In this document: positions 1-64,000 of the stretch, in pieces | Layout: each line of letters opens with the position of its first letter | How positions within the stretch are numbered: the first letter of the stretch is position 1 | Assembly: GCA_023399095.1 (NCBI GenBank) | Contig: JAEWQS010000077.1 | Span: 2,137 to 66,136 of the forward strand | Source of the DNA: Bacillota bacterium | GTDB taxonomy: Bacteria; Bacillota; Clostridia; Christensenellales; SZUA-584 | DNA length: 64,000 nucleotides | Direction of reading: 5' to 3' | Notes under the pieces: generated by a model | The model's input: the letters and a program-made list of their open reading frames with translations, nothing else | The model's database searches: none | What the model was told of the DNA's origin: nothing | Position numbers and translations under genes: made by a program

Positions 1-57
1 CGAGGAAAATACAGTTCCGATAGCGGAACTGAATCAAATTATAAAGGCAGGAATACG

Positions 58-1839
58 ATGAGCGAATTTTTGCAGGGGTGGAAAAGGACTGATTACTGTA
101 CAAGCTTTTCGGTGGACGATGTCGGCAAAGACGTCACGCTGATGGGCTGGGTGCAAACGCGCCGCGACTTCGGTGCGCTGATATTTGTGGATTTGCGAGA
201 CAGAACAGGGCTTATGCAGGTCGTGTTCGACGAATCGGTGCTGGATGGCGATTTTTCGCGTGTCAGCAGCCTTCGAAGTGAATTTGTTATCGCCGTGAAG
301 GGCACCATCGTGCGCCGCGACGAGGAGACAATCAACGAAAAACTTCCGACAGGCCTTATTGAAGTGAAGGCCCGTGAGCTTAAAGTGCTGAGCCGCGCGC
401 AGACACCGCCTTTCGAGATTGAGGACGACACGGCAGTGCGTGAAGAACTGCGTTTAAAATACCGTTTTCTTGATTTGCGTCGCGCAACGATGCAAAAGAA
501 TCTGCTGGTTCGCAGCCAAATTTCGGCTGCCGCTCGCGAGTATTTAATCAGTAACGGCTTCCTTGATATCGAGACGCCTATGCTTACCAAGAGCACTCCC
601 GAGGGCGCGCGCGATTATCTGGTGCCTTCGCGCATCCATCAGGGCAGCTTTTATGCGCTGCCGCAGTCGCCGCAAACATTGAAGCAGATACTCATGATAT
701 CCGGCTTCGACCGGTATTTCCAGATTGTCAAGTGCTTCCGCGACGAGGATTTACGGGCAGACCGCCAGCCCGAATTCACGCAGATCGACCTTGAAATGTC
801 GTTCGTGGATGTGGACGATGTGATAGCCATGAACGAAGGGCTCATCGCGCACGTTTTCAAGCAGACGATGGGCATTGATATTAAGCTGCCGCTAAAACGC
901 TTGTCTTACAAGGAAGCGATGGATCGCTACGGCTCGGACAAGCCGGACACGCGATTTGACTTGGAGCTTATTAATGTGAGCGATATCGTGGCAGAAAGCG
1001 GTTTTCAGGTATTCTCGTCTGTGGTCAAGAACGGCGGCAGCGTGCGCGCCATTAACGCCAAGGGCTGTGTGGACAAGTTCGCGCGCCGCGAGATCGATGC
1101 GCTTGTGGATTTTGTCAAGATATACGGCGCCAAGGGCATGGCGTGGATATCCATGAAGGAAGACGGCATGCAGTCGCCCATCACCAAGTTCTTCACGGAA
1201 GACGAGATGGACGCGCTGCTCAAACGCCTGGGCGCAGAGACGGGCGACATCATCTTCTTTGTGGGCGATAAGGACAAAGTTGTGTACGATTCGCTGGGCA
1301 ACCTGCGCTTGAAGCTTGCAGAAAAGCTCGAGCTCATCGATGAGAGCGTGTTTGATCTGCTTTGGGTCGTGGACTTCCCGCTGTTTGAATACAGCGAGGA
1401 GGATAAGCGTTATATGGCGATGCACCATCCGTTTACCTCGCCCAAGGACGAGGATGTGGACAAGCTCGAAAGCGACCCGGGCAGCGTATATGCCAAGGCT
1501 TACGATATCGTGCTTAACGGCAACGAAATCGGCGGCGGCAGCATTCGTATTCATACCACGGAGCTTCAGGAAAGAATGCTTAAAGCGCTCGGACACTCCA
1601 AGGAGGATGCGTGGGAAAACTTCGGGTTTCTGCTGGAAGCGCTTAAATTCGGCGCACCGCCGCATGGCGGCCTTGCGTTCGGGCTAGACAGGCTTGCGAT
1701 GCTGCTCCTGGGGTGTACGTCCATCCGTGACGTTATCGCGTTTCCCAAGGTTCAGAACGCATCGTGCCTCATGACCAACGCGCCTTCGCGCGTAGAAACC
1801 AAGCAGCTTAAAGAGCTGGGTATCAAGGTGACAGAATAA
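58..1839 (+). CDS. aspS: aspartate--tRNA ligase (bacterial type)
   Basis: 593-aa ORF with class II aaRS motifs FYALPQSPQ, QIVKCFRDEDLRADRQPEFTQID, GGGSIRIH, GLAFGLDRL. Confidence 0.95.
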   Translation: MSEFLQGWKRTDYCTSFSVDDVGKDVTLMGWVQTRRDFGALIFVDLRDRTGLMQVVFDESVLDGDFSRVSSLRSEFVIAVKGTIVRRDEETINEKLPTGLIEVKARELKVLSRAQTPPFEIEDDTAVREELRLKYRFLDLRRATMQKNLLVRSQISAAAREYLISNGFLDIETPMLTKSTPEGARDYLVPSRIHQGSFYALPQSPQTLKQILMISGFDRYFQIVKCFRDEDLRADRQPEFTQIDLEMSFVDVDDVIAMNEGLIAHVFKQTMGIDIKLPLKRLSYKEAMDRYGSDKPDTRFDLELINVSDIVAESGFQVFSSVVKNGGSVRAINAKGCVDKFARREIDALVDFVKIYGAKGMAWISMKEDGMQSPITKFFTEDEMDALLKRLGAETGDIIFFVGDKDKVVYDSLGNLRLKLAEKLELIDESVFDLLWVVDFPLFEYSEEDKRYMAMHHPFTSPKDEDVDKLESDPGSVYAKAYDIVLNGNEIGGGSIRIHTTELQERMLKALGHSKEDAWENFGFLLEALKFGAPPHGGLAFGLDRLAMLLLGCTSIRDVIAFPKVQNASCLMTNAPSRVETKQLKELGIKVTE

Positions 1840-1843
1840 TAAA

Positions 1844-2275
1844 ATGGACAGCTTAACGGAACACGGGCAGGTTGTGGATGTAAAGGGCGATATCGCGCAT
1901 GTGAAGTTCATGCGCACGTCGGCATGCGGCAAGTGTCACGCTTGCGGCATGCTCTCTACACAAAATGAAATCGTGGTGCAGGTCAAAAACGAAGCTGATG
2001 CGGCCGTGGGCGATATGGTGGCTGTGAGCATACGCATGAAAAAAGCGATGGGAGCATCGGTTCTTGCCTATGTGTTTCCGCTGCTTATGCTGATTTTGGG
2101 GGTATTTTTCGGGTGGCTGCTAGTAAATGAGTGGCATATGTTTCAAAACGCCGATATCACAATGGCGCTTTGCGGCATTATTTTTGCGGTGCTGTCGTTT
2201 TTCCTGTTAAAAATAGCTGCGCCGTTATATAATAAGTCGATAGGCAATGTTTACCGTATGGTGGGCAAAAAGTAA
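1844..2275 (+). CDS. RseC/MucC-family small membrane protein (SoxR-reducing-system-like)
   Basis: 143 aa. N-terminal soluble part with CGKCHACG, followed by two hydrophobic helices. Starts 5 nt after the aspS stop. Confidence 0.6.
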   Translation: MDSLTEHGQVVDVKGDIAHVKFMRTSACGKCHACGMLSTQNEIVVQVKNEADAAVGDMVAVSIRMKKAMGASVLAYVFPLLMLILGVFFGWLLVNEWHMFQNADITMALCGIIFAVLSFFLLKIAAPLYNKSIGNVYRMVGKK

Positions 2276-2313
2276 ATGAAATACCCGATAACGAAAGATA
2301 AAAAGGAGTTATT

Positions 2314-2649
2314 ATGTCTGAAAAATCTATAACGATTACCAATTCTGATTTTGAACAAACAGTAATGGGCGCGACGCGTCCTGTGCTGATAGACTTCTGG
2401 GCTGAATGGTGCAACCCGTGCCGTATGCTGAGCGCCACGGTGGATCAGATCGCGGAAGACTATAAAGACCGCGCCATTGTCGGCAAGGTGAATATCGATG
2501 AAGAGCCGGAGCTTGCGAACCGATTTGGTGTGATGAGCATTCCCACGCTGATCGTCTTCAACGATGGCAATGTGGCGGCCAAAACCGTCGGCGTGGTGCC
2601 TAAGACAAAAATCGCGGCGATGCTGGACGAAACGCTGGGCGGTCAATAA
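2314..2649 (+). CDS. trxA: thioredoxin with non-canonical WCNPC active site
   Basis: 111 aa thioredoxin fold: DFWAEWCNPC, cis-Pro motif SIPT, GGAG RBS upstream. Codon AAC (Asn) sits where Gly is canonical. Confidence 0.85.
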   Translation: MSEKSITITNSDFEQTVMGATRPVLIDFWAEWCNPCRMLSATVDQIAEDYKDRAIVGKVNIDEEPELANRFGVMSIPTLIVFNDGNVAAKTVGVVPKTKIAAMLDETLGGQ

Positions 2650-2825
2650 CCGCACAGCCCCACATCGATCACACCACATTCAAGGAGGCTCTGATTAATT
2701 CGGCGTGCTGAAACACAGATTGCGTCAAATCAGCACACCGCATGTAATCAGTGCTTTCCTAAAAAAAGATAGTCATTTATTCTACAGTTTGATATAATGA
2801 ATTGTTAAATTAAGTGGGGGATGTT

Positions 2826-3086
2826 ATGGAACCATTAAGAGTTTCCACCAAGTCGCTGCCCAAATCCGTTGCGGGTGCTGTTGCGGCTATGATAAATGAG
2901 CATGGACATGCCGATATACTGGCCGTTGGTGCCGGCGCTGTCAATCAAGCCATTAAGGCGATTGCCATTACACGCGGATTTATGGCGCCGCGCGGCATCG
3001 AAATTGTCGTGATTCCCGCATTCGCCAATATCGAGATAGACGGCATAACAAGAACATCGATTAAGTTGGTCGTCGAGATTCGCTAG
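2826..3086 (+). CDS. spoVS: stage V sporulation protein S
   Basis: 86 aa MEPLRVSTKS...AVGAGAVNQAIKAIAI TRGF, typical SpoVS. ATG at 2826 follows a GGGGGA RBS, so the track start at 2814 is less likely. Confidence 0.9.
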   Translation: MEPLRVSTKSLPKSVAGAVAAMINEHGHADILAVGAGAVNQAIKAIAITRGFMAPRGIEIVVIPAFANIEIDGITRTSIKLVVEIR

Positions 3087-3097
3087 ACCGGGAGCGA

Positions 3098-3125
3098 AAT
3101 TCGGCAGATATGCCGATTTTTTTTT
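3098..3125 (+). terminator. rho-independent terminator after spoVS
   Basis: CGGCA-GATA-TGCCG stem-loop followed by a T9 run. Confidence 0.7.
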
Positions 3126-3229
3126 GCAGGGCAATCAAAAAGCATAATATTAGGGCGTTTCTTGCAGCATGTAAGAGCGCTTATAAGACCAGCATGGCAT
3201 ATTCTTAAAGTTATAAAGAAAAAAAGAGG

Positions 3230-6200
3230 TTGCTTTATTTGTTTTTAAAATGCATTGAAATGACGGGATTCAAGTCTTTCCCTGAGAAAACGCAAATGCA
3301 TATGAACGGGTCAATCATCGGCGTTGTGGGGCCTAATGGCAGCGGCAAGAGCAATATTTCTGATGCTGTGAGATGGGTGCTCGGCGAACAGAGCCCGCGT
3401 ATGCTGCGCGGCGGTATGATGCAGGATGTGATTTTTGCGGGCACGCAGACTCGCAAACCGCGTTCATACTGTGAGGTGACGCTCGTGTTCGATAACACGG
3501 ATGCGCGGCTTGGCACCGATTATACCGATATCGGGATATCACGTAAGCTTTACCGCAGCGGCGAGAGTGAGTATGCCATCAACAACACAAAATGCCGCCT
3601 TAAGGATATTTTGGAGCTTTTTCGCGATACGGGCATCGGCAAGGAAGGTTACTCGATCATCGGACAAGGGCGTATCGACGAAATACTAAGCGAAAAGTCG
3701 ACTGACCGCCGCCGCGTATTTGAGGAAGCCGCGGGTATCATGAAATACCGTGTGCGCAAGGAAGAGGCGGAGCGTAAGCTTGACAGAACGCGCCAGAATC
3801 TCGTTCGCGTGGAAGATATTCTGCGTGAGCAATCGTTTATGATTGAGCCGCTTAAAAAGCAGGCGGATGACGCGACGGTGTATTTGGAGCTTGGCAAACG
3901 GCTAAAAACGCTGGATGTCAACCTGTTCCTGCGCAACTACGATAAGCAAACAGAAAAGATCGCGCGGCTGGAAGCCACGAAGGTCGAGCTGGAAGAAGAG
4001 CGCGCCGAAAAGGAAAAGCTGCTTAACGATCTGACTGAGATACTTGCGCAGCAGCAGGAAGAAGCGCGCCGTTCCGAAGAACAGGGCGGAGAGCTTGCGC
4101 AGCAGATCAGCGTCAGCATGGCCGAGCTCGAACGTGTGGAAGGCGAGATCAGGCTTTGTGAAGAGCGTATCGCCAACATCGATAAAGACAGTGAGCGTGT
4201 GCGGAGCGAAAATGCCGAGGCCGAGAAAAAGATAGTGGAGCTGTCGCTCAATAAACAGACAAATTTAAGCCGCATCAAGCAGATTGAAAGCGAGCTGGAG
4301 CGGTATAAGCAAATCGCGGCAGATACATGCAAAGAGCTTGAGGCACTGACCAGTGCCGTGGAAGACCGTGTTCGTGTGATCGAGACGGTGCAGAGCGAAA
4401 AGGTTCAGAGCATCGAGAAAATGGCCGATGTGCGCAGCGCCGTGTCTGCCTTGGAAGAAAAGGGCAGCCATCTTATGCAGCGGCTCGCGGAAACCGAGAC
4501 GCAAATGGCGGCGCTGACAGAAGAAAAAGCAAAATCCGAACAGGCGCTCGTTGCGCTGGACGAAGGGCTGCAACAGCTTTCGCAAAAGTCTGGCGATATT
4601 CGCCGCCGGTTTAACGAAACGATACAAAAGGAACGCGCCGCGTCCACATATTTTGCGGAGACGCAGCAAGCCCTTGAGGCTGCGAGGCGTGAATACGCGT
4701 CCAGCGCGGCTTCGGCGAGGTTCCTTGGCGAAATGAAGGCGAGCTTCGAAGGCTATGCCGAGAGCGTAAAAAACCTCATGCTCGCGGGAAAATCCAATAA
4801 GGAGCTTGGCGGTCGCATCGTCGGCACCGTGGCAGACGTTATGTCTGTACCGGCCAAATATGAAGCCGCAGTGGAAACCTGCCTGGGCGCGGCATTGCAG
4901 AACATCATCGTTAATGATGAGTTCGACGCAAAGCAGCTTATCGCCTATCTTCGCCAGCAGAGTCTGGGGCGTGTCACATTCCTGCCGCTACAGGCACTGC
5001 GTCCGCGTTCACTTTCGGATGAAGAACGCGCCAAAATAAAAGAAAACGGCGTCTATGGCATTGCAAGCGAGCTGGTATCGTGCCATACAGCGCAAAAAGC
5101 CATCGATTTTCTGCTGGGGCGCACCGTGATCGTCAGAGACAACGATACGGCAATTCGCGTGATGAGAAACTGCAATCAGGCCTTTCGCGTGGTGACGCTT
5201 GAGGGCGATGTGTTCAACCCGGGCGGCTCCATCACGGGCGGAAGCGTGCGCCGCGAAAGAAGCGGGCTGGTCTCAAGAGATCGCCGCGAGGAAGAATTAA
5301 AGCAGCGCGCGGCCAATCTGGCCGAGCAGGTCTCGGAGCTGGAAAAAGCGCTCGAAGCGCGTAAAGCCGATCGTGACAGCCTGCAGGAAGAAATAGAGAA
5401 GCTGCGCACCGCGCTGCATGATAACGAGATTGAGGCGGCCACGGGACGCGAAAAGCGTGAAGCCTTGGTGGCAGCTGAACAGGACGCTCAGCGCCGCGGC
5501 GAAGCCTTGCAGAAGGAACGCAGTGAGCTCAAGCAAAGCCACATCGGGATCAACGAAGAAATTAAGCGGTTTGCCGCGCTGCAAAGCGATATCAAGCAGT
5601 CTAGCGAGACGCGCAGCGAGGATTATAAACGGCTGGAAGATGAATATACTAAGAATGCGGCTCAAATTGAGCTGTTAAAGCAGCGCCAGCATGATGCCGA
5701 ACTCAAAAGCGCCGAGATGTTCCGTGAAAACGCCTCGCTTATGAACGACAATCTGCGTCTTGGTATGGAACGGCAGGAGGCTGAGCGCATGCGCTCAGCG
5801 CGTAATAAGACGTTGGAACTCAACGCCGAGAGCGAGGAGAACCTAAGGCAGATAAAGGCACAGCTTGAGGAAAAACAGGGCGAGAAGAAAAACGCGCTTG
5901 AGGGTTTGAGGCAAAAGCAAAGAGACATGACACAAGGGAGAAGCGCGTCATTGCAGGCGCTGACCGAGCTGGAAGCGCTTATGGACAAGACACGAAGAGA
6001 GGGCGCCGAAGCATCTGAGAAGGCAATGCGAACGTCGTTTAACATTGAAAAGACGCAGGGCGAAATGGAAGCCGCTCAGAACAGGCTCTGGGATACGCAT
6101 CAGCTCACCTATGCAAACGCGTTGGCTGCGCGTGAGGATATCGATCTTTCAGGCGCACAGTCCGAAGCGGACGAGATTCGTGAAAAGCTGCGTGAGCTGG

Positions 6201-6802
6201 GAAGCGTGAATCCGGCTGCGATAGACGAGTATGCGGCGCTTAAGGAGCGTATGACATCGCTCACAACACAGAAGGAAGACCTTGAGAAGGCTGAGGCCGA
6301 TCTGCACAAGCTTATTGCTTCGCTGGTAGCCGAGATGCGGCGCACCTTCCGCGACAGCTTTGAGCTCATCAACAAATACTTCGGCAAGACGTTCAAAGAA
6401 CTGTTCGACGGCGGACGCGCCGAGCTGATACTTGAAGAGGGCGAGGATATCATGGAATGCGGCATCGAGATCGTTGCCGAGCCGCCGGGCAAAAAGCTGC
6501 AAAAGATCACGCTGCTGTCGGGCGGAGAAAAGGCACTCACGGCCATCAGCCTGTTGTTCGCGCTATTGAAGATTAATCCGTCGCCTGTGTGCATACTCGA
6601 CGAGATTGACGCGGCGCTGGATGAAGCCAATGTGAGAAAGTTCGCGGAATATCTGGAGAAATATACGGAGACCATGCAGTTCATCGTGATTTCACACAGA
6701 AAGCCCACGATGGCGGTCTGCAACAGTCTTTACGGGCTTGCGATGGAAGAAAAGGGTGTGTCCAAGCTGCTATCCGTACGGCTTGACAAGGAGAATGAAT
6801 GA
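3230..6802 (+). CDS. smc: chromosome segregation protein SMC
   Basis: 1190 aa. N-terminal Walker A GPNGSGKSN, long coiled coils, hinge, C-terminal LSGGEK signature and ILDEIDAALD Walker B. Start may be TTG 3230 or 3239. Confidence 0.95.
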   Translation: MLYLFLKCIEMTGFKSFPEKTQMHMNGSIIGVVGPNGSGKSNISDAVRWVLGEQSPRMLRGGMMQDVIFAGTQTRKPRSYCEVTLVFDNTDARLGTDYTDIGISRKLYRSGESEYAINNTKCRLKDILELFRDTGIGKEGYSIIGQGRIDEILSEKSTDRRRVFEEAAGIMKYRVRKEEAERKLDRTRQNLVRVEDILREQSFMIEPLKKQADDATVYLELGKRLKTLDVNLFLRNYDKQTEKIARLEATKVELEEERAEKEKLLNDLTEILAQQQEEARRSEEQGGELAQQISVSMAELERVEGEIRLCEERIANIDKDSERVRSENAEAEKKIVELSLNKQTNLSRIKQIESELERYKQIAADTCKELEALTSAVEDRVRVIETVQSEKVQSIEKMADVRSAVSALEEKGSHLMQRLAETETQMAALTEEKAKSEQALVALDEGLQQLSQKSGDIRRRFNETIQKERAASTYFAETQQALEAARREYASSAASARFLGEMKASFEGYAESVKNLMLAGKSNKELGGRIVGTVADVMSVPAKYEAAVETCLGAALQNIIVNDEFDAKQLIAYLRQQSLGRVTFLPLQALRPRSLSDEERAKIKENGVYGIASELVSCHTAQKAIDFLLGRTVIVRDNDTAIRVMRNCNQAFRVVTLEGDVFNPGGSITGGSVRRERSGLVSRDRREEELKQRAANLAEQVSELEKALEARKADRDSLQEEIEKLRTALHDNEIEAATGREKREALVAAEQDAQRRGEALQKERSELKQSHIGINEEIKRFAALQSDIKQSSETRSEDYKRLEDEYTKNAAQIELLKQRQHDAELKSAEMFRENASLMNDNLRLGMERQEAERMRSARNKTLELNAESEENLRQIKAQLEEKQGEKKNALEGLRQKQRDMTQGRSASLQALTELEALMDKTRREGAEASEKAMRTSFNIEKTQGEMEAAQNRLWDTHQLTYANALAAREDIDLSGAQSEADEIREKLRELGSVNPAAIDEYAALKERMTSLTTQKEDLEKAEADLHKLIASLVAEMRRTFRDSFELINKYFGKTFKELFDGGRAELILEEGEDIMECGIEIVAEPPGKKLQKITLLSGGEKALTAISLLFALLKINPSPVCILDEIDAALDEANVRKFAEYLEKYTETMQFIVISHRKPTMAVCNSLYGLAMEEKGVSKLLSVRLDKENE

Positions 6803-7698
6803 GCGTATTTGACAAGATAAAAGGCGGTCTGAAAAAGACGCGCGATAATATATCATCTAAGGTGGGCAGCGTGCTTGCCGCTTTCAAAAAGATTGACGAC
6901 AATTTTTACGATGAGCTGGAAGAAACGCTGATTCTTTGTGATATCGGCGTGAATGCCGTGGAAGACATTATGACGAAGCTGCGCCAGAAGGTCAAAGAAA
7001 AGTCAGTCACGGACACGGCAGCCGTCAAGCCGCTGCTGGTGGACATCATCACCGAAATGCTTACATTTAATGATAAACAGATAGACGGCGCGGGCGCAAT
7101 TCTCATCGTGGGCGTCAACGGCGTCGGCAAAACGACGGCCATCGGCAAAATGGCACATCAGTTTATTTCCCAAGGCAAGAGCGTGGTGCTCGCTGCGGCG
7201 GATACGTTCCGCGCGGCGGCGGCGGAGCAGCTCAGTATGTGGGGTGAGCGCTCAGGCGCGCGCGTTGTCAAATACGGCGAGGGAGCCGACCCGGCAGCGG
7301 TGGTTTTCGATGCCATCGATTCCGCGCAGCACCGCAATATAGATCTGGTGATTGTGGATACGGCCGGACGGCTGCATAACAAGAAAAACCTTATGAACGA
7401 GCTTTCCAAGATCAACCGTGTGATCGACAAATCCTACGACGCGGCACATAAGCGCACCTATCTTGTGCTGGACGCGACGACGGGGCAAAACGCCATTTCC
7501 CAAGCGAAGGAATTTGCGCAGGTCACCGATTTATCAGGACTGATATTGACCAAGATAGATGGTACGGCAAAGGGAGGCATCGTCTGCGCGATATGCAGCG
7601 ATATGCAGCTGCCCGTGGTTTATCTGGGTGTGGGTGAAGGCATGGAAGATTTACAGCCGTTTAACCCCCGCGCATTCGCGCAGAGCCTGATTGAATAA
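6799..7698 (+). CDS. ftsY: signal recognition particle receptor FtsY
   Basis: 299 aa with SRP-GTPase motifs [23 protein letters not shown] overlap with the smc stop. Confidence 0.95.
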
Positions 7699-7713
7699 GA
7701 GATGATAATTGAG

Positions 7714-7736
7714 GCGTCGGCATACGGCGCTTTTTT
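7714..7736 (+). terminator. rho-independent terminator after ftsY
   Basis: GCGTCG-loop-CGGCGC stem (one G-T wobble) followed by T6. Confidence 0.65.
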
Positions 7737-7809
7737 ATTGCTTTTTTTATTTTGTTCGGTTAAAATAATTACAATAATTTATAAATATTAGTAGAATAAG
7801 GACATAATA

Positions 7810-8421
7810 ATGAAGAAACTAACAGTATTGATGATATTGGTCCTTTGCGCACTTATGCTTTTTGCAGGCTGCTCAGGAGTGTCCGGCACACCAAAGCAGG
7901 ATGGCTCTGAAGCTGTTGCGCAAACACAGCCAACAGAAAATGAGGATGAGACCGCTGATGCATCTGAGCCGGCGCAGACTGAAGCGGTACAAGTGCCTGC
8001 ATCCGCGTTGATTGAACCGGAGCAGCTGATATCTCAAGAAGAAGCGGAAGCACTGCTGGGTGAAGCGCTTGTGGGTGAGAAGTCGGAAAATCCTGTCGTC
8101 GGGCAAAAGATTTACTTTTATGAATCTGCTGATGAGAACTCGGATATATACTTACAGATTAGCTTGACACAGCAGGCGTTTATGGCTGAAGGCAGCACAA
8201 GTACGCCCCAGCAGCTTTACCAAGCTATCTGTGATGCTTTTGAAGCGGAATCTGTGTCTGGGTTGGGTGACGAAGCGAATATCATTCCAAGCGGTTATCA
8301 GATTATGTGCGACGGGTATTATTTGACCGTCAGCGCAGGCTATACCAACGATGACGAGGGCATTATGAGCGAAGCGAGCAAAACGGCAGTTGCAAACCTT
8401 AAGGCTTTACTGGGCAAGTAG
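7810..8421 (+). CDS. lipoprotein of unknown function
   Basis: 203 aa. Signal peptide with lipobox LFAGC, followed by an acidic linker. Confidence 0.6.
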   Translation: MKKLTVLMILVLCALMLFAGCSGVSGTPKQDGSEAVAQTQPTENEDETADASEPAQTEAVQVPASALIEPEQLISQEEAEALLGEALVGEKSENPVVGQKIYFYESADENSDIYLQISLTQQAFMAEGSTSTPQQLYQAICDAFEAESVSGLGDEANIIPSGYQIMCDGYYLTVSAGYTNDDEGIMSEASKTAVANLKALLGK

Positions 8422-8435
8422 CATTGGCCTACCAA

Positions 8436-8468
8436 GAGGGCGAGGCGCAGACTTCTCGCCCTTTTTTC
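8436..8468 (+). terminator. rho-independent terminator
   Basis: GGGCGAG / CTCGCCC stem followed by T6. Confidence 0.75.
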
Positions 8469-8501
8469 ATATTATGACATTTTTTAGGAGGGCTTATACC
8501 G

Positions 8502-9272
8502 ATGAAATATTATGTTGTCGATGCGTTTACCGACAGACTTTTTGGCGGCAACCCCGCAGGCGTATGTCTGCTGGATGCGCCGCTCTCCGATGAGGTGTTG
8601 CAAAATATCGCCTTTGAAAACAACCTCTCCGAAACAGCTTTGGTGCTTGGAAAAGATGGGGATTATGACCTGCGTTGGTTCACGCCTAGCGTCGAGATCG
8701 ACCTTTGCGGCCATGCTACATTGGCGAGTGCTTCCGTGCTATCCATGCACCAAGCAGACACCGAACGCTTTGTATTTCATACCAAAAGCGGCAAGCTGAG
8801 CGTTACACGAAGCGGAGACGATTACTTTCTTGATTTTCCGTCACGTCCGCCTGTTGTGTGCGAGAAGCCCGCAGTGCTGGAAGAGGCGCTGGGTGTTCAC
8901 GTGATCGAAACGTATATCGCTCGCGATATGCTCGTTGTTTTGGAATCCGAGGAAACGGTACGTCAGCTTAAGCCAAATCTGGAACTGATCAAAAAGATCA
9001 ATGCGTTTGGCATTATTGTGACGGCAAAAGGGGAGAGTGTCGATTTTGTGTCGCGTTTCTTTGCGCCGGGTGCGGGAATCGATGAAGATCCGGTCACAGG
9101 TTCCTCGCACTGTACGCTGATTCCATATTGGAGCGAGAAGCTCGGTAAAACGGAAATGAACGCAGCACAGCTCTCACAACGCGGCGGCACGCTGCGCTGC
9201 ATCGACGATGGGGAACGTGTTAAAATCGGCGGCAATGCGGTTCTCTATATGGAAGGTGACATTCGCCTGTAA
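8502..9272 (+). CDS. PhzF-family isomerase
   Basis: 256 aa. MKYYVVDAFT...GNPAGV N-terminus and EDPVTGSSH motif typical of PhzF/YddE. Confidence 0.8.
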   Translation: MKYYVVDAFTDRLFGGNPAGVCLLDAPLSDEVLQNIAFENNLSETALVLGKDGDYDLRWFTPSVEIDLCGHATLASASVLSMHQADTERFVFHTKSGKLSVTRSGDDYFLDFPSRPPVVCEKPAVLEEALGVHVIETYIARDMLVVLESEETVRQLKPNLELIKKINAFGIIVTAKGESVDFVSRFFAPGAGIDEDPVTGSSHCTLIPYWSEKLGKTEMNAAQLSQRGGTLRCIDDGERVKIGGNAVLYMEGDIRL

Positions 9273-9318
9273 GGAATACATAAGCAGAATGGTATCTGCT
9301 TATTCAGGATATTTACGC

Positions 9319-9346
9319 TTGACAACGCCGAACAAATCATTATAAT
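9319..9346 (+). promoter_or_regulatory. sigma-A-type promoter for ylxM-ffh operon
   Basis: TTGACA-N16-TATAAT. An 8-bp hairpin (CTGTAAAG/CTTTACAG) lies in the leader at about 9349-9373. Confidence 0.5.
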
Positions 9347-9431
9347 AGCACTGTAAAGTATTTTAGCTTTACAGCATTTCGGGGTTTCAGTAAGCAACGT
9401 TTTTTGGGGCGCGATTTCGGGTGGTGCGGTT

Positions 9432-9767
9432 TTGGAGAAGGATTTTGATACAGTGCTGCTGCTGGATACATACGCAGGATTATTAACAGATAAGCAACAG
9501 CGTTTGTGCGACATGTATTACAATCAGGACTATTCTCTGGCCGAGATTGCCGGGATTGAGGACACAACGCGGCAAGCCGTAAGAGACGGCATTGCCAAGG
9601 CTCGGCAGAAGCTGCTCTGTTTCGAGCAGTGTATCGGGCTGAACGGCCGCCGCGAAAAGACGATGGACGCATTAAGCCGTGCCCGCACGATGTGCGGGGA
9701 GCGGAGCGAACTAAAACAACTGATCGACGAGATATCCGATATATGGGAGAGTTCAGATGGCATTTGA
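9432..9767 (+). CDS. ylxM: YlxM-family (UPF0122) HTH protein
   Basis: 111 aa. Position immediately upstream of and overlapping ffh. YYNQDYSLAEIA HTH signature. Confidence 0.8.
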   Translation: MEKDFDTVLLLDTYAGLLTDKQQRLCDMYYNQDYSLAEIAGIEDTTRQAVRDGIAKARQKLLCFEQCIGLNGRREKTMDALSRARTMCGERSELKQLIDEISDIWESSDGI

Positions 9768-11076
9768 AGGACTTGCGGAAAAACTACAGCATGTATTTTC
9801 GAAGCTGACCAATCGCGGTAAGTTGACCGAGGTGGAAGTCAAAGCGGCACTGCGCGAGGTAAAGCTCGTGCTGCTCGAAGCCGACGTCAACTTTAAGGTG
9901 GTGAAGAGCTTCTTAAACCGCGTGACCGAGCGCGCCATCGGCGAAGAAGTGTTGAAAAGCTTAACGCCCGGTCAGCAGGTTATCAAGATCGTGCGCGAGG
10001 AGCTTGTCAATGAGCTCGGAGAAAAGCACGTCGGTGTGAATTTTTCGTCCAACCCGCCCACCATTGTCATGATGTGCGGTTTGCAGGGCGCGGGCAAAAC
10101 CACGATGTGCGGCAAGCTTGCGAAGCTATGGAAAAAGGACGGCCGCAGTGTGATGCTCGCGGCGCTCGATATATACCGCCCGGCGGCGATACGCCAGCTG
10201 GAGGTGGTGGCCGAAAAGGCGGGGGCAGCGTTCTTCTCACAGGGCACGCAGGACCCCGTGAAGACGGCGAAGCAGGCCGTGGCTGAGGCCAAAAAGAAGC
10301 TGATCGACGTGCTGATACTCGATACGGCAGGTCGGCTGCACATCGACGAAGAGATGATGGATGAGGTCAAACGCATCGCGGCGGCAATGAACCCGCATGA
10401 AAAGCTGCTTGTGGTGGATGCGATGACAGGCCAAGACGCTGTGAACGCAGCGTCGGCTTTCAACGAGAGCCTTGAACTTAACGGCGTGGTTTTAACCAAG
10501 CTGGACGGCGACACACGCGGCGGCGCGGCGATATCCGTCAAATCCGTGACGGGTAAGCCCATCAAGTTCGCGGGCGTCGGTGAAAAGCTTGAGGACGTTG
10601 AGGTATTCCATCCCGATCGTATGGCGGGGCGCATACTTGGTATGGGCGATATGCTCACGCTGATTGAGAAGGCTGAGCAGAATTTTCAGGCCGACAAGGC
10701 AGCGGAGCTTGAAAAGAAGCTGAAAAAAGCCGAGTTTACGCTCGAGGATTTTCTGGAACAGATGGATCAGCTAAAGAACATGGGGAACTTAGGCGATATG
10801 CTCTCGATGATGCCGGGAGGCAGCAAGCTCTCAAATGTGCAGCTGGACGACAAGCAGATGGCACGCACCGGAGCGATTATCAAATCCATGACGCCCGAGG
10901 AACGGCGCAAACCGAATATCATCGGGGGCAGCCGCAAGAAACGCATCGCGGCAGGCAGCGGCACCAAGGTGCAGGATGTCAACAGACTGCTCACACAGTT
11001 TGAGCAGATGACAAAGCTCATGAAGAGCATGACAGGCAAACACGGAAGAAAGGGGCTCAAAAACTTTGGATTCTAG
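9757..11076 (+). CDS. ffh: signal recognition particle protein Ffh
   Basis: 439 aa with GLQGAGKTT, DTAGR, TKLDGD motifs and a Met-rich M domain. Confidence 0.95.
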   Translation: MAFEGLAEKLQHVFSKLTNRGKLTEVEVKAALREVKLVLLEADVNFKVVKSFLNRVTERAIGEEVLKSLTPGQQVIKIVREELVNELGEKHVGVNFSSNPPTIVMMCGLQGAGKTTMCGKLAKLWKKDGRSVMLAALDIYRPAAIRQLEVVAEKAGAAFFSQGTQDPVKTAKQAVAEAKKKLIDVLILDTAGRLHIDEEMMDEVKRIAAAMNPHEKLLVVDAMTGQDAVNAASAFNESLELNGVVLTKLDGDTRGGAAISVKSVTGKPIKFAGVGEKLEDVEVFHPDRMAGRILGMGDMLTLIEKAEQNFQADKAAELEKKLKKAEFTLEDFLEQMDQLKNMGNLGDMLSMMPGGSKLSNVQLDDKQMARTGAIIKSMTPEERRKPNIIGGSRKKRIAAGSGTKVQDVNRLLTQFEQMTKLMKSMTGKHGRKGLKNFGF

Positions 11077-11145
11077 GCCTTGAGTCAGCAACCAAAGTGT
11101 TTAAAAAAGCCCGTTCTGATACATATTAAATTTTTGGAGGAAATT

Positions 11146-11385
11146 ATGGCGGTAAAAATTAGACTGAAGAGAATCGGTGCGAAGAAGAAGCCTTTCTACA
11201 GAATCGTTGTTGCGGATGCGCGTGCTCCCCGTGACGGTCGTTTTGTAGAAGAGATTGGGAACTATGATCCGATGTCCAAAAAGCTCGTTGTTGACGGCGA
11301 CAAGGCCGTGGATTGGATTAAAAACGGTGCGCAGCCGACCGAAACAGTCAGGTCGCTTCTCAAGAAAAACGGCGTCCTGAAATAG
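11146..11385 (+). CDS. rpsP: 30S ribosomal protein S16
   Basis: [22 protein letters not shown]; GGAGG RBS 7 nt upstream. The upstream extension in the ORF track is rejected. Confidence 0.95.
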
Positions 11386-11388
11386 GAG

Positions 11389-11631
11389 ATGAATATGCTT
11401 GAGCTGGTTAAATACGTAGCCGAGTCATTGGTTGACAACCCGTCCGAGGTGAAGGTCAAGCAAGTCGAGGGCGACAAAACCATTGTGCTCGAACTCAGCG
11501 TGGCGCGTGAAGATATGGGCAAGGTGATCGGCAAGCAGGGCCGCATTGCCAAGGCGATTCGCTCTGTGGTTAAAGCGGCTTCTGCAAAGTCGCGCAAAAA
11601 GTACGTTGTCGAGATTGTGGAGCATGATTGA
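11389..11631 (+). CDS. KH-domain RNA-binding protein (YlqC-like)
   Basis: 80 aa with GKVIGKQGRIAKAIR KH motif. Conserved position between rpsP and rimM. Confidence 0.85.
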   Translation: MNMLELVKYVAESLVDNPSEVKVKQVEGDKTIVLELSVAREDMGKVIGKQGRIAKAIRSVVKAASAKSRKKYVVEIVEHD

Positions 11632-12136
11632 AATTGCACGCATACTAAAGCCGCATGGTATTCGGGGAGACTCAAAGGTCAGGCTGTTTTCGGAAAACCT
11701 TGACGCCTTCGCCGAACGCGGTTTTGCTTATATCAAAAAGAACAGCGACTATCAGCGCACCGCTTATACGGCGGTGCGTATTGACGCGCCCTTTGTTTAT
11801 GTGCATTTTGACGGTGTGGATACGAGAAACGATGCGGAAGCGCTGACAGGCACCACGCTTTATCTGCGTCGGGAAGATCTTGACGTTCCGGACGAAGGTG
11901 AACACTATATCATTGATCTCATCGGTCTAAAGATCGTTGACGATGATGGAAATGAGCTGGGAACCCTCAAAGAGATTTTGCAGCACGGCGCGGCAGATGT
12001 TTATGTGGTGGGCGGCAAAAAGAGCTTCATGTTTCCAGCACTTAAACGCGTGATTCTCAATATCGATATGGAAAAGGGCATGATAAGCGTGAACGCTGCG
12101 GCACTGGCCGAGGTGGCCGTTTATGACGACTTATAA
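11624..12136 (+). CDS. rimM: 16S rRNA processing protein RimM
   Basis: MIEIARILKPHGIRG start at 11624 (ATGA-type overlap with the KH gene); PRC-barrel C-terminus. Confidence 0.9.
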   Translation: MIEIARILKPHGIRGDSKVRLFSENLDAFAERGFAYIKKNSDYQRTAYTAVRIDAPFVYVHFDGVDTRNDAEALTGTTLYLRREDLDVPDEGEHYIIDLIGLKIVDDDGNELGTLKEILQHGAADVYVVGGKKSFMFPALKRVILNIDMEKGMISVNAAALAEVAVYDDL

Positions 12137-12857
12137 CGTATTGACTCTGTTCCCCGAGATGTTCGAGTCGGTCTGCGCGGCCAGTATATGGGCGCGAGCC
12201 ATCAAAGCGGGACATATCGCTGTCAAAACGGTGAACATTCGCGATTGGACGACGGATAAGCACCACCGCGCTGACGACTATCCTTTGGGCGGCGGCGTGG
12301 GTATGGTGATGAAGCCTGAACCAGTGGACGCATGCTTCAAGGATGTGATGAGCAGTTGTGAAGCGCCTTGCCTCAACATCTATATGTCACCCTGCGGAAA
12401 AACGCTGTCACATTCGCTTGTGACGGAGCTGGCACAGTACCAAAGCCTCAACATCCTCTGCGGCCACTACGAAGGTGTGGACGCGCGCGTGCTCAAACGC
12501 CACATCGATATTGAGGTGTCGATAGGGGATTATGTGCTGACGGGCGGTGAGCTTGCAGCCATGGTACTGATCGATGCGTGCATCCGCCACGTAGACGGTG
12601 TGCTGGGGAACGGCGAGTCGGCGGTAGGAGAATCGTTTGCTAACGCGCTGCTCGAATACCCGCAGTATACGCGCCCTGCCGTTTACGACGGCGAAGCGGT
12701 GCCCGAGGTGCTGCTATCCGGCCATCATGCAAATGTGGACGCATACAGACGGCGCATGTCACTTAAAGAAACCGCTTTTCGGCGGCCCGACCTGCTTTCC
12801 AAGGCGAGGCTCACACAAAAGGATATCGACATCATCACAAGTCAAGACGACGAATAG
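12123..12857 (+). CDS. trmD: tRNA (guanine37-N1)-methyltransferase
   Basis: 244 aa. VLTLFPEMF N-terminus and GHYEGVDARV, VLTGGELAAMVLIDA motifs. Confidence 0.95.
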   Translation: MTTYNVLTLFPEMFESVCAASIWARAIKAGHIAVKTVNIRDWTTDKHHRADDYPLGGGVGMVMKPEPVDACFKDVMSSCEAPCLNIYMSPCGKTLSHSLVTELAQYQSLNILCGHYEGVDARVLKRHIDIEVSIGDYVLTGGELAAMVLIDACIRHVDGVLGNGESAVGESFANALLEYPQYTRPAVYDGEAVPEVLLSGHHANVDAYRRRMSLKETAFRRPDLLSKARLTQKDIDIITSQDDE

Positions 12858-12956
12858 CCCGCGCAAGCGGCGGCCTGAGAAAACGGTGCACTTGGCAAAC
12901 TATTCGATGCGCTTGCAAGCGCAAGCGGTAAAATGCCTTTATAGGGCTAAAGCTTA

Positions 12957-12987
12957 CCACTGGCTGACCGGTGGTCCTGATTTTGTT
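12957..12987 (+). terminator. possible terminator after trmD
   Basis: CCACTGG-CTGA-CCGGTGG stem (one wobble) followed by a T-rich tail. Confidence 0.45.
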
Positions 12988-13019
12988 AATAAAATGTGAA
13001 AATAATCCCTCTTATACTC

Positions 13020-13047
13020 TTGACATGAATCGTAAATTATATATAAT
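13020..13047 (+). promoter_or_regulatory. sigma-A-type promoter for tRNA-Asn
   Basis: TTGACA-N16-TATAAT ending about 19 nt before the tRNA 5' end. Confidence 0.5.
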
Positions 13048-13065
13048 AAAAAATCGGAAAACCGT

Positions 13066-13140
13066 TCCTCAGTAGCTCAGCGGTAGAGCATTCGGCTGTT
13101 AACCGAAGGGTCGTTGGTTCAAACCCAACCTGGGGAGCCA
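13066..13140 (+). tRNA. tRNA-Asn (anticodon GTT), CCA encoded
   Basis: Manual cloverleaf: acceptor TCCTCAG/CTGGGGA, D stem GCTC/GAGC, anticodon stem TTCGG/CCGAA with loop CTGTTAA, T stem GTTGG/CCAAC with loop TTCAAAC, discriminator G, CCA. Confidence 0.95.
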
Positions 13141-13143
13141 CAA

Positions 13144-13172
13144 GCTCAAGGCATAAAACCTTGGGCTTTTTT
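13144..13172 (+). terminator. rho-independent terminator after tRNA-Asn
   Basis: GCTCAAGG / CCTTGGGC stem followed by T6. Confidence 0.75.
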
Positions 13173-13223
13173 AATTCCTTTTCGCTAATGGGTAATACAT
13201 ATAAGTAAAATGATAATAAATTA

Positions 13224-13252
13224 TTGAAAAACAATAAATTATATGTTATAAT
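13224..13252 (+). promoter_or_regulatory. sigma-A-type promoter for the exosortase-like operon
   Basis: TTGAAA-N17-TATAAT in a very AT-rich spacer. Confidence 0.5.
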
Positions 13253-13315
13253 TACCAAAACAATGAGCGGAACAATTCGTTTTTTCAAGTAGCTTCGAGC
13301 TTCTTATAGGAGTCA

Positions 13316-13837
13316 ATGTACGTGAATTTAAAAAGACAGAAAACTGATTATATCAATATCCTTTTCGCAGCTTTCGCGATTGCTTTTAGCGTACTGTTCA
13401 TTCTCGCATATAATATGGCCAATGATAAAGCTATAGCGTTGCTGCTTTCACCCCATGCGATGTTCACAGAGCTCTTCTACAATATCAATCTGACCTATGT
13501 TGAAAATGTCGGTTACATAGGGCTTGGCACTGCCTTTATTATCGCAAAAGATTGCTTTGGTGTTTATTTTGTTGCGATGCTATTTTGTATGTTTGTGTGC
13601 GGTTTTGTGAAACAATTCAGTAGCGTCAAAAAGCTGTATTGGTGTGGATTTTCGTTTGTTTTGGCGGTGGTTGTGGGCGTTCTGGTCAGTTGTATGCGAA
13701 TCATAGGCTCTATACCTTTTGTATCTTCAGAAAAGTTTTCAACACTGCATACGGGAATAGGCGCTGTTTTGTATTTGCTTACGCTGATCTCTAGTTACGC
13801 CATCTTAAGAAATATTTTAAGGAGACAAAAAACGTGA
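13316..13837 (+). CDS. exosortase/archaeosortase-like polytopic membrane protein (putative sorting transpeptidase)
   Basis: 173 aa with about 5-6 TM helices. Ordered candidate triad: Cys80 (IIAKDCFG, TGC 13553-13555), Arg128 (SCMRIIG, CGA 13697-13699), His145 (STLHTGIG, CAT 13748-13750). Stop overlaps the start of the next gene. Start could be GTG 13322. Confidence 0.6.
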   Translation: MYVNLKRQKTDYINILFAAFAIAFSVLFILAYNMANDKAIALLLSPHAMFTELFYNINLTYVENVGYIGLGTAFIIAKDCFGVYFVAMLFCMFVCGFVKQFSSVKKLYWCGFSFVLAVVVGVLVSCMRIIGSIPFVSSEKFSTLHTGIGAVLYLLTLISSYAILRNILRRQKT

Positions 13838-16506
13838 AAATAAGCAAACAATCAATTGGCTTTTTGTGTGTCGTAACACTGCCTCAATTACTGCTGTCAG
13901 TTCTTTTTGCTTTGCTGCTGCTTCAAAAACCAAATGAAGTGGCTGGATGGGTGCTTGCAGCCTCACTGGTCGCAAATGTGTTTTTTACTGTCTACGTGTT
14001 TATTAAAGGCAAAACTCAAAGCCTGTCTATGCGCTTTCATATGTTGCTGGCTTGTACTTACGCCGCGATGCTCATCGGGGGCATGGTTTTGCTTGAAGAC
14101 AGCAGCCTATGGGGGGTTATGAGCGTGCGCCTTACGGCATTGCTTATTGATTCCGCTGCGGTTATTTACGCCTTATTTCAAATTGCAAATCGTACATCCG
14201 CCGATATCTCAAAGCAGATCGTCGCTTTGGTGGCCGTGCCGCTTATTTGGTTGTTTGCTTACAACATTCTGAGCGGTGCCCGTCTAGATACAGCTGTCAT
14301 GATACTGATTGTTTTGGGCGGCATTGTCATGGCGTATCTTATCATCAAGATAATATTGGTGAAACGACAGGAGAAGATCGAGTCTGGACAAAGGCCAAAA
14401 AGGCTGGCGCTTTATATCATATTCTCCTTGGTGTTACCGATAGCCGGGCTGACACTTAACGTCAGCATGGATAACCTTTTCGGCGATTTTTCTGATCCTC
14501 TTTTCTTTTTCGTTCCTTTTATTAACGGTGTTTTGCTGATCGTACCGCCGCCGTCGGAGAAACGGCTGCGGCTGCTTCGCTTTTTCATTATAGCTGCCGC
14601 AACAACGTATTTGCTCTATTTCTTCATTGCGTTTTTGCCGTACATGCCGATTGGTTTTCTTGGCTTGGCGATTGTGCTTGGGGCATTGGTTTTTGCACCG
14701 GCAGCTGCACTTGTTATGCAAATCATTTATCTGATTCAAGAGTGGAAGGCAGTTTCCGTTCTTTGGGGTACCATTCGGTTGACGGCTGTTTTTGTTGCCG
14801 GGCTTGTTTTGCTGCCGATACTGGTGCTCACAAGCTATCTGGGAGATCGTGTAAATCTCGAAAAAGCGATAGCATACACTGAGCAGGATATCAGTGTAAA
14901 TGGTGAGATCATTGATTTTGGCCGACTGGACAGAGCACTTGATAACGCGGATGCCGTTGAAGAGAAGGATCGGTTTTTTGATATGCGAGTAGCAGACAAC
15001 ACGCCGATTCTGTCTTCAATCTATGCTCATTTGGTTCTGGACAGCCGTATCCTTGCAAACGACCGGCTGGAGAAACTGCGAATGGCTTTCTTTGGGGAGT
15101 ATCCTGAGCAGGGTTTTGCGAACGGTTTGACGACAGATATGGAGATGCCGCAGGTTAAGCTCAAGGATATATCAACTCAAACGACATTTGACAATACAAC
15201 AGGCATTTTTCGAACATGGGTGAATATCACCCTGCAGGGGCCCAAAAACGGATGGAATGAGGAATACGTCACAGAGTTTGCGCTGCCCGAAGGCGCATAC
15301 ATCAGCGACTATTACCTTGATGTATTTGGCACGAAGAAGATGGGTATTTTGGCAGACCAAAGAGCTGCCATGTGGCTTTATAATGATATCGTTGTGCAAA
15401 CACCTGCACAGGACCCCGGCTTGCTTCACTATACGGGAGACCGGACAATTGAACTGAGGGTTTATCCGTTTAACGGAGATGAGCCGCGTTATACCGGCTT
15501 TGAAATCATCCACAACGAAACGGCAACGATACGAATTGATGGGGAAGAGGTACTGCTGTCGGCTCCGCCGCAGACCCGGCTGAAGGAAATGGAACACGCT
15601 GTGCTGATACCCGGAGCGGTGAAAGACGGGCTGCCGGTGGCTCAGGAGAGACCGCGCCGGTATTACTTCATCGTCGATTGCTCTAAAGACAGCGACATTG
15701 ACGATCAGCTATACCGCATCGAAGATTATGCTCAAGGTAAAGGGATTTTAGATGCGACGGTTATTTTTGCGACATATAAAACCAACACATGCCGTTTGAA
15801 AAATGCCGATTCGGTTAACATCACGCCCCAGAGCGGTTTTAATCTTGCGTTGGCAGTCAAGTCAATTCTGATACAAAACGGAGACGACAGTGTGCCGGTT
15901 ATACTATTCACGTCCGATAACCCTGCTCTGGCGCTGATTCCGAAAAATGTAACGGTTCTTGCGGCTCAGTATCCGGAAAGCGATTATTACTATCGATTAA
16001 ACGCTGACGAAACGCTAAACGGTTATGATTTTGAAACAGGAAAAAATGTTGGAAAGATGAACCAGCCACTCATATCACAAGCGCGGATGTATAACGGTGT
16101 GAGGGTGCGGGATGACAGCCAAACTCAAATCTTACCTAACGATTCCGTTGATTTTATGGATATGGAGATTTCGGGTAACGAATACGAGCAGGCTGTTATG
16201 CTGGACATAGCGGCGAGAAACGGTGGAGCGCAGAACGCAGCGCAGTCACTCAAACTGCTGCGTGCAAGCTTCAAGGCGGGCATTTTAACACCGCAGACAG
16301 CGTTTATCGTTGTGGAAACGCAGGCGCAGGAAGTCGATCTTCTTGCGAAGCAGCAGCAATTGATCAAGGAGGACAAAGAACTGATAAAAGAACAGAATGC
16401 TGTGAAATCTCTGGATGAGCCGTCAGCCTTGGTATGCGCGTTTATCGCCTTGCTTGGCCTCTCTTTGGTAAAACTGTGGAAAAGAAACAGAACAGAAACT
16501 CGTTGA
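13834..16506 (+). CDS. 890-aa polytopic membrane protein with VIT-like and vWA-like regions and a C-terminal PEP-CTERM-style (DEP-TM-KRNR) sorting tail
   Basis: GTG start in a GTGA overlap, AAGGAGA RBS. About 11 hydrophobic helices in aa 1-340. VIT-like stretch FALPEGAYISDYYLDVFGTK...DPGLLHY...IELRVYPF. vWA-like YYFIVDCSKDSD. Tail LDEPSALVCAFIALLGLSLVKLWKRNRTETR. Confidence 0.65.
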   Translation: MKISKQSIGFLCVVTLPQLLLSVLFALLLLQKPNEVAGWVLAASLVANVFFTVYVFIKGKTQSLSMRFHMLLACTYAAMLIGGMVLLEDSSLWGVMSVRLTALLIDSAAVIYALFQIANRTSADISKQIVALVAVPLIWLFAYNILSGARLDTAVMILIVLGGIVMAYLIIKIILVKRQEKIESGQRPKRLALYIIFSLVLPIAGLTLNVSMDNLFGDFSDPLFFFVPFINGVLLIVPPPSEKRLRLLRFFIIAAATTYLLYFFIAFLPYMPIGFLGLAIVLGALVFAPAAALVMQIIYLIQEWKAVSVLWGTIRLTAVFVAGLVLLPILVLTSYLGDRVNLEKAIAYTEQDISVNGEIIDFGRLDRALDNADAVEEKDRFFDMRVADNTPILSSIYAHLVLDSRILANDRLEKLRMAFFGEYPEQGFANGLTTDMEMPQVKLKDISTQTTFDNTTGIFRTWVNITLQGPKNGWNEEYVTEFALPEGAYISDYYLDVFGTKKMGILADQRAAMWLYNDIVVQTPAQDPGLLHYTGDRTIELRVYPFNGDEPRYTGFEIIHNETATIRIDGEEVLLSAPPQTRLKEMEHAVLIPGAVKDGLPVAQERPRRYYFIVDCSKDSDIDDQLYRIEDYAQGKGILDATVIFATYKTNTCRLKNADSVNITPQSGFNLALAVKSILIQNGDDSVPVILFTSDNPALALIPKNVTVLAAQYPESDYYYRLNADETLNGYDFETGKNVGKMNQPLISQARMYNGVRVRDDSQTQILPNDSVDFMDMEISGNEYEQAVMLDIAARNGGAQNAAQSLKLLRASFKAGILTPQTAFIVVETQAQEVDLLAKQQQLIKEDKELIKEQNAVKSLDEPSALVCAFIALLGLSLVKLWKRNRTETR

Positions 16507-16799
16507 TTAAATGCAAAGACATAGCCAAGAAAAGGCTTTATCAGTGTTGATAAGTGGATTTCAATACGATGATAAGAGTTTTTAACGTGGGGTTTATCCG
16601 CTGCTTCATCAATCGCTTACGCTCATGGGAAGACATATGTCCCTTGATTAACACTTTGGCATAGCCGTAAACAGCTGTGCCTTTTTCATTTAGTATAACC
16701 CGTACTCATTTGATTCAATGTCACTATTGACAATATATAAGGCATATAATAAAATACATATGACCAATATAGTAAAAACAGTCACAGGAGATTAGACTT

Positions 16800-17387
16800 A
16801 TGTCGCCTAAAGCATTTTCTGAAGAAGAAAAAGCATTGGTTCGCAACAAGCTTATTGAAGAAGCCAAAGAATGTCTTGCTACAACAGGTATCAAAAAAAC
16901 GACGGTTGAAGAGCTAAGCCGGGCAGCAGGCATATCCAAGGGCGCATTCTATATGTTCTATGACAGCAAAGAAATACTTTTTCTTGATGCGCTGGAATCG
17001 ATTCAGATAAAAATACACGACACGCTGATCAGTGAAGTGAAGCGACATAAAAACAAGAGGAGTAGTTTTATCCAAGTTATAAAAAGGATGTTTTTAGATT
17101 TTCGCCCTATACTCAATGTGCTTTCAAACGACGAATATGAAATCCTGCTGAGGCGAGTCCCGCAGGAGCGAATCAAACAGCATATAGAGATAGACGATAA
17201 GGCATCACGGCTTTTTTCAGAACAAATCAGCGGAAATAGAGTTAATCCGGAGCTTTTATCGGCTGCACTGCGTATGCTGATGCTGGGCATGCTGCATCAA
17301 AACGAAGTCGGTTCCCATGCCGAGGAAGCTTTTGACTACCTGCTCGAAGCTGTCGCTGATAAAATATTTTCGGAGGATCAAAAATGA
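16800..17387 (+). CDS. TetR/AcrR-family transcriptional regulator
   Basis: 195 aa with N-terminal HTH TTVEELSRAAGISKGAFYMFY. Confidence 0.85.
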   Translation: MSPKAFSEEEKALVRNKLIEEAKECLATTGIKKTTVEELSRAAGISKGAFYMFYDSKEILFLDALESIQIKIHDTLISEVKRHKNKRSSFIQVIKRMFLDFRPILNVLSNDEYEILLRRVPQERIKQHIEIDDKASRLFSEQISGNRVNPELLSAALRMLMLGMLHQNEVGSHAEEAFDYLLEAVADKIFSEDQK

Positions 17388-18235
17388 TTAGCGTAGATAA
17401 TCTGCATTTCACGTATCCAAGCGCCAAACAGGAAACGCTTAAAGGAATGAGCTTCTCGGCAGATAAGGGTGAGATATTCGGCTTCTTAGGGCCATCAGGA
17501 GCGGGTAAGAGCACGGCTCAAAAGATACTCACAGGCATACTCAAGGGCTATTCCGGCAGCGTCAAGGTGTTTGGAGGAGAGGTGCGGCTCAAAAAGCGTG
17601 ATTATTATGAACGCATCGGCGTGGCGATGGAAGTGCCGAATCTATACGGTAAGTTCACCGCGCTGGAGAACCTTCGTTACTTTGCGTCGCTTTATCAATC
17701 ACCTTGCGAGGACGCCATTAAGCTCATGGAAAGGCTGGAACTCGAGCAGGACATAAACACACGTGTATCAGGCTACTCAAAGGGAATGAAGATGAGACTC
17801 AATTTTATTCGCGCCCTCATGCATCGGCCGGACATATTGTTTCTGGATGAACCAACGGCGGGTCTTGATCCGACACGTTCTCGCATTATCAAAGATATGG
17901 TGTTGGAGCAAAAGGAGAAAGGGCGAACCGTTCTGCTGACCACGCACGACATGCATCTGGCCGAGGAGCTTTGTGACCGCGTCGCTTTCATCATAGATGG
18001 CACGATCAAGATGATGGATACGCCGATGAACCTGCGTTTGCGCGCGGGAGACAGACGCGTGCGTTACACATGGTTAGAGGGTAAACGCCGTGAGACGGTA
18101 ATACCACTGCACAGTCTCAAAGATGATGCACAATTCTTGTCATTGCTCAAGCAGGATAAAATTGAAACGGTGCATACGCTTGAGCCTTCGTTGGAGGACT
18201 TGTTTATTGAAGTGACGGGGAGGAGTCTGACATGA
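17384..18235 (+). CDS. ABC transporter ATP-binding protein
   Basis: Walker A GPSGAGKST, signature YSKGMKMR, Walker B ILFLDEPT. ATGA overlap with the tetR-like gene. Confidence 0.9.
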   Translation: MISVDNLHFTYPSAKQETLKGMSFSADKGEIFGFLGPSGAGKSTAQKILTGILKGYSGSVKVFGGEVRLKKRDYYERIGVAMEVPNLYGKFTALENLRYFASLYQSPCEDAIKLMERLELEQDINTRVSGYSKGMKMRLNFIRALMHRPDILFLDEPTAGLDPTRSRIIKDMVLEQKEKGRTVLLTTHDMHLAEELCDRVAFIIDGTIKMMDTPMNLRLRAGDRRVRYTWLEGKRRETVIPLHSLKDDAQFLSLLKQDKIETVHTLEPSLEDLFIEVTGRSLT

Positions 18236-18933
18236 AAAGGCTTTATCACGCTTTTTTGTCGGATGTGCGTTACCAGCGACGGTACGGCTTCTATTTAGTT
18301 TATGGCTTCCTCACCGTTTGTTTTATCATTGTACTGCGGCTGCTTCCGGATAGCTGGCGTGAGACAGCGCTTGTGGTAACGTTGCTTGCAGATCCCGCGT
18401 TGCTCGGGCTTTTCTTTATCGGCGGCCTTAAGCAGCTTGAGCGGGGCGAGGGTATACTGGATGCGCTTTTCAGCTCGCCGCTGCGTCCGTGGGAATACAT
18501 CGTGTCTAAAGCGTTATCACTTGGGATGATATCCACGCTTGTCAGTGTTATCGTGGCACTGGGCAGCGGTGTGCCGGGTGTTAAGTTTGCCGTGCTTGTT
18601 CCGGCAATTCTATTCGGCAGCATGTGCTTCACGCTTATCGGCCTCGCGGTATCGGTGAACTTGAAGAGCATGAACGCGTTTTTATCCGTTGACGGTTTAT
18701 GGGAAGCAGTGCTGCTGCTGCCGCCGTTGCTGCTGATGTTCAATGTCTCGTTTGCTCCGCTAGAGTTTTTTCCCGGAAGCATCGCACTACGGCTCGTTCA
18801 AGCGTCGGCAGGGGTATATCCCATGTCTCATTTGATTTTCATTGAGTTGTTGATCTGGGTGGCAATCGCGTTTTGGTTCGCGCAAAGACGGCTGGCTTCA
18901 GCGCTCAGCCGGATGGGAGGCGGTGCGGCATGA
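18232..18933 (+). CDS. ABC-2-type exporter permease
   Basis: 233 aa with about 6 TM helices, translationally coupled to the ATPase. Confidence 0.7.
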   Translation: MKRLYHAFLSDVRYQRRYGFYLVYGFLTVCFIIVLRLLPDSWRETALVVTLLADPALLGLFFIGGLKQLERGEGILDALFSSPLRPWEYIVSKALSLGMISTLVSVIVALGSGVPGVKFAVLVPAILFGSMCFTLIGLAVSVNLKSMNAFLSVDGLWEAVLLLPPLLLMFNVSFAPLEFFPGSIALRLVQASAGVYPMSHLIFIELLIWVAIAFWFAQRRLASALSRMGGGAA

Positions 18934-19625
18934 CGAGTATATTAAAGACTTTTTTCGGTTCCTTTAAACTGATTCGGCGTGATCCCTTGCTGATGATACT
19001 GGTATTGGGTCCCTTTCTGTATGGCCCGGCTTTCCGCTTTGGCCTGCCATTGCTGCAGCCGGTGCTGATGAATGCGTTTGCGTTCGATATCACGCCATGG
19101 TATTCGCTTACAGACATGATGCTTTTGACGCTGACGCCCATGTTGGCAGGCATGCTGTGCGGATTTTTGATGCTGGATGAACGCGATCAAGGTTTGGGAG
19201 AATACTACACAGTTACGCCTTTGGGCGGCGTTGGATACCTCGCTTCGCGGCTTGCATTGCCTGTAGTATGGAGCATCGTGATCGCGCCCGTGTTGATGCT
19301 GCTGTTTTCGCTCACTCATCCCGATATGCTGAGAGTACTTTGCATTGCCGTGACAGGCGGTGTATTTGGCGCAGTCAATACGCTGATGCTGTTAAGCTTC
19401 GCGGGCAATAAGGTGGAAGGACTCGCGGTGTCAAAAATGCTCGGGCTCACAATGCTGCCCGCACTCGTGCCTATCATCACAAGCTCGCCATGGGGATTGA
19501 TCGCGGGCATATTTCCGGCGTACTGGCTGGGCGCGCTGCTGAAAGGACCGCTGTGGCTTTTCCCCGCGGCGCTGGCCGTAGGAGTGATATGGATTGTCAT
19601 ATTTTATAGAAGGATGCGAAAATAA
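18930..19625 (+). CDS. second ABC exporter permease
   Basis: MTSILKTFFG start at 18930 overlapping the upstream stop; polytopic. The TetR + ATPase + two permeases layout resembles drug-export ABC loci. Confidence 0.7.
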   Translation: MTSILKTFFGSFKLIRRDPLLMILVLGPFLYGPAFRFGLPLLQPVLMNAFAFDITPWYSLTDMMLLTLTPMLAGMLCGFLMLDERDQGLGEYYTVTPLGGVGYLASRLALPVVWSIVIAPVLMLLFSLTHPDMLRVLCIAVTGGVFGAVNTLMLLSFAGNKVEGLAVSKMLGLTMLPALVPIITSSPWGLIAGIFPAYWLGALLKGPLWLFPAALAVGVIWIVIFYRRMRK

Positions 19626-19807
19626 CATATAACACGTAGGGGCGCGTTTCCATACGCGCTAGTTTCAATTGAGGTATACGAATTTGGCGGGAGGTATGAC
19701 CACACCTGCGGTATAGCGCAGAATAAACGGCACTTCATGTGTCGCTTATCTAATATACCCTGTAGAGAACGGTTTTGACCGTTCTGTATGCTTCGCAAGA
19801 AAGCAAC

Positions 19808-19830
19808 TGAGGCGGCCAATGGCCGCCTCA
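19808..19830. terminator. strong bidirectional hairpin between convergent genes
   Basis: TGAGGCGGCC-AAT-GGCCGCCTCA, perfect 10-bp stem. Confidence 0.65.
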
Positions 19831-19890
19831 ACGGTAGAATATGGCTGTTAAGTATATCGGGTAATACCCTTGTCCCACTTTCCCGCTCAC

Positions 19891-20907
19891 CTAAATCACG
19901 CTGTTATTTTCCTCTTCTTCAAGTTCCTCGTGGGCTTGCTGCTTGGCTGCTTCATACGCATCAAATACATCGAGCTCGGGCGCGTTAGGTTTCGGCTGCG
20001 GCGTGCAGCCCTGCACTTTGAGGCCATAGGCCGCCAGTGCGTCATCGGCGCGTCGGAAAAAACCGCGAAACGATGCGAAATAGCCTTTTGTTTTGGGCCC
20101 TACGAAATCAGCGGAGACGGCAGGGTCGGCAAGAAGCTTGTCAAATGCGTAACCGCCGTTCACGCGCAGCAGACGTATGATGCCAAAGTTCACGGCATCC
20201 TTGGGGCAGTACATCACGCAGCGCATGCACATCGCGCAGCGTCCGCCAAAACGGAATCGCCCGTCTTCGTACGTGATGTTGGCGGCAGGACAGGTTTTCA
20301 CACAAAGCATACAATGGCTGCATTTTTTATTGTTCACAGAATACATCCGTCCGTTCAGCCACGCGCCGAACCACTCAATGCGCATGATCAGCGAAATCAG
20401 CCGCCGCACCTTGCTGAACCGAAATGTGTCACGATCCCCATTGAGTAAACGCAGCGCAAGAAGCTTGCACAGCGCGTCTGCATACAGCGTCATTTGCTTG
20501 GTGAGTCCGTCCGGATAGCGGAAAAGGATATTGTACGGCATGAGCATGTGCGTGTCCAGCACCACATCATAGCCTTTTTTCATGAGTATGCGGTACAGCG
20601 TCGCGGATGATTCAACGTTGATCTTCGCGGGTTCTCCCGATGTTTTGAATATAAATGCTTTGTTTTGTTTCGACTCTGGCAGACTGCGTACGAACCGCAG
20701 AAACATCAGCGGTGAATTGAACGCGTGCACAGGGTAACCAAAACCGACGTAATCGCAGTCCTGCGGCACAGGCACGTTTTCAAACGGATACTGAACCTCA
20801 TGAATGCGTGTGGAAATGCTGCTCAATTCCAAATACTTTTGTATCATTTTGGCCGCTTTTAATGTGTGGTAGGTACCGGTAAAAACATAAATAATTGCGT
20901 TTGGCAT
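19891..20907 (-). CDS. flavodoxin-like / 2x[4Fe-4S] ferredoxin fusion (EFR1-family-like)
   Basis: 338 aa. Two cluster motifs, CSHCMLCVKTCP and CAMCMRCVMYCP, after a flavodoxin-like N-terminus. Confidence 0.7.
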   Translation of the reverse strand: MPNAIIYVFTGTYHTLKAAKMIQKYLELSSISTRIHEVQYPFENVPVPQDCDYVGFGYPVHAFNSPLMFLRFVRSLPESKQNKAFIFKTSGEPAKINVESSATLYRILMKKGYDVVLDTHMLMPYNILFRYPDGLTKQMTLYADALCKLLALRLLNGDRDTFRFSKVRRLISLIMRIEWFGAWLNGRMYSVNNKKCSHCMLCVKTCPAANITYEDGRFRFGGRCAMCMRCVMYCPKDAVNFGIIRLLRVNGGYAFDKLLADPAVSADFVGPKTKGYFASFRGFFRRADDALAAYGLKVQGCTPQPKPNAPELDVFDAYEAAKQQAHEELEEEENNSVI

Positions 20908-20919
20908 AGGGACACCTCT

Positions 20920-21933
20920 CTAACTTGTTTCGGCAGCCAATTTAAGTTCGGAAACAAACTTTTCGGGATAGCAGGCCTGCATCGTATAGAAGACGGCTTC
21001 CTCAAGCCCGCCGAGCTCAAAACCCAGCGCTTTCGCACTTTCACTTGCATCGAAATACAGATAATCCGTGATAATATCGCGCATCAAAGACTTCGGGTCG
21101 AGCCCGCTTTGCAGGCCTTTCTTTCGCCAGCCGCGCTCAATGAATCCGCCTGCCAATACGGCCAGAAAGCGCGGTATGTTAATGATAACCGTGCGTCTGC
21201 CGATTGCTGTCATCATCATTTTCAGCATCTCTTTGTAGGTGTGGTTCTCGTCGCCGATAGGGTAGCGCCTGCCGTGTTCGCCCTTCTCTAGCGCACCGAT
21301 GATCGCCTCACCCACATGCTGTACCGCGATCATGCTTGTGCCGCCTTTGGGGAAGAAGATGATTCGGCCTTTTGCGTACTTGTCGAGAAAGACATCCTTC
21401 CAAATCGGTGTTCTTTTGGGCATGCTGCCGAAAATATATGGCAGCTCGAGTATCATCACCGCCAATGAGTCGCCGCCCGCGGCAATGGCGCGCTGCGCCT
21501 GCTCTACGCGGCATTTGATATAGGGATGACGCTCAGCCAGTCGCTTTTGCGGCCAAAGCCGGTCGAAATACGCAAAGTACGAATTGAGTATCACACAGCG
21601 TTTCACGCCTGCCTTGCGCGCGGCAATGACGGCTTTTTCACAGGCCAGTACGAGACGTTCATGAAAGAACTCATAGGCGGGAGCAGGCGGCACCACGCGG
21701 TCGTCCGGGCCCACGGCATAAACAAGCGCGTCATAGCCCGCGAATCGCTGTGCCAGTTCATCGCCGGAAAGCGTAAACACGTCGCCGTAATCCACAGTCA
21801 CGTTTTCGGGAAACCAACCTGAAAGGTCGATATCATTGATGGTCAGAGCGCCCAGTTCATACCCTCTTTTCAGACCTACCAATGTGGCATGATAGCCCAA
21901 AAATCCGGTTCCGCCTATAATCATAATCTTCAT
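20920..21933 (-). CDS. NAD(P)-dependent epimerase/dehydratase-family SDR
   Basis: 337 aa with N-terminal MKIMIIGGTGFLG Rossmann motif. Confidence 0.85.
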   Translation of the reverse strand: MKIMIIGGTGFLGYHATLVGLKRGYELGALTINDIDLSGWFPENVTVDYGDVFTLSGDELAQRFAGYDALVYAVGPDDRVVPPAPAYEFFHERLVLACEKAVIAARKAGVKRCVILNSYFAYFDRLWPQKRLAERHPYIKCRVEQAQRAIAAGGDSLAVMILELPYIFGSMPKRTPIWKDVFLDKYAKGRIIFFPKGGTSMIAVQHVGEAIIGALEKGEHGRRYPIGDENHTYKEMLKMMMTAIGRRTVIINIPRFLAVLAGGFIERGWRKKGLQSGLDPKSLMRDIITDYLYFDASESAKALGFELGGLEEAVFYTMQACYPEKFVSELKLAAETS

Positions 21934-22128
21934 ACATTTATCCTGCCTTTATTTTTTTTGGTCAGGCCTAATGCTGCGGATACGTGATGCCTTTCAATTC
22001 AATGTATTAAATATGCCGTGTTCATTATACTGCCTCAAACCTTTTTTTAAAAGTGACAGATAAAGAAGCTGAATTTTACGAATGTAAGCGGCTAAAAAGG
22101 AGAGAATAAGTGTGAAGGAGATGATTCT

Positions 22129-22263
22129 ATGACGAAAGACAGCCAGCCCGACAACAAACGGGCGAGAAAGAAAAAGAGCAAGGGGCAAACGCCAATTACA
22201 GCAGACGCGCAAAATAACAGCCGCACCACCAAAAAGCAGTCCGCTAAGCGAGGTGATGTTTAA
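22129..22263 (+). CDS. candidate 44-aa highly basic small protein (below ORF-track cutoff)
   Basis: ATG preceded by GAAGGAG at 8-nt spacing. Product MTKDSQPDNKRARKKKSKGQTPITADAQNNSRTTKKQSAKRGDV, TAA stop. Composition is reminiscent of minor small spore proteins. Confidence 0.35.
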   Translation: MTKDSQPDNKRARKKKSKGQTPITADAQNNSRTTKKQSAKRGDV

Positions 22264-22406
22264 ATAGTTGATGCAAGCTTAAGGCTCTGGAATGCCCATT
22301 TTCAGGGCTTTTTTCATTTCACCCCTCGGCGGATTATTTTGCCACTTTTTTTATTTGAACAAATCCTATTATAATACGTCTATATAAGTGAAAGGGGTTA
22401 AAGGAA

Positions 22407-22970
22407 TTGCCTGACGAACAGCTGCTGCTTGAGACCTTTTCCAACGGAGACTTTACATATATCGATTTGTTGATCTGCCGGTATGAGGACAGCTTATTAA
22501 ACTTATGCCTCAAACTCGCGAAAAATAAGCATGACGCTGAGGAACTGTATCAGCAAACGTGGCTTAAAGCCATACAGAAATCGCATACGTGTGCAAAATC
22601 GTTTAAAAACTGGCTGTATACCGTCTGCCTAAACGCATACAGGGACAGCTACCGACGCAGCAGACGTGAACGAGAAGTCGTCGATGACTCGCTGGACGCT
22701 GAGACAAAGGATTATGTGATCGCGTCGGCAACCGATAATATATCGGCGGAAAGCGAAGCGCTTGCCAAATTGACGGGCGAGATACTGATGAATAAAGTGA
22801 ATATGCTGCCCGACAAACACAGACTGCCGATTATATTGTTTTATTTTGAGAGGCTCGACTACAAAGAAAGCGCGGCAGTGCTGGGGCTGCCCATGGGCAC
22901 GGTCAAATCCCGTTTAAACGCTGCCAAATCCAAGCTGCGTAAGGAAATGGAGAACGAACTGAATGTTTGA
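22407..22970 (+). CDS. ECF-type RNA polymerase sigma factor
   Basis: 187 aa. Region 2 (EELYQQTWLKA) and region 4 HTH (YKESAAVLGLPMGTVKSRL). Confidence 0.85.
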   Translation: MPDEQLLLETFSNGDFTYIDLLICRYEDSLLNLCLKLAKNKHDAEELYQQTWLKAIQKSHTCAKSFKNWLYTVCLNAYRDSYRRSRREREVVDDSLDAETKDYVIASATDNISAESEALAKLTGEILMNKVNMLPDKHRLPIILFYFERLDYKESAAVLGLPMGTVKSRLNAAKSKLRKEMENELNV

Positions 22971-24039
22971 TATTGAAAAAGAGTTAAGAGGAATAAAATT
23001 TGAAACAGCGCATCCAAGCGAGCGGCTTAGGCAAAAGACGCAGCAGCTCGTGACTCAAGAGGTGCGCAAAAAACAGCAGACCAAGCCAATTGGCAGGCTT
23101 ACATGGGTGCTGACATCAGCGATGGCGGTATTCGCCGCGTTTATGATAATTTTTTCGCTGCCTCCGGCTGCAGACGGGGTCAGTTATTATACCGTAGATA
23201 TTAACCCAAGTGTAAGCGTGAAGGTGAACGCATCCAAGACAGTCCTGGAGGTATCCGCAGAAAATGACGATGCGGTGCTGGTGCTCAAGACCGTAAAGCT
23301 TGAGGGACTTGCGCTTAAAGAAGCGCTTTCGGAATTTATAAAGGCCGCAGACGATCAGGGATACCTTAAGGATCAAGGACATGTGTTGGTTGCGCACTTT
23401 GGGGAGGCGGCGAGTCTGACTCAGCAGGAGATTGATGACGTCGTGAGCGGCGCTACGGAGCGCGAGGTGACAGCTCTGCTGCTTCAAAGCACAACGAACG
23501 AGTATGAGCAGAACAAAACACAGCATGGTCAGCCCGGCATTGAACTGCTCAAAAAGAAAGCGGCGGAACAGGGTATAAAGGAGCGCGATGTTGATGAAAT
23601 TATCGAGCAAATACGCGGAAATTCAGCCAAGCCGCAAAACGATAAGCAAAATACCCCAAATCACAGTGAAAAGGCTGACGATCGCCCAACAGCTACAGCC
23701 ATCGAAAACGATCAGAGTGAAAAGGACAACAGCGGAGGCGCAGGCAATAGCGAAAACGCAAAAGACAACGAGCAAGGGGCTTCAAACATTGGGAGCGACA
23801 ATAAAGACGGCGAAGAAGTGAAAGAAAACAACGGCAAGGTTGAGGACAAGCCGGTCAGCGGCAGCAATGGCAATCAGAACAGCAACAACCAAGATAACGG
23901 CAATCAGAACAGCAACGACCAAGACAAGAGCGATGTGGACAAAACCGAAAAGCCTGACAATAGTGACGGAAGTCAAAAGGACAAAAACCGCAGTGGTAGT
24001 CGGCAGGAAAATGATGAACAAAACGAGCAAAAAGACTAG
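22963..24039 (+). CDS. putative single-pass anti-sigma factor with extracytoplasmic DINPS-type domain and N/Q/D-rich tail
   Basis: 8-nt overlap with the sigma gene, short cytoplasmic N-terminus and one TM. Domain YYTVDINPSVSVKVN...VLEVSAENDDA is shared with the next gene. Confidence 0.6.
   Translation: MFDIEKELRGIKFETAHPSERLRQKTQQLVTQEVRKKQQTKPIGRLTWVLTSAMAVFAAFMIIFSLPPAADGVSYYTVDINPSVSVKVNASKTVLEVSAENDDAVLVLKTVKLEGLALKEALSEFIKAADDQGYLKDQGHVLVAHFGEAASLTQQEIDDVVSGATEREVTALLLQSTTNEYEQNKTQHGQPGIELLKKKAAEQGIKERDVDEIIEQIRGNSAKPQNDKQNTPNHSEKADDRPTATAIENDQSEKDNSGGAGNSENAKDNEQGASNIGSDNKDGEEVKENNGKVEDKPVSGSNGNQNSNNQDNGNQNSNDQDKSDVDKTEKPDNSDGSQKDKNRSGSRQENDEQNEQKD
23869..23928. repeat. 2 x 30-bp in-frame tandem repeat (NGNQNSN[ND]QD)
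   Basis: GGCAATCAGAACAGCAAC[A/G]ACCAAGA[T/C]AA[C/G] duplicated head to tail inside the anti-sigma tail. Confidence 0.8.
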
Positions 24040-24070
24040 TGAAGCAGATATTTTATAGGGAGGCAACAAG

Positions 24071-25357
24071 ATGAAACATTTTAAAGGACAGAAATCCTTG
24101 GCATTATTGCTAAGTCTCACAATGATAGTGGCATTCGTGTTTACAGGATGCGCGACGACACCGCAAACGACGCAGCCGGAGACATCACCGACAACAGCGC
24201 CAACCATTGCGCCCACTGCGGCGCAGACAATGGCGGCTTTGCCGACTCAGGCGGTATCCCAGCAGCTAAGTTATGTGTCTATTGACGTGAACCCGAGTAT
24301 CAAGTTTACCGTTCAGGACGGTGTCGTACTGGACGTCAGCGCGCTTAACGATGACGGCGAAGCCATCACGCTGGAAAACGATGTGACTGGCCTTACACCA
24401 ACTGAGGCGCTGAACGCTTTGATTGGGGCATTCGCGAACGGCGGCTATATCACAGAGGAAGATGGAAACGCGTCTCTCGTGATTACCACAAGCGGAGATG
24501 ATGAAGAAGAACTGCTGCAGAACCTGCAAGACACAGCGACACAGCGCTTAACAGAGCTTGGTCTTGCGTGTGATGTGGTGGTGTCTGCCGTCGAAGATGA
24601 AATCACAGAGGAAGCGAAGCTGAACGGCCTGACACCCGGCAGATATTTGCTGCTCAGTTATCTTGCCGAAAAAGAAGGCATCACGCTGGAAGAAGCAAAA
24701 GCAAAGTATGGCTCGCTCAAGATGGGTAAGATGGTTAAGCTCGTGGACGATGTGGACGAAGTTTTCGGGCACAAGGACGATGAAAAAGATATGCAGGAAC
24801 TTGTGGACAGCGGCATACTCACGGCTGAGCAGCTTGAGATATTGACGCAGGCGCAGAACACATTTAAGACTTCCATGAAGCAGGCACAGCAGACCTATAA
24901 ACAAACGAGAACCGATGCCATGGATCTGTTGAAGGCCTCAAAAACCGAACTCAAAAATGCGTTTAAGGCCGATAAAGATGTTGACAAATACAAGTCTGCC
25001 AAAACCGCGCTCCAAGTACAGCTCGAACAACAAAAGCAGACAGCTATTCAGACTTATAAGCAGGCCAAGGTACAGGCCAGGGAACAATTCAGAGCCACGG
25101 TACAGTCACTTGGGCTGACGGATGAACAAATTGCCGCCCTGACGCAATGGGACTTCGACTTTGATTGGGACCAGGATTATGACTGGGACGATGAAGACAT
25201 TGAAAACGATAACGACGGCATCAAAGACGAAGATATTGATGAAGAAGACGAAAAAGACGAAGATATTGATGAAGAAGACGAAAAAGACGAAGATAAAGAG
25301 GATGACGAGCCCGGTAAAGGTAATAACGATAAAGGCAAAAACGGCAAAGGCAACTGA
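24071..25357 (+). CDS. lipoprotein paralogous to the anti-sigma ectodomain, with coiled-coil and acidic repeat tail
   Basis: Lipobox VFTGC. YVSIDVNPSIKFTVQDGVVLDVSALNDDGEA domain, Q/K-rich helical region, DEDIDEEDEK repeats. Confidence 0.6.
   Translation: MKHFKGQKSLALLLSLTMIVAFVFTGCATTPQTTQPETSPTTAPTIAPTAAQTMAALPTQAVSQQLSYVSIDVNPSIKFTVQDGVVLDVSALNDDGEAITLENDVTGLTPTEALNALIGAFANGGYITEEDGNASLVITTSGDDEEELLQNLQDTATQRLTELGLACDVVVSAVEDEITEEAKLNGLTPGRYLLLSYLAEKEGITLEEAKAKYGSLKMGKMVKLVDDVDEVFGHKDDEKDMQELVDSGILTAEQLEILTQAQNTFKTSMKQAQQTYKQTRTDAMDLLKASKTELKNAFKADKDVDKYKSAKTALQVQLEQQKQTAIQTYKQAKVQAREQFRATVQSLGLTDEQIAALTQWDFDFDWDQDYDWDDEDIENDNDGIKDEDIDEEDEKDEDIDEEDEKDEDKEDDEPGKGNNDKGKNGKGN
25226..25295. 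repeat. 2.3 x 30-bp in-frame tandem repeat (DEDIDEEDEK)
   Basis: GACGAAGATATTGATGAAGAAGACGAAAAA repeated exactly twice, plus a partial third unit. Confidence 0.85.
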
Positions 25358-25408
25358 GTTAAGCTAATTATACAAACCAAATAAATAGGGTTATTAACGC
25401 ACATGAGG

Positions 25409-25434
25409 GAACCGCTGGGCGCCAGCGGTTTTTC
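25409..25434 (+). terminator. rho-independent terminator
   Basis: GAACCGCTGG-GCG-CCAGCGGTT followed by a T run. Confidence 0.75.
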
Positions 25435-25721
25435 TCATTTTGACACCTGCCAGTTGTATCGGGACAACTTCTTGCATGGAGAACCGGTTCTTGTTGATTT
25501 ATTTATAAAATATTGATATAATATAGAAAAATTTTGGAGTCAGAAATGTTTAGATCAAGCTATTTCGACACAGGTCAATAGCATTATGAATTAAAACCTA
25601 TCTGGTTACCCTTTCGCCGGAAAGCCTTGTGCCTCTCGGCTTTTTGTGTTCGTATTCGAGCGCCTCCGATTCACATTTGAGTTTTGTTTACATTTTAAAT
25701 TTGATCGGAGAGTATTTAATA

Positions 25722-26900
25722 ATGAAAAAAACAATAGAACTCTTTTATTTGCACGGATTTTTCAGAGAATTCGTTTTGCTTTACCCTGTTTATTTGCTGA
25801 TGTTTGAATCAAGAGGATTATCCATATTTGAGATATCTTCACTTCTGATGATATGGAGTGTGCCCGTATTTCTTCTGGAGATTCCTTCAGGTGCGTTGGC
25901 AGACATGTGGAGCAGGAAAAATATGATCGTCCTTGGGACAGTGCTGAAGCTGGCCGGTTTTACAATCTGGCTGTTTGCGCACGATTTTGTTCTTTTCGCG
26001 ATAGGCTTCATTTTATGGGGCGTGCAGGAGGCATTTTGCTCGGGAAGCACGGAGGCTTTGCTGTTTGACGTGCTTAAAGAGCATCAAATGGAGCAGGAAT
26101 ATGAAAAATACGCTGGGCGTTTTCGATTCTTCAGTGGAATCGCTATGGCCATGGCTATGGTTATTGGCGGATTTGTTGCTGCGATAGGGTTCCATGTGGC
26201 TGCCATGCTATCTATGGTATCTATCGGGCTGTCGCTGCTCTTTGCACTGATGCTCAAGGATGTAAAAAACCCAACCTTAGAAGAAAATTCATGGAAGCTT
26301 TATTTTCAGCAATTGAAGACAGGTTTTGTATTATCCAAAAAAAGCATTCGGCTCACCATGGCGTTGATGCTGTGTGCGTTAATCGCCGTGGTGCCTGGCG
26401 TATTAGAGGAATATGACCAGCTTTATGCGCAAAGAGTCGGATTGTCCTTTGGGATGGTCGGTGTGTGGAGCGCTTCGCGAACCGGGCTTGAGTCCTTGGG
26501 GTGTTGGTTTGCGCACAGAGCCAAAAGGATTTTCGGATCGGCAAGCGGCATCAGTATACTAACCGCTGTCGCGGGTGTACTGCTGTTTGTTTCGGGATAT
26601 GTCAATTCGGTTTATATGCTCCCTGTATACGGGCTGTTTTATATGCTGACTTCCTGCGCTTATGTGCTCGCCGAAGGGCGGATACAGCGCCTGACAAACT
26701 CGGTGCAGCGGGCAACGGTGTTGTCCATAAATTCGCTGCTGGTCAATTTGTCCGGCTTTTTCATACTGCTTGGGTTTGGGGGCATCTGTGAATATTGGAG
26801 CATGCGAACTGGCTTTTTGACGATGGCTGTTCTTCTCGTACTTATGATATGCGCGCTGGTACTGGCACGCAAAGTCATTCGTAAAACGCAAAAAGAGTGA
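25722..26900 (+). CDS. MFS transporter
   Basis: Start at MKKTIELFYL (GGAGAG RBS); about 12 TM helices. The upstream 31 codons of the track ORF are rejected. Confidence 0.8.
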   Translation: MKKTIELFYLHGFFREFVLLYPVYLLMFESRGLSIFEISSLLMIWSVPVFLLEIPSGALADMWSRKNMIVLGTVLKLAGFTIWLFAHDFVLFAIGFILWGVQEAFCSGSTEALLFDVLKEHQMEQEYEKYAGRFRFFSGIAMAMAMVIGGFVAAIGFHVAAMLSMVSIGLSLLFALMLKDVKNPTLEENSWKLYFQQLKTGFVLSKKSIRLTMALMLCALIAVVPGVLEEYDQLYAQRVGLSFGMVGVWSASRTGLESLGCWFAHRAKRIFGSASGISILTAVAGVLLFVSGYVNSVYMLPVYGLFYMLTSCAYVLAEGRIQRLTNSVQRATVLSINSLLVNLSGFFILLGFGGICEYWSMRTGFLTMAVLLVLMICALVLARKVIRKTQKE

Positions 26901-26978
26901 ATAACGCAAAAGCCAAATGGTTTACAGCTATGCTTAATCCCGCTATGATAATAGTAATTAAAACAACGGAGGGGTAAT

Positions 26979-27395
26979 ATGAAAAGCTATCGCAAGGTAC
27001 TGACGCTAAATATTCAAAAGCGGCGCCAGATGATCAATATCACGCCACAGGTGCAGGCGGCGCTGGCCGAGAGCGGCATTCGCGAAGGCCTTTGCCTCGT
27101 GAACGCCATGCATATCACCGCGAGCGTGTTCATAAACGACGACGAATCGGGTCTGCATGCGGATTTTGAACGCTGGCTGGAACGTCTTGCGCCTGAAAAA
27201 CCCTATGACCAATATGCGCACAACGGCTATGAAGACAACGCGGATGCGCACTTAAAGCGCACCGTGATGGGGCGTGAGGTGGTCGTAGCGGTGACGGAAG
27301 GCAAATTGGATTTTGGTCCTTGGGAGCAGATATTCTACGGAGAGTTCGACGGTATGCGCCAAAAGAAGCTGATGATTAAAATCATCGGCGAATAA
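26979..27395 (+). CDS. YjbQ/UPF0047-family protein (secondary thiamine-phosphate synthase family)
   Basis: 138 aa with [21 protein letters not shown] and EDNADAHLK motifs. Confidence 0.85.
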
Positions 27396-27411
27396 CGCTT
27401 GTTACGATAAG

Positions 27412-27443
27412 GAGACGGGACTGTGAAGTGACCTGTCTCTTTT
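27412..27443 (+). terminator. rho-independent terminator
   Basis: GAGACGGG / CCTGTCTC stem (one wobble) followed by TTTT. Confidence 0.6.
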
Positions 27444-27615
27444 ATTGTGTTATTTTGTTATGGACTGCTCTCAATACAGTGCTCATTGCTGAAAATAGTC
27501 ATATCCCGAGTAAGCGTAAGCTGCACAATGACAATACGAATTCCAGATTAAGCGTACATCATAAATGACGATATAATTATAGAGTGCAATTATGATGACA
27601 TGAAGGAGAACAACA

Positions 27616-29574
27616 ATGGTCAAGAGATTTTTGGCACTGATGCTGGTGCTCTGCATGATAATCGGACTTGTCGGCTGCGGTATTCAAACGGTAAAAACCG
27701 ATGGAGAAGAACCAATTAAGCCGCAGCCAACATCAACGGTGGGCGAACAGCTAGGTGTGGAAGAGCAGGGAACTCAAGAACCGCAAACGACTGAAATTGA
27801 CGAGCAGTATCATTGGGACTTAACTCCGATATATGAAGGAGCCGACGCGTTTGAACAGGCGCTTGAAGAGGTGGAACAAGGGGGAATACCCTCGCTATTG
27901 GGATTTAAAGGAAAAATTAATACTGATAAAAACATCCTTGATTTCATGAAGCAGAAAGATATTATTGAACAGAGATTAAGGCGGCTAAATGTATATGTGT
28001 TGCTGCTTACTGAGCAGAATCAGGCGGACAATGGAGCGACCGCGATGATGCAGCGGTATGATAAAGTGAACGAACAATTTTCAAAGGCCACGGCATTTTT
28101 TGCCCCGGAGCTGCTTGCCAACTCAAGTGATTTTTTAGACAGTCTACTCAAAGACCCGGGCATGGAGCCGTATGCTGAACAGATTAAGCGTCTGCGCAAT
28201 AATGCAAGCCATGTGCTTCCCAATGAGACAGAAGTGCTGCTGCTTCCCATATCCAATGCGGCCAACGGAGCCAGCACACTGTTTTCAAAGCTGACATCGG
28301 CGGATATGGAATTTATCACGATAAAAGACCCGAACGGTCAGGATATCGTGATTGATGAACCAACCTATTACACGATGGTATCCAGCAATCCTGATCGTGA
28401 GTTTCGTAAGCAGTGTTCAGAATCACTTTTAAAAGCATACGGGCAATACCGTAATACGCTCGCTCAGAATATGGACAATTTTGTACAGGCGACTGTAAGT
28501 TTGGCGCACAGCCATAATTATGTCACGGCTAAGGAAGCGTCAATGGCAACTTACACGGTACCCTCAGAGGTTTATGATAACCTCATTACAACGGTCAACA
28601 GCAACCTGGATACGGCTCATCGTTATTATGCGCTCCGAAAAGACCTGTTAGGCGTAGACAAACTATATTCGTCGGATATGCATTATCCGCCGGTAGAGGA
28701 ATTTGAGGTTTCTTTTTCATATGAAGACGCGAAGGCGCTGATAGTTGAGGCGCTGGCGCCGCTGGGTAAAGACTATCAAAGCAATTTGCATAAAGCGTTC
28801 GACGAGCGTTGGATTGACGTTTATCCATCCGCAGGCAAGAGCGGCGGCGCGTTTTCAGCGGGTCTCAATGGTGTGCATCCCTATGTCTTAATGAATTACA
28901 CAGATGACTATAACAGCATGTCAACGCTTGCGCATGAGCTTGGGCATGCGATGCACCAATACGACTCGGCACTGAATCAGAAAAGCGATTTCAACAGTGA
29001 CCCCACATCATTCACCAGCGAGGTGGCATCCACTACGAACGAGCTTCTTTTGGCCGATTACATGATCAAACATGCCAAAAGCGACGAGGAAAAGCTGTAC
29101 TATCTGTTTTCAGAGCTATCCACATTGAACAACACATTTTTCACGCAAACTATGTTTTCTGAATTCGAAGATTCTATGTTCAAAGTTGTAGAAAATGGAG
29201 GGTCTCTTAACGCAGATGTGCTGGAGAACCTTTGGATAGAAGTTCTCAAGAAATATGATGGACCGGATGTGGAATTGACAGAAAGCGCCCGATATGGTTG
29301 GTCAAGAATTCCGCATTTTTATTACGATTACTATGTCTACCAATATGCCACGTCCATCGCGGCTGCCTGCAACGTCACTGAGCGCATTGAAAGCGGTGAT
29401 GAGGGGGCCACTGAGGCTTATCTGGAATTTTTGCAGTCGGGAGACAGCGGTGACGGGGTGTCGCTGATACAAGTGACGGGCGTGGATATCATGTCTCCTG
29501 CATTCGCTGATGCTTTGATTCAGCGTTACAACGGCTTGATTGACCAGATTGAGGAGTTGACAAACGCGGATTAG
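27616..29574 (+). CDS. M3B oligoendopeptidase F-family metallopeptidase with lipoprotein signal
   Basis: 652 aa. Lipobox GLVGC and zinc motif HELGHAMH. Confidence 0.85.
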   Translation: MVKRFLALMLVLCMIIGLVGCGIQTVKTDGEEPIKPQPTSTVGEQLGVEEQGTQEPQTTEIDEQYHWDLTPIYEGADAFEQALEEVEQGGIPSLLGFKGKINTDKNILDFMKQKDIIEQRLRRLNVYVLLLTEQNQADNGATAMMQRYDKVNEQFSKATAFFAPELLANSSDFLDSLLKDPGMEPYAEQIKRLRNNASHVLPNETEVLLLPISNAANGASTLFSKLTSADMEFITIKDPNGQDIVIDEPTYYTMVSSNPDREFRKQCSESLLKAYGQYRNTLAQNMDNFVQATVSLAHSHNYVTAKEASMATYTVPSEVYDNLITTVNSNLDTAHRYYALRKDLLGVDKLYSSDMHYPPVEEFEVSFSYEDAKALIVEALAPLGKDYQSNLHKAFDERWIDVYPSAGKSGGAFSAGLNGVHPYVLMNYTDDYNSMSTLAHELGHAMHQYDSALNQKSDFNSDPTSFTSEVASTTNELLLADYMIKHAKSDEEKLYYLFSELSTLNNTFFTQTMFSEFEDSMFKVVENGGSLNADVLENLWIEVLKKYDGPDVELTESARYGWSRIPHFYYDYYVYQYATSIAAACNVTERIESGDEGATEAYLEFLQSGDSGDGVSLIQVTGVDIMSPAFADALIQRYNGLIDQIEELTNAD

Positions 29575-29702
29575 TTAGTAAACCGGCAAGCGGGATTGGA
29601 GTAAATCATAGACCGTCTTGCCCACGAATTATATTTCTAGACTTTTTTGACACACTTGGGGCGGCGTCTAAAATGATGCTGCCCTCTCTTTACATAAAAG
29701 AG

Positions 29703-29741
29703 TTGACAAACGGGGAATGAGTTACTACAATGGTAGTTGTA
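29703..29741 (+). promoter_or_regulatory. promoter TTGACA-N17-TACAAT with overlapping TACAA-N6-TTGTA dyad (candidate BlaI/CopY-type operator)
   Basis: -35 at 29703-29708, -10 at 29726-29731. Inverted repeat TACAA(29726-29730)/TTGTA(29737-29741). Confidence 0.5.
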
Positions 29742-29801
29742 ATGTTGTTTTAGTAGTTTATGTTGAGGCATAAGGGAGATTAAATGGAGGGAGATGCTTT
29801 T

Positions 29802-30182
29802 ATGACAACACTGACGAAACCGGAATGGGCGGTTATGTCGGCACTTTGGGAGAAGTCGCCGCTGACGATGTCGGGGATCATCGCAGCGATGGGAGACAAG
29901 ATGGACTGGAAGTACAACACGTATGCGACATATGTGAAGCGCCTTTGCACAAAGGGATTCATCGCCTATAACGTTCTGGGACGAGATAATTTTTATTATC
30001 CGGCCGTCCAGAAGGATGAATGCATTGTGGCTGAGAGCAAGAGCCTGATAGAAAAAATGAGCGAACGCTCGGCCAAGGCCTTGCTTGTCTGTATGCTTAA
30101 AGATGTAAAACTGACCGAAAAAGACTGTGATGAGCTTTCGAAACTCATCGAACAACTAAGGGATCAAAAAGAGAATTCATAA
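29802..30182 (+). CDS. BlaI/MecI/CopY-family transcriptional repressor
   Basis: Winged-helix N-terminus LTKPEWAVMSALWEKSPLT...YNTYATYVKRLCTKGF. ATG 29802 follows a GGAGGGAG RBS. No C-terminal Cys metal motif. Confidence 0.8.
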   Translation: MTTLTKPEWAVMSALWEKSPLTMSGIIAAMGDKMDWKYNTYATYVKRLCTKGFIAYNVLGRDNFYYPAVQKDECIVAESKSLIEKMSERSAKALLVCMLKDVKLTEKDCDELSKLIEQLRDQKENS

Positions 30183-30346
30183 TATTCCGGCACTTGCCAT
30201 AGAAGCCATACCGTCTGTTTGCGCACCATATATATTTTATATGGATGCTGTATTTCATATACCAAAAAAATAGAAAGAATAACGATTCACTTGGATTAAA
30301 AGAATGCATTTTTGGATATGAATCACTAGACGGAGGGTGAACAAGA

Positions 30347-31870
30347 ATGTTGAAAAAAACATACAAACGACGCAGGACAATATGGCTGGCAGGCGTTTTG
30401 GTGGTGTTGGTGGCTTTGGCTGCTGTCAGTGCGGTCATGTTTTCTCGCACAACGCTGACAGCACAGCAATGGGAAGAGATATATGAAGAAGGGACATACC
30501 ATGCCGGAATCCGAATAGATGGCATCGACGTGGGCGGCATGACAATGGCGCAGGCCGAACAAGCTGTGAGGCAGAATATGCAGCAACGATTGGACGACGT
30601 GTACGTGACGATCGATAATGACGGACAGCAGTATGTGCTGACTAAAGAAGACTTTGAAACGGCAGACAACGTTGACGATGTGCTCAAAGAAGCGCTTCAG
30701 GTCGCGCGGGAGGGCAGCCGTGCGGAAATAAACCATAAGCTTGGCGAGATTCAGAAGAACGGCCTCGATTTTACGACTGATTATACGGTGAACACGCAGC
30801 CTGCCAAACAGCGGATATCTCAAATAGCAGCTCAGATCGACGTGCCCGCACTGGACGCGATGGTGCAGATAAACAAGGAAGACCGCGACAATCGTTTCAA
30901 CTATACAGACGAAAAGAGCGGCTATATGGTGGATCAGGTTGCGCTGTACAAAACGGTTGAAGAACAGGTGAGAACCCGAGAATACGGTACGGTTGAGGTG
31001 CCTATTGTCGAGGTTCCTGCGGCGGTGACCAAAACTGAATTGGAGCAGAACACCGTTAAGCGTGCAACTGCAAGTACGTCGTTCGGACACAGCCCATATA
31101 ACAGAGATTCACGCGTGAACAATATCAAAAAGGCCGTGGGCTTGATAAACGGCTATACACTCGCGCCCGGTGAGGGCTTTTCCACGAATACTGTGCTTGG
31201 CCCGCGTACCTACGAGCTGGGCTGGGAGCCCGCTCCTGCGGTGGTGCGCGGCGGAAGCGAGGATCAGGCCGGGGGCGGCGTGTGCCAGGTATCCACAACG
31301 ATGTATAACGCGGTGCTTAAGGCAGATCTGGAAATCGTGCATCGACAGGGGCATTCCATCAAGCTCGGTTACGTGGATGGCGGCCTCGATGCCACGATCA
31401 ATACCGGCTCGATCGATTTTATATATAAGAACAACACAGATCATGACATCTATATCTTCTGTTGGGTCAGCAGCGGGAAGCAGACGGTCAACTTTGAAAT
31501 CTACGGTGCGCCGTTTCCCGAAGAGTATGATGAAATTCGCTTAGGCTCGGAACACTTGGAAACCTTGCAGCCGGACGGTGAGATGCTGGTCACATTGGAC
31601 AATTCCAAAGCGCCAGGCTATGAGGAGGAAGTGATCAAGCGCCGCGAGGGCTATATTTTCGCGTCTTATAAGCTCTACTATAAGAATGGAGAAGAAGTCA
31701 AAGAACGGGAGCTGATCGATAAAACCAAGTATAAGGCATACGCAGGTGAAAAGATCGTCGGACCGCCTGTGCCAGAGGTGCCTGCCGAGATGCAGCCTCT
31801 GCCTGAGACGTTGCCCGGTGATGCGGAGGCTCAAAACACGCAGCCTCTGTCTGAAGTGCTTCCGGGGTAA
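30347..31870 (+). CDS. VanW/YoaR-family membrane-anchored protein
   Basis: 507 aa. N-terminal TM and VanW core GGGVCQVSTTMYNAVLKADLEIVHRQGHS. Pro-rich tail. Confidence 0.8.
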   Translation: MLKKTYKRRRTIWLAGVLVVLVALAAVSAVMFSRTTLTAQQWEEIYEEGTYHAGIRIDGIDVGGMTMAQAEQAVRQNMQQRLDDVYVTIDNDGQQYVLTKEDFETADNVDDVLKEALQVAREGSRAEINHKLGEIQKNGLDFTTDYTVNTQPAKQRISQIAAQIDVPALDAMVQINKEDRDNRFNYTDEKSGYMVDQVALYKTVEEQVRTREYGTVEVPIVEVPAAVTKTELEQNTVKRATASTSFGHSPYNRDSRVNNIKKAVGLINGYTLAPGEGFSTNTVLGPRTYELGWEPAPAVVRGGSEDQAGGGVCQVSTTMYNAVLKADLEIVHRQGHSIKLGYVDGGLDATINTGSIDFIYKNNTDHDIYIFCWVSSGKQTVNFEIYGAPFPEEYDEIRLGSEHLETLQPDGEMLVTLDNSKAPGYEEEVIKRREGYIFASYKLYYKNGEEVKERELIDKTKYKAYAGEKIVGPPVPEVPAEMQPLPETLPGDAEAQNTQPLSEVLPG

Positions 31871-31936
31871 TGCAGCACGAAACTCTCAGCAGCTCGGATA
31901 AATTGTAAGTTATGTGCTTAATTTGGTTAAAATGCA

Positions 31937-31965
31937 TTGAAAATGCCCGTCCTTTGGGATATAAT
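31937..31965 (+). promoter_or_regulatory. sigma-A-type promoter for pfk
   Basis: TTGAAA-N17-TATAAT. Confidence 0.5.
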
Positions 31966-32009
31966 TTTTGCTAAAGTTCTTATTTTAACGAAGAGGAGAC
32001 GTAATTAGA

Positions 32010-33251
32010 ATGGGAGTATTAAAAGGGGCATGTATCTTTGGACAATCCGGCGGGCCCACGTCGGTAATCAACGCAAGCGCGGCAGGCGTATTTCTTCAGG
32101 CACTTGAGGAAGACTGCATCACAAAGGTTTATGGTGCGGCTCACGGTATCAAAGGCGTTCTGGATGAAAAGCTGATCGATATGGGGCAGGAAGATAAAAA
32201 AGAGCTTGAGCTCATGAAGACCACGCCGTCGTCGGCGCTGGGGTCAGTACGCTATAAGCTCGCTGATGCTGATGTGGACGACACCGATTATAAAAGAATG
32301 CTGGAAGTTTTCAAGAAATATGACGTTCGGTATTTCTTCTATAACGGCGGCAACGACTCGATGGACACATGCAACAAGATCAGCAAATACATGCAAAAGT
32401 CCGGCTATGAAATGCGCGTGATGGGCGTGCCCAAGACGATCGATAACGACCTGTGGGCTACTGACCATTGCCCGGGCTATGGCAGCGCCGCTAAATATAT
32501 CGCGACCTCCACGATGGAAGTCTACCTCGATGCGCGCGTTTACGACACGGGCATGATCACGATTCTTGAGGTGATGGGAAGAAACGCGGGCTGGCTCACA
32601 GCCGCAACCGCGCTTGCGTCCTATAAGGGACTTGGCCCCGACCTTATTTATCTGCCGGAAAAGGATTTCGACATGGATCAGTTCATTGCGAGCGTCAAGG
32701 ACATCTATGCGAAGAACAAAAAGGTCATCGTCGCGGTATCCGAAGGCATCAAGGACAAAGACGGCCGTTACATCAGCGAATACGGCAGCGATCTTACAAA
32801 GACCAAGGATTCGTTCGGTCATGCGCAGCTTGGTGGCCTTGCGAATACGCTAGCCAATTACTGCAAGGAGGCCACTGGTGCGAAGGTGCGCGGCATCGAA
32901 TTCAGCCTGTTGCAGCGCTGCGCGGCTCACTCGGGTTCGCTTACAGATATCAACGAATCGTTCGCGGCTGGTCAGGCGGCTGTGAAAGCCGCTGCCGAAG
33001 GCATGACGGATCACATGGTGGCGTTCGAGCGTGAGCCGGGCAAGGAATACAAATGCAACATGAAGCTTATCAATCTCACAGAAGTGGCCAACAAGGAAAA
33101 GAAAATTCCCGATGAATGGATTCTGCCGGACGGCAAGGGCCTCACGCAGGACTTCGTCGACTATGCGCTGCCGCTGATTCAGGGCGAGACAACGCTGCCC
33201 AAGGAAGACAGCCTGCCGCGTTTTGCGAAGCTTAAGAAGGTTTTTGTATAA
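32010..33251 (+). CDS. pfp: phosphofructokinase, probably PPi-dependent (GGNDS type)
   Basis: 413 aa with GQSGGPTSVINA, YNGGNDSMDT (Asp at the position that is Gly in ATP-PFKs), PKTIDND. Confidence 0.9.
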   Translation: MGVLKGACIFGQSGGPTSVINASAAGVFLQALEEDCITKVYGAAHGIKGVLDEKLIDMGQEDKKELELMKTTPSSALGSVRYKLADADVDDTDYKRMLEVFKKYDVRYFFYNGGNDSMDTCNKISKYMQKSGYEMRVMGVPKTIDNDLWATDHCPGYGSAAKYIATSTMEVYLDARVYDTGMITILEVMGRNAGWLTAATALASYKGLGPDLIYLPEKDFDMDQFIASVKDIYAKNKKVIVAVSEGIKDKDGRYISEYGSDLTKTKDSFGHAQLGGLANTLANYCKEATGAKVRGIEFSLLQRCAAHSGSLTDINESFAAGQAAVKAAAEGMTDHMVAFEREPGKEYKCNMKLINLTEVANKEKKIPDEWILPDGKGLTQDFVDYALPLIQGETTLPKEDSLPRFAKLKKVFV

Positions 33252-33273
33252 CAATACATTTGCGCAACGTATC

Positions 33274-33298
33274 AAAAGGAGCCCATGGGGCTCCTTTT
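33274..33298. terminator. bidirectional terminator between pfk and the dtxR-like gene
   Basis: AAAAGGAGCCC-ATG-GGGCTCCTTTT. Confidence 0.8.
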
Positions 33299-33308
33299 AG
33301 CATTGCTT

Positions 33309-33785
33309 TTATTTGTCGAGGTTGGCACTGACAAAAGCGCTGAGACGCCTTGCGAATTCGGGATAGGACTCAAAGAATCGATTGAATATATCCATATGCT
33401 TTTGCGTATTGGCACTGATATTATGCTCGATCAGTTCGGTTTCTTTAAGCAAGTTCTCTTCAATGCCGAGCGTTCTTAAGAATTTCTCAATTAAGTTGTG
33501 ACGTTTCAATAAAAAAGCCCCCAGATCTTTTCCGGTCTCCGTCAATTCAATGATGCCGTATTTTTTGTATTTAATAAGGCCATATTCGCCCAGCTTTTGC
33601 ACCATTTTGGTGGCAGAAGATGCCCTGACGTTGAGGTTTTCCGCAAGTTCGTTAATACGAAGGTAACCCTGTTCTTCGCAGCTTCGAAAAACCATCTCAA
33701 GATAATCCTCCATAGCCGGTGTCAGCGTCATGTTATTTTGGCGAAGAAGCTGATACCCCCTCACAGTGTGAAACTCGTTATCCAT
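33309..33785 (-). CDS. DtxR/MntR-family metal-dependent repressor
   Basis: 158 aa. MEDYLEMVF...INELAENLNVRASSATKMVQKL winged-helix domain plus dimerisation domain. Confidence 0.85.
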   Translation of the reverse strand: MDNEFHTVRGYQLLRQNNMTLTPAMEDYLEMVFRSCEEQGYLRINELAENLNVRASSATKMVQKLGEYGLIKYKKYGIIELTETGKDLGAFLLKRHNLIEKFLRTLGIEENLLKETELIEHNISANTQKHMDIFNRFFESYPEFARRLSAFVSANLDK

Positions 33786-33885
33786 GTTTTCTTATCCCAT
33801 CATATTCATTCAATGATACTTCTTCATCGTTTCATTATATTCGTCACACTCCAAAAATATCTGAATATAGTGTAGAGAAAAAAAC

Positions 33886-33908
33886 TTTCTCGCGGCTAAA
33901 ACGAGAAA
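33886..33908. promoter_or_regulatory. inverted repeat TTTCTCG-N9-CGAGAAA upstream of feoA (candidate operator)
   Basis: Perfect 7-bp arms located 23 nt before the feoA ATG in the divergent regulator/feoAB intergenic region. Confidence 0.3.
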
Positions 33909-33930
33909 ACATTGAAAACAGGAGGACATT

Positions 33931-34170
33931 ATGTCTCAGGAATATATACCGCTCAATGAGCTGCCAATTGGACATAAGGCAAAGGTGAAAATGCTCACTT
34001 CGGATGGCACGTCACGCAGGCGCATGCTTGATCTTGGCCTTATCATTGATACCGTGGTGGAGGCGTTGCTCAAAAGCCCCGCGGGAGACCCTGTGGCGTA
34101 TCACATTCGCGGCGCGGTGATTGCGCTACGCAGTGAAGAAGCAGGCAAAATTCTGGTTCAGGCCAATTAA
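33931..34170 (+). CDS. feoA: ferrous iron transport protein A
   Basis: 79 aa SH3-like FeoA (LNELPIGHKAKV...LDLGL). Confidence 0.85.
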   Translation: MSQEYIPLNELPIGHKAKVKMLTSDGTSRRRMLDLGLIIDTVVEALLKSPAGDPVAYHIRGAVIALRSEEAGKILVQAN

Positions 34171-34193
34171 ACGATAGATTGGAGGTTCTGAAT

Positions 34194-36344
34194 ATGGGTT
34201 TAACCAATCAATCGACTGGCCGCGGCGCACTGGAGAGTGAGCTGCGTATTGAGCGCAGCTCGAAGGACGATAAGGTTATTGCGTTGGCGGGCAACCCCAA
34301 TGTGGGCAAGAGCACGGTGTTCAACAGCCTCACGGGTTTAAAACAGCACACGGGCAACTGGCCAGGTAAAACAGTGACAAACGCGCAGGGGAAATACAGA
34401 CACAAGGACAGCAATTTCATCATGGTGGATCTCCCGGGTACATACTCGTTAATGGCCAACTCGGCAGAAGAGGAAGTCGCCAGAGATTTTATCTGCTTTG
34501 GCGATCCTGATGCCACGGTGGTGGTCACCGATGCGACGTGCCTTGAGCGCAACCTCAATCTTGTGCTGCAAACGCTGGAGATCACCGACAAGGTGGTGGT
34601 ATGCGTGAATCTGCTGGATGAAGCGAAACGTAAGAAAATACGCATCGACTTAAAAGCGCTGTCAAAACAGCTGGGCGTTCCGGTTATCGGCACAAGCGCG
34701 CGCAGCGGCAAAGGTCTCAATGAACTGATGGATGCGGTGTATGAGATGGCGAAGTCGGGTGATAAGGTGCAGCCGCTACGAATTGCGTATGAAGAAACAA
34801 TTGAACGTGCCATAAGCATGATAGAACCTGCGCTGCAAAAGCAGATGAATGGACGACTTAGCAGCCGCTGGGCAGCGCTTAAACTGCTAGATGCCGATCG
34901 CACGCTTCTCGAAGCCATCAAAAAATATATCGGATTTGACCTTATGGACGATGAAACGGTCGTGGATAAGCTGGCACAAGCACATGCAATGCTGGCTCAG
35001 CAGGGGATCAATGCGGACGCTTTGCGCGACCGCGTCGTGTCCAGCATCGTGCGCCGGGCCGAATCGATATGCGCCAAGGCTGTTGAGTTCGAAAACGTGA
35101 CGTATAACCGGATGGATCGCCGCATCGACAAGGTGCTCACATCCAAGGTGTTCGGATTGCCCATCATGCTGGCGCTGCTCGGCGCCATCTTCTGGCTCAC
35201 AATCATCGGCGCTAATTTCCCATCTGCATTGCTTGCGGACGGCTTGTTCTGGGTCGAAGACCAGCTGACCGCGTTCTTCACGTGGCTGGGTACGCCGTCA
35301 TGGGTGCATGGCGTGCTGGTGCTGGGTATATACCGAACGCTTGCGTGGGTGGTGTCTGTGATGCTGCCGCCAATGGCGATTTTCTTCCCGCTGTTCACGC
35401 TGCTAGAGGACTTGGGATACCTGCCGCGCGTGGCGTTTAACCTTGATAAATATTTCAAAAGGGCGTGTGCCTGCGGTAAACAGGCGCTCACGATGTGCAT
35501 GGGGTTTGGGTGCAACGCGGCGGGCGTGGTGGGCTGCCGCATCATCGAATCCCCGCGCGAGAGGCTGATTGCTACCATCACCAACAACTTTGTGCCTTGC
35601 AACGGTCGATTCCCCACACTGATAGCGGTCATCACGATGTTTTTTGCCACCGTGGTGTCGGGGCCGTTTCAGTCAGTTGTTTCCGCGCTGGTGCTGGTCG
35701 CTGTGATACTGTTCGGCATCATCATGACGCTGTTTGTTTCAAGAATGCTGTCTAAAACGATGCTCAAAGGTGTGCCGTCGTCATTTACCTTAGAGCTGCC
35801 GCCGTACAGAAAGCCGCAAGTCGGCAAAATCATTGTGCGTTCGATAATCGACAGAACGCTGTTCGTGCTGGGGCGCGCGGTGGCGGTCGCGGCACCGGCG
35901 GGGCTCATCATATGGGGGCTTGCGAACATCTATGTGGCCGACGTGAGTTTGCTGGCGCATTGCGCCAATTTCTTTGATCCGTTTGCACACCTGATCGGTC
36001 TCGACGGGTTTATTCTCATGGCGTTTATACTCGGATTTCCGGCCAACGAAATTGTGGTGCCGATTATAATCATGAGTTATATGGCGACAGGCAGCATGAT
36101 CGAGCTGGATTCGTTGGAACAACTGCGCGAGCTGCTCGTCTCACACGGCTGGACGTGGCTCACAGCCATTTGCGTGATGCTGTTCTCGTTGATGCACTGG
36201 CCATGTGGTACCACCTGTTGGACGATCAAAAAGGAAACACAGAGCTGGAAATGGACGGCGGTGTCGTTCCTTGTGCCCACTGTTTGCGGCATCGTGGTCT
36301 GCTTTGTGGTGGCAAACGCGGTACGACTGCTGGGGCTGGTATAA
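34194..36344 (+). CDS. feoB: ferrous iron transporter FeoB
   Basis: G-domain GNPNVGKST, DLPGTYS. Polytopic C-terminal permease. ATG 34194 follows a GGAGG RBS. Confidence 0.95.
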   Translation: MGLTNQSTGRGALESELRIERSSKDDKVIALAGNPNVGKSTVFNSLTGLKQHTGNWPGKTVTNAQGKYRHKDSNFIMVDLPGTYSLMANSAEEEVARDFICFGDPDATVVVTDATCLERNLNLVLQTLEITDKVVVCVNLLDEAKRKKIRIDLKALSKQLGVPVIGTSARSGKGLNELMDAVYEMAKSGDKVQPLRIAYEETIERAISMIEPALQKQMNGRLSSRWAALKLLDADRTLLEAIKKYIGFDLMDDETVVDKLAQAHAMLAQQGINADALRDRVVSSIVRRAESICAKAVEFENVTYNRMDRRIDKVLTSKVFGLPIMLALLGAIFWLTIIGANFPSALLADGLFWVEDQLTAFFTWLGTPSWVHGVLVLGIYRTLAWVVSVMLPPMAIFFPLFTLLEDLGYLPRVAFNLDKYFKRACACGKQALTMCMGFGCNAAGVVGCRIIESPRERLIATITNNFVPCNGRFPTLIAVITMFFATVVSGPFQSVVSALVLVAVILFGIIMTLFVSRMLSKTMLKGVPSSFTLELPPYRKPQVGKIIVRSIIDRTLFVLGRAVAVAAPAGLIIWGLANIYVADVSLLAHCANFFDPFAHLIGLDGFILMAFILGFPANEIVVPIIIMSYMATGSMIELDSLEQLRELLVSHGWTWLTAICVMLFSLMHWPCGTTCWTIKKETQSWKWTAVSFLVPTVCGIVVCFVVANAVRLLGLV

Positions 36345-36386
36345 GGGCTTGTTTGCTACATGTTAATTTGCACAGTGGAAAAATGA

Positions 36387-36413
36387 AAAGCAGCAGGTAA
36401 TGAGCTTGCTGCT
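36387..36413. terminator. bidirectional terminator between feoB and the minus-strand membrane protein gene
   Basis: AGCAGCA / TGCTGCT stem with T-rich tails on both strands. Confidence 0.55.
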
Positions 36414-36443
36414 GAAAATTTCTTTTACTTGTCATTAAAAACG

Positions 36444-36962
36444 CTAGCTACCGTAATAAAGGTTCTTTGTCTTGTTGAACGAAACCAGAAACACGATGCC
36501 AGCGACGAGTCCGGCAATAATGCAAAGAACATTCAGAATGGGAATGAAGAGTAACAAATAGACGATGAGCGACAGGATGGCAAGCAGCGTCCAGTTTGAA
36601 TACAGTCCTTGAGCATTCAGAAAGCGGCCGCTCGAAGCCTCGATTTCCTTGACACCCATGACGATGTTATACGATATGTACAATGAGATGAGGGTGGACA
36701 CAAGCCCCAGAACAAACGAAACAATATCATTTGTGCCTATGCCGAACAGCGCAAGCGCGTATAGCAAGCCGGTATAAACCGCCATGCCCAAGGCAAAAGG
36801 CCGCGCTTTTATGAATCGCGCACTCATTTTTTCGAGTTCGGTGAGACCTTGAAAAACCAAAATATAACCGACAAAATCGGGGATAAGCCCAATCTGAGAG
36901 GCTCCAAGCGTGAGATTGAAATCTAGAAAAACAAACAGGAACCCGATGAAAATATTTCGCAT
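36444..36962 (-). CDS. hypothetical polytopic membrane protein
   Basis: 172 aa with about 5 TM helices. No family recognised. Confidence 0.5.
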   Translation of the reverse strand: MRNIFIGFLFVFLDFNLTLGASQIGLIPDFVGYILVFQGLTELEKMSARFIKARPFALGMAVYTGLLYALALFGIGTNDIVSFVLGLVSTLISLYISYNIVMGVKEIEASSGRFLNAQGLYSNWTLLAILSLIVYLLLFIPILNVLCIIAGLVAGIVFLVSFNKTKNLYYGS

Positions 36963-37178
36963 AATACCCCTTTCTGCTGCTCTTATTAATATAGCATAAT
37001 TTATTCATTGTCGTCATCAGAAAACAGATATCGCCTATAGAATGCATTCTTAAAATAATATACACAATAATGGTGCATTTCTTCTATTATTCGTATTTAT
37101 GAATTCTATGAAGTTCATATGCTCAAATATGACAAATGTGGAGGCCGGAAATGGCTCTTGGTTGACATGTTTGGGAAA

Positions 37179-37210
37179 AAACACGAACATTATTTAATAT
37201 GTACGGTAGA
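37179..37210. promoter_or_regulatory. candidate PurR PurBox pair upstream of purE
   Basis: AAACACGAACATT (11/13 to my recollection of the B. subtilis PurBox AWWWCCGAACWWT) plus a weaker inverted half TATGTACGGTAGA. A possible promoter TTGACA-N17-TAGACT lies at 37227-37255. Confidence 0.25.
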
Positions 37211-37306
37211 AAAGTATGCGATTCAATTGACATGGCGAGTCTGCCCATGTAGACTGAATTTATTGCTGAAAGTTGTCACATTATTATATCAACGAAGGAG
37301 TCCGCT

Positions 37307-37801
37307 ATGAAAGTCGCTGTGATCATGGGGTCCATATCCGACCTTCCGGTGCTCGAAAAGACAATAAAGACATTAAAAAGCTTCGGAGTGGATGTACAGG
37401 CGCGGGTCTTAAGTGCACACAGGACACCGGATGAAGCGCACGCTTTTGCCGCCGGGGCGCAAAGCGAAGGTGTAGAGGTGATCATCGCGGCGGCAGGCAA
37501 AGCCGCGCATCTCGCTGGCGTACTCGCTGCATATACCACAATGCCTGTGATCGGGCTGCCCGTGAAATCATCCACCATGGACGGGCTGGATTCGCTGCTC
37601 TCCACGGTGCAGATGCCGCCAGGCATCCCTGTGGCGACAGTGGCGATCAACGGCGCGGAGAACGCTGCGCTGCTTGCGGTGCAAATACTGTCTTTAAAAT
37701 ATACAGAGCTGAAACAAAAGCTTGCAGAGCATAAAAAGGATATGGCCGAAAAGGTCATGGAATCGAATAAAAATCTTCAGAAGGAGATCGAAATATTATG
37801 A
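37307..37801 (+). CDS. purE: N5-carboxyaminoimidazole ribonucleotide mutase (class I signature SAHRTP)
   Basis: 164 aa. [28 protein letters not shown]. Confidence 0.95.
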
Positions 37802-38505
37802 AGCAAATGGATCAGATTTATGAAGGCAAAGCCAAAAAGGTTTTCACCACGGACGATCCTGACTGCGTGATCGTATCTTACAAGGACGACGCGACGGCAT
37901 TCAACGGCCAAAAACGCGGCACCATCGTCGGCAAAGGCGTGGTTAACAACAAGGTATCCAACCACTTCTTCAAACTGCTTGAAAGCAAGGGCATACCGAC
38001 GCACTTTGTGGAGCAGCTTTCCGACCGCGAAACGGTGGTCAAGAAGGTGGAGATCGTGCCGGTTGAGGTGATTGTCAGAAACAAAGCAGCAGGAAGCTTT
38101 TCCAAGCGCATGGGCATCGAGGAAGGCACGGAGCTCAAGTGCGCGATACTCGAATACAGCTACAAAAACGATGATCTGGGCGATCCGTTCATCAACTCAT
38201 ATTACGTGCGGGCGCTGGGCCTTGCGACCGACGAGGAAATGGACAAGATCAAGGATATTTCCTTCAAGGTTAACGATATTTTGATCGAATACTTAAAGGG
38301 CTTTGGCGTGGAACTGATCGACTTCAAGCTGGAGTTCGGGCGCTTCCACGGCGATATCATTCTCGCGGACGAGATTTCGCCAGACACCTGCCGTTTCTGG
38401 GATATCGAGACGGGCAGGAAGCTAGACAAAGACCGCTTCCGCAGGGACTTAGGTGACGTCGAGGAAGCATATAAAGAGATTATCAGCAGATTGATGGGAG
38501 AATAA
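37798..38505 (+). CDS. purC: SAICAR synthetase
   Basis: 235 aa with YEGKAKKVF and [17 protein letters not shown] overlap with purE. Confidence 0.95.
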
Positions 38506-38506
38506 A

Positions 38507-39961
38507 ATGCCCCTTCGCATAAAACAACTTGCGCCGTATGAACGGCTTAAACCCGGTGACGACACAATGATCGAGGAGTGCGGCGTGTTCGGCGTATACT
38601 GCCCGGATGGCAGCGTAGAGCCGACCGAGGCGTCTTACTATGGTCTATTGGCGCTGCAGCACCGCGGTCAGGAGAGCGCAGGAATTGCAGTAGCTAAAAA
38701 CAACCATATCGAATATCATAAGGACATGGGTCTTGTGACCGAGGCTTTTAAAACGGGTTTAGAGAAGCTCGTGGGCGGATTCGCCGCCATCGGGCATGTG
38801 CGTTATTCGACAATGGGCGACAGCTTGCTTGCCAACGCACAGCCGCTTGTTATCAGCTCCAAAAAAGGTCACATCGCGCTTGCGCATAACGGCAACCTCA
38901 TCAACGCCAAAGAACTCAGAGATGAGATGGAAAACGCGGGCGCGATTTTTCAGACGTCTATCGATTCTGAGGTGATCGCGAGCCTGATTGCCAAGCACAG
39001 CGGAGAAGGCATTATCGAAGCGGTGACCAAAACGATGGGCATGCTGAAAGGCAGCTATGCGCTTGTGATCATGACGCCGGATATGCTGATCGGCGTGCGC
39101 GATCCCAAGGGCATACGTCCTATATCGCTCGGGCGAATCGAGAATTCATATGTGTTCGCGTCCGAATCCAGCGCGTTCGATGCAATCGGCGCGGAGTTTA
39201 TCAGGGATCTTCGACCCGGCGAGATCGTCGTGGCTGACAAGAGCGGTTTGAAATCGTATCAGGGCTCGCACGCGCCGGAAACCGCGCTTTGCATATTTGA
39301 ATATGTGTATTTTGCGCGGCCTGATTCGGATATCGATGGCATACCCGTACACAGGGCGCGAGAAAAAGCGGGTGAAATGCTGGCACTGACATGCCCTGCG
39401 GAAGCAGACGTGGTCGCGGCTGTGCCGGACAGCGCCATGCCCGCGGCTATGGGATATGCGCAGCAGTCGGGACTGCCGTATACAATCGCGCTTTCAAAAA
39501 ACCGTTATGTGGGGCGCACGTTTATACAGCCATCGCAGGGCAAGCGCGAGGTGAGCGTCAATATCAAGCTCAACGCGATAAAACGCAATGTGCGCGGAAA
39601 ACGCGTGGTTCTTGTGGATGATTCCATCGTGCGCGGCACCACATCAAAAAGAATCGTGGAAATGCTCAAGCTAGCGGGAGCCAAAGAGGTGCATATGCGT
39701 ATCAGCTCGCCGCCTATCAAATACCCGTGTTTTTTCGGCATCGATACCTCTTCGCACGATCAACTGATCGGCGCGAAGAATTCGGTAGAGGAAATCAGAA
39801 AGGTGATCGGCGCGGATTCACTGCACTATCTCGCGATCGAAGACCTATTAAGAACCGTGGAAGGCGCGGCATGCAACTTTTGCGTGGGCTGCTTTAACGG
39901 CAAATATCCGGATGATGTGAGCGGTCTGCTGAAATGCGGGAAAAAGAACGTACTCGATTAA
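38507..39961 (+). CDS. purF: amidophosphoribosyltransferase
   Basis: Ntn Cys in EECGVFGV, PRTase motif VVLVDDSIVRGTT, C-terminal Cys ligands. Start is 38507 or 38567. Confidence 0.95.
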   Translation: MPLRIKQLAPYERLKPGDDTMIEECGVFGVYCPDGSVEPTEASYYGLLALQHRGQESAGIAVAKNNHIEYHKDMGLVTEAFKTGLEKLVGGFAAIGHVRYSTMGDSLLANAQPLVISSKKGHIALAHNGNLINAKELRDEMENAGAIFQTSIDSEVIASLIAKHSGEGIIEAVTKTMGMLKGSYALVIMTPDMLIGVRDPKGIRPISLGRIENSYVFASESSAFDAIGAEFIRDLRPGEIVVADKSGLKSYQGSHAPETALCIFEYVYFARPDSDIDGIPVHRAREKAGEMLALTCPAEADVVAAVPDSAMPAAMGYAQQSGLPYTIALSKNRYVGRTFIQPSQGKREVSVNIKLNAIKRNVRGKRVVLVDDSIVRGTTSKRIVEMLKLAGAKEVHMRISSPPIKYPCFFGIDTSSHDQLIGAKNSVEEIRKVIGADSLHYLAIEDLLRTVEGAACNFCVGCFNGKYPDDVSGLLKCGKKNVLD

Positions 39962-39984
39962 CACACCTTAGATAAGGAGAGTTT

Positions 39985-40998
39985 ATGGCTTATACATATA
40001 AAGACGCAGGCGTCGATGTGGAGGCGGGCTATAAGGCGGTAAGCCTGATGAAGGAGCATGCGGCATCCACATTCAATGACCATGTGCTTCAGGGGCTTGG
40101 TTCCTTCGGCGGCATGTACGACAACGGCAACGGTCAGGTGCTTGTGTCCGGTACGGATGGCGTGGGCACAAAGCTCAAGGCTGCGTTTGTGATGGACAAG
40201 CACGACACGGTCGGTATCGACTGTGTCGCCATGTGCGTGAACGATGTCGTCTGCCACGGCGCGAAACCGTTGTTTTTTCTCGACTATATCGCGACCGGCA
40301 AGCTGTATCCCAATATCGCTGCGGATATCGTCAAAGGCGTGGCGGCGGGTTGCCGCGAGGCGGGCTGTGCGCTCATCGGCGGTGAGACGGCGGAAATGCC
40401 GGGCTTCTACGACGCGGGTGAGTACGATATGGCCGGCTTTTGCGTTGGCAGCGTAGACAAAGACAAGCTCGTAAACGGAAGCGGTATTGAAGCGGGCGAT
40501 GTGCTCATCGGTCTTGGTTCATCGGGCATTCACAGCAACGGCTTTTCGCTCGTGCGTAAGCTTGTCCCTATGGACGCAAAATTGCTTTCCACATATATTG
40601 ATTCTCTAGGTAGGACGATGGGAGAGGAGCTGCTAACTCCGACACGCATTTATGTCAAACCACTATTGTCCCTGATGGAGCGTTTTGAGATAAAAGGCGC
40701 GGCGCATATCACGGGCGGCGGTTTTATTGAAAACATTCCGCGCATTCTGCCCGGTGGTCTTTGCGCACAGATTAAGCTCGGGAGCTGGGATATGCTACCC
40801 GTGTTTTCTCTGCTGGTCAGTGAAGCGAAGCTGAGCACCCGCGACGCATACAACACTTTTAACATGGGCATCGGCATGGTGTTGGCTGTAAAACAGGACA
40901 TTGCAGACATAGTGGTTTCTGCGGCTCAGGAATTGGGCGAAAAAGCGTTTGTGATCGGTCATGTGGCGGAAGGTGAGGGCGTACAGCTGTGCAAATAG
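39985..40998 (+). CDS. purM: AIR synthetase
   Basis: 337 aa. [23 protein letters not shown]. Confidence 0.95.
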
Positions 40999-41615
40999 AC
41001 AAGCTGGTCGTGATGGTATCGGGCGGCGGAACAAATTTCCAGTCTATACTGGATGCTTGTGCGGACGGCCGCATCGGCGCGCGCGTGGTGGGCGTGGTGG
41101 CCAGCAAGCCGGGCGTCTATGCGCTGGAACGCGCGAAAAACGCAGGCGTTCCGGGTGTGGTGATATCTCCTAAGGATTATGAGAGCCAGCTTTCACACGA
41201 TGAGGCCGTGATAAAAGCAATTGAAAGCTTTGGCGGCCAGGCGGTGGTGCTGGCGGGTTATATGTCGATACTCGGCTCCGCTCTGGTGAGCCGTTTTCCG
41301 ATTATCAACATTCATCCGGCTTTGATTCCATCTTTTTGCGGCAAGGGTTATTACGGACGGCGTGTTCATGCCGCTGTGCTCGAATACGGCGCGAAGGTAT
41401 CGGGTGCGACGGTGCATTTTGTGGACGAGGGCACGGATACCGGCCCTATTATCATGCAAAAATGCGTGGACGTGCTGGACGACGACACACCGGAAACGCT
41501 CGCTGCACGCATACTTGAGGTAGAACACGAGATACTCGTCAAGTCCGTCGCGCTGCTTTGCGCAGGGCGGCTGGAGCTTTGCGGCCGCCGCGTGCGGATA
41601 AATCCGGAATCATAA
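40989..41615 (+). CDS. purN: GAR formyltransferase
   Basis: 208 aa. [37 protein letters not shown]. Confidence 0.9.
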
Positions 41616-41685
41616 CGGAAACTGTAGGGGCGACCATTGGTCGCCCGTGATAACCTATCAAGAATATTATTTGGAGGTTTAACAT

Positions 41686-43218
41686 ATGAAAAGAGCTTTT
41701 TTGAGCGTGTTCGACAAAACTGGCGTTGTGGAATTCGCAAAAGGACTTGAAAGCCTTGGCTTCGAGCTTCTCTCAACAGGCGGCACACAGCGCGAGCTGG
41801 AACAGGCGGGCGTGAAGGTGACCAACGTGTCGGATATCACGGGCTTTCCCGAATGCCTTGACGGACGCGTGAAAACGCTGCATCCCAATATTCACGCGGG
41901 TATACTCGCCATGCGCGGCAACGCGGATCATATGGCGCAGGTCGATAAGCTGGGCGTGGGGCTGATCGACGTGGTGGCGGTCAATCTGTATCCGTTCAAG
42001 GCGACGATATCCAAGGAAGACGTCACGATGGAAGACGCAATTGAAAACATCGATATCGGCGGGCCGACCATGCTGCGCGCGGCGGCGAAGAACTGGCAGG
42101 ACGTCGCATCAATTGTTGATCCCGCTGACTATGAGCGCGTACTCGGTGAACTCCAAAACGGCGGCATCACCAAAGAAACAAAGTTTGACCTGTGTGTTAA
42201 AGTGTTTGAGCATACAGCGGCATACGATGCGCTGATTTCAGCGTACTTGCGTGAACAAAACGGCGGCGGCTATCCCGAAAAGCTGACGCTCACATATGAG
42301 AAGGTTCAGGGCATGCGCTACGGTGAGAATCCGCACCAGAGCGCCGCATTTTATAAGGAACCGATCGGCACCCATGGCACGCTCGCTGAAGCTCAGCAGC
42401 TTTGGGGCAAGGAGCTCTCTTTTAACAACATCAACGATACCAACGGCGCGCTGGATTGCCTGCGCGAGTTCGAGGATATCACCGTGGTGGCGTCCAAGCA
42501 TGCCAACCCGTGCGGCGTGGGCAGCGCGGACACGCTCTACGATGCATACATGAAGGCGTACAGCGCCGACCCTGAATCTATATACGGCGGCATCGTCGCG
42601 GTGAACGCCGAGGTCGATAAAAAAACAGCCGAAGAGATGGTCAAGACATTCCTTGAGATCATCGTCGCGCCCGGTTTCGCGGACGACGCGCTTGAGGTGT
42701 TAAAGACAAAGAAGAACCTGCGATTGTTGCTGCTTGAAGACATATCAGCGAAGGTGAAGCCGAACGCGATGGAACTCAAAAAGCCGCTGGGCGGCTTGTT
42801 GGTGCAGCAGATCGATACCCGGTTGTTCGAGGGCGAGCTTGTCACAGTGACAAAGCGAGTGCCCACTGAAAAGGAGCTTGAAGACTTAAAGTTTGCATGG
42901 AAGATCGTTAAGCATATCAAATCCAATGGCATTTCGGTGGCTAAGGATCTAAAGACGTTGGGCTTAGGACCCGGACAGGTGTCGCGCATATGGGCGGCGG
43001 AAGCCGCTTTGCAGCGCGCAGGCGAGGATGTGAAGGGCGCGGTGCTCGCGTCCGATGCGTATTTCCCGTTTGACGACTGTGTGCGCCTTGCGGCGCAGTA
43101 CGGCATCAGCGCGATCATACAGCCGGGCGGCAGCATCCGCGACGAAGATTCCATCAAAGCCTGTGACGAATTAGGCATCGCGATGGTGTTCACGGGTATG
43201 CGACATTTCAAACACTAA
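41686..43218 (+). CDS. purH: bifunctional AICAR formyltransferase / IMP cyclohydrolase
   Basis: 510 aa. [18 protein letters not shown]-terminal FTGMRHFKH. Confidence 0.95.
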
Positions 43219-43228
43219 GGAGCAAGGC

Positions 43229-44479
43229 ATGAAGATACTGGTGGTGGGCGGCGGTGGCCGCGAACACGTGATCATATGGAAACTGAAACAGAATCAAAAC
43301 ATCGATGACATACATTGCGCACCCGGCAACGGCGGTATTGCACAGCTGGCGACTTGTGTGCCGATACAGGCGACAGACATAGATGGAATCACGGAATACG
43401 CCAAGCAGCAGGGCTTCGATCTCGTGATCGTCGCGCCCGACGACCCGCTTTACATGGGGCTCGTGGATAAGCTGCAGGCGGAAAGCATCCGCGCATTCGG
43501 GCCCACCGCAGACGCAGCACGCATTGAGGGCAGCAAGGTCTATGCCAAATACCTGATGCAAAAGTACGGCATACCCACCGCGGCCTGCGAAGTGTTCGAC
43601 GATTACGATAAGGCGGCGGCATACGTGAAAATCTGCAAAACGCCTGTCGTGGTCAAGGCGGACGGGCTTGCGCTTGGCAAGGGCGTGATCATCTGCCAGT
43701 CAGCGGATGAAGCGCTGGATGCGCTAAAAGAGATCATGGTGGATAAAGCATTTGGCGATGCGGGCAGCCGCGTGGTCATCGAGGAATTTCTCGAAGGGCC
43801 TGAGGTATCTGTGCTTGCGTTTTGCGATGGCAAAACAATTCTGCCCATGGAGAGTGCGCAGGATCATAAACGCGCATACGACGGCGACAAAGGCCCCAAT
43901 ACGGGCGGTATGGGCACGTTCTCACCCAGCCCCAAATACACGGATGAAATTCGCAAAGTCGCGGAAGAGACGATTATTCGGCGTACGGTGGAAGCGCTTA
44001 ATGCGGAGGGCGTTTGCTTCAAGGGGATTATATTCTTCGGGCTGATGCTCACAAAGGATGGCCCCAAGCTGCTCGAATACAATGCGCGTTTCGGTGATCC
44101 TGAAGCGCAGGTGGTGTTACCGCGTCTCAAAAACGATTTGCTTGAGATTTTTGATGCGGTGATTGACGGCACGCTGAATCAGATCACACTGAAATGGGAC
44201 GAGAGAACCGCCGTTTGCGTGGTAATGGCATCGGGCGGCTATCCGGGCAAATATCCCAAGGGCGTGCTTATCGGCGGCCTTGAGAATGTTCGAGACGCTG
44301 TGGTTTATCACGCGGGCACGGCCTTGAAGGACGGCGCGTTTGTGACCAACGGGGGTCGCGTGCTGGGCATTACGGCACTCGGCAACGATATACCTGACGC
44401 GCGGCAAAAAGCGTACGGCGAGTTAAGCAAGGTGCACTTCGACGGTGCGCAATACCGTACGGACATCGGTATCAAATAG
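43229..44479 (+). CDS. purD: phosphoribosylamine--glycine ligase
   Basis: 416 aa. MKILVVGGGGREH, ATP-grasp core, NARFGDPE. Confidence 0.95.
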   Translation: MKILVVGGGGREHVIIWKLKQNQNIDDIHCAPGNGGIAQLATCVPIQATDIDGITEYAKQQGFDLVIVAPDDPLYMGLVDKLQAESIRAFGPTADAARIEGSKVYAKYLMQKYGIPTAACEVFDDYDKAAAYVKICKTPVVVKADGLALGKGVIICQSADEALDALKEIMVDKAFGDAGSRVVIEEFLEGPEVSVLAFCDGKTILPMESAQDHKRAYDGDKGPNTGGMGTFSPSPKYTDEIRKVAEETIIRRTVEALNAEGVCFKGIIFFGLMLTKDGPKLLEYNARFGDPEAQVVLPRLKNDLLEIFDAVIDGTLNQITLKWDERTAVCVVMASGGYPGKYPKGVLIGGLENVRDAVVYHAGTALKDGAFVTNGGRVLGITALGNDIPDARQKAYGELSKVHFDGAQYRTDIGIK

Positions 44480-44507
44480 ACGGACTTATAATCGAATATG
44501 AGGCCAA

Positions 44508-44536
44508 GGCGGGTGTTTCACCCGTCTTTGTTGTTT
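44508..44536 (+). terminator. rho-independent terminator after purD
   Basis: GGCGGGTG-TTT-CACCCGTC followed by TTTGTTGTTT. Confidence 0.75.
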
Positions 44537-44551
44537 CTCGGCAAAAGCGTC

Positions 44552-44989
44552 CTGTCACCTCGAACATGTCGAGAGGTCCCACGGCTAAGAGCATAAGAAC
44601 ATGGGATACTGGTCCATTTCATAGTCGACAAGCTCAGCATGACAGTCGCTCTGAAAGTGTGGCATATGCCCACTTCTTTCACATCGAGCTTACCGAGAGG
44701 TCCCACGACTAAGAGCATAAGAACATGGGATACTGGTCCATTTCATAGTCGACAAGCTCAGCATGACAAGCGCAATGCATGGCTAAGAGCGTTCAGTCAC
44801 CTCGAACTTGCCGAGAGGTCCCACGACTAAGAACACAAAACATGGGATGCATCGACAAGCTCAGCATGACAAGCGCAATGCATAGCTAAGAGCGTTCTGT
44901 CACCTCTAGCTTGTCGAGAGGTCCCACGGTTTAGAGAGCCAAACCATGGGATGCAAATCCGTTTCTCAGTCGCCAGGCTCGGCATAACA
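44552..44989. repeat. tandem array of four inverted-repeat-bounded ~80-94 bp elements (REP/MITE-like)
   Basis: Units at 44552-44645, 44676-44769, 44794-44872 and 44897-44989. Head CTGTCACCTCGAACATGTCGAGAGGTCCCACG, tail TCGACAAGCTCAGCATGACAG (reverse complement of the head ends). Units 1 and 2 differ at 1 of 74 core positions. The linker AGCGCAATGCAT[G/A]GCTAAGAGCGTTC also repeats. Confidence 0.85.
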
Positions 44990-45095
44990 ATGATTCATTT
45001 GCCGTGATCTGTTTATTTTACACATATATTGTTTGATAATAAACCTCTCATGCTGTATGCTTAGAATGATCGGCAGCAATTTAAGGAGCGTATAC

Positions 45096-45977
45096 ATGCC
45101 AAGAATTTTGAGTGTGCTCATGCGTACACATATCAGGCTCGTTAAACCCATTCTAAAAAAATTCAGCATACAAACCGCAAGAGCATTTCAGGATAATCTT
45201 GGCGATATGGAAGCAAAATCGATGGCATCAAAGGTCAATTTTGAGCCTGTTGAGTTTGATGCTTTCGATGCTTGTTTTGTGTCTCCAAAGGGCAAAGCGC
45301 AGGACTGCAATGTCGTCCTGTATTTGCACGGCGGCGGATATGTGGCCGGTAATATTGCATACGCCCGCGGCTTTGCGAGCATACTGGCGGTGGAGACAAA
45401 TCGGTTTGTGCTGGCCGTGGCTTACCGGCTTGCGCCCGAGAATCCGTTCCCTGCGGCTGTGGAGGACGCGTATTGTGCTTATCAATATCTGATCGAATCA
45501 GGGTACAAGGCCGAGAATATCTCGCTCGTGGGTGAATCCGCAGGAGGCGGGCTGATATTCGCGCTATGCTTAAAGCTTAAACAAGCGGGGTTGCCGCTCC
45601 CAAATGCACTGGTAGGTATATCTCCGTGGACCGACTTGACATTCAGCGGCGAATCCTATAAAACCAATAATAAGAAGGATCCCACGCTTTCGGAGCAGGT
45701 GCTGCGCAGCCACGCACAGGCTTATGCGGCAGGGCAGGAGGAAAACCCGCTTGTGTCGCCTGTTTTCGGCAAACTTGACGGCATGCCACGCTCGCTGATT
45801 TGTGTGGGCAGCTGTGAGCTGCTGCTGGACGATGCGAAAATGCTGGCTGAGCGGCTCAAAGAAGCCGGAAGCCCGTGTGAATTGATTATAGAGGATGGTA
45901 TGTGGCACGTGTACGTGCTGTTTAAGATACCCGAGGCCATAGAGACCTTGAAGAAAATTGCCGCTTTCTTGGAGTGA
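45096..45977 (+). CDS. alpha/beta hydrolase, HSL-type esterase/lipase
   Basis: HGGGY oxyanion motif and GESAGG nucleophile elbow. ATG 45096 follows an AAGGAG RBS. Confidence 0.85.
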   Translation: MPRILSVLMRTHIRLVKPILKKFSIQTARAFQDNLGDMEAKSMASKVNFEPVEFDAFDACFVSPKGKAQDCNVVLYLHGGGYVAGNIAYARGFASILAVETNRFVLAVAYRLAPENPFPAAVEDAYCAYQYLIESGYKAENISLVGESAGGGLIFALCLKLKQAGLPLPNALVGISPWTDLTFSGESYKTNNKKDPTLSEQVLRSHAQAYAAGQEENPLVSPVFGKLDGMPRSLICVGSCELLLDDAKMLAERLKEAGSPCELIIEDGMWHVYVLFKIPEAIETLKKIAAFLE

Positions 45978-45980
45978 TAT

Positions 45981-47273
45981 ATGAGCAGCAGTGATAAACA
46001 ACATAAGAAATGGATGAAGCTTGATAACGCCGCGAAGATATACCCTGCGGCCAAAAAACGCAACTGGAAGGCGCTGTTCCGTCTTTCAGCCGACCTCTCG
46101 GAGGAGATTGAACCTGCGATATTGGAAGAAGCGCTGACATCGACGCTCGCCCGTTTTCCGGGCTTCGCGCTGAAGCTTAAACGCGGCCTTTTCTGGTATT
46201 ACCTTGAGCACAACGAAGGTCAGCCGGATTTAAGGCAGGACGAAGCCTATCCGTGTGCGCATATGAACTTTGAAGAGAACAAGGGCTTTATGTTTCGCGT
46301 GCTGTATTATAAGCACCGAATTGCTGTGGAAATCTTTCACGCGCTGACGGATGGCACGGGCGGGCTGTGCTTTTTAAAAACGCTGGTGGCGGAGTATCTG
46401 CGCCTAAAATACGGCGCCGACATACCAAGAGATAATGAGATACTCGATTGCTGTGCGATTCCTGCTCCGGATGAGACCGAGGATGCATATCTGAAATTCG
46501 CCAAGAATATCAAGCGTACACGCCGTGAGCCCAATGCGTATTTCATCAAAGGCACCAAGGAAAGCGACGGCTTTAACAACGTCACAACAGGCATGATTCC
46601 GGTGGGTGAGGTGATAGCGCGCGCCAAGGAAAAAAACGTGTCTCTCACAGACTATATTACCGCAGCATTGATTATGGCTGTTGATAAGCTTCAGCGTAAA
46701 GCCGTCAAAAACGAAAAGCGTATGAAGCCCGTTAAAATTTGCATTCCGATTAATCTGCGCCGGTTTTACCCGACCAACACGATGCGCAACTTTGCCAGCT
46801 ATGTGAACCCCGGCATAGATCCCAAATACGGTACATATAGCTTTGAAGAGGTGCTGACGGCGGTGCATCACTATATGCGCAGCGAAGTGACGGAAAAGCT
46901 GCTGGGTGCCAAGATATCCACGAATGTGCGGTCGGAATCGATGCGTGTGCTGCGGGTCACGCCGCTGTTCATAAAGAACATCGCTATGAAACTGACATTT
47001 AACCTTGTCGGAGACCGCAAAAGCTCCACCAGCATTTCCAATCTCGGCAATGTGAAGCTGCCGCCGCAGATGGCGGCGTATGTGACACGCATGGATTTCA
47101 TACTGGGGCCGCTTTCGCGCAACCGAATTGTGTGCGGCGCGCTTTCATATAACGGCACGCTTATGCTCAACTTTGTGAGGACAATAAAGGAAAATACGCT
47201 GGAGAGAGAGTTTTTCCGTTATCTGGTGAAGCTTGGTGTCCCGGTCAAGATCGAAAGCAATCAAAGATGGTAG
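45981..47273 (+). CDS. condensation/CAT-superfamily acyltransferase-like protein (HxxxDG motif)
   Basis: 430 aa. EIFHALTDGTGG matches the HHxxxDG-type catalytic motif of condensation / WS-DGAT / alcohol acyltransferases. Starts 3 nt after the esterase stop. Confidence 0.6.
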   Translation: MSSSDKQHKKWMKLDNAAKIYPAAKKRNWKALFRLSADLSEEIEPAILEEALTSTLARFPGFALKLKRGLFWYYLEHNEGQPDLRQDEAYPCAHMNFEENKGFMFRVLYYKHRIAVEIFHALTDGTGGLCFLKTLVAEYLRLKYGADIPRDNEILDCCAIPAPDETEDAYLKFAKNIKRTRREPNAYFIKGTKESDGFNNVTTGMIPVGEVIARAKEKNVSLTDYITAALIMAVDKLQRKAVKNEKRMKPVKICIPINLRRFYPTNTMRNFASYVNPGIDPKYGTYSFEEVLTAVHHYMRSEVTEKLLGAKISTNVRSESMRVLRVTPLFIKNIAMKLTFNLVGDRKSSTSISNLGNVKLPPQMAAYVTRMDFILGPLSRNRIVCGALSYNGTLMLNFVRTIKENTLEREFFRYLVKLGVPVKIESNQRW

Positions 47274-47292
47274 AATGGAGAGGATAAGATAT

Positions 47293-47997
47293 ATGTCTTA
47301 CTGTGTGAATTGCGGTGTTGAGCTCGAGAAGAGCGAAAAATATTGCCCGCTCTGCAATGTGGAGGTGCTAAACCCCAAAGCGCCATGGCAGGAGCCTATG
47401 GAACGGCCATATCCGCGCTACCTTGAGACGCTTGTCCACCGCATTGACCGCCGATATTTTGCGACACTTGCAGGGCTCATTTTGATGATCCCAATTATGA
47501 TCACCATTCTGCTTGATATACTGGACGGAAACGGCGTGTCATGGTCGGCCTACATCGTGGGGGCGATGGCGCTGCTCTTCATATTTATCGTGTTTCCGTT
47601 CTATTTCAAGCGCTACCATACGGTCACGTTTTTGTCGGTCAACTGTGCCGCGATTTTGCTTTATCTGCTGTTTATTGAGAGAATGAACGGAGGCAATTGG
47701 TTTGTAGGGATCGGGCTCCCGGTGACAGTGGCGGCAAGCATCGGCATCATCATTCTCGCGCTGCTGTTCACGAGAAAGGACATGACAATACTCAAAAAGA
47801 GCGCAAGTATATTTTTCGCTTTGGGTCTGTTTGTGCTTATCGTCGAAGTGATTATCCGATTAAACGAGACGGCACCTTTTGACCTCAAATGGTCATTTTA
47901 CGCGTTGATTCCCTTTGCGATACTCGGTGTAGCGGCGATGATACTTGAACACCGCAAGAATTTCAAAGAGGAAATACGTCGGCGATTATTCTACTGA
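47293..47997 (+). CDS. zinc-ribbon + polytopic membrane protein
   Basis: N-terminal CVNCG...CPLCN zinc ribbon, then about 5-6 TM helices. GGAGAGG RBS before ATG 47293. Confidence 0.6.
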   Translation: MSYCVNCGVELEKSEKYCPLCNVEVLNPKAPWQEPMERPYPRYLETLVHRIDRRYFATLAGLILMIPIMITILLDILDGNGVSWSAYIVGAMALLFIFIVFPFYFKRYHTVTFLSVNCAAILLYLLFIERMNGGNWFVGIGLPVTVAASIGIIILALLFTRKDMTILKKSASIFFALGLFVLIVEVIIRLNETAPFDLKWSFYALIPFAILGVAAMILEHRKNFKEEIRRRLFY

Positions 47998-48012
47998 TAG
48001 AAGTGGGGACGT

Positions 48013-48528
48013 ATGATGCATTCATCGTTGTTGACAGTCATCAAAGACCAGACACAAAAATCGCTTTGGAGCGTACACAATGTGATGGACTGTATTCCGA
48101 ACAATATATGGGGCAGGCTTTACTGTGGTACGCCGCTTTGGAAACATGTTTACCACACGCTGCATTCGCTTGATCGCTGCTATATAAACCCGTATGTATA
48201 CAAGGAGCCCAAATTTCATGTAGATGGTCTGAATGATCTCAATACACTAACCATAGAATTCTTATCCCGTGATACACTTAAAGAATACGCAAATCAAGTG
48301 GAAGGAAAAATAAACGCCTTTCTTAATACGTTCGCAGAAGAGCAATTATCAGAGAAACCCGAACAGTGTCCTTTCATACGCTTCCAATTGATACTCGCTC
48401 AGCATCGTCATCTGGATATGCACATCGGCATGATAATGGGCTTTGTAGTTGCGGAGACGGGACGCTGGCCCAAGGTGCTTGGACTCATGGATGATATCAA
48501 AACGCGTGAAGCGTGCGTGTACGATTAA
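48013..48528 (+). CDS. hypothetical protein, possibly DinB-superfamily
   Basis: 171 aa. His-rich helices (HVYHTLHSLD, AQHRHLDMHIG) are suggestive only. Confidence 0.35.
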   Translation: MMHSSLLTVIKDQTQKSLWSVHNVMDCIPNNIWGRLYCGTPLWKHVYHTLHSLDRCYINPYVYKEPKFHVDGLNDLNTLTIEFLSRDTLKEYANQVEGKINAFLNTFAEEQLSEKPEQCPFIRFQLILAQHRHLDMHIGMIMGFVVAETGRWPKVLGLMDDIKTREACVYD

Positions 48529-48549
48529 CGTTCGAAGGGAGAGAGCCTT

Positions 48550-49206
48550 ATGAATGTGACAAGACTTTTGGGAACGTCATGGCTAGCTCACGATGGCAAA
48601 ACAGGAATTATTGTTGATGCGGCCAGAAAGGGGCAGGCGCAAGCCATAAAAAAAAGGTTAGAACCGCTGGGGCTGACAATCCCGCTGCTTTTTCTCACGC
48701 ATACGCACTTCGACCACACGGGATGTGCGGCAGCATTGCAGGAATATGCAGACGCCAAGGTCATCGTCGGCGCTGCGGAAGCAGATTGCTTGAAGCAAGG
48801 CTATACACCCGTGCCTAAGGGCACTTTTGTGGTTACCCGTGTTATTTCTGATGCGGGGCACAATCTGACGCCCAAACAGACGGAATACTATGATGCGGTT
48901 ACACACGACATTGTACCCATAGCTATGGCGCGTGATCTCAGTGAATTCGGATTTGATGCGCAAGCTGTGCCGCTGGGCGGACACACAGCTGGATCAATCG
49001 GTCTGCACATTGGAGAGCATTTCTTCGCTGGTGATACGGTGTTCGGTGTCGGCGGCGTGCTGTATCCGCCATTCGCGGACTGTCCCGATGCGATTCAAAC
49101 AGCGTGGGAGAGGATTCTCGCTACGGAAGCAAAGTATATCTGCCCGGGGCATGGAAGAATGCTGAGCAGAGATAGGCTGGAGAAGCAGTATCAGGCGCGA
49201 TATTAA
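48550..49206 (+). CDS. MBL-fold metallo-hydrolase
   Basis: 218 aa with THTHFDH motif. Confidence 0.85.
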   Translation: MNVTRLLGTSWLAHDGKTGIIVDAARKGQAQAIKKRLEPLGLTIPLLFLTHTHFDHTGCAAALQEYADAKVIVGAAEADCLKQGYTPVPKGTFVVTRVISDAGHNLTPKQTEYYDAVTHDIVPIAMARDLSEFGFDAQAVPLGGHTAGSIGLHIGEHFFAGDTVFGVGGVLYPPFADCPDAIQTAWERILATEAKYICPGHGRMLSRDRLEKQYQARY

Positions 49207-49230
49207 CAGATATAATCTATAGGAAGAAGG

Positions 49231-49722
49231 ATGCATATGAAATTATATATCAAGCAGAAAGTCTTATCCTGGACAGATAAATTTACCATCAAGGATGACA
49301 CGGAGCAAGACAAGTATATGGTTGAAGGTGAACTGTTTTCTTGGGGTAAAAAACTACATGTGAAGGATATGACAGGACGAGAGGCCGCATTTATACAGCA
49401 AAAAGTGTGGAGCTTTTTGCCTCGCTTTTTTGTGTTTGTTGACGGACGGCAAATTGCTGAGATTGTCAAGCAATTCACTTTCTTACGCCCCAAATACAGC
49501 ATCGCCGGTTTGAATTGGGAAATAGAAGGTGATTTTATGGCACATAACTATCAAATCACACAAAACGGCCGATTGGTGGTGACCATACACAAGGAATGGC
49601 TGACATGGGGAGATTGTTATGTGCTTGATATTGAATCTGAACAGGATGAAATTTTTGCGCTCGCCGTGGTACTGGCTATCGATTGCGTGATGGCGGCACA
49701 GGCAGCATCGACAAGCAACTAA
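49231..49722 (+). CDS. LURP-one-related / tubby-C-like (YxjI-type) protein
   Basis: MKLYIKQKVLSWTDKFTIKDD...GDFMAHNYQI pattern typical of the family. Start at 49231 or 49237. Confidence 0.65.
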   Translation: MHMKLYIKQKVLSWTDKFTIKDDTEQDKYMVEGELFSWGKKLHVKDMTGREAAFIQQKVWSFLPRFFVFVDGRQIAEIVKQFTFLRPKYSIAGLNWEIEGDFMAHNYQITQNGRLVVTIHKEWLTWGDCYVLDIESEQDEIFALAVVLAIDCVMAAQAASTSN

Positions 49723-49996
49723 CGCAGCCACTTTTCAGCCCCATAAGCAGCAGGCTTATAACGAGATTATCACATTTAACTATCGATTTGACTCCCTCTG
49801 AGGAGGGAGCTGGCTGCGTAGCAGACTGAGGGAGAGATTTCATACACTCCAGCATTAACGCATGCAACAAGGCCGCAGTGTAGATAGCACTATTGATTTA
49901 TCCGATGTGTCGCCCGCTCTTGATATAGAGCCATAAAAAAGCACGACATTCCTGCCGCGCTTAAACTCAATTCTTAATACTTAACTCTTAATTGTT

Positions 49997-51205
49997 TTAC
50001 AGGCAAAACGCCTCGGCGACCACGCCGATCGCATCCACAGCGTTGCTGGTTTCAATGCAGAAGCTGATGTTCGTTTCGGACGTCGTGATGATCGCGATAC
50101 CGATGTTCTTTTCGGCGAGCGCGCCAAAAAGCTTGGCGGCCACACCGGTCTGTTGCTGCATGCCTGCACCTTCCACCGTCAGCTTAGAGAGCGACGACGT
50201 TTCAATGATCTCCGCACATTCCTTTTTGAATTTCGCAATGACTCTCAAACAGCTTTTCAAGTCGGCGCGGGGGAGCGAGAACGAAAGGCTGGCCTTGCCG
50301 TCATGCGGCATCGTTTGGCTGATGATGTCGAGCTTGATGTCCGCATCCGCGATATCCGAGAAGACCTTGGCGATGGTATCAGGAGAAAATTTTAGCTGCG
50401 AAAGCGTCACCATGGCCTGCCCGTCGTCTTTAAATACGCTTGTCACGGCATTTTGCTTGATGATGTCGTTCATGTTGTATAGCCCGGCCGGCATTCCGCA
50501 GATAAATGCTGCCGCGCGCAATGCGCCGAACGCGAAAATCTGACGTGACTGAGCCGTGTGCTTGATTTCCACGATCTCGTCAGTACCGATAAAATAGACG
50601 CTATGCTCGCCGGGAATCGTGCCGCCACGCACCGCGTGAATACCGATTTCACGGCCGCGTTTCTCTGTGCGTGTGCAGCGCCCGCAAACAAACGGCTTGG
50701 GTGCCATCAGTGCATCGTTAATAGACTCGGCGATCGCTAGCGCGGTACCACTCGGTGAATCCACCTTCTGATTATGATGCTTCTCGACGATCTCGATGTC
50801 GCAGTCTTCACCCAAGAAAGCGGCTGCTCGGCGAGAGAGCTCCATTTGGAGATTGACGCCGAGCGACATATTGGCGGAAAAGAACACGGGGATCTGCGCC
50901 GCCGCGTTCCTGATTTTTGCTTTATCCTCATCTGTGAAGCCCGTTGTGGCGATCACGATGGGGGTGTTGTGTGAAAGCGCGTATCTTAAATTGGCTTCCA
51001 GCGCGTCGGGACGCGAGAAATCGACAATCACATCTCCCGCTTCACGACAGTCAAATATGTCAGCGTAAACAGGATATTCATTGATTAAGGCGTCCGGCAT
51101 TTTGTCTATGCCCGCGCAGACGCGCATGTCATCCATATCGGCAGCAAATTTTGCAACCGTTTGACCCATTTTTCCGTTAGCGCCGCATATAATTAAATTG
51201 GTCAT
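49997..51205 (-). CDS. dapB: 4-hydroxy-tetrahydrodipicolinate reductase fused to two aspartokinase-type ACT domains
   Basis: aa 1-249 are DapB (ICGANGKMG, EKHHNQKVDSPSGTA, GLYNMNDII). aa ~252-402 resemble the LysC regulatory region (AMVTLSQL...DIKLDIISQT; KLTVEGAGMQQQTGVAAKLFGALAEKNIGIAIITTSE). Confidence 0.85.
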   Translation of the reverse strand: MTNLIICGANGKMGQTVAKFAADMDDMRVCAGIDKMPDALINEYPVYADIFDCREAGDVIVDFSRPDALEANLRYALSHNTPIVIATTGFTDEDKAKIRNAAAQIPVFFSANMSLGVNLQMELSRRAAAFLGEDCDIEIVEKHHNQKVDSPSGTALAIAESINDALMAPKPFVCGRCTRTEKRGREIGIHAVRGGTIPGEHSVYFIGTDEIVEIKHTAQSRQIFAFGALRAAAFICGMPAGLYNMNDIIKQNAVTSVFKDDGQAMVTLSQLKFSPDTIAKVFSDIADADIKLDIISQTMPHDGKASLSFSLPRADLKSCLRVIAKFKKECAEIIETSSLSKLTVEGAGMQQQTGVAAKLFGALAEKNIGIAIITTSETNISFCIETSNAVDAIGVVAEAFCL

Positions 51206-51245
51206 TCTTACCTCTCATCCTATGTATGTCAAAGTTCTTTTTAAG

Positions 51246-52127
51246 CTAAGCGATGTCAAACCCAAGTGCCATTAATTCTTTTTTCAAGACGGTGGCCTTA
51301 TCTGCGCTCATTTCACAAAGAGGCATGCGCAAAAGCCCAACGCTGATACCGATCATGTTAAGCGCTGTCTTCACAGGTATGGGATTCACTTCGGAGAACA
51401 GTGCGTTCACGAGCGGATTAAGCTTAAACTGAAGTTCTCTTGCACGCGCGGTATCGCCTTCTAGGAAGCTCATGACCATATCATGCGTCATTTCCGGCAG
51501 CAGATTGGACACCACGGAAATCACACCCTTGCCGCCCAGAGAAAGCAATGGCACCACATGGTCGTCGTTGCCCGAATAAAGATCAATTTCGGGGCAGAGA
51601 CGCGCGATCTCGGCAATCTGCGAGATATTGCCGCTTGCTTCTTTGATGGCAACAATGTTGTCGTGAGAGGTGATTTCTTTCATAACCGATGGCTTAATAT
51701 TGACGCCGGTGCGTCCGGGTATGTTATAAACCACGATGTCAGTGCTCACTGCGTCTGCAATCGCATGGTAGTGCCGGACCAGCCCCGTGTCGGTGCATTT
51801 ATTATAGTATGGCGTAACCACGAGCAGGCCGTCCACGCCAAGGTCGGCGGCTTCCAGCGAGGTTTCAATCGCCGAGACGGTGTTGTTGCTGCCCGTTCCG
51901 GCGATAACGGGAACGCGTCCCGCTGTCTGTTTGACGACAAATTCGATGGCGCTTAAGTCCTCGTCCTTTGTCATCGTGGAAGACTCGCCTGTCGTGCCGC
52001 AGACGATGAGCGCATCGATGCCGCCTTCAATCTGATATTCGATCAGTGTTTCGAAATTGGCAAAGTCGATGCCCTTGTCGTTAAACGGCGTGACAAGCGC
52101 GGTACCGGCTCCTGTAAATATACTCAT
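51246..52127 (-). CDS. dapA: 4-hydroxy-tetrahydrodipicolinate synthase
   Basis: 293 aa. GTTGES motif and Schiff-base Lys context VAIKEASG. Confidence 0.95.
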   Translation of the reverse strand: MSIFTGAGTALVTPFNDKGIDFANFETLIEYQIEGGIDALIVCGTTGESSTMTKDEDLSAIEFVVKQTAGRVPVIAGTGSNNTVSAIETSLEAADLGVDGLLVVTPYYNKCTDTGLVRHYHAIADAVSTDIVVYNIPGRTGVNIKPSVMKEITSHDNIVAIKEASGNISQIAEIARLCPEIDLYSGNDDHVVPLLSLGGKGVISVVSNLLPEMTHDMVMSFLEGDTARARELQFKLNPLVNALFSEVNPIPVKTALNMIGISVGLLRMPLCEMSADKATVLKKELMALGFDIA

Positions 52128-52155
52128 AAAATCTGCTTCCTTTCTCGGTGATGCG

Positions 52156-53235
52156 TCACCTGTCGAAATATCCCTTGGCGGCGAGCAGCTCGGCCATCAG
52201 CACAGCGCCGCCTGCTGCACCGCGCAGCGTGTTGTGGCTGAGGCATACAAATTTATAATCGTAAATCGGATCTTCACGCAGTCGGCCAATCGACACAGCC
52301 ATACCGTTGCCGTTATCGCGGTCTATGCGCGTCTGCGGACGTGCGTCATCCTCAAAATACATGAGGAACTGCTCGGGTGCGCTGGGGAGCCCCAGCTCCT
52401 GCGGAACGCCCTTAAAGCTCTGCCACCTTTTCTTTATTTCATCGATAGACGGCTTCTTGGCGAACTTCACAAATGTTGCCGCCATGTGCCCATCAGATGC
52501 GGGAACGCGGATGCACTGTGTGGTGATCACGGGTTTTTGCGTGTTCACAATCACATCACCCTCGATTTGGCCCCAGATCTTAAGAGGCTCCTGCTCGCTC
52601 TTTTGCTCTTCGCCACCGATATACGGGATGACGTTATCCACCATTTCCGGCCAGGAATCAAATGTTTTGCCGGCGCCGGATATGGCCTGGTATGTGCAGG
52701 CCACGACTTGCTCAACGCCAAAGTCCATGAGCGGATGCAGGGCAGGCACATAGGTCTGTATCGAACAGTTGGGCTTTACGGAAATAAAGCCGCGCTTTGT
52801 GCCAAGGCGTTTGCGTTGGCTGTCAATAATATTCACATGCTCCGCGTTGATCTCGGGCATCAGCATCGGCACATCGGGTGTGCCGCGGTGAGCGCTGTTG
52901 TTCGAAACCACGGGGATTTCTGCTTTAGCATATGCCTCTTCGAGCTGTTTTGTCAGTGCTTTGTCGAGGCTGATTGCGCAGAATACGAAATCCACCGTCT
53001 GTGCGGCTTTGTCAATATCCGACGCGTCATAGACGTTCATTTTTGCAATTTTCTCGGGCAGCGGCGTTGACATTGCCCAGCGTCCTTCCACAGCTTCGCC
53101 GTATGTTTTTCCGGCGGAGCGTTCGCTCGCGCTCAAAAGAGCAATCTCAAACCATGGATGGTCTGCCAGCAGAGAGATAAAGCGCTGTCCGACCATGCCT
53201 GTTGCACCTACGATGCCTACGTTAAACTTTTTCAC
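52156..53235 (-). CDS. asd: aspartate-semialdehyde dehydrogenase
   Basis: GTG start at 53235 behind a GGAGGA RBS (VKKFNVGIVGATGMVGQRF). Active-site KPNCS. The track N-terminal extension is rejected. Confidence 0.95.
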   Translation of the reverse strand: MKKFNVGIVGATGMVGQRFISLLADHPWFEIALLSASERSAGKTYGEAVEGRWAMSTPLPEKIAKMNVYDASDIDKAAQTVDFVFCAISLDKALTKQLEEAYAKAEIPVVSNNSAHRGTPDVPMLMPEINAEHVNIIDSQRKRLGTKRGFISVKPNCSIQTYVPALHPLMDFGVEQVVACTYQAISGAGKTFDSWPEMVDNVIPYIGGEEQKSEQEPLKIWGQIEGDVIVNTQKPVITTQCIRVPASDGHMAATFVKFAKKPSIDEIKKRWQSFKGVPQELGLPSAPEQFLMYFEDDARPQTRIDRDNGNGMAVSIGRLREDPIYDYKFVCLSHNTLRGAAGGAVLMAELLAAKGYFDR

Positions 53236-53271
53236 CCGTTTATCCTCCAAATTAATAAAAATATCTTTAGA

Positions 53272-53506
53272 CAAAAATAGTGCGCATAACCATATATAGC
53301 GCACCACCGTCATAAACTGCAAATCTTAATGAAATGCCAGACTACAGCAGCGCTCCGTCTTAAAAAGACGGCAGTTGCATGGCTGTTAACCATACCCCCA
53401 GGCCAAACCTTTACGGACGGTTCACCTTCGGCAGTTTCCCCTTTCTCATGCGCTTCACCGGCACCCGCTGCCTCTACACATATACTCTTGAAAACCGCGC
53501 CTCAAA
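53272..53506 (-). promoter_or_regulatory. lysine riboswitch (L-box) with terminator, leader of asd-dapA-dapB
   Basis: Minus-strand RNA contains GAGGCGCGGTTTTCAAGAGTA, GAAAGGGGAAACTGCCGAAGG, CCTGGGGGTATGG...CCAT and the CCGTCTT-TTT-AAGACGGAG hairpin, matching conserved L-box elements. Terminator GTGCGC-N13-GCGCAC+TATTTTTG at 53272-53305. Confidence 0.8.
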
Positions 53507-53529
53507 CTGTAATGGTATTAATGACTATG

Positions 53530-53558
53530 ATTATAGCATCGTCGGCCCCGTTCGTCAA
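53530..53558 (-). promoter_or_regulatory. sigma-A-type promoter driving the L-box leader
   Basis: Minus strand TTGACG-N17-TATAAT. Confidence 0.6.
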
Positions 53559-53879
53559 CCCGACCAACACATAATAGGGTTTGTAAATTTTTTATATTTA
53601 TAGCGCAGCGTTTTTTCTCTTGGGTTTTGTTGATAATTGCTTTTCGAGAGAATACGAGAATAATTATAAACAAGAAGGCTCCAATATGGGAATTATCATT
53701 AACGACTCGGATGCTTAACAGCAATGTATTGACGGTTTCAAAAAGATATCATGAACCTATTGTAAACAGTTCGCAACTGCGTTGTGAAATAGCTTGCTCT
53801 ATAGTATATTGTTGATAATATTGCCGCTTGCGGCATAAAATGATGAGGCCCCAAAAAAGCGGCCTTTTGGTGTGGTTTT

Positions 53880-54620
53880 GTGGAGGGTGTTTTGAAGGCA
53901 TACAGTTATCTTGCAAAGGCTTATAACGAGCTTATGGCTGACGTTAATTATGACGGCTGGGCGGCGTATATAAACGAGCTTATCGGTCTGGAAAACCGAC
54001 GCGTATTTGAAGCGGCTTGCGGCACGGGGAACATATCATGCCGGCTTTACGACTTCGGGCACGACGTTATTGCCTCGGACATATCTGACGATATGCTGCT
54101 TAAGGCGGCTGAGCATGCGCGAGGTACCGGCCGCGACATTAAGTTTGTCAAGCAGGATATGCGCAGCTTCATGGTGGGCAACAAGGTGAACGCGGTGGTC
54201 TGCGCGTGTGACGGGGTCAATTATATCGATGAAGAAGGGCTTGAACAGTTTGCGGCTGCGTCGTTTCATGCTCTTAAAAGCGGCGGTCTGCTGCTTTTTG
54301 ATATCAGTACACGTACCAAGCTTATTTCAATGGATGCTGAGGTGTATTTTGACGACTCGGATGATGTATCCTGCATCTGGCGCAATGCGTATAATAAAGT
54401 GCAAAACATACTGACGATGGATGTGACGCTGTTTATGCGAGCGGGCAGTTTGTTCGAGCGCTTCAGCGAAACGCATATACAGCACGCGCATGATATTGAA
54501 GCTGTGAGGCAGATCGTTCAGGCGGCGGGGTTTTGGGAAGTCAGTGTTTACGAATTCTTGACAAAGGATAGGTATACGGACGATTCGCAGCGTGCACAGT
54601 TCGTCTGCCGCAAACAATGA
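53880..54620 (+). CDS. class I SAM-dependent methyltransferase
   Basis: 246 aa. SAM motif I VFEAACGTGN and acidic loop ASDIS. Start uncertain (GTG 53880 or TTG 53892). Confidence 0.8.
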   Translation: MEGVLKAYSYLAKAYNELMADVNYDGWAAYINELIGLENRRVFEAACGTGNISCRLYDFGHDVIASDISDDMLLKAAEHARGTGRDIKFVKQDMRSFMVGNKVNAVVCACDGVNYIDEEGLEQFAAASFHALKSGGLLLFDISTRTKLISMDAEVYFDDSDDVSCIWRNAYNKVQNILTMDVTLFMRAGSLFERFSETHIQHAHDIEAVRQIVQAAGFWEVSVYEFLTKDRYTDDSQRAQFVCRKQ

Positions 54621-54669
54621 GCATACTATTTTTATTTCGTATATGTTATAATCAAGACATGGAGGTCAA

Positions 54670-56364
54670 ATGAAAGACAACAGAAATAACAAAATACTCA
54701 GCTTCAATCAACCGGCCGAGTTTTTCATAAAGAAAGCCGAAAAGCACATCGACGCGGGGAATTTCCTCGAGGCGTTGGCGCTTTATCGCTGTGTGCTGGG
54801 CATGGAGCCCGAAAATGTGGATTATCTTTTAAGCATCGCACAGATATATTCCGAAATGGGACTGTACGCCGAATCCAACGACGTGCTGTTAAAAATAGCG
54901 AAATACGGAAGCACGCCCACCGAGTGCCTGTTTGCGCTTGGGTGCAACTATATGGGGCTTAAGAACTACGAGCTTGCGGACGAGGCGTTCGAGCAGTATC
55001 TTGCAATCGATCCTGACGGCGAATACGCAGAGGATATCGATGAGCTTTTCGACATTATGGACGAAGAGGATTACGAGGAAGACGGAACGCTGCACGATAT
55101 CAGCCGGCGCATGATGTACGAAGAGGCCTATGAGGGCAAGCAGTGTCTTGACAAGGGCGATTACAAAAACGCGATCAAGCATCTGGAGAAGGTGGTTCAC
55201 CGTAATGGAACGATGTACAGCGCGATGAACAACCTTGCTCTGTCATACTTCTTTGAGGGGCGAAAGGCGGAGGCGGTCGAGCTTTCGAAACGCGTGCTTT
55301 CATCTCAGCCTCACAACCTGCATGCTTGCTGCAATCTCGCGCTGTTTTGCTCGGATATGAACGATCATGCGAACGCCGCGGTGAATCTTGAAAAGCTGGG
55401 TGGCATGAACGATATTGAGCCTGAGGATATGCATAAGGTGGCTTTGACATACTGCGAGCTTGGATACCATCAGAAAGCGTATCAGACGTTTCAGAAGATC
55501 GTAGCGTTTCAGCCGTATGATATTCGCATACTGCATTTCTGCGGCCTTGCGGCTTACAACTGCGCTCAGTATGCGGAATCGCTTTCGTATTTTGTCAAGA
55601 TACTCAAGATCGACCCAAACAACAGCCTTGCGCTGTATTATAAATCTCGCGCTGAGGATGCGAAGTCAGGCGGATCACAAAAAGAGCTTGAGTATGTGTA
55701 TCAGGTGCAGTTTGACGAGATCAAACGCCGCATCAGCTACTTGAACGACTGCTTAAAACAAAAGGACGGCAGCTTAAAGGACAAGTGGGATAACGATGAA
55801 TTCTTAAAATCCATCATATTCTGGGGTCTGCATTACGGCGATGAGTACATAAAAAAGATCGTGCTTGAGATTATGAGCATGTTTTCGGATGCAAGAGTGG
55901 AGGAAGCGTTTCGTGACTTTCTGCTCAAGAGCGCGGAGACGGACGAGATTAAGAACGACATATTTATGTACCTGAAGAAGATGGGCGCAGAGGAGCCTTA
56001 TGTGGCATATATCAAGGGCGCGATTGCAGAGGTGCGTGTCGGGACGGTGTCGGAAGACTTAAAGGCATTGCCGGAGCGTTATGCAGATGCGCTGTCGAGC
56101 TTCATCAGCCATGCGCGTCCGCGCTACAACGACGAATTTGTGACGGTCGGGGTAGAGATGATGCTTTCGATTGTGAAGAGACGAAAGGATGACGGCTATT
56201 GGATTAAAACCCCGCAAGCATTTGCCGCGGCGCTGGAGCTTCACGCCTGCGAGGTGACAGCGGATATCGAGCCGCCATCCAAAAAAGAGTTACTTGAGGT
56301 TTACGGTATTTCCTTACCGACGCTAAACAAATATTATGCCTTGCTGTTTGGCAGCAAGAAATAA
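54670..56364 (+). CDS. TPR-repeat protein
   Basis: 564 aa with multiple 34-aa TPR-like repeats (e.g. AxxxYxxxLxxxPxN patterns). Confidence 0.75.
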   Translation: MKDNRNNKILSFNQPAEFFIKKAEKHIDAGNFLEALALYRCVLGMEPENVDYLLSIAQIYSEMGLYAESNDVLLKIAKYGSTPTECLFALGCNYMGLKNYELADEAFEQYLAIDPDGEYAEDIDELFDIMDEEDYEEDGTLHDISRRMMYEEAYEGKQCLDKGDYKNAIKHLEKVVHRNGTMYSAMNNLALSYFFEGRKAEAVELSKRVLSSQPHNLHACCNLALFCSDMNDHANAAVNLEKLGGMNDIEPEDMHKVALTYCELGYHQKAYQTFQKIVAFQPYDIRILHFCGLAAYNCAQYAESLSYFVKILKIDPNNSLALYYKSRAEDAKSGGSQKELEYVYQVQFDEIKRRISYLNDCLKQKDGSLKDKWDNDEFLKSIIFWGLHYGDEYIKKIVLEIMSMFSDARVEEAFRDFLLKSAETDEIKNDIFMYLKKMGAEEPYVAYIKGAIAEVRVGTVSEDLKALPERYADALSSFISHARPRYNDEFVTVGVEMMLSIVKRRKDDGYWIKTPQAFAAALELHACEVTADIEPPSKKELLEVYGISLPTLNKYYALLFGSKK

Positions 56365-56375
56365 GGAGGTCGTTT

Positions 56376-57218
56376 ATGCTGATCGATTTTGAACCAAAAT
56401 TCGGCGAATATCTTCATGGATATATGCACAGCAACGGTCTCAATGAGGACGACGTCGAGGAGCAGGTGCCGGAGCTGTATCTCAAATGGTTGGACATGCC
56501 CCAAGAGTGGCTGTCAGGACAATCACCCAACGCCTATTTTGAGGCCATGGACTCAAGCGAGCTTGTGACGATGCTGGGTCGCTATATGATATCTGACATA
56601 ACCGTGCCGGGTCCGCTGCTTAATCGTATTGCCGATACAAACGAAGACACGTATCCGCTGCTTGTATCGCTGATGCAACACTATGAAGGCGATAAAGGTG
56701 ATGAGATTCGCACGATTATCGTGAAGCTCATCGAAGAAATGGATATGCCGCGTCCGTTTGCGTATTATATTGATGTGGTGGCAAAGGCGACGCAGCCGAG
56801 CGATTTTTCCGAAGCGTGTGTGGAAGAGCTTAAAAACGCGGGTGCAGAATATACGCAGAGCGTGATCAGTGCGTATGAATCCGCGCAATCGGTTTACGCA
56901 GCTGATTGTTTTCTTGACATACTTGCCGATATGCCATTTGACGAGCGTTCATACGAGCTGGCGCTGGAAAAATTTCTATACAGTGAGACCAACAAAGCGT
57001 TCTATGCAAGCTGCCTTGGGAAGATGGGTAGCGATAAAGCTTTGCCGTATCTCGAAGAGGCGCTGCGCCAGGACGGCATCAAATACTTTGATTATGTGAG
57101 TATCAAAAACGCGGTGGAAGAGCTCGGAGGCGAAGTGGTGATCGACCGCGATTTCACGGACGACAAGGACTACGAATCTCTGTTAAACTTGGAGGATAAG
57201 GCTTGGCGATTACATTAG
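56376..57218 (+). CDS. hypothetical acidic helical protein
   Basis: 280 aa, tightly spaced within the operon. No family recognised. Confidence 0.5.
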   Translation: MLIDFEPKFGEYLHGYMHSNGLNEDDVEEQVPELYLKWLDMPQEWLSGQSPNAYFEAMDSSELVTMLGRYMISDITVPGPLLNRIADTNEDTYPLLVSLMQHYEGDKGDEIRTIIVKLIEEMDMPRPFAYYIDVVAKATQPSDFSEACVEELKNAGAEYTQSVISAYESAQSVYAADCFLDILADMPFDERSYELALEKFLYSETNKAFYASCLGKMGSDKALPYLEEALRQDGIKYFDYVSIKNAVEELGGEVVIDRDFTDDKDYESLLNLEDKAWRLH

Positions 57219-57880
57219 CGAATATTCAAAAAAACGAGAAGATAAAAGTGCTTGTGGAGCACGCAAATAAGGTGCTCGAGGTAATGGGATATACCGACCA
57301 TGGCCCGCGGCATGTCGGTTATGTGAGCCGTATCGCCGGGGAGATATTGCAGAATCTCGGCAAGGACAAAAGGCGCATTGAGCTCGCCAAAATAACGGGT
57401 TGGGTTCACGACGTCGGCAACATGGTCAACAGAAAGCACCACGGTTTAAACGGCGCAGTGTTGCTTTTTCCTATACTTTGTGAAATGGGAATGGATATCA
57501 CGGAGGCTTGCGAAGTTTGCTCGGCGGTGGGCTCACACGAAGAAGAGACAGGTCTGCCCATCAGCGATATTTCCGCGGCTTTGATCATCGCGGACAAGGT
57601 GGACGCGCACCGAGCACGCGTGCGTTCCAAGGAGTTTTTGCCCACGGACATTCACGACCGCGTGAACTACTCAATTCGTTCCACCAAACTGACCGTGAAC
57701 AACGGAACCATCGGGATCGATTACACGATGGGTCAAGGTGCGTCACCTATGGATTTTTTAAGCATTTATCTGACGCGCATGCAGATGTGCGAAAAAAGCT
57801 CACGTTTCCTCGGGTGTAATTTTGCATTGCATATCAACGGCGTGAAGCTTAACAGATGGGATGAGACAAATGGACTATAA
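57203..57880 (+). CDS. HD-domain phosphohydrolase
   Basis: TTG start behind a GGAGGA RBS. H...HD motif (GPRHVGYV ... GWVHDVGN). Confidence 0.7.
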   Translation: MAITLANIQKNEKIKVLVEHANKVLEVMGYTDHGPRHVGYVSRIAGEILQNLGKDKRRIELAKITGWVHDVGNMVNRKHHGLNGAVLLFPILCEMGMDITEACEVCSAVGSHEEETGLPISDISAALIIADKVDAHRARVRSKEFLPTDIHDRVNYSIRSTKLTVNNGTIGIDYTMGQGASPMDFLSIYLTRMQMCEKSSRFLGCNFALHINGVKLNRWDETNGL

Positions 57881-58949
57881 CTGCTTTGCATCTTGCGCAT
57901 TCGGTCTCGAAGCACTAACCGCTGCGGAACTCAAAAAATTAAGACTCGACGGCGTGAGTGCCAGAGACGCCCGGGTCTATTTTAATGCTGACGAACGCGG
58001 CATTGCGCTTGCGAATCTTTTTCTGCGCACGGCGGACAGAGTATATATTGAGTTGGGCACGTTTGAGGCGACAACGTTTGACGCTTTGTTTGAAGGTGTT
58101 CGAGCGCTTGCGCTGGAGGATTATATCCCAAGGGACGCATCGTTTCCCGTCAACGCGGATTCAGTGGGCAGCGCGCTTTTCAGCGTGTCGGACATACAGT
58201 CCATCAGTAAAAAGGCCGCTGTCATGCGGCTCATGGCGCGGCATAAGGTATCGGTGCTGCCTGAAACAGGAGGCCGTTATGACATTCACGTCAAAATCCT
58301 TCGCAATCAGGTATCAGTATGCCTAAATACGAGCGGCATGGGGCTGAACCGCCGCGGTTATCGTGCGGCGAACGTGACTGCGCCCATTCGCGAGACGCTT
58401 GCGGCGGGGCTTGTGATGCTTTCTGGCTGGGACGGCGGGGAACTGGCTGATCCGATGTGCGGTTCAGGCACCATTGCGATTGAAGCGGCAATGCTTGGCG
58501 CGAACATTGCGCCGGGGCTCAGCCGTGCTTTTGATGCGCAAAGCTGGCCGCGCTTTAAAAAGAAGTGGAACGCCGCGCGAGATGAAGCGGAAGGCATGCA
58601 GACAGAATCGCCGGTTATCTTCGCGTCGGATATCGACAAGCGCGCTCTCAGTGCCGCGTCCAGAAACGCCGAGACAGCAGGCGTAAGAATCAAGATTTTT
58701 CACGCGGATGTGAAAAGCTTTTCACGCCAGTGCACCGTACTCACCAATCCGCCGTATGCCGTGCGGCTGGGCGAAAGGGACGACGTTCATAAGCTCTACG
58801 GCGACATGGGCCGCGCGTTCGCAATCGCTCCCAAGAAGTCGATCATAACGGCGGATGATCAATTCGAGCGCTTTTTCGGGAAGCGTGCCACAAAGAAAAG
58901 AAAGCTGTATAATGGCAGCATTCGCTGCACATTTTATCAGTATTTTTGA
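57861..58949 (+). CDS. THUMP-domain class I SAM-dependent RNA methyltransferase (RlmL/YpsC-like)
   Basis: 362 aa. THUMP-like N-terminus, DPMCGSGTIAIEA SAM motif, NPPY catalytic motif. Confidence 0.85.
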   Translation: MRQMDYNCFASCAFGLEALTAAELKKLRLDGVSARDARVYFNADERGIALANLFLRTADRVYIELGTFEATTFDALFEGVRALALEDYIPRDASFPVNADSVGSALFSVSDIQSISKKAAVMRLMARHKVSVLPETGGRYDIHVKILRNQVSVCLNTSGMGLNRRGYRAANVTAPIRETLAAGLVMLSGWDGGELADPMCGSGTIAIEAAMLGANIAPGLSRAFDAQSWPRFKKKWNAARDEAEGMQTESPVIFASDIDKRALSAASRNAETAGVRIKIFHADVKSFSRQCTVLTNPPYAVRLGERDDVHKLYGDMGRAFAIAPKKSIITADDQFERFFGKRATKKRKLYNGSIRCTFYQYF

Positions 58950-59028
58950 ATTTCTGATTAAGCATAAAACAATGAAGCGCTTTACATTCGTAGTGGCTGT
59001 ACGTTAATCATATTGCTAGCAGCAACTT

Positions 59029-59057
59029 GTGTCACCCCGAGCTTGTCGAGGGGTCCC
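59029..59057. repeat. solitary half copy of the 44.5-kb repeat element head
   Basis: TGTCACCCCGAGCTTGTCGAGGGGTCCCA differs at 3 of 29 positions from the head of unit 4 (TGTCACCTCTAGCTTGTCGAGAGGTCCCA). No matching tail seen. Confidence 0.6.
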
Positions 59058-59200
59058 ATCATCAAATTCTCAAAGCACTCAATACATTAAAATATAATCC
59101 GTATTACTTTACAATTGTTTGATATTTGTCTGCTGGTCAAATCCTATATCCTGTGTTATCATAGACCGACTATGCAATAGAGGAGAATATTAAGGAATCA

Positions 59201-60820
59201 ATGATCAGTGCACAAGGAATATCCCTACAATACGGCGGCCGGGCGTTATTCAATAACGTAAACGTTCAATTTTCAGCAGGCAACTGTTACGGTTTGATTG
59301 GCGCAAACGGCACAGGAAAATCAACGTTTTTAAAAATACTTTCAGGCGATCTGGAGCCCAATAAGGGCGACGTATCCGTGACAACGGGCGAGCGCATTGC
59401 GGTGCTGCGGCAGGATCACTTCGCGTTTGATGAGTTCACGGTGCTCGAAACGGTAATTATGGGGCATGAGCGGCTTCATGAGATCATAAAGGAAAAGGAA
59501 GCGTTGTACGCCAAAGAAGATTTCAACGACGACGACGGCTTAAAGCTTGCCGAGCTCGAGGGGGAATTTTCGGAGCTTGATGGTTGGAACGCAGAATCCG
59601 ATGCGGAAATACTATTAAATGGTCTTGGCATCACGGGTGAATACCACGAGAAGAAAATGGCAGAGCTGGACGGCCCGCGCAAGGTCAAGGTGCTGCTCGC
59701 GCAAGCGCTTTTCGCAAAGCCAGAGAACCTTTTGCTCGACGAGCCCACCAACAACTTAGATCTTCACGCAATCACATGGCTGGAGAATTTCCTTATGGAT
59801 TTTCCGAACACAGTCATCGTGGTCTCGCATGACCGCCACTTTCTCAATAAGGTGTGCACGCATATTGTGGACATCGACTACGGCAAAATACAGATGTACG
59901 TGGGCAACTACGATTTCTGGTATGAGTATACACAGCTGGCCGCGCGCCAGCTCAAGGACGAGCGCAAACGCACCGAGCAAAAGGCCAAGGAGCTTGAGGA
60001 GTTTATCAGGCGGTTCAGCGCAAACGCATCCAAATCAAAGCAGGCGACGTCGCGAAAAAAGATGCTGGACAATTTGCAGATGGACAATTTCGCGCCGTCG
60101 TCACGGCGCTATCCGTTTGTCCATTTCAAGCCCAACCGTGAGGTAGGCAATGATATTTTGGTGGTAGACGGTATCAGCAAAACGATCGGAGGCCGCAAGG
60201 TGCTCGATAACGTGAGCTTCATCGTACAGCCCGGCGACAAGATTGCGTTTGCGGGCAAGGATGAGGTGGCGCGTACCACGCTGTTTCAGATCATCATGGG
60301 GGAGATGGAGCCCGACGAAGGCTCATACAAATGGGGCGTGACAACCACTCAGGCGTATCTTCCGGCCGATAACTCCGCATATTTCGATGGTGTGGAGCTG
60401 TCGCTTGTGGACTGGATGCGCCAATTCTCTGAGGATAAATACGAGGCCACCGTGCGCGGTTGGCTGGGACGCATGTTGTTTTCGGGCGAGGAGGCCATGA
60501 AGCAGGCCAAGGTGCTATCGGGTGGGGAGAAGGTGCGTTGCATGCTTGCCAAGATGATGCTTTCAGGTGCTAATGTGATCATCATGGACGAGCCGACCAA
60601 CCATCTTGACCTCGAAGCCATTACCGCGCTCAACGAGGGAATGACCGAGTATAAAAGTGTCATGCTGTTTACCTCGCACGACCATCAGATCATGCAGACG
60701 GTGGCAAACCGCATCATCGAGATATTGCCCGGCTTCCTGATCGACAGGCGAGAGAGCTTTGATGAATATCTTGAGAATCCCGAAGTGGAGAAACTGCGGG
60801 GCCAATACCAAGCTGAATAA
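59201..60820 (+). CDS. ABC-F family ATPase (YbiT/YkpA-like) with one degenerate composite ATP site
   Basis: 539 aa, two NBDs and no TMs. NBD1 has Walker A GANGTGKST, Walker B LLLDEPTNNLD and signature position LDGPRKVKV. NBD2 has Walker A position GKDEVARTT, signature LSGGEKVR and Walker B IIMDEPTNHLD. Confidence 0.9.
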   Translation: MISAQGISLQYGGRALFNNVNVQFSAGNCYGLIGANGTGKSTFLKILSGDLEPNKGDVSVTTGERIAVLRQDHFAFDEFTVLETVIMGHERLHEIIKEKEALYAKEDFNDDDGLKLAELEGEFSELDGWNAESDAEILLNGLGITGEYHEKKMAELDGPRKVKVLLAQALFAKPENLLLDEPTNNLDLHAITWLENFLMDFPNTVIVVSHDRHFLNKVCTHIVDIDYGKIQMYVGNYDFWYEYTQLAARQLKDERKRTEQKAKELEEFIRRFSANASKSKQATSRKKMLDNLQMDNFAPSSRRYPFVHFKPNREVGNDILVVDGISKTIGGRKVLDNVSFIVQPGDKIAFAGKDEVARTTLFQIIMGEMEPDEGSYKWGVTTTQAYLPADNSAYFDGVELSLVDWMRQFSEDKYEATVRGWLGRMLFSGEEAMKQAKVLSGGEKVRCMLAKMMLSGANVIIMDEPTNHLDLEAITALNEGMTEYKSVMLFTSHDHQIMQTVANRIIEILPGFLIDRRESFDEYLENPEVEKLRGQYQAE

Positions 60821-60830
60821 AAAAGAACTG

Positions 60831-60866
60831 AACCTTCACTTGCAATATAGCGGTGGAGGTTTTTTA
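60831..60866 (+). terminator. rho-independent terminator after the ABC-F gene
   Basis: AACCTTCAC / GTGGAGGTT stem (one wobble) followed by T6. Confidence 0.7.
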
Positions 60867-60876
60867 ATTTTATTTT

Positions 60877-60909
60877 TGACACATAAATGACACATAGAAG
60901 TTTTAGAAT
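60877..60909 (+). promoter_or_regulatory. perfect 9-bp direct repeats at 11-bp phase overlapping the -35 position, plus -10 TAGAAT (candidate OmpR-family response-regulator site)
   Basis: TGACACATA at 60877-60885 and 60888-60896. TAGAAT at 60904-60909. Confidence 0.5.
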
Positions 60910-60938
60910 GTGACCATCATCAAAGAGGAGGAAAAGTT

Positions 60939-61304
60939 ATGAGAAAAAAACTTTTTGTTATTGCCGCTGTGGTGGTCGCGGTAATGGTGTTCGGAATCGG
61001 TTCTGCGCTTGCGTTTGGCCCAGCCATCGACGATACGGTAACGCAGAATGGGCGTTACGGCGACTGTGATGGCACATGCGATAACGATGCGCTCAAACCG
61101 CAGGACGGCACCGGTAACCAGTACGGAGCACGCGCAAATGGCATTGTTTGTGACGGCACGTGCGATGAAGACCGAGACGCACCGCGAGATGGCACCGGCA
61201 ATCAATTTGGAATGCGCGCCGGTAATCGTGACAACAATGGCATATGTGGCAATGCTAACGGGGGGCAGGGCGGCAGAGGCGGACAGTGCGGAAGGAATCG
61301 CTAG
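60939..61304 (+). CDS. small secreted Cys/Gly-rich repeat protein
   Basis: 121 aa. Signal peptide ending ALA/FG. Two modules CDGTCD[NE]D..P[QR]DGTGNQ[YF]G.RA, then Gly-rich tail GICGNANGGQGGRGGQCGRNR. GAGGAGG RBS. Confidence 0.6.
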   Translation: MRKKLFVIAAVVVAVMVFGIGSALAFGPAIDDTVTQNGRYGDCDGTCDNDALKPQDGTGNQYGARANGIVCDGTCDEDRDAPRDGTGNQFGMRAGNRDNNGICGNANGGQGGRGGQCGRNR

Positions 61305-61435
61305 CCATTTGGTTTTTGAAGGAGGCCGATTTCTGGCTTCCTTTTTCCTGTGTTATAATAAAAAGAAGTGTCATTTATACACGGTTCATTCAACAGACTT
61401 TTTAAGGGAAAACGGCAGAGTACGGGGGGTTGGGT

Positions 61436-62113
61436 ATGAGCGGAGTTCGCATACTGGTTGCGGAGGACGAAAACAGTATATTGAAGCTTGTCACACGTTA
61501 TCTCGAAAACGAAGGGTTTACGGTGCTTACGGCCTCGGATGGGGAAGCAGCGCTGGACACCTGGCTGGATACTCCAATTGATCTTGCCGTGCTGGACGTG
61601 ATGATGCCAAAGCTTGACGGTTGGGAAGTGCTCAAAGAAATTCGTAAGGAAAGCGATATCCCGGTTATCATGCTCACCGCCAGACGCGAGGAAATCGACA
61701 GACTGCAGGGCTTTGAGCTTGGAACGGACGATTATCTGACAAAGCCGTTCAGCATGCGTGAGCTTGTGATGCGCGTTAAGGCACTGCTTAAGCGCGCGGG
61801 CAAGCTGTCAGTCAGCGGTACGATCGAGCTGCCCGGGCTTACTGTGAACACGCAGACGCAGACGGCGGAGACAGCGGATGGGGACGCAAGGCTCTCCGCG
61901 CGCGAATTTGAGCTGCTGATATATTTGATCGATAACAAAGGAATTGTGCTGACACGCGATAGAATTTTGGAGCGTATATGGGGCTTTGATTACGAAGGAG
62001 ACACGCGCGTACTGGATACGACGATTAAGAGGCTCCGCGCGAAGCTTGGCAGCTGTGGAAACTGTATCAAAACACTGCGCAGCAACGGCTATATGTTTGA
62101 GGCTGACGAATGA
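61436..62113 (+). CDS. OmpR/PhoB-family response regulator
   Basis: Receiver domain (ILVAEDE, phospho-Asp in LAVLDVMMP, K in TKPF) plus winged-helix domain. ATG 61436 preferred over TTG 61430. Confidence 0.9.
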   Translation: MSGVRILVAEDENSILKLVTRYLENEGFTVLTASDGEAALDTWLDTPIDLAVLDVMMPKLDGWEVLKEIRKESDIPVIMLTARREEIDRLQGFELGTDDYLTKPFSMRELVMRVKALLKRAGKLSVSGTIELPGLTVNTQTQTAETADGDARLSAREFELLIYLIDNKGIVLTRDRILERIWGFDYEGDTRVLDTTIKRLRAKLGSCGNCIKTLRSNGYMFEADE

Positions 62114-63501
62114 AAAAAACGCTTTTTTTACAAATGATCACTTATATGATGCTTTTTTGTATTGCTATTTGTGTCATCGGATATGCGGTGATTGAGCTGT
62201 TGTTTGACAACTATTATTATGCTGAGCAGGAGCGAATGCTGTTATCGCGTACAAATGAGGCGGCGGCTCAGATTGACGCCGGTGCTGATGTGGATTCGAT
62301 CATCGATGCGTATAACGGCGAATACGGTGGGTTTCTTCACTACTTAAGTGAAGATACAGGGCAGCATGGCGGTATGCATGGCATGATGGGGCGGCAGGGC
62401 GCTTTTTCGGGCATGAAACAAGACAATATCGGTAAGTTCTTTGTGACCACATCAAGACAGGGGATGGGGATGGGGCAGAGTCAATGGCTCTCTTATCTGA
62501 CACAGACACAGGACGGCAGCTTGCTGATGGGCAGTGTGCCATACGGCAGCATGGACAGCGTGGTGGTGCTGGTGCAAAAGTTTTTCCTGTATTTCGGTAT
62601 TGCCAACGCCGCGGCGTTTGTGTTGTTCGCGTTGTTCTTTTCTAGGAGCATGTCTCGCCCGTTACGTGAGCTTAATGCGATAGCGGCCGAAATGGGAAAG
62701 CTAAATTTTTCATTGCACTATGACGGGAAACGGCGCGATGAGATCGGTCAACTGGGCAGCACGCTCAATTCACTGATGAAGCGACTGGAAAACACGATAT
62801 CGCAGCTTAAAGGCGAGCTTTCCAAGGAGAAGACGCTGGAAAAGATGCGTACACAGTTCACAGCGCAGGTGTCGCATGAGCTGCAAACACCTCTGTCAGT
62901 GATAAAGGGTTATTCGGAAGCGCTCGCCGATAATCTTTATGCCGGTGAAGAAACGATGGGTGTCTATCAAATACTTGTAGACGAAGCAGAAAAGATCAGC
63001 AACATGGTAGACGATCTGTTGAACCTTTCACAAATCGAAGCTGGGGCTTATGTGCTGAATAAGCAGACATTCAGCCTGCTTTCGATGCTGAACAAGCTTT
63101 ACACGCGATACCATGTGCTAACTGGCGGCAAGCATATCCATATGCATGCCGATATGCCGGATAGCGATAAATACTATGGCGATGAGCGGAGGCTGGAACA
63201 GGCCGTCAGCAACGTACTGACAAACGCGATTAAGCATACGCCGGACAACGGTGATATATTGATAACGCTTTCTAAGTGTGAGAAGAACATCGTTATCGCA
63301 GTTGAAAATGCCGGAGACCCCATTGCCAAGGAAGACTTGCCGCATATATTCGACAGCTATTACCGTGGCAAATCGGCATTGAGAGGAACAGGACTCGGTC
63401 TTTCAATCACGAAGCATATTATCTCACTGCATGGCGGCACCATTACAGCCGCCAATAATAAAAGGGGCGTACTGTTTGAGATCAATTTGCCCCTTCAATA
63501 A
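62110..63501 (+). CDS. sensor histidine kinase (HAMP-HisKA-HATPase) with Met/Gly/His-rich extracytoplasmic loop
   Basis: Two TMs flanking a ~115-aa loop. H-box FTAQVSHELQTPL, N box VLTNAIKHT, G boxes GTGLGLSI. ATGA overlap with the RR gene. Confidence 0.9.
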   Translation: MKKTLFLQMITYMMLFCIAICVIGYAVIELLFDNYYYAEQERMLLSRTNEAAAQIDAGADVDSIIDAYNGEYGGFLHYLSEDTGQHGGMHGMMGRQGAFSGMKQDNIGKFFVTTSRQGMGMGQSQWLSYLTQTQDGSLLMGSVPYGSMDSVVVLVQKFFLYFGIANAAAFVLFALFFSRSMSRPLRELNAIAAEMGKLNFSLHYDGKRRDEIGQLGSTLNSLMKRLENTISQLKGELSKEKTLEKMRTQFTAQVSHELQTPLSVIKGYSEALADNLYAGEETMGVYQILVDEAEKISNMVDDLLNLSQIEAGAYVLNKQTFSLLSMLNKLYTRYHVLTGGKHIHMHADMPDSDKYYGDERRLEQAVSNVLTNAIKHTPDNGDILITLSKCEKNIVIAVENAGDPIAKEDLPHIFDSYYRGKSALRGTGLGLSITKHIISLHGGTITAANNKRGVLFEINLPLQ

Positions 63502-63593
63502 TAATCACATATTATCATCACCGAGAGGTGACGGGGGGAGAGGAAAGGTTACTCCCTCCGGTTATTACCACCTTCGACGTTGAGTATTTTTAA

Positions 63594-63965
63594 TCAGTTG
63601 TCGTAATGACTTTCAATCAGTTTCAGCATATCCTTTTTGGTGATCCCCAGCGTCTTATAATATTCAATGTCTTTGACAAGCTTTTCGAGCACCAGCGCAT
63701 CGCGCTTTTCATCAATATCATTCTGTTTTAAGGATGCCACGAAACAGCCCCGACCCACCATAGCGTAAATAAAGCCCTTGCGCTCCAGCTCTTCCCACGC
63801 TTTTTTGATGGTAATGACGCTGATTCTCAGCTCCTTGGCGACCGTGCGGATAGGCGGCAGACAGGTATCTGTTGGCAGCTCGCCCTTGATGATCTGCGAG
63901 GATATCTGTTCAAATATCTGCTGATAAATCGGCTTTTCCGATGTGTTCGTAATAATGATGTTCAT
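63594..63965 (-). CDS. GntR-family (YtrA-subfamily-size) transcriptional regulator
   Basis: 123 aa. PIYQQIFEQI...LPPIRTVAKELRISVITIKKAWEELE winged-helix domain. Confidence 0.85.
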   Translation of the reverse strand: MNIIITNTSEKPIYQQIFEQISSQIIKGELPTDTCLPPIRTVAKELRISVITIKKAWEELERKGFIYAMVGRGCFVASLKQNDIDEKRDALVLEKLVKDIEYYKTLGITKKDMLKLIESHYDN

Positions 63966-64000
63966 TAAATATTAACTCGCTCAAACCTTTTGACAGATAT

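Follow-up and report, generated by a model that had tools for sequence, protein, structure and literature searches.

Two consecutive genes in the 64-kb stretch of DNA analyzed here (the window) very probably encode a system of the XrtK / MSEP-CTERM type for C-terminal protein sorting, with one enzyme dedicated to one substrate. The upstream product, 173 amino acids long, scored 128.1 bits (cut-off 55; E 2.2e-37) with the NCBIfam model for exosortase K (TIGR04287), aligning with positions 2-162 of the 163 in that model. The 890-amino-acid downstream product reached 702.3 bits (cut-off 150; E 8.9e-211) with the MSEP-CTERM model (TIGR04286), its amino acids 11-877 aligning with positions 10-911 of 920. 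An earlier note on this DNA had read the small protein as exosortase-like and named a search of exosortase models as a check, which the protein passed through TIGR04287. The note had also offered the XrtK / MSEP-CTERM pair as the closest analogue; the pair was the correct one, both models being passed, but the window genes are members of that family itself rather than an analogue of it.

Operon structure and conservation of the gene pair

The gene for XrtK and the gene for the MSEP-CTERM protein are a self-contained two-gene operon on the + strand. A promoter-like site of putative function (TTGAAA-17 nt-TATAAT with an extended TG, 13224..13252, +), recognized by consensus scan with 11 of 12 matches, lies between the hairpin that closes the upstream tRNA-Asn gene as its terminator (13142-13168) and the start of xrtK; position 13224, where the finding of the earlier note begins, is also the first position of this site. 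The xrtK gene opens with ATG, occupies 13316..13837 (+), and encodes four transmembrane helices, while the public gene call for the same protein (P0001) begins two codons later and yields 171 amino acids; both starts are possible. As had been described previously, the GTG start of the second gene (13834..16506, +) overlaps the xrtK stop codon in the sequence GTGA (GTG at 13834-13836, TGA at 13835-13837), and an AAGGAGA ribosome-binding site, read directly from the sequence, sits within xrtK (13819..13825, +), 8 nt ahead of the GTG at 13834. A terminator-like hairpin (16658-16681) with a T-run marks the operon end (16658..16689, +, consensus scan), and the next gene, encoding a TetR regulator, has a separate promoter-like site ahead of it (16727-16755).

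Neighbors of the pair in the window include trmD, tRNA-Asn, the TetR regulator, an ABC exporter and a SigI/RsgI-like pair, among others. No exopolysaccharide (EPS) or glycosyltransferase genes were found near the pair in the 64-kb window, in agreement with the earlier note, and the Firmicute marker spoVS, on which the note had based its view of the host, is present in the host DNA.

Across relatives, the pairing is nearly constant. Among 80 loci, xrtK immediately preceded the large gene in the same orientation in 74, and one more locus has a fragment of it at the edge of the contig; another three lack upstream DNA, leaving 77 that are informative, and the genes are adjacent in 75 of these. The only two informative loci without xrtK (L021 and L053) also lack the xxEP tail of the large protein. 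Pairwise identities within the enzyme family correlate with those within the substrate family (r = 0.91), and no third conserved gene was found near the pair, every other gene occurring in at most 9 of the 80 neighborhoods. Consecutive genes for enzyme and target mark "dedicated" sorting systems (Haft preprint, 10.1101/2023.06.07.544157), a pattern that this distribution fits. Further substrates elsewhere in the genome are conceivable, given that the DNA inspected amounts to 64 kb of it and that classical exosortases serve many substrates, as XrtA does with PEP-CTERM proteins (PMC1569441). Such a one-to-many arrangement nevertheless appears unlikely, because the pair is the sole conserved unit at these loci across phyla, and because no other open reading frame in the window carries the xxEP/helix/basic tail. 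The single dedicated VIT/vWA-like substrate proposed in the earlier note, and the co-occurrence of the two genes that it proposed to check, are both supported by these counts.

The enzyme and its candidate catalytic residues

Three residues of the small protein had been singled out as a possible catalytic set, and all are present in the order given, Cys/Arg/His: Cys80 (IIAKDCFG, codon 13553-13555, +), Arg128 (SCMRIIG, codon 13697-13699, +), and His145 (STLHTGIG, codon 13748-13750, +). Conservation, proposed earlier as a check on these candidates, proved complete, the three residues being invariant in XrtK alignments of 75, 72, and 62 sequences, where the 72 homologs came from the loci and the 62 from the protein database. 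Gly82 and Gly149 are likewise invariant in the latter two sets, and position 84 is Tyr in the window protein and Asn in 91% of the family. A triad of Cys, Arg, and His is inferred to be catalytic in exosortases and archaeosortases, whose identification as cysteine proteases is backed by artA mutagenesis (10.1101/2023.06.07.544157).

Similarity to the wider superfamily is more distant. The window protein scored 18.3 bits against the generic exosortase signature TIGR04178, under the cut-off of 23 (E 0.002, amino acids 74-165), and a search with Pfam Exosortase_EpsH (PF09721) gave no match. Because 58 of the 62 aligned XrtK family members do match PF09721 (best E 2.7e-9), the window protein is homologous to the exosortase superfamily transitively. 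Judged by its sequence, XrtK belongs to the exosortase/archaeosortase family of intramembrane cysteine proteases, as a minimal representative with four helices.

Hydropathy and the secondary structure of an AlphaFold2 model of XrtK (pLDDT 92, pTM 0.85) both put Cys80, Arg128, and His145 a few residues at most from where helices 2, 3, and 4 end on the outer side; no solved exosortase structure was found for comparison. A simple hydropathy profile and the positive-inside rule predict a cytoplasmic N-terminus, and given that orientation the three residues would lie at the outer leaflet of the membrane.

One-to-one adjacency, translational coupling, and correlated divergence are also typical of obligate complex subunits, and XrtK could in principle be an assembly partner or regulator in a stable membrane complex with the large protein, the tail helix of the latter permanently docked and never cleaved. 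We consider this very unlikely. Invariance of Cys, Arg, and His across families that are about 20% identical argues for catalysis rather than packing, the XrtK family falls in a protease superfamily, and the tail of the large protein has the classic layout of a cleavable tripartite signal.

The presumed polytopic substrate and its C-terminal signal

At E<=1e-30 the MSEP-CTERM profile matches 792 sequences, each representing a cluster built at 50% identity, and the best 150 of these 792 are mostly near full-length matches, which indicates that the polytopic/VIT architecture is conserved in the family. In the window protein, the N-terminal polytopic domain (amino acids 1-338, 13834..14847, +) has its N-terminus inside and crosses the membrane in 11 helices, as assigned by hydropathy, the positive-inside rule, and AlphaFold2. 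The hydropathy scan and the model each give 11 long helices between residue 1 and about residue 340, which matches the approximate number in the earlier note. A conserved FGDFS (amino acids 216-220) falls in a predicted outward-facing loop, and the invariant residues of the domain are G217, D218, F263, F267, P269, and P272. No Pfam or PDB relatives of this domain were found. Based on the simple hydropathy scan and the positive-inside rule, the predicted topology continues from the 11 helices into a 521-residue acidic ectodomain and a last helix with its K/R residues inside, which would bring the LDEP motif to the outer side of the membrane, where the XrtK triad is also predicted to lie.

The ectodomain had been described as a VIT-like segment followed by a vWA-like segment with a degenerate MIDAS, and both stretches are where they were claimed to be. 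The VIT-like beta-sandwich (amino acids ~442-575, LPEGAYISDYYL...DPGLL...RVYPF, 15157..15558, +) scored 15.9 bits against Pfam VIT (PF08487), under the cut-off of 26.5, and Pfam VWA models gave no match to the window protein, so the VIT/vWA assignment rests on homologs and predicted fold. PF08487 is recorded for many MSEP-CTERM homologs, and an alignment of the family profile with ITIH4 falls on the VIT domain of that protein (E 0.04). The vWA-like alpha/beta domain (amino acids ~605-770, 15646..16143, +; AlphaFold2 and Foldseek) shows an alternating strand/helix pattern in the AlphaFold2 model; in its degenerate MIDAS (D615-C-S617-K-D-S), D615 and S617 alone are invariant, and family members do not conserve the Thr and Asp further along the motif. 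The top Foldseek match of the ectodomain was ITIH1 (6fpy, E 5e-9), over about 590 aligned columns that cover nearly the whole target chain. The models thus suggest that the ectodomain adopts the fold of inter-alpha-inhibitor heavy chains, with a VIT/vWA module that would face out. Sequence identity is about 9%, and low TM-scores of 0.23-0.31 mean that the relative arrangement of the domains differs from that in the heavy chains.

The protein ends in a tripartite signal (amino acids 860-890, 16411..16503, +; alignment and hydropathy), of which the earlier note had recognized the DEP motif, the hydrophobic helix, and KRNR. L860-D-E-P863 is followed by 16 uncharged residues (19 up to W882) in a hydrophobic helix (864-882) and then by the basic tail KRNRTETR. 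P863 is invariant and E862 nearly so among 23 aligned homologs, and an xxEP motif, an uncharged stretch of 12-19 residues, and a K/R cluster occur together in 79 of 81 family members, answering the question of tail conservation that had been raised with the first description. Ahead of the motif, amino acids 853-863 have pLDDT values below 50 in the AlphaFold2 model, which suggests a flexible linker. The literal Met-Ser-Glu-Pro is missing and Leu-Asp-Glu-Pro stands in its place, with the E-P kept. Bacteroidota use MSEP in 45 of 51 sequences, and the Bacillota, the window included, use LDEP (13), LSEP (3), LAEP (2), or LNEP (1) in 19 of 22; LDEP is therefore a clade-level variant and leaves membership unaffected, as TIGR04286 is passed over the full length.

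Cleavage and the position of the cut, as well as any transfer to an acceptor and the role in the cell, are inferred from these features. The MSEP-CTERM protein would insert by its 11 helices, N-terminus in, and display the VIT/vWA module outside the cell. Its last helix would re-enter the membrane with LDEP against the outer end and KRNR inside, where XrtK could dock it laterally. Most likely, Cys80 would then attack at or beside LDEP, the helix and basic tail would be removed via an acyl-enzyme intermediate, and this intermediate would be resolved either by hydrolysis or through an acceptor, for example an amino-lipid or a polymer of the envelope. As the N-terminal domain keeps the mature protein anchored, the ectodomain would be freed or re-attached at its C-terminal end only.

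One variant of this scheme, differing in the second half-reaction only, holds that XrtK is purely hydrolytic, clipping the last helix and releasing the end of the ectodomain with no attachment, perhaps so that the module is activated or unfolded. A protein anchored by 11 N-terminal helices needs no new anchor, no gene for an acceptor-making enzyme was found conserved beside the pair, and whether ArtA cleavage and lipid attachment occur as a single step is not settled (10.1101/2023.06.07.544157). Hydrolysis alone is possible but somewhat doubtful, in that sortase, a true transpeptidase, uses the same Cys/Arg/His set (10.1101/2023.06.07.544157; PMC1569441), that ArtA substrates do become lipid-modified in a manner dependent on PssA and PssD (PMC7157517), and that freeing one end of an already anchored protein has no obvious benefit.

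Distribution and comparison with other sorting systems

The earlier note had stressed the occurrence of the system in a Firmicute, which overstated its novelty: at least 21 representative species of the Bacillota have the pair, and their sequences form a clade of their own, marked by LxEP. The window pair belongs to this Bacillota branch of the XrtK / MSEP-CTERM family. Occurrence in Firmicutes is already known, and the pair has been catalogued by curators, including in Gram-positive Clostridia; the NCBI label "MSEP-CTERM sorting domain-containing protein" is already attached to proteins of Desulfoscipio gibsoniae, Alkaliphilus peptidifermentans, and a Desulfotomaculaceae metagenome-assembled genome. 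An exosortase-family enzyme, ArtA, likewise operates in haloarchaea, whose envelope has a single membrane (PMC7157517). A search of about 8 million papers found no publication naming exosortase K/XrtK or MSEP-CTERM. The window and other Bacillota sequences are 34-47% identical to one another and 25-30% identical to those of Bacteroidota, and the loop between XrtK helices 3 and 4 is 6-8 residues shorter in the Bacillota clade.

Such divergence bears on the idea that the cassette was acquired recently from diderm Bacteroidota by horizontal transfer and is not functionally adapted to a monoderm envelope. The pair immediately follows a tRNA-Asn gene, its G+C content is 0.36-0.49 against 0.50-0.58 in the flanks, and its neighbors in the window are common to no other locus. 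A deep clade with its own motif and its own shortened loop, two intact frames, and retention of every family-invariant residue nevertheless make recent import extremely improbable, and low G+C is partly expected where hydrophobic codons abound.

In protein sizes, gene order, gene overlap, invariant Cys/Arg/His, and the architecture of 11 helices, VIT/vWA module, and tail, the window pair resembles exosortase K/MSEP-CTERM systems generally, and it departs from the typical MSEP-CTERM system in its LDEP signature, its shorter helix 3-4 loop, and Tyr84. The large protein also recalls the VIT protein of the XrtN system (TIGR04477) and the PEP-CTERM integral membrane protein model (TIGR02921), both describing large exosortase-linked membrane proteins with a VIT-like segment. 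Partial matches to these models were confined to amino acids 474-553 (TIGR04477: 44 bits, cut-off 250; TIGR02921: 14 bits, cut-off 200), and we rejected membership in either family, as the scores are far under the cut-offs and only about 80 residues are matched.

Archaeosortase A with its PGF-CTERM substrates in Haloferax volcanii shares the enzyme superfamily, the single-membrane envelope, and a motif that abuts the helix, and there cleavage goes together with the covalent attachment of a lipid, which needs PssA and PssD (PMC7157517). ArtA is larger, however, and acts on many signal-peptide substrates, including the S-layer glycoprotein, whereas the window has one polytopic substrate. XrtA/EpsH and PEP-CTERM proteins share the tripartite C-terminal signal with its E-P dipeptide and the inferred Cys/Arg/His set, but that system is one-to-many, with signal-peptide substrates, EPS loci, and outer-membrane hosts, none of which was seen in the 64-kb window; a 2006 survey found it confined to outer-membrane bacteria (PMC1569441). 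PEP-CTERM domain models gave no reported match to the window proteins at E<=1, and a classical PEP-CTERM/XrtA system was rejected for the window on that ground together with the single tail-bearing open reading frame, the lack of EPS genes, and the Firmicute host.

Inter-alpha-inhibitor heavy chains (ITIH1/ITIH4), the eukaryotic VIT-vWA proteins that gave the best structural match to the ectodomain, lose a C-terminal pro-domain as the new C-terminus becomes ester-linked to polysaccharide (PMC7170535). This chemical parallel with the proposed processing by XrtK is an analogy and not evidence, and the two differ in that the MIDAS is degenerate in the window protein and the processing machinery is unrelated. 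Another one-enzyme/one-substrate sorting pair, represented by TIGR03788, occurs in proteobacteria and joins a dedicated sortase to a VIT-vWA protein as its LPXTG target. Compared with the XrtK pair, that system has an unrelated sortase fold, an LPXTG-type signal, and a signal-peptide substrate that lacks a polytopic domain.

The XrtK / MSEP-CTERM pair

For this window, the result is mainly a correct annotation, as curated models name both genes of the pair. The 173-aa product of the first gene (13316..13837, +) matches the NCBIfam model TIGR04287, exosortase K (XrtK), over nearly the full model (128.1 bits against a cut-off of 55, E 2e-37), and the 890-aa product of the second (13834..16506, +) matches TIGR04286, MSEP-CTERM sorting domain-containing protein, over model positions 10-911 of 920 (702.3 bits against a cut-off of 150, E 9e-211). 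Together with residue conservation, the C-terminal tail, and co-occurrence, these matches support the earlier note, which had read the pair as an exosortase-like enzyme and a VIT/vWA-like substrate. That note had also named XrtK / MSEP-CTERM as the closest analogue; it chose the right pair, but because both scores exceed the model cut-offs, this is the family itself rather than an analogue. Judged by sequence, the pair is a further member of the curated XrtK / MSEP-CTERM family, in its LxEP Bacillota branch. Pfam Exosortase_EpsH is matched by 58 of 62 aligned XrtK family members, a link between this family and the exosortase superfamily; the small protein of the window had no Pfam match, and the large one had only a sub-threshold match to VIT. 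Two other assignments of the large protein, as an XrtN-system VIT protein (44 bits versus 250) and as a member of TIGR02921 (14 versus 200), were rejected on score, each match being confined to the VIT stretch.

The candidate catalytic residues Cys80, Arg128, and His145 were found by reading XrtK in the sequence contexts described for them, and all are conserved among homologs. Cys80 is kept in 75/75 sequences (the window plus 74 ORFs from related loci), and Arg128 and His145 are kept in 74/75, the remaining sequence having an unread residue. Although identity to the window protein is only ~20 to 25% for most aligned members, C80, G82, R128, H145, and G149 are invariant in both MAFFT alignments, of 72 locus-derived and 62 database sequences. 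Residue 84 (13565-13567), four residues past the candidate catalytic Cys, is Tyr in the window; 91% of the family, the other displayed Bacillota sequences among them, have Asn, so that CFGVYF stands against a family consensus of CSGxNF.

Both ORFs lie where they had been described, overlapping by GTGA (stop TGA at 13835-13837, start GTG at 13834), with AAGGAGA at 13819-13825. A near-consensus promoter-like site (TTGAAA-17-TATAAT with extended TG) lies at 13224, the left edge of the region originally delimited, downstream of a tRNA-Asn gene (13066-13140) that ends in a hairpin and T-run (13142-13168). Downstream of the large gene comes a second hairpin (16658-16681), and a separate promoter-like site precedes the TetR regulator gene that is next in order. 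With its own promoter-like site, flanking hairpins, and a separate TetR promoter-like site, the pair has the appearance of a self-contained operon. The public call of XrtK is 171 aa, starting at GTG 13322 instead of ATG 13316, and AGGAG at 13306-13310 is compatible with both starts.

Pairing, tail motifs, and distribution

When one genome per species was scanned, 195 species proved to encode a relative, and the 80 best-ranking loci were retrieved. In 74 of these 80, the large gene is immediately preceded on its own strand by an XrtK ORF, mostly overlapping it; one more locus (L034) has a C-terminal xrtK fragment at a contig edge, three (L016, L026, and L074) have no upstream DNA, and xrtK is missing within 4 kb only in L021 and L053. 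These two are also the only family members examined without an xxEP tail, so the losses coincide, and both the PEP-CTERM-style tail and its co-occurrence with the small gene proved to be conserved. In L021 (Synergistaceae MAG, 3884-6151), the protein is truncated and ends early, and in L053 (Hymenobacter aranciens, 3203-6184), it carries another tail, DDLPPVETP...GLAGWALRRR; decay or a change to another sorting enzyme could account for such cases. Pairwise identities of the XrtK and substrate families correlate at r = 0.91, a value to which shared ancestry contributes, and which shows that the two genes are inherited together.

Among clusters built from every ORF of 90 aa or longer in the 80 loci, only the two families of the pair are widely shared; antisense shadow ORFs within the large gene also cluster, but they are not genes. 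The 80 loci yielded no further conserved gene, whether for an acceptor synthase, a glycosyltransferase, or a regulator, and the best non-pair cluster reached 9/80. The next real clusters, each in nine loci or fewer, lie upstream of xrtK: a winged-helix HTH_34 regulator, a 232-aa protein, and CreD in some Bacteroidota (L022, 534-3036, plus seven to eight other loci), and a DUF2975 membrane protein in five Bacillota (L005, 2730-3269, plus four others). Such sub-clade-specific neighbors may be lineage-specific regulators or partners.

The family profile had 792 matches at E<=1e-30 among 1.84 billion cluster representatives, the 150 best all scoring >750 bits and being mostly near full length. Bacillota account for 21 of the 80 fetched loci, a figure that approximates their total among the 195 species rather than a proportion, because a Bacillota query ranks its own relatives first. 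Most of the others are Bacteroidota, and a few come from Leptospiraceae, Balneola, Sulfurovum, Synergistaceae, or a Patescibacteria bin. The Bacillota carriers include Geosporobacter, Desulfotruncus, Desulfotomaculaceae, Pelotomaculum, Desulfocucumis, and Peptococcaceae, as well as Syntrophomonas, Lachnospiraceae, Clostridiaceae, Defluviitaleaceae, Anaeromicrobium, and unnamed MAGs.

The tail motif follows clades. Bacillota carry LDEP (13), LSEP (3), LAEP (2), LNEP (1), MSEP (2), and MVEP (1), and Bacteroidota carry MSEP (45), MTEP (4), and MAEP (1). In a rough neighbor-joining tree, the window and L001-L018 form one clade, separate from a Bacteroidota-dominated clade at whose base lie two Bacillota MAGs (L061 and L070) and the Patescibacteria bin (L046); a third Bacillota MAG (L069) was left out of the tree. 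MSEP or MVEP tails occur in a few Bacillota-labeled genomes, L061, L069, and L070 being flagged along with L046, and such cases may point to repeated transfer between phyla or to errors of binning.

The novelty claimed at first has to be lowered, as the family is curated and its Firmicute members are already in public annotation. The pair's occurrence in Clostridia is recorded there: proteins of Desulfoscipio gibsoniae, Alkaliphilus peptidifermentans, and a Desulfotomaculaceae MAG bear the NCBI label "MSEP-CTERM sorting domain-containing protein", and many XrtK proteins are named "exosortase K" by JGI and NCBI. Our literature search returned no paper naming "MSEP-CTERM", "exosortase K", or XrtK in a biological sense, and a search for exosortases in Firmicutes (XrtG) returned nothing relevant.

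Architecture and proposed processing

Hydropathy and an AlphaFold2 model of XrtK (pLDDT 92, pTM 0.85) concur on four long helices, at residues 5-34, ~78-100, 105-135, and 141-172, and a helix (37-55) and a small hairpin (59-69) fall in a predicted outside segment. Lysine and arginine cluster at both termini and in the loop joining helices 2 and 3. If the N-terminus is inside, Cys80 stands at the outer start of helix 2, Arg128 ~7 residues short of where helix 3 ends on the outer side, and His145 ~4 residues into helix 4, positions from which all three are predicted to lie in the outer leaflet. The loop joining helices 3 and 4 is shorter in Bacillota XrtK than in other members. Against solved structures, the XrtK profile gave nothing meaningful (best E 1.1), and Foldseek of the high-confidence model returned generic helical bundles only (E at least 0.2, TM about 0.25).

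The substrate begins with 11 helices, at aa ~7-31, 35-58, 66-86, 98-120, 125-148, 152-179, 188-211, 223-236, 243-278, 282-311, and 313-350. Because positive charge lies in the loops after helices 2, 6, and 8, its N-terminus is predicted to be inside, which would put the net acidic residues 339-859 outside, have the last helix (864-882) cross back, and leave KRNR inside. An invariant FGDFS motif (216-220) is predicted in an outward loop. Searched alone, this 11-helix domain had neither a Pfam family nor a PDB relative. The C-terminus reads ...KSLDEPSALVCAFIALLGLSLVKLWKRNRTETR. In the AlphaFold2 model, LDEP comes after a long helix (830-855) and a linker of low confidence (853-863); it adjoins the last helix at its outer end, on the side predicted for the XrtK triad.

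With the full substrate model (mean pLDDT 78), Foldseek found a single significant match in the PDB, inter-alpha-inhibitor heavy chain 1 (6fpy/6fpz; E 5e-9 to 2e-8, probability 1.00), over ~590 aligned columns and nearly the whole target; the low TM-scores (0.23 to 0.31) indicate that the mutual arrangement of domains differs. The family profile aligned weakly with the VIT domain of ITIH4 (E 0.04), and a second stretch, at -1.3 bits not significant alone, is similar to the conserved ...TPLTSMVV... region, whose counterpart in the substrate is LTPQTAFIVVE. "Degenerate" was a fair description of the MIDAS site, where D615 and S617 are invariant and the remainder is unconserved.

Cys/Arg/His has been inferred as the catalytic set of exosortases and archaeosortases, among which "dedicated" systems have consecutive enzyme and target genes (10.1101/2023.06.07.544157). 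By homology, XrtK would be an intramembrane cysteine protease and possibly a transpeptidase. From this homology and published exosortase and archaeosortase work, we propose that the last substrate helix would dock laterally with XrtK, that Cys80 would attack at or beside LDEP, that the helix and basic tail would be released, and that water or an acceptor would resolve the intermediate. Only the C-terminal end of the ectodomain would then be freed or re-attached, since the N-terminal domain keeps the protein anchored. The archaeosortase ArtA couples cleavage to the covalent attachment of lipid, a step dependent on PssA and PssD homologs (PMC7157517), and animal heavy chains lose a C-terminal pro-domain as their C-terminus is ester-linked to chondroitin sulfate (PMC7170535); the latter parallels the processing proposed for XrtK as an analogy, not as evidence.

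We think it improbable that LxEP-clade XrtK in monoderm Clostridia is a true transpeptidase joining the new C-terminus of the ITIH-like ectodomain to a membrane amino-lipid or to a wall or capsule polymer. If it were, the pair would be a bacterial counterpart of both archaeosortase lipid anchoring and animal heavy-chain ester-linking to glycosaminoglycan, a self-contained two-gene device that fastens a module for binding metal or ligand to the envelope of a Gram-positive cell. The unique 11-helix domain, with its outward-facing FGDFS loop, might help to present the acceptor. Exosortases form a large, poorly understood prokaryotic protein-sorting system, and we know of no bacterial exosortase for which the cleavage site or the acceptor has been established. 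A dedicated two-gene system, with a 173-residue enzyme and a single substrate, offers a tractable model, one that is also present in single-membrane, spore-forming Firmicutes that have no outer membrane to confuse localization.

Host envelope and genomic setting

In its published description (PMC1569441), the classical PEP-CTERM system occurs only in bacteria that have an outer membrane and EPS genes, so a Firmicute carrier seems odd at first. A system of that kind was rejected here for reasons of gene context and number of substrates within the 64-kb window. As stated in the earlier note, neither EPS nor glycosyltransferase genes occur among the neighbors in the 64-kb window, and an xxEP/hydrophobic/basic tail is present on one ORF only, in keeping with a single dedicated substrate. 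Upstream of the pair are aspS, spoVS, smc, ftsY, ffh, rpsP, a KH-domain protein gene, rimM, trmD, and tRNA-Asn; just downstream are genes for the TetR regulator, an ABC exporter, a ferredoxin-like protein, and an NAD-binding protein, followed by a sigma factor, two RsgI-like anti-sigma factors, an MFS transporter, an M3 peptidase, VanW, and PFK.

The identification of the host as a spoVS-carrying Firmicute held up. SpoVS (2826-3083) is 60% identical to the B. subtilis protein, the order smc-ftsY...ffh-rpsP-KH-rimM-trmD is typical of Firmicutes, and the relatives ranked closest carry a Bacillota label. Along with the RsgI-like anti-sigma factors and the named carrier genera, which we take to be classical single-membrane organisms, these features indirectly suggest a monoderm spore-former.

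The window flanks share no synteny with the other loci except for a second assembly of the same organism. The usual cluster order is rpsP-KH-rimM-trmD-rplS; here, trmD (12123-13316 region) is followed by tRNA-Asn and a terminator, not rplS. The xrtK operon begins directly after tRNA-Asn and has a G+C content of 0.36 to 0.49, versus 0.50 to 0.58 in the flanks. The tRNA-adjacent start, lower G+C, and neighbors not common to other loci suggest a cassette-like insertion. A SigI/RsgI-type module, of a sort typical of Clostridia, lies at 22407-25357, where a gene of the sigma-70 family (regions 2 and 4) precedes two genes in tandem whose products have an RsgI-like anti-sigma domain at their center. 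On the minus strand, a lysine riboswitch (53340-53513; Rfam RF00168, 88.8 bits) lies upstream of a minus-strand ORF (52156-53322).

Follow-up and report, generated by a model that had tools for sequence, protein, structure and literature searches.

The 890-aa open reading frame that we called at positions 13834 to 16506 on the forward strand of the window (the whole stretch of 64,000 nucleotides of Clostridia DNA analyzed here) ends in a tail that raises a simple question: is it a sorting signal, and which enzyme would process it? The final 31 residues, LDEPSALVCAFIALLGLSLVKLWKRNRTETR, read from the ORF translation as residues 860-890, consist of the motif LDEP, a 19-residue hydrophobic helix and the basic cluster KRNR. 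The signature motif (16411 to 16422, forward strand), recognized in the sequence, in the tails of homologues and in the AlphaFold model, is encoded by CTG at 16411-16413 (L860), GAT at 16414-16416 (D861), GAG (E862) and CCG at 16420-16422 (P863). The hydrophobic stretch SALVCAFIALLGLSLVKLW (residues 864-882; 16423 to 16479, forward strand) is the membrane helix of the signal predicted by hydropathy and by the AlphaFold model. The cluster KRNR (residues 883-886), predicted to be cytoplasmic, TETR and the TGA stop codon at 16504-16506 complete the ORF (16480 to 16506, forward strand). In the AlphaFold model, residues 855-864 are disordered and precede a helix spanning residues 865-889; the LDEP motif lies in a low-confidence, flexible stretch, with zero spacer to the helix. 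The coordinates and the tripartite organization given in a preliminary description of this tail agree with these codons and residues.

The protein scored 702.3 bits against TIGR04286, the curated NCBIfam equivalog model of MSEP-CTERM proteins (cut-off 150), with residues 11-877 aligned to positions 10-911 of the 920 model positions. The 173-aa product encoded upstream scored 128.1 bits against TIGR04287, the model of exosortase K (cut-off 55). The tail is the C-terminal tag of an already catalogued pair, formed by exosortase K (XrtK) and a single large membrane-protein target. That it represents a PEP-CTERM-type (MSEP-CTERM) sorting signal is supported by the TIGR04286 score, the adjoining exosortase K and the presence of the tail in register in orthologues, and we consider it very probable that this is the sorting signal of the MSEP-CTERM protein and that the upstream XrtK is its dedicated processing enzyme. 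The likeness to PEP-CTERM/MSEP-CTERM signals had been described as exact; this holds for the architecture but not for the generic PEP-CTERM model TIGR02595 (cut-off 16), which found no match at the tail when the genome was searched and whose sole match reached 13.4 bits, on contig C57. The XrtK of this genome also remained below the cut-off of 23 of the generic exosortase signature TIGR04178 (18.3 bits; 20 in the genome search), which is a matter of model sensitivity since the XrtK of Geosporobacter passes with 27.8 bits. Pfam returned nothing at its default threshold for either XrtK or the 890-aa protein. Members from Clostridia already score very high against TIGR04286 (1070 bits for Desulfotruncus arcticus), so the occurrence of this family in Firmicutes is not new to the databases. 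A literature search on MSEP-CTERM, XrtK and exosortase K yielded no relevant paper and no experiment, and one on exosortases in Firmicutes yielded no paper containing the word 'exosortase'.

We further analyzed the pairing of the two genes. The xrtK gene occupies positions 13316 to 13837 of the forward strand, and its stop codon overlaps the GTG start codon of the 890-aa ORF by 4 nt, forming a putative co-transcribed pair. XrtK presents four clear hydrophobic helices, and its residues Cys80, Arg128 and His145, each kept in 79 of the 80 aligned XrtK sequences, are predicted by hydropathy topology to lie at the outer helix ends. A Cys/Arg/His triad is inferred to be catalytic in exosortases and archaeosortases (bioRxiv 10.1101/2023.06.07.544157). 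Among 80 species loci, XrtK was found directly upstream and on the same strand in every locus with upstream DNA. The neighbor was scored from its blastp cluster in 73 of the 80 loci; the contig ends right at the gene in six others (L033, L037, L047, L054, L058 and L094), and XrtK is listed immediately upstream in the seventh (L035), but its ORF fell outside the blastp cluster. No third gene was conserved as a neighbor across the 80 loci, the next commonest being present in nine. Of 61 related genomes, six contained both families above cut-off and 55 contained neither. Consecutive genes are a stated hallmark of dedicated one-to-one systems (bioRxiv 10.1101/2023.06.07.544157). Profile searches of the genome identified XrtK as its sole exosortase.

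The alignment of homologue C-termini, one of the checks proposed in the preliminary description, revealed the same organization in 94/94 tails: [ML]-x-E-P directly against the hydrophobic stretch, with a K/R cluster after it. Median lengths are 15 residues for the uncharged stretch and 26 for all that follows the E-P. The tail is therefore conserved in register among orthologues, and the E-P stands at the start of the helix at a fixed distance from the C-terminus, instead of the variable position expected of a generic last helix. Within the motif, E-P is invariant and the first two positions vary (MSEP in 58 tails; LDEP in 19, plus 2 that were mis-scored by our script; LAEP, LSEP or LNEP in 10; MTEP in 4; MAEP in 1). 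The bulk of the family belongs to Bacteroidota, whose signature is MSEP or MTEP, and L-x-E-P defines a deep Bacillota clade (13/16 Bacillota loci versus 0/54 Bacteroidota loci). A recent transfer from Bacteroidota was rejected for the present copy, which sits in a deep and well-supported clade composed entirely of Bacillota.

We also searched the genome itself, which is 95% complete, for other proteins carrying such a tail. We used the search of the last 45 residues of six-frame ORFs without composition correction, full-length ORF searches having missed even the 890-aa protein. The 890-aa ORF was the sole one matching the tail profile through the motif positions, and when 20,599 ORFs were scanned with a loose regular expression it was again the only convincing match. 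The scan for further xEP tails followed by a membrane helix and a basic cluster, suggested as a way to distinguish one substrate from several, thus points to one substrate. A chance resemblance to the hydrophobic C-terminus of an ordinary membrane protein must be considered at this point: C-terminal helices followed by basic residues are common, and many ORFs of this genome agree with the profile in its helix and basic portion. The restriction of the match through the motif to a single ORF, together with the persistence of the tail across phyla at overall identities down to 25%, leaves this explanation with a negligible probability, and the conservation observed in the aligned sequences refutes it.

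A Firmicute surface protein could be expected to carry a sortase signal, and three sortase-family genes were indeed found above the Pfam cut-off in this genome. Canonical LPXTG tails are scarce, which suggests that non-canonical sortase signals are in use; the inventory recovered a few non-canonical sortase-type tails (VPDTG, NPQTS, IPKAD and NPSTD), with spacers of several residues before the helix. Both the sortase genes and the scarcity of canonical tails are compatible with the tail being a variant of the LPXTG class and a substrate of one of these sortases. However, it has no LPXTG-like motif and no match to TIGR01167, its LDEP directly abuts the helix, and the same tail is shared by Bacteroidota, where it always lies beside XrtK. 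We consider a sortase signal extremely unlikely here, and the view that this is not an LPXTG signal was well founded. The matches to TIGR01167 elsewhere in the genome were rejected as sortase substrates, as these are internal helices and not C-terminal anchors. Neither BamA nor LpxC was found in this genome; with sortases present, this gene content suggests that the host is probably monoderm. The bearer of the tail is a polytopic protein with 11 predicted N-terminal helices and not a typical secreted surface protein.

The N-terminal domain (residues 1-332; 13834 to 14829, forward strand) contains 11 membrane helices predicted from hydropathy and the structure model. When modeled alone (pLDDT 80.8), it presented no meaningful neighbor in the PDB (best E 0.1, TM ≤ 0.28). 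From hydropathy and the positive-inside rule, the N-terminus and KRNR are predicted to face the cytoplasm and residues 333-863 to lie on the outside; the topology of the protein as a whole is a hydropathy-based prediction. The predicted extracytoplasmic part includes a VIT-like beta domain at residues 442-575 approximately (15157 to 15558, forward strand), suggested by weak matches to Pfam VIT and ITIH4 and by a Foldseek match to ITIH1. Pfam VIT matches weakly in this protein (E 0.015), with 22 of 23 family members matching at E ≤ 0.1, and searching PDB sequences with a profile yielded nothing beyond marginal matches. The AlphaFold model and Foldseek further indicate a vWA-like alpha/beta domain at about residues 605-800 (15646 to 16233, forward strand), in which D615 and S617 are invariant. 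In the AlphaFold model, a long acidic linker helix (residues 830-855; 16321 to 16398, forward strand) then leads into the tail. A protein cut at its tail would remain membrane-bound through the 11 N-terminal helices, so that losing the tail would bring no evident benefit, a point that counts against cleavage.

These features are consistent with the following scheme. The 11 N-terminal helices would insert into the cytoplasmic membrane and place the 530-residue VIT/vWA-like domain outside; the last helix (residues 864-882) would cross the membrane again, with KRNR kept in the cytoplasm. The invariant Glu-Pro would thereby come to lie at the outer surface of this membrane, level with the predicted Cys80/Arg128/His145 center of the four-helix XrtK. 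This putative membrane-embedded cysteine protease would cut at or beside the E-P and remove the helix and the basic tail. On the model of sortase and archaeosortase A, it may then transfer the freed C-terminus to an acceptor. We infer the cleavage, its site and any acceptor; a motif abutting the helix without a spacer, as seen here, has been described for signals of the PEP-CTERM type that membrane-embedded enzymes cut (bioRxiv 10.1101/2023.06.07.544157). Alternatively, the tail could be a permanent twelfth helix that is never cut and holds both ends of the outside domain, with XrtK acting as a partner, as an assembly factor or as an enzyme for another substrate. In its favor, 11 predicted helices already hold the protein firmly in the membrane, so that sorting does not require the loss of an anchor. 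Yet the exact placement of E-P at the helix start and its fixed C-terminal distance in all homologue tails would not be expected of a plain anchor, and neither the protease-type Cys/Arg/His of the neighboring XrtK nor the strict co-occurrence of the two proteins fits well with it. We therefore regard a permanent helix as unlikely and favor a processed sorting signal.

Compared to the catalogued TIGR04286/TIGR04287 pair, the locus presents the same overlapping two-gene layout, the same tripartite tail and one enzyme with one target per genome. The architecture is similar to that of MSEP-CTERM homologues (890 aa here; 886-981 aa in complete homologues), but the motif is LDEP and not the usual MSEP, and the host possesses sortases. 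The tail resembles those of the PEP-CTERM/exosortase A system (XrtA, EpsH) of Gram-negative EPS producers in its Glu-Pro abutting the helix and its basic cluster, and XrtK is homologous to exosortase A, likewise membrane-embedded and with Cys/Arg/His, but much smaller (173 aa). PEP-CTERM systems involve one enzyme with many targets and are located in EPS loci (PMC1569441), whereas we found one target and no conserved additional neighbor, besides the lack of a TIGR02595 match at the tail. The XrtN system VIT domain protein (TIGR04477) is another VIT-domain protein with a dedicated exosortase; the enzyme subfamily differs, and the weak local match of our protein over the VIT region (44 bits, residues 474-553) is far under the cut-off of 250. 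The PGF-CTERM/archaeosortase A system relies on a homologous family of enzymes and on a tail of the same type, and for ArtA of Haloferax volcanii it has been shown that the C-terminal helix is removed and a lipid attached (bioRxiv 10.1101/2023.06.07.544157; see also PMC7157517); that system is archaeal, with a PGF signature, many targets and a known lipid acceptor. The LPXTG/sortase A system is analogous in its tripartite signal and its Cys/Arg/His chemistry (bioRxiv 10.1101/2023.06.07.544157), but the enzyme has an unrelated fold and a spacer separates LPXTG from the helix.

The outside domain shares a VIT and vWA-like fold with ITIH1 (PDB 6fpy; Foldseek E 4e-8, probability 1.00), but with 10% sequence identity and a low global TM-score (0.23-0.30), and ITIH proteins are soluble, eukaryotic and devoid of a membrane domain. 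In the heavy chains of inter-alpha-inhibitor, an Asp-Pro bond is cut and the new C-terminus becomes ester-linked to a glycosaminoglycan. By analogy, the bacterial pair could be a prokaryotic counterpart of the inter-alpha-inhibitor protein-glycan cross-link. Extending this idea, XrtK could provide monoderm Clostridia with a sortase-free covalent route, in which Glu-Pro would be cut and the C-terminal carboxyl of the VIT/vWA domain would be joined either to a polysaccharide of the wall or to a lipid; we regard this as a speculative and rather improbable scenario.

The surroundings of the pair were also inspected. A tRNA-Asn gene (GTT; 13066 to 13140, forward strand) is located immediately upstream of the module and has a promoter-like site (13020-13047) and a terminator-like hairpin (13142-13168) of its own. 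The pair itself is preceded by a promoter-like site (TTGAAA-17-TATAAT, 11/12, with TG; 13224 to 13252, forward strand) and followed on its 3' side by a terminator-like hairpin with a T run (16658 to 16681, forward strand); both are candidate elements proposed from consensus matches. Four genomes of the same genus share trmD, and the tRNA-Asn, the pair and the TetR/ABC genes are all absent downstream of it. As a search for an insertion after trmD, this comparison showed no clean empty site; an island at this position would be a tentative reading.

The immediate value of these results is practical and small: they allow two genes, one for exosortase K and one for the MSEP-CTERM protein that it targets, to be annotated correctly in the genome of an uncultured Christensenellales-like Clostridia. 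The pair has cultured carriers, namely Geosporobacter subterraneus DSM 17957 and Desulfotruncus arcticus DSM 17038. For the family, Glu-Pro is the sole invariant part of the signature, which takes the form L-x-E-P in the Bacillota clade. Finally, the pair is found unchanged in diderm Bacteroidota and in probably monoderm Clostridia, which implies that its putative reaction must reach its end at the cytoplasmic membrane, with no need of an outer membrane.

The large gene of the window (ORF 13834..16506, + strand) encodes a protein of 890 residues, the last 31 of which are LDEPSALVCAFIALLGLSLVKLWKRNRTETR. The LDEP motif (L860-D861-E862-P863) is encoded at 16411 (CTG), 16414 (GAT), 16417 (GAG) and 16420 (CCG) and the TGA stop lies at 16504-16506; codons and stop agree with the tail sequence and coordinates of the preliminary description. 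The protein matches the NCBIfam model TIGR04286 ("MSEP-CTERM sorting domain-containing protein") with 702.3 bits (cut-off: 150 bits). This alignment reaches residue 877, within the tail, which is thus the feature that defines a curated family. Just upstream, a 173-aa ORF (13316..13837, + strand), whose end overlaps the GTG start of the large gene by 4 nt, matches TIGR04287 "exosortase K" with 128.1 bits (cut-off: 55 bits). The enzyme that had been supposed from the tail is present and already named: exosortase K (XrtK). A Pfam search of both proteins returned zero models at threshold.

We then compared the C-termini of homologs. A search of protein collections yielded 25 further relatives (27-83% identity), 24 of which have x-x-E-P, a run of hydrophobic residues and then K/R at the C-terminus; in the most distant one (P0026), the hydrophobic run and the basic cluster are present without the E-P motif. 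A further scan, with each species represented by one genome, found 191 stretches that code for relatives, and the best 80 loci were analyzed. Across 94 tails, the motif was MSEP in 58, LDEP in 19, LAEP, LSEP or LNEP in 10, MTEP in four and MAEP in one; the remaining two, mis-scored by our script, are likewise LDEP. Thus, the glutamate and the proline are invariant in these 94 tails. The hydrophobic stretch contains a median of 15 uncharged residues, the eight residues that follow it a median of four K/R, and EP stands a median of 26 residues before the C-terminus. The tail is therefore kept in orthologs at a fixed place relative to the C-terminus, which removes both objections raised beforehand, namely a non-conserved tail and a generic last helix of variable position.

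XrtK is encoded directly upstream on the same strand, mostly overlapping, at 73 of the 80 loci. In six of the seven others a contig ends within ~200 nt of the large gene; at the seventh (locus L035), XrtK is directly upstream, but its ORF fell outside the blastp cluster that was counted. We searched these 80 loci for a third conserved neighbor and found no gene family common to more than nine of them: the XrtK/MSEP-CTERM module consists of two genes. We also compared 61 genomes from the genus, family and order of the host: six carry both families above cut-off, and the other 55 carry neither. A 400-genome sample of the class contained XrtK in four other genomes (~1%). Cys80, Arg128 and His145 of the window XrtK are each kept in 79 of 80 aligned sequences, and a Cys/Arg/His triad has been inferred for exosortases and archaeosortases (bioRxiv 10.1101/2023.06.07.544157).

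The genome itself (95% complete, 193 contigs) encodes one XrtK, and no other exosortase was found in it. A loose pattern scan of its 20,599 ORFs revealed no further convincing tail. With a profile built from 93 homolog tails, the large ORF alone matched through the motif positions, the other matches being restricted to the helix and basic part. The genome-wide scan proposed earlier thus indicates one enzyme with one substrate; consecutive genes are expected of a dedicated system (bioRxiv 10.1101/2023.06.07.544157).

Comparison with the sortase inventory upheld the view that this tail is not of the LPXTG type. Three sortase-family genes scored above the Pfam cut-off in the genome. One of the three, on contig C5 (11935-12450, - strand; 39 bits), carries an internal TAA stop and may be a broken gene or two adjoining ORFs. 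Matches to the LPXTG model were rejected as anchors, all being internal helices. Separately, six large ORFs outside the window (contigs C3, C5, C140, C143, C145 and C152) have a common non-LPXTG C-terminal tail: each of the six ends with a helix that bears V/I-W-[WIF]-x-x-G, then a K/R cluster, and in four an x-P-x-T/A-[GSD] motif (VPDTG, NPQTS, IPKAD and NPSTD) and an acidic or Gly-rich spacer come before the helix. These four tails look like non-canonical sortase signals, and the six ORFs are probably real substrates of the genome's sortases, whose matches share contigs with two of them (C5 and C145). In contrast to the four spacer-bearing tails, the LDEP tail has no spacer before its helix, a difference that separates signals of membrane-embedded enzymes from LPXTG signals (bioRxiv 10.1101/2023.06.07.544157).

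Hydropathy of the large protein indicates 11 N-terminal helices, with alternating basic loops that fit an inside N-terminus, an acidic region predicted outside (residues 333-863), a last helix (864-882) and KRNR (883-886) predicted inside. The AlphaFold model is in agreement with this layout (mean pLDDT 78.5): the N-terminal helices are followed by a beta domain, an alpha/beta domain, a long helix (830-855), a low-confidence segment containing LDEP (855-864) and a final helix (865-889). The N-terminal domain had no structural neighbors in the PDB. The soluble part resembles inter-alpha-inhibitor heavy chain 1 (6fpy; Foldseek E 4e-8), consistent with weak VIT and ITIH4 sequence matches. Residues 615-620 (VDCSKDS, window 15676-15693), in which D615 and S617 are invariant in 23 family members and S620 comes next, resemble a shifted MIDAS metal-binding motif (DxSxS) of vWA domains; judging from this motif, the outside domain may bind a divalent cation. 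Cys80, Arg128 and His145 of XrtK are predicted at outer helix ends, level with E862-P863 of the substrate. Cleavage would most likely occur at or beside Glu-Pro on the outer face of the membrane and would remove the hydrophobic helix and basic tail. The C-terminal end created in this way may then be handed on to an acceptor; sortase is known to act like this, and archaeosortase A is suspected to (bioRxiv 10.1101/2023.06.07.544157).

A promoter-like site (13224-13252) precedes the pair, and a terminator-like hairpin (16658-16681) follows it. Further upstream lies a tRNA-Asn gene (13066-13140), likewise equipped with a promoter-like and a terminator-like site of its own. GC-content is 38-48% at ~12,800-17,300 versus 50-58% in both flanks. 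Four same-genus genomes have trmD in common with the window and nothing downstream of it; one of the four (G004) carries the pair on other contigs. Neither an empty site nor repeats could be demonstrated. The pair occurs in four of 22 species of the genus, a patchy distribution compatible with a small cassette having been gained or lost. The segment 12800-17300, from the tRNA-Asn, may be a small acquired islet. Directly downstream (16800-19625) lie a TetR-family regulator (PF00440) and three ORFs, a unit separate from the pair and not conserved beside XrtK at other loci. By eye, the 283-aa ORF that follows the regulator (17384-18235) resembles an ABC-type ATPase and the next two, very hydrophobic ORFs (18232-18933 and 18873-19625) resemble permease-like membrane proteins.

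The closest named relatives of the window Ffh are Christensenellales, Eubacteriales and Clostridia MAGs (78-83% identity). Omp85/BamA and LpxC were not found in the genome, although positive controls responded; considering the sortases as well, the host is probably a monoderm member of the Clostridia, and the earlier label "Firmicute" was right. The tail motif tracks phylogeny: the 16 Bacillota loci comprise 13 L-x-E-P, two MAEP and one MSEP, and loci of Bacteroidota and a few Spirochaetota, Campylobacterota and Balneolota present exclusively MSEP or MTEP. We built a maximum-likelihood tree from 77 proteins. The window protein groups there with Bacillota only, in a clade with full support (15 rows) that long branches part from the Bacteroidota clade; two further Bacillota rows lie at the base of the latter. 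Recent import of the window copy from Bacteroidota is therefore rejected. Elsewhere in the tree, seven loci (L063, L069, L079, L080, L084, L087 and L095) encode near-identical MSEP-CTERM proteins (branch lengths 0.02-0.12) in different Bacteroidota families and one Balneolota genome, which suggests that the two-gene cassette recently spread horizontally among marine Bacteroidota and their neighbors.

Our literature search on MSEP-CTERM or XrtK returned no paper, and knowledge of this system is confined to curated database models. These models cover Clostridia members well (TIGR04286 scores: 1070 bits for Desulfotruncus arcticus and 864 bits for Geosporobacter subterraneus), and one collection relative is already annotated as [quoted passage not shown]. 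With at most 47% identity to proteins of the collections, save one 83%-identical fragment, the window locus is a moderately divergent member of a known family, and LDEP is the usual form of the signature within its Bacillota clade.
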